The position numbers and the translations under genes are program-made. A DNA stretch of 8,528 bases, taken from Candidatus Helarchaeota ASGARD archaeon Hel_GB_B. Lineage in GTDB: Archaea; Asgardarchaeota; Lokiarchaeia; Helarchaeales; HEL-GB-B. Location of the stretch: assembly GCA_005191425.1 (NCBI GenBank), contig SUPR01000123.1, positions 1 through 8,528 on the forward strand, written 5' to 3'. How positions within the stretch are numbered: position 1 is the stretch's first letter; every line of letters begins with the position of its first letter. Below, piece after piece: positions 1 through 8,528 of this stretch. The notes under the pieces were generated by a model, which was not told the origin of the DNA, searched no databases, and saw only the letters and a program-made list of their open reading frames with translations.

Positions 1-900
1 TTTTTAGGCTTATGAGGTTCCTTTTCTTTGACTTCAGATTCTTCTTTAAAGGGAACTTTATTTTTTAAACATTTGAAAATTTCCTTTTTAGAGAGTTCTT
101 CAACACCCTTACCATTTATTGACCTAATTATTGAATCGATTTTAATCAACTGTTTAATTTCTTTTAGAATTAATTCGCCGCCCCTGTCATCATCGAAAAA
201 AACAGTGACCTTTTTTCCCTTTGCTATATCAACTATACTTTTAGGTATATTAGTACCTTCTACAGCTATAGTATTAGTAATACCGCATCGAAGTAAATTC
301 AAGACATCAGCGCGACCTTCTACAATAATGATCTCATCACTATTTTCAATGTCAGGCCCAGCTGGCAGTTTATCAGGGCCGTATTTTAATATTTCACCGG
401 ATTTTATCTCATGCAAAACTCTATTAGAAATTTCTTGACTTTCAGGTGTAACATCGGCGTCCCAATGTTTTAAGATGTCCGCTGCCCGTTGTACAATTTT
501 TCTTCTTTTTGTTTCCCTGATATCTTCAATCTGTTTCAAAGATATCCTAGCAATACATGGTCCAACCCTGTCTACCGTTTCTAATGCCGATGCAAGTATG
601 GAAGTTTCTATCCTATTTAAGCTTGATGGAATTATAATTTGACCAACGGATTTTCCATTACTTGAATCAATATTTACTTGAATTCTTCCTATGCGTCCCG
701 TTTTTTGTAATTCTCTTAAGTCTAATTCTTCTCCTAATAATCCTTCAGTCTGCCCAAATAATGCACCTACTACATCAGGCCTATATAGACCTAGTTAAGA
801 AATTCAAGATAACTAGGTTTTCTACGATGCCGTCTACTTCTATTTGGGCAGTTATAATATATTTAGTTGTGCTATAATCTTCATAATTTTTATTAGTCAA
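1..900 (-). CDS. dnaG: Archaeal DnaG (TOPRIM primase-like protein, exosome-associated), split by an intron: exon 1 = 900..820, exon 2 = 782..<1; 3' end lies outside the window
   Basis: Manual translation. Exon 1 (TTG start at 900) gives MTNKNYEDYSTTKYIITAQIEVDGIVE. Exon 2 gives RPDVVGALFGQTEGLLGEELDLRELQKTGRIGRIQV...PSSLNRIETSILASALETVDRVGPC...IIIVEGRADVLNLLRCG...VEGT...FFDDDRGGELILKE, with no stop down to position 3. These are the hallmark N-terminal and TOPRIM (EG...DxD) motifs of archaeal DnaG. An AGGTGA Shine-Dalgarno lies 6 nt upstream of the TTG. Confidence 0.95.
783..819 (-). other. 37-nt BHB-type (tRNA-endonuclease-type) intron in dnaG mRNA
   Basis: Intron RNA is AACCUAGUUAUCUUGAAUUUCUUAACUAGGUCUAUAU. 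It shows a 9-bp intron stem ACCUAGUUA/UAACUAGGU, a 4-bp central helix GUAG/CUAU and 3-nt bulges AA^A and AU^A. Removal joins GAA|AGG, giving V-E-R-P-D in frame. Confidence 0.88.
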
Positions 901-906
901 TAAATA

Positions 907-912
907 TCACCT
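907..912 (-). promoter_or_regulatory. Shine-Dalgarno site of dnaG
   Basis: AGGTGA on the minus strand, 6 nt upstream of the TTG at 900, matching the archaeal anti-SD consensus. Confidence 0.75.
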
Positions 913-940
913 AAAATTGAAGAAAAAACAAACAATTGGA

Positions 941-947
941 ATATAAA
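941..947 (-). promoter_or_regulatory. Candidate TATA box for dnaG
   Basis: TTTATAT on the minus strand about 30 nt upstream of the SD. The background is very AT-rich, so support is weak. Confidence 0.3.
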
Positions 948-1362
948 TTAGATATATGGTAAGTTGAATTATATTCTACAACTTCTTTTTTATGTGTTTA
1001 ATTCTTAAACCAATTAGGTATTTTGAATTATAAGATGATAATTGATAAAGATCATTTAATATTAATCATGATTTAATGATTGTGAATAATAATTTGTGAT
1101 TCTGATTGTTTGTTTTTTCTCAAATTAATCTAATCGCAAATAAATTAAGGAACAAATAATTTAAAAATTTTATGATTTAAAATCCAATTTGTGATAATAA
1201 GATTTATTATTAGTTTCTGAAGACGTGAATTGATAATTTAAAGAAATAATTAATTTTAGAAATAAGTTTAAGAACAAAATTTATTAGAAAAAAATCTTTT
1301 ATTTATAATTAAATTATGACGTTTTTTCTGAAATTACTTAAAATTTAAAGGAAACTCAAAAA

Positions 1363-1626
1363 ATGAATGATAAGCAGAATAAGGAGATTAAAATTGAAAT
1401 AATTGAAAGCTCAACAAGTAATTACGAAAAGATTGTCCATGGTGAAAAAAGAAAAAAAATTCCATTTAAATGTCCTATTTGTAAGGAAATGATTATATTA
1501 AAATGTGAGATTCCAGAAGATATAAAAATTTTTCCTTATAAAATAGAATATCACCATAAAGACCATATTATCTTAATAGACCTTGACAATAATCATGAAA
1601 TTAGAGAAATAAGGCCTAAGGAGTGA
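1363..1626 (+). CDS. Small hypothetical protein, possible metal-binding (CPIC plus HHKDH)
   Basis: 87-aa ORF with a CxxC motif and a His cluster. Its stop codon overlaps the SD (AGGAGTGA) of the next gene. Confidence 0.65.
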   Translation: MNDKQNKEIKIEIIESSTSNYEKIVHGEKRKKIPFKCPICKEMIILKCEIPEDIKIFPYKIEYHHKDHIILIDLDNNHEIREIRPKE

Positions 1627-1631
1627 AAAAA

Positions 1632-1817
1632 ATGGGAAAATATTTAAGGAAATGTAAAGTATGCGGAAGATACACTATGACAAAAACAACATGTCCCGAT
1701 CCAAATTGCGGAGGGGAAACATTTATTGTTAAATCACCTAAATTTTCAATCCAAGACAAATATGGAAAATATAGGAGAAAATTTAAAATAGAACAAGAAT
1801 ATTTGAAAGACCTTTAA
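1632..1817 (+). CDS. nop10: H/ACA RNP protein Nop10 (zinc ribbon)
   Basis: RKCKVCGRYT...CPDPNCGGET...PKFSIQDKYGKYRR matches the Nop10 pattern (CxxCGxYT...C..CG...P.FS..D.YG.YRR). The ATG at 1632 is preferred over the GTG at 1623 because AGGAGTGA at 1619-1626 sits at SD spacing from it. Confidence 0.92.
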   Translation: MGKYLRKCKVCGRYTMTKTTCPDPNCGGETFIVKSPKFSIQDKYGKYRRKFKIEQEYLKDL

Positions 1818-1883
1818 ATAGTTCAATAATTTATTGTATAAATTCAATTTAAATAAAATAAAAAATAATTAAATTGGGTTCCT

Positions 1884-2267
1884 TTATCCAGACAATAATT
1901 TTTTTACTCTTCGAGCTAAAATTCCTATTGAAAATAAGATTGCCCCAGTTTCTAATTTATTTTCAGGGGTAATTAAAGCCATTACAGCAGCATAAGGTCC
2001 TGCACCAGCTAATGCAATAAACCCATTTTCGAATTGTAATAATACTTGGTTTAATTCACCTTTATTTAATTCTTTACCAGTTGCTTCACCTAAAAATAGA
2101 ATTCTTGCGGCATTTGCTGCCACAATGTCCTCATCAATTCCTGAAGGTAAGGACTGTGATTGCATGACCAACCCATCTCGGCTAACAATTGCAGAACTCT
2201 TTATTCCAGTGTCATTCTGGAACTCCTGTAATAACTCGGCAAGACCGCCACCTTTTGATTCAGACAT
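1884..2267 (-). CDS. Roadblock/LC7 (MglB-like) domain protein
   Basis: 127 aa with SAIVSRDGLVM...LPSGIDEDIVAA...GKELNKGELNQVLLQFENGFI, the typical Roadblock/LC7 pattern. GAGG lies upstream. Confidence 0.85.
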   Translation of the reverse strand: MSESKGGGLAELLQEFQNDTGIKSSAIVSRDGLVMQSQSLPSGIDEDIVAANAARILFLGEATGKELNKGELNQVLLQFENGFIALAGAGPYAAVMALITPENKLETGAILFSIGILARRVKKLLSG

Positions 2268-2897
2268 GAAATATTCCTCTTACTAATTATTAGTATTATA
2301 AATCAGTAATAACTGATAATTGTTATCAGAAAATATAAAATTTTCCTCACTTTAAAATAGCTTTTTTTTAAAGATTCAGAAAATTAGAGTCATTAGTTTA
2401 ATACTTTCAATAAAGAAATTTCTTATTAGTTTTGATTATTCTACAAAAATTATATCATTAAGCGGGCTTATTACCAATATTATTTTTATTAGTTTTCTTA
2501 ATAAATGTTAAAATAGTTATTCATTAATTACCTTTTGTTTCTAAAATCTATGTAATTCTCATTAACAGATAAAAAAATACCCAAACTCTTAATACAAATA
2601 AATAATTAATTGAATATGTAGTTATTATTATGTTTACTCTTTTCAATTAGTTGTAGACAAACAAGTTAAAAATTAGAAGATATCAAGAAAATTTATTTAT
2701 TGGCATAATAGTCAATGGCATAAAAAATTTAAAAAGATTTAATTGTAGTTTATTCCTTACAATCAAAATGATTAGGAATTAACTCACTAAATTTCTAATT
2801 AAAAATATTAATTTCAAATATAATTTAAGTTTTAAAAATAAAATTTAAATTTGTTTAAACCTTTAATTTTAAAAAAAGATATACTGGTCATTAAGAA

Positions 2898-3179
2898 ATG
2901 GAATTAAAAATATTAAATTTTAAAATGGTATTAAATATATCTGCGTGGATTTTTCTTGGTCTAACAGGTATATGGGGAATTGCAATAATAGGTCCAATAG
3001 ATTTAGATGTAAAAAATGCGGTTATATTATTATTTTTCCTTATCATGACAATTTCATCCTTTGGTATCCATTCATATATATTAGAGTATCCGGAAAATCA
3101 AGATAAATATTTTATAGAATGGTTAATTACCTTTATAATATTATGTTTTATAGCATTTTCAGTGTATGTATTTGCATAA
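2898..3179 (+). CDS. Small hypothetical membrane protein with about 3 TM helices
   Basis: 93-aa ORF with three hydrophobic segments (about aa 9-33, 41-62 and 71-93). It ends 21 nt before nac on the same strand. Confidence 0.65.
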   Translation: MELKILNFKMVLNISAWIFLGLTGIWGIAIIGPIDLDVKNAVILLFFLIMTISSFGIHSYILEYPENQDKYFIEWLITFIILCFIAFSVYVFA

Positions 3180-3200
3180 TAAGAATAAGGTGCTTTAAAG

Positions 3201-3641
3201 ATGGCGAAATGGCATAAAATTAAGAAGCAACAATCAAGAAGGGCTTCAAGTCGCTCGGTGAAAAGAGCAATGAGAAAATTTCAGCAAGACCCAAGTATGA
3301 ATTTAGAAGAAATATCAGATGTAATTGAGGTAATAATTAGGACAAATAATGATGAGATCAGGATTGAGAGACCAGAGAGTGTTACTACAATGGAATTACC
3401 ACAACAAGGAAAAATTTATCAAATATTTACTGGTATGACTGGGAACATAGAAACGAAAAAAGTAGAAGACCAACCAATAGAAAAAACAGAAGAAAGTGAA
3501 GAAATAAGTCCAATGGAAATACCATTAGATGATGTTCAACTAGTAGCACAACAGACCGGAGTTTCAGAAGAAATGGCAAGAGATGCATTAATTAAAAATA
3601 AGGGCGACTTAGCTAAAGCGATTATTTATCTTAAAAAATGA
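3201..3641 (+). CDS. nac: Archaeal nascent polypeptide-associated complex protein (NAC domain plus C-terminal UBA-like domain)
   Basis: EEISDVIEVIIRT...IRIERP...KIYQI (NAC domain) and DDVQLVAQQTGVSEEMARDALIKNKGDLAKAII (UBA-like). SD AGGTG at 3188-3192. Confidence 0.93.
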   Translation: MAKWHKIKKQQSRRASSRSVKRAMRKFQQDPSMNLEEISDVIEVIIRTNNDEIRIERPESVTTMELPQQGKIYQIFTGMTGNIETKKVEDQPIEKTEESEEISPMEIPLDDVQLVAQQTGVSEEMARDALIKNKGDLAKAIIYLKK

Positions 3642-3646
3642 TTATT

Positions 3647-4129
3647 TTATCTTACTTTAACTGCGACCCCTGATTTAAATTGGAAAATTTCATTTTTATT
3701 TAGGATTAATTTTCCAAGTGCAATTAAATTATCATCAGGGTCGACAATAAAAACCTCAGACTCAGGTCTAAGCTCATTATCTATTTTTAAAATGTGTTTT
3801 GCAAATACATTCCTTCCTTTTGAAATAAATTCAGAAATATCAGAAGGAATTACAACCCGCATTTTTGGGTAATCAATGAGTTTTAAAATTAAATTAGCAC
3901 CATAATTTGAGAAAACGATAAATCCATCATGAGCTCTAAAAGTAGCAATTATTTTATTGTCATAATAAACATATTTTAATCTCCCCGTTTTTTTTGATAA
4001 AATAAAAGATAAATTATTTTCGTCAAAGAATTTAAGTGCAAATTCTTTAATATTATATTGATATTGTAAAAGTGCCTTAAATTTCCTGAGAAAAAAATAA
4101 AATTTATCAGAATTGTTAAGTATTTCCAT
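3647..4129 (-). CDS. Stand-alone TGT-C2 plus PUA domain RNA-binding protein (resembles the C-terminal part of archaeosine tRNA-guanine transglycosylase)
   Basis: SKKTGRLKYVYYDNKIIATFRAHDGF (C2-like) and FISKGRNVFAKHILKIDNELRPESEVFIVDPDDNLIALGK...GVAVKVR (PUA). Confidence 0.8.
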   Translation of the reverse strand: MEILNNSDKFYFFLRKFKALLQYQYNIKEFALKFFDENNLSFILSKKTGRLKYVYYDNKIIATFRAHDGFIVFSNYGANLILKLIDYPKMRVVIPSDISEFISKGRNVFAKHILKIDNELRPESEVFIVDPDDNLIALGKLILNKNEIFQFKSGVAVKVR

Positions 4130-4156
4130 TTTTAGACTAAAGAAAAATAATAAATT

Positions 4157-5368
4157 TTAGGAATAAAAGCCATATTGAAAATTAGACATCTTTCCTTTAA
4201 CTTTTTCAATTGCTTTTTGGAAGTCATCCAGTTTTATAATAGTCCTATCTTCTCGGATTGCGAACATACCTGCTTCAGTACAAATTGCTTTAATATCGGC
4301 GCCAGTAGTTTGATAGCCAGAATTTTGTCCTGTAAGGTTTACAAGATAAGATATTCGGACATTGCTGTCGATATTTAATTTTTTAAGATAAATTTTGAAT
4401 ATTTCATATCTTTCTTCGTCATCTGGAGGGTCGAATTTGATTAGACGGTCAAATCTGCCAGGTCTTAGCAAAGCAGGGTCGAGGATATCTATTCTATTTG
4501 TTGCTGCAAGGATACGGACATCACCTCTAGAATCGAAGCCATCGAGAATACTTAAGAGTTGCATTAGTGTCCTTTGGACTTCTCTATCACCAGAAGTTGC
4601 AATTTCAAGTCTTTTACAACCAATAGCGTCTAATTCATCAATAAATACAATACTTGGAGATTTTTCTTTAGCCAGACTGAATACTTCCCTTACCATTCTT
4701 GCACCTTCTCCAATGAATTTCTGGACAAGTTCTGAGCCAATAACTCTAATAAAAGTCGAATGAGTTTCTGTAGCAACAGCTCTAGCTATCATGGTTTTTC
4801 CCGTACCTGGTGGACCATATAATAATACTCCTTTTGGAGGTTCAATACCTACTTTTTCAAATACCTCTGGTTTAATTATGGGTAGCTCAACTGTTTCTCT
4901 TATTTCTCTAATTTGTTCTTTGAGGCCGCCAATATCGTTGTAAGAAACATTGGGGCTCTCTTCTACCTCCATTGCTTGAACAAAAGGGTCTTGAATTTTT
5001 GGTAATATCCTAAATATCCCAAATGTTCTTTGATTAAGAGCCACGATAGAGCCGACTTTAATTTGTTTAAAATCAATATTTGGTGATACTGTAACTACAA
5101 ATTGAGGACCTGTAGAACTTCTGACTACTACAGTTTTATCAGGTAGAATATCAATAACTTCAGCTGTTACTAATGGTGGTTTACGCATTCTTTCTAGTTC
5201 AGACTTGAGAGCATGTAATTCACGTTCTAAACGAATTTTTTCGGCATTGAAAATTTGTCGTTCAGTTTCAAGAGCTCTAATTTTCCTCTCCAGTTGTCTT
5301 GTATAAGAGACCAAATAGCTATTATTATTTAAATACCACTTTTTTTTCGATTCAGTACTTTCTGGCAT
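4157..5368 (-). CDS. pan: Proteasome-activating nucleotidase (AAA+ ATPase)
   Basis: N-terminal coiled coil and OB domain, Walker A GPPGTGKT, pore loop KFIGEG, Walker B VFIDELD, second region of homology ATNRIDILDPALLRPGRFDR and a C-terminal HbYX-type tail FYS. Confidence 0.97.
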   Translation of the reverse strand: MPESTESKKKWYLNNNSYLVSYTRQLERKIRALETERQIFNAEKIRLERELHALKSELERMRKPPLVTAEVIDILPDKTVVVRSSTGPQFVVTVSPNIDFKQIKVGSIVALNQRTFGIFRILPKIQDPFVQAMEVEESPNVSYNDIGGLKEQIREIRETVELPIIKPEVFEKVGIEPPKGVLLYGPPGTGKTMIARAVATETHSTFIRVIGSELVQKFIGEGARMVREVFSLAKEKSPSIVFIDELDAIGCKRLEIATSGDREVQRTLMQLLSILDGFDSRGDVRILAATNRIDILDPALLRPGRFDRLIKFDPPDDEERYEIFKIYLKKLNIDSNVRISYLVNLTGQNSGYQTTGADIKAICTEAGMFAIREDRTIIKLDDFQKAIEKVKGKMSNFQYGFYS

Positions 5369-5664
5369 TAAAATCTTTTCCTATATGAATCATTTTTAAG
5401 TACGAATTTGATTTATAATTTAATAAATAAATCGTCAATAATAGTTAATATACCACATTATATATTTTTAAGGATTTTTTGATTCTTACAAAATAAACTT
5501 GGTATTTGTATTAATAAACATTTTTTCAATTAATTTACTTTTCAGAGGACTATTTTCAAGATACAAAAAGATATTATTTATGAAGAATATAATAATTTTA
5601 GAAAAAGAAATATAAATAGAAAATATGTTAAAATTGATTGATTGTTAAAATAAGTGAAAAAGTA

Positions 5665-6165
5665 ATGCCACGACCAGAAATTTGTGATGTTTGTGGGCAG
5701 GAAATTTATGGTAAGCCGCAACTATGTTTAATCGAAGGTGCTAAATTAAAAGTTTGCCCAAAATGTGCCAAATTTGGTACAAAAATAAGAGAAACTCCCT
5801 CAAAAAAGAGTAATATTAGTAATAAAAAAGTTCATCGTAAAAGATATGGTAGAAAAAGAGAATTTGAAGAGATGGAGCTAGTAGAGAATTTTAATACCAT
5901 TATAAAAAGAGAACGAGAAAAAAGGGGATGGACACAAGACGAACTTGGACAAAAACTTAATATAAAAGGGTCGTTAATCAAAAAAATTGAAGGTGGAAGA
6001 GAGCCTACAGATGATGTAAGAAGAAAATTGGAAAACATTTTTGGGATCAATCTTATGACAGTTGCAAATACAAATGAAGTTTATTCTTATAAAACCACAA
6101 CGAAGTCAAGTGAATTAACATTGGGAGATATTGTCCATCTTAAGAAAAAAAGGACTAAAAGTTAA
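5665..6165 (+). CDS. mbf1: Archaeal multiprotein bridging factor 1 (zinc ribbon plus Cro/C1-type HTH)
   Basis: CDVCG...IEGAKLKVCPKCAKFG zinc ribbon, ELVENFNTIIKREREKRGWTQDELGQKL HTH and C-terminal LTLGDIV. The ATG at 5665 is preferred over the TTG at 5638. Confidence 0.93.
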   Translation: MPRPEICDVCGQEIYGKPQLCLIEGAKLKVCPKCAKFGTKIRETPSKKSNISNKKVHRKRYGRKREFEEMELVENFNTIIKREREKRGWTQDELGQKLNIKGSLIKKIEGGREPTDDVRRKLENIFGINLMTVANTNEVYSYKTTTKSSELTLGDIVHLKKKRTKS

Positions 6166-6707
6166 TAATCATTATTTATTTCTTCGATCTTTTTTCCATG
6201 GAGAGTAGGAATAACTCTTAATTTAGCATTTTCGAATGATAAATACAAATTTTTTCCAAAAAATAACCTGTCCAAAAATATAGCAAGAGCGCCACACTCA
6301 GATTGTGGTTGGTTGGAAATAGCAATATTAAAATTAGCCCATTTATAAATTTCATGAGGGACTTTTTGCGAACCTACGAAAATATATACATTTTTCTTTA
6401 TTTTACGTATCTTTTTTATAATAGATTTTTTTAATTTTACACCGTACATTGTAAGATGAATTAACAAGTCATCATTTTTTTTAATTTCATGGACTAATTT
6501 TTTCCATTTAGTACCCATTTCGATAAAGAAATTTCCACCCCAATTTTCATTCACATTTTTTACTGTTGACTTTATTTTTTCATCCCTAATATCAGTAATT
6601 ATCATCCCACTAGCACCTAAAGCTCTCGCAATTAAGGCAATATGCGTAGTCATTCTAGAGTCTCTTGCTGGCCTGTGCCCATATCGAACTATAATTATAT
6701 CTTTCAT
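6162..6707 (-). CDS. trm56: tRNA (cytidine(56)-2'-O)-methyltransferase, SPOUT family
   Basis: GHRPARDSRMTTHIALIARALGA, HLTMYG, VGSQKVP and NQPQSECGALAIFLDRL match aTrm56 motifs. Its stop codon overlaps that of the convergent mbf1. Confidence 0.93.
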   Translation of the reverse strand: MKDIIIVRYGHRPARDSRMTTHIALIARALGASGMIITDIRDEKIKSTVKNVNENWGGNFFIEMGTKWKKLVHEIKKNDDLLIHLTMYGVKLKKSIIKKIRKIKKNVYIFVGSQKVPHEIYKWANFNIAISNQPQSECGALAIFLDRLFFGKNLYLSFENAKLRVIPTLHGKKIEEINNDY

Positions 6708-6793
6708 TTAAGGTCAATTTTCAAAATGAATTTTATATAATTAAAAGCCATTGGATTTATAAATCTTGAATTTTTTCCTATTAATTGATTAGC

Positions 6794-7564
6794 ATGAGAG
6801 ATATTTTATTGTTGGAAACTATTTATGGGCCATTTTGGTACGATTTAATAACATTTTTTAGGAGTAAAATAAAAAATTTGTTTGAAGATTTAGAGTTAAA
6901 TATTGAATCAATTATTTTAACAGAACGAGGAAATATATATGTACGGTTTTCGGGGAGTGATGAAGAATTCGCCTATAATTTATTGAAAAAAGAATACCAT
7001 ATATGCCAGGAAATAGAGAATTTTAAAAGTGATTCTGTTTATTATGGAAAATTTATTGATATAAATAAATATGGTTATGGATTTTATGTGAATATAGGAG
7101 CATATATGGGTGATACATTTTCAGATGCCCTTATACCCCTTTATAAATTAAGGGAACAATTAGTAAATAACTCAAAGGTTTCTAGTCGTAAAATTATATA
7201 TTCATTTGGATTAATAAATCAGATGCCTGTAGAAGTCCAAATAAAAAAAATAGATTTTAGTTCTGCTAAAATTGATGCTGAATTCAGTAAAAAACAATTA
7301 AAAAAATTTAATAAATGGATTGATGCCGGTAATGACCGTGTTAATCTTGGTGGAGTATTAAAAAGAAAAATTAAGGAATCTTTAAAAAAGACAGGACATG
7401 AAGACGACATAATTAAAATAGAAAAATTAGGACTTTTTGAATATTCCATGGTCTGTAAAGAAGGTACATCTGCACCAGGTATAATAGCTCATATTGGGCC
7501 CAAATTACGAGGCATTGAGATGAATGCCTTTATACCCTCAAAAATCATTAATTTTAAAAAATAA
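6794..7564 (+). CDS. DUF2110 family protein (conserved archaeal, function unknown)
   Basis: GKFIDINKYGYGFYVNIG...ALIPLYKLREQL...GHEDDIIKIEKLGLFEYSMVCKEGTSAPGIIAHIGPKL matches my recollection of DUF2110 proteins, and the position next to trm56 fits. The start may be the TTG at 6785 or the ATG at 6794. Confidence 0.8.
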   Translation: MRDILLLETIYGPFWYDLITFFRSKIKNLFEDLELNIESIILTERGNIYVRFSGSDEEFAYNLLKKEYHICQEIENFKSDSVYYGKFIDINKYGYGFYVNIGAYMGDTFSDALIPLYKLREQLVNNSKVSSRKIIYSFGLINQMPVEVQIKKIDFSSAKIDAEFSKKQLKKFNKWIDAGNDRVNLGGVLKRKIKESLKKTGHEDDIIKIEKLGLFEYSMVCKEGTSAPGIIAHIGPKLRGIEMNAFIPSKIINFKK

Positions 7565-7565
7565 A
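7556..7565 (-). terminator. Oligo-U trailer / likely terminator of the tRNA
   Basis: UUUAUUUUUU immediately follows the discriminator base and overlaps the stop codon of the convergent DUF2110 gene. Confidence 0.45.
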
Positions 7566-7668
7566 TGGGCCGGGTGAGATTCGGACTCACGACCTTCGCC
7601 TCGTAAGGGCGACATCATAACCATTTATCTGCGATTTTTAGATAAAAATCGATCTAGACCACCGGCCC
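7566..7668 (-). tRNA. tRNA-Val(UAC) with a 29-nt D-loop intron; CCA not encoded
   Basis: Acceptor stem GGGCCGG/CCGGCCC plus discriminator A. Anticodon arm UCGCC-CUUACGA-GGCGA with the anticodon at 7605-7603. T arm GUGAG-UCCGAAU-CUCAC. The D arm GUCU-AGAUGGUUA-UGAU is restored after removing 7653..7625. Confidence 0.95.
7625..7653 (-). other. 29-nt BHB-type tRNA intron at about position 15/16
   Basis: Central helix GUCU/AGAU, bulges AG^A and AA^A, and intron stem CGAUUUUU/AAAAAUCG with one U-C mismatch at its base. Confidence 0.85.
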
Positions 7669-7742
7669 TTGATCATATATTTTATTTCAAAATATCTAGA
7701 ATGATATAAGAATATTTCTAAGAAATTATGTGTTTTTATTAT

Positions 7743-8207
7743 TTATAAACATTTAAAAATTTTATATAAAATTATTGCTGCAGAACCTAACACACTGATA
7801 TCAGAAGGGATATCTAGAGATACTGGTAGCCCATAGTCCATTTCTTGTTTAGAAAACCCAGATTTTTGCCCAGAAAAAGCAATTAGAACCTTTTTATTCT
7901 GTTTCAATAGGTCAATTACTTTCTCTTCATCAAAAAAGTTATCAGTATATCTTTTAGAAACACAAAGCAAGATTTCATGGGGTTGAATTAACTCGATTAC
8001 ATCGGAAATATCAGCAAAATAAAGTAAATTTTTATTATTTTTAAATGCAAGTTTGTGAGCAGCTGGTACTCCGCTCATTGCAGCAGAACCTTCTGCTTTT
8101 GAAATTATAATATTTCCAATATTGAACCCAAGGACAATATTTGCAAATTCTACTACTATATTTATTGAATTAACATTGTGTAATAATATATAACAATTTT
8201 CAGACAT
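7743..8207 (-). CDS. DUF2122-like SPOUT-superfamily protein (putative RNA methyltransferase)
   Basis: LHNVNSINIVVEFA...SKAEGSAAMSGVPAAHKLAFK...ADISDVIELIQP...IAFSGQKSGFSKQEM matches my recollection of the DUF2122/COG4080 pattern. Confidence 0.75.
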   Translation of the reverse strand: MSENCYILLHNVNSINIVVEFANIVLGFNIGNIIISKAEGSAAMSGVPAAHKLAFKNNKNLLYFADISDVIELIQPHEILLCVSKRYTDNFFDEEKVIDLLKQNKKVLIAFSGQKSGFSKQEMDYGLPVSLDIPSDISVLGSAAIILYKIFKCL

Positions 8208-8528
8208 TTTTTCTCATTTTTTCATTTGAAAATTTAATTGAATTTAGTAATATAAGAATTTTAATATTGTTGTAGGAAAAATTTTAAGAATTTACTTAAA
8301 AGATATGAAATTTTAAATTTAAACATATTTTTAAATAGATTGATCAAATTTTTTTTAATAATTTATTAAAATAATTATCGTGTGATAATATATTCTCCAA
8401 ATAAAATCTTTTCCTAATGAAAATTATTAATGTGTATATGGAGCTTAATACATTATTTTGATTGTATTATTTACATATAATTTATAATATGCAATAGTTA
8501 TAAAAAATATTTATTTTAATTATTTCAA

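Follow-up and report, generated by a model that had tools for sequence, protein, structure and literature searches.

A 37-nucleotide bulge-helix-bulge intron close to the start of dnaG in a Helarchaeales archaeon, probably spliced constitutively

The window analysed here, which is the whole 8,528-nucleotide stretch of contig SUPR01000123.1 of Candidatus Helarchaeota archaeon Hel_GB_B, carries on its minus strand a dnaG gene that is interrupted 27 codons after its start by a 37-nt insert with the features of a tRNA-type, bulge-helix-bulge (BHB) intron (819-783). This raises the question of how a complete DnaG is obtained from such a gene, and of whether the need for splicing is used to control it. 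We consider that this is an ordinary, recently gained BHB intron, most likely spliced constitutively, and that the 39-residue product of the unspliced message is a functionless by-product (probability about 0.7). All that we draw on is read from sequence: the interruption and its geometry, the restored frame, the co-variation, the enzymes encoded in the genome and the distribution of the intron among relatives.

The interrupted dnaG gene and its predicted splice sites

According to the open reading frames of the window, the TTG at 900-898 opens a minus-strand frame of 39 codons (MTNKNYEDYSTTKYIITAQIEVDGIVENLVILNFLTRSI*), which starts with MTNKNYEDYSTTKYIITAQIEVDGIVE, goes on with NLVILNFLTRSI and ends at the TAG at 783-781, while a second minus-strand frame reads RPDVVGALFGQTEGLLGEELDLRELQKTGRIGRI... 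from 782 downwards, over 260 codons, until both window and contig run out. The parts of the gene are:

906-912, minus strand: AGGTGAT resembling a Shine-Dalgarno sequence, 5 nt before the TTG start; the same motif precedes the TTG of the sister species
820-900, minus strand: dnaG exon 1, the TTG start and 26 further codons (27 codons), ending ...GIVE; assigned by 81% tblastn identity to the sister-genus exon 1 and by continuity with intron-less orthologs
783-819, minus strand: 37-nt BHB intron, missing in orthologs of the order's other families and found at the same site and with the same length in the sister species
795-797, minus strand: TAA closing the exon 2 frame inside the intron, by direct reading (codon starts 782, 785 ... 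797)
781-783, minus strand: TAG that ends the 39-codon frame of the unspliced message, straddling the 3' splice site and not conserved in the sister species
3-782, minus strand: dnaG exon 2, with the rest of the N-terminal domain and the TOPRIM domain, leaving the window and the contig end
537-539, minus strand: TTG, the first ATG, GTG or TTG of the exon 2 frame, 85 codons past the opening of that frame

Exon 2 alone matches the NCBIfam profile of archaeal-type DNA primase DnaG (NF003108, cut-off 300 bits) with 403.6 bits over profile positions 16-268 of 419, and also has Toprim matches in Pfam. As this match begins at position 16, about 15 profile positions are missing at the N-terminus, and these are supplied by the 27 codons of exon 1, against which the intron-less ortholog at locus L007 is continuous and gap-free. 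Only one match to dnaG exists in the genome, so the gene is single-copy. A start further upstream is excluded by the in-frame TGA at 909-907, just ahead of the TTG, and the AGGTGAT motif is presumably a match to the 3' end of the 16S rRNA. The first-pass annotation had described a 39-residue frame from TTG 900 to the TAG at 783-781, a stop of the exon 2 frame at 797-795 inside the intron and an exon 2 devoid of in-frame ATG within the window; the ORF reading, direct reading of the TAA and a 260-residue translation containing no Met agree with each of these. Its conclusion that full-length DnaG needs splicing is likewise probably right, given a single-copy gene whose exon 2 enters the profile at position 16 and runs for 85 codons without a start.

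Translation could in principle also begin inside exon 2. No canonical start precedes TTG 539 in that frame, a weak AGGA, rich in purines, stands about 7-10 nt ahead of it, and in Sulfolobus, where DnaG is a cap subunit of the exosome, the N-terminal domain is known as a separable module that binds RNA with a preference for poly(A) (PMC4227792). The unspliced mRNA would then give, besides the short product, an N-truncated DnaG made of the TOPRIM and C-terminal domains, and the intron would set the ratio of the two isoforms. However, this TTG is a plain leucine codon in the conserved stretch ...ARISLKQIED..., and the Shine-Dalgarno-like match is only 4 nt long, as expected by chance, which makes internal initiation very improbable. 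An exosome core would fit with the three genes for RNase PH domains that the genome contains, of which two are neighbours.

On the other side of dnaG, positions 901-1362 form an unusually long and very AT-rich spacer of about 460 nt towards the divergent ORF 1363-1626. No Rfam match was obtained in this spacer, and the ORF, without a Pfam match, shares 4 nt with the Nop10 gene (1623-1817).

Around the interruption, the transcript folds into a motif with two 3-nt bulges, a central helix of 4 bp between them and a flanking helix on both sides:

826-831, minus strand: outer BHB helix H1, 5' strand; GGC 831-829 and C826 pair with GCC 780-778 and G781
822-825, minus strand: central 4-bp helix, 5' strand GUAG (in exon 1), pairing with CUAU 788-785
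819-821, minus strand: 5' 3-nt bulge AAA; cut predicted at 820|819 from the canonical rule and the in-frame junction
789-818, minus strand: inner hairpin H2 of the intron, 9 bp (818-810/797-789) with a 12-nt loop (809-798)
785-788, minus strand: central 4-bp helix, 3' strand CUAU (in the intron), pairing with GUAG 825-822
782-784, minus strand: 3' 3-nt bulge AUA; cut predicted at 783|782, after which exon 2 starts AGG CCT GAT (RPD)

The outer helix is short beside the 3' bulge, where one or two pairs are followed by a 2-nt irregularity and then by the GGC/GCC pairs. Cuts were placed by the canonical rule, i.e. after the second nucleotide of each bulge, and this rule was checked on the rfcS gene of the same genome. 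Removal of 819-783 at the canonical cuts creates the junction GAA|AGG, read as GIVE|RPDVVG, which is in frame and aligns gap-free with 16 intron-less orthologs.

Expression of the gene without any splicing has one point in its favour, as the two frames overlap openly for four codons (794-783) ahead of the TAG. A +1 frameshift between 795 and 783 would give a DnaG with 12-13 extra residues, or else the gene might be a pseudogene or an assembly artefact. The extra residues would however fall inside the most conserved motif of DnaG, gap-free in the 16 orthologs, and in the sister species no stop closes the exon 1 frame within the intron, which leaves no conserved shift site; frameshifting was thus rejected as very unlikely. 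The hypothesis of a pseudogene was rejected on account of the single copy and of two intact exons, with 81-86% protein identity to the sister species. As for the insert itself, positions 640-1000 are covered with zero indels by contigs of four public metagenome runs, which belong to four studies of hydrothermal vent and marine sediment, and the single difference found in the intron across these assemblies is a G>A SNP at 799, in the loop. Since the insert is free of indels in four independent assemblies, sequencing or assembly error was removed as an explanation. Together with a textbook BHB that brings the exons back in frame when cut at its bulges, these observations make expression without splicing extremely unlikely.

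Enzymes of the tRNA-splicing type are present in the genome, with two EndA-family genes (tRNA_int_endo, 98.6 and 75.1 bits; contigs C36 and C98) and RtcB (568.5 bits; contig C105). The two-subunit, heteromeric type of EndA has been associated with a broad substrate range (PMC5829648).

Pairing between the exons and co-variation with the sister species

Beyond the motif, exon 1 and exon 2 pair with each other through a distal helix that we call the clamp:

841-851, minus strand: clamp helix, 5' strand CTGCCCAAATA (exon 1 codons 17-20, TAQI), 11 perfect pairs with 760-750
750-760, minus strand: clamp helix, 3' strand TATTTGGGCAG (exon 2, conserved LFGQ codons), pairing with 851-841

This helix appears in both the minimum free energy and the centroid folds, and its strands are placed roughly symmetrically, about 20 nt outside either splice site. 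The sister species (locus L004), which is the only other species of the genus and has a 37-nt insert in the same codon, possesses an equal 11-bp clamp offset by one position. When the upstream 75 nt were shuffled, none of 300 shuffles reached a clamp of 11 bp, in either of the two intron-bearing species, and the best exon-exon helix in the 16 intron-less orthologs is 5-8 bp, which is the chance level. The 112-nt module formed by clamp and BHB folds at -34.5 kcal/mol (z = -3.6), and that of the sister species has the same architecture (z = -3.3). The TAQI residues encoded by the 5' strand are peculiar to this genus. The clamp is a new feature, a perfect 11-bp helix present in both intron-bearing species and absent from the 16 intron-less orthologs.

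The clamp may be the mRNA counterpart of a tRNA body or of an rRNA processing stem, presenting the BHB and holding the exons for ligation. It is not general to mRNA introns here, since no comparable clamp was found around the dnaG introns that occupy a site further downstream (GQ|TEG, see below), nor around the rfcS intron of the same genome.

Co-variation could be followed in two species, as the scans of genome and metagenome contigs contained no further copies. In the gapless alignment of the two introns, standard pairs fill 97% of the 34 pair cells, versus 18-41% in slid registers. Three of the 17 pairs (C826-G781, C829-G780 and C816-G791) show double compensatory changes, each to U-A in the sister species, and two of these three are at exon positions; a G-U pair of the central helix is in addition G-C in the sister species. 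With only two species in the alignment, the co-variation score was attained by 58 of 500 shuffles. The introns are identical at 21 of 37 positions, their differences being concentrated in the loop and in the inner stem.

These elements suggest the following course of events. The dnaG pre-mRNA would fold into a canonical helix-bulge-helix-bulge-helix kept closed by the 11-bp helix 851-841/760-750, a heteromeric endonuclease encoded by the two EndA-family genes would cut past the second nucleotide of either 3-nt bulge, and RtcB would ligate GAA|AGG into the in-frame ...DGIVE-RPDVVGALFGQTEG... The 39-residue product of messages left unspliced would be a by-product without a function.

Distribution of dnaG introns among relatives

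By contrast with the two species described above, dnaG is continuous in the order's other two families (loci L005-L009). Across the class of 161 species, only Hel_GB_B (G000) and its sister species (G001) begin to match an intron-less query at residue 22-24, and the same two are the only ones to do so among the best 150 matches listed of a phylum-wide search. Scans of genome and metagenome contigs with exon 2 retrieved only the sister species, distant relatives labelled as DPANN and one 88%-identical fragment, which lacks the 5' end. A site restricted to one genus, together with the matching clamp, points to a recent and datable gain.

A different dnaG intron exists 10 codons downstream, at GQ|TEG, in about 55 of 151 genomes of the class, or about a third; about 47 other class genomes are split near residue 30-35 and in another eight the match continues across an in-frame insert that contains stops. 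Both introns interrupt the same N-terminal domain of the same gene and are of similar size (31-38 nt at GQ|TEG), and at both sites the unspliced frame comes to a dead end, which at GQ|TEG means a stop one or two codons into the intron and a product of 34-37 aa. They differ in their site and in the absence of a clamp at GQ|TEG, their sequences are unrelated, and the GQ|TEG intron has a wider, patchy spread, even within genera g7 and g10, compared with two species for the 819-783 intron. Given this patchy distribution and the absence of an intron at the 819-783 site from most relatives, dnaG introns are readily gained and lost.

The GQ|TEG intron was located in L010, L012, L015, L018, L019, L023, L025 and L029-L032. 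Its 5' end is AGATAA or AGGTAA in nine of ten examined loci, which places a TAA two codons past the 5' splice site, and L025 has TGATAA, with a TGA that ends the frame at the first intron codon. One relative of the class (G143) carries a continuous dnaG and an interrupted dnaG on separate contigs (C40 and C91), which could correspond to a strain mixture, a contamination or a real duplication.

Constitutive splicing, regulated splicing and the other interrupted genes

A second protein-coding gene of the genome has the same layout. The rfcS gene, encoding the RFC small subunit (contig C131:8362-9354; locus L040:163-1155), is interrupted 18 codons after its start by a canonical BHB intron of 30 nt (C131:8417-8446). 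Its unspliced frame ends two codons into the intron, and the match of its exon 2 to NF001679, the equivalog profile of the RFC small subunit, starts at position 17. Both rfcS and dnaG were recovered by a genome-wide screen for BHB introns that restore a reading frame, in which a mirror-pair geometry served as decoy. Otherwise this screen returned mostly false positives, with 117 matches for the real geometry against 136 for the decoy (50,946 against 70,444 raw hits), the real geometry being mildly ahead only up to an intron length of 45 nt (32 against 20). The screen thus gives no usable intron count and no test of a bias towards 5' positions.

The first-pass annotation had proposed that dnaG might carry a splicing-gated switch loosely comparable to that of HAC1/XBP1. 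In this reading, the fraction of spliced mRNA would limit and tune the supply of DnaG, unspliced transcripts yielding only the 39-aa stub, and the tuning would come from the availability of EndA and RtcB or from ribosomes, loaded at TTG 900, that compete with the folding of clamp and BHB. Several points speak for it. Full-length DnaG would strictly require splicing; the 5' strand of the clamp and the BHB lie in translated sequence, 49-120 nt from the start, where an elongating ribosome must melt them; and both intron-bearing species use a weak TTG start, a single lineage, versus ATG in the closest intron-less loci, L005 and L007. A role as a negative regulator has moreover been proposed for the cbf5 intron (PMC2738675), and removal of the BHB intron in the 5' UTR seems to matter for the expression of Haloferax HVO_1309 (PMC7714728).

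Nothing beyond the needs of splicing was however found in the intron, the stub, the loop or the distribution. An intron length that is not a multiple of three makes a truncated unspliced product automatic; the 39-aa frame is therefore real, with no feature beyond chance. Conservation of the intron is limited to what a BHB needs and its loop varies; neither the tail of the stub nor its stop is conserved, as the unspliced frame has 39 codons here and 56 in the sister species. The intron belongs to one genus and is absent from the order's other families, and the identical layout of rfcS means that the pattern is not specific to an exosome cofactor. The TTG/ATG contrast was given no weight, since GTG and TTG starts are also common among intron-less dnaG genes of the class. 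A canonical BHB with an 11-bp clamp looks selected for efficient, not conditional, splicing. No pairing of the intron with the Shine-Dalgarno and start region is predicted in a 191-nt fold, in which it pairs only within the clamp-BHB module. A splicing-gated DnaG supply hence appears unlikely; an intron gained recently and spliced constitutively is the more probable reading. That cleavage and ligation occur, efficiently and without regulation, is what we infer for dnaG, and the word constitutive, most likely the right one, draws on the distribution of the intron and on its design; a search for public runs with this sequence listed none made from RNA.

The competition between ribosomes and BHB folding, which had also been put forward, is physically plausible but would apply to any intron inside a coding sequence. 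With the intron placed inside the translated region, 81 nt past the start codon, folding cannot wholly escape competition from translation. It is quite doubtful that the weak TTG and the clamp together leave the BHB enough time to fold and be cut before ribosomes melt it, the yield of DnaG then following ribosome loading and the capacity of EndA and RtcB. If so, the same logic would hold for rfcS, and two replication or RNA-decay factors of an Asgard archaeon would be coupled to the state of its tRNA-splicing machinery, DnaG being the RNA-binding cap subunit of the exosome and possibly a primase. A regulatory switch would matter if it were real; our analysis yielded no support for one.

HAC1 and XBP1 mRNAs are spliced without the spliceosome, a tRNA ligase (RtcB in animals) joining the exons, and this splicing shifts the frame and is required for the active protein. 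Their nuclease is the stress-activated IRE1, their splice sites are the loops of paired short stem-loops, and unspliced HAC1 is silenced by pairing between intron and leader. The predicted dnaG splicing would likewise change the frame by a non-spliceosomal route with a tRNA ligase and be needed for the product. By contrast, its predicted cuts sit in the 3-nt bulges of a BHB instead of stem-loop loops, and the leader pairing of HAC1 has no predicted equivalent, so the resemblance is one of analogy only. The KEN domain (PF06479) had no match in the genome, and equally none in any of the control genomes.

Closer comparisons come from Archaea. A BHB intron of the crenarchaeal cbf5 pre-mRNA was reportedly described by Watanabe in 2002 and is also the subject of Yokobori 2009 (PMC2738675). 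Like the dnaG intron, that of cbf5 is short, lies inside the coding sequence, uses the tRNA-splicing endonuclease and ligase in hosts with a heteromeric (alpha-beta) endonuclease, shows lineage-specific gain and loss, and is missed or mis-annotated by gene callers. The dnaG intron concerns another gene, here in the Asgard phylum, at 27 codons from the start. It possesses the 11-bp distal clamp, for which we found no counterpart described in cbf5, and its motif is canonical, whereas that of cbf5 is described as relaxed (PMC10485636). The down-regulating role suggested for the cbf5 intron remains a proposal (PMC7714728). In Hel_GB_B itself, cbf5 (TruB_N, contig C99:29403-29744) has a full-length domain match in a stop-free open frame of 333 codons, so that the classic cbf5 intron seems to be absent here. 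In Haloferax volcanii, the BHB intron of HVO_1309 is similarly a substrate of the endonuclease in an mRNA, and its removal is apparently needed for efficient expression; it lies in the untranslated leader, unlike that of dnaG, and so entails no frame break and no truncated peptide (Schwarz 2020, PMC7714728).

In the published work that we could search, endonuclease-mediated mRNA splicing has been documented in Archaea for only two genes, in the coding sequence of cbf5 and in the leader of HVO_1309 (PMC7714728, PMC10485636), and a 2023 review which counts two archaeal genes so spliced expects more (PMC10485636). Our literature search found no paper describing a dnaG intron. The introns of the essential, single-copy dnaG and of rfcS add to the case that such introns are commoner in the closest relatives of eukaryotes. 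Genes interrupted by a BHB are split or truncated by gene callers. The 819-783 site should be useful for studying how introns arrive and what an mRNA needs in order to be spliced.

The tRNA genes of the genome (3.5 Mb, 94% complete) also appear heavily interrupted, so that endonuclease and ligase must work continuously for translation. ARAGORN predicts six tRNA genes and Rfam 15 above the cut-off, nine of these 15 being longer than a compact tRNA owing to inserts, and the majority presumably escape detection because their introns are multiple or non-canonical. These interrupted genes agree with a recent preprint on tRNA introns in Asgard archaea (10.64898/2026.10.13.758758). In the window, positions 7566-7668 of the minus strand were missed by ARAGORN and reach 28 bits with Rfam, against a cut-off of 29; they probably encode a tRNA-Val(UAC), its anticodon read by eye, with acceptor arms GGGCCGG...CCGGCCC and about 29 nt inserted in the region of the D-loop.
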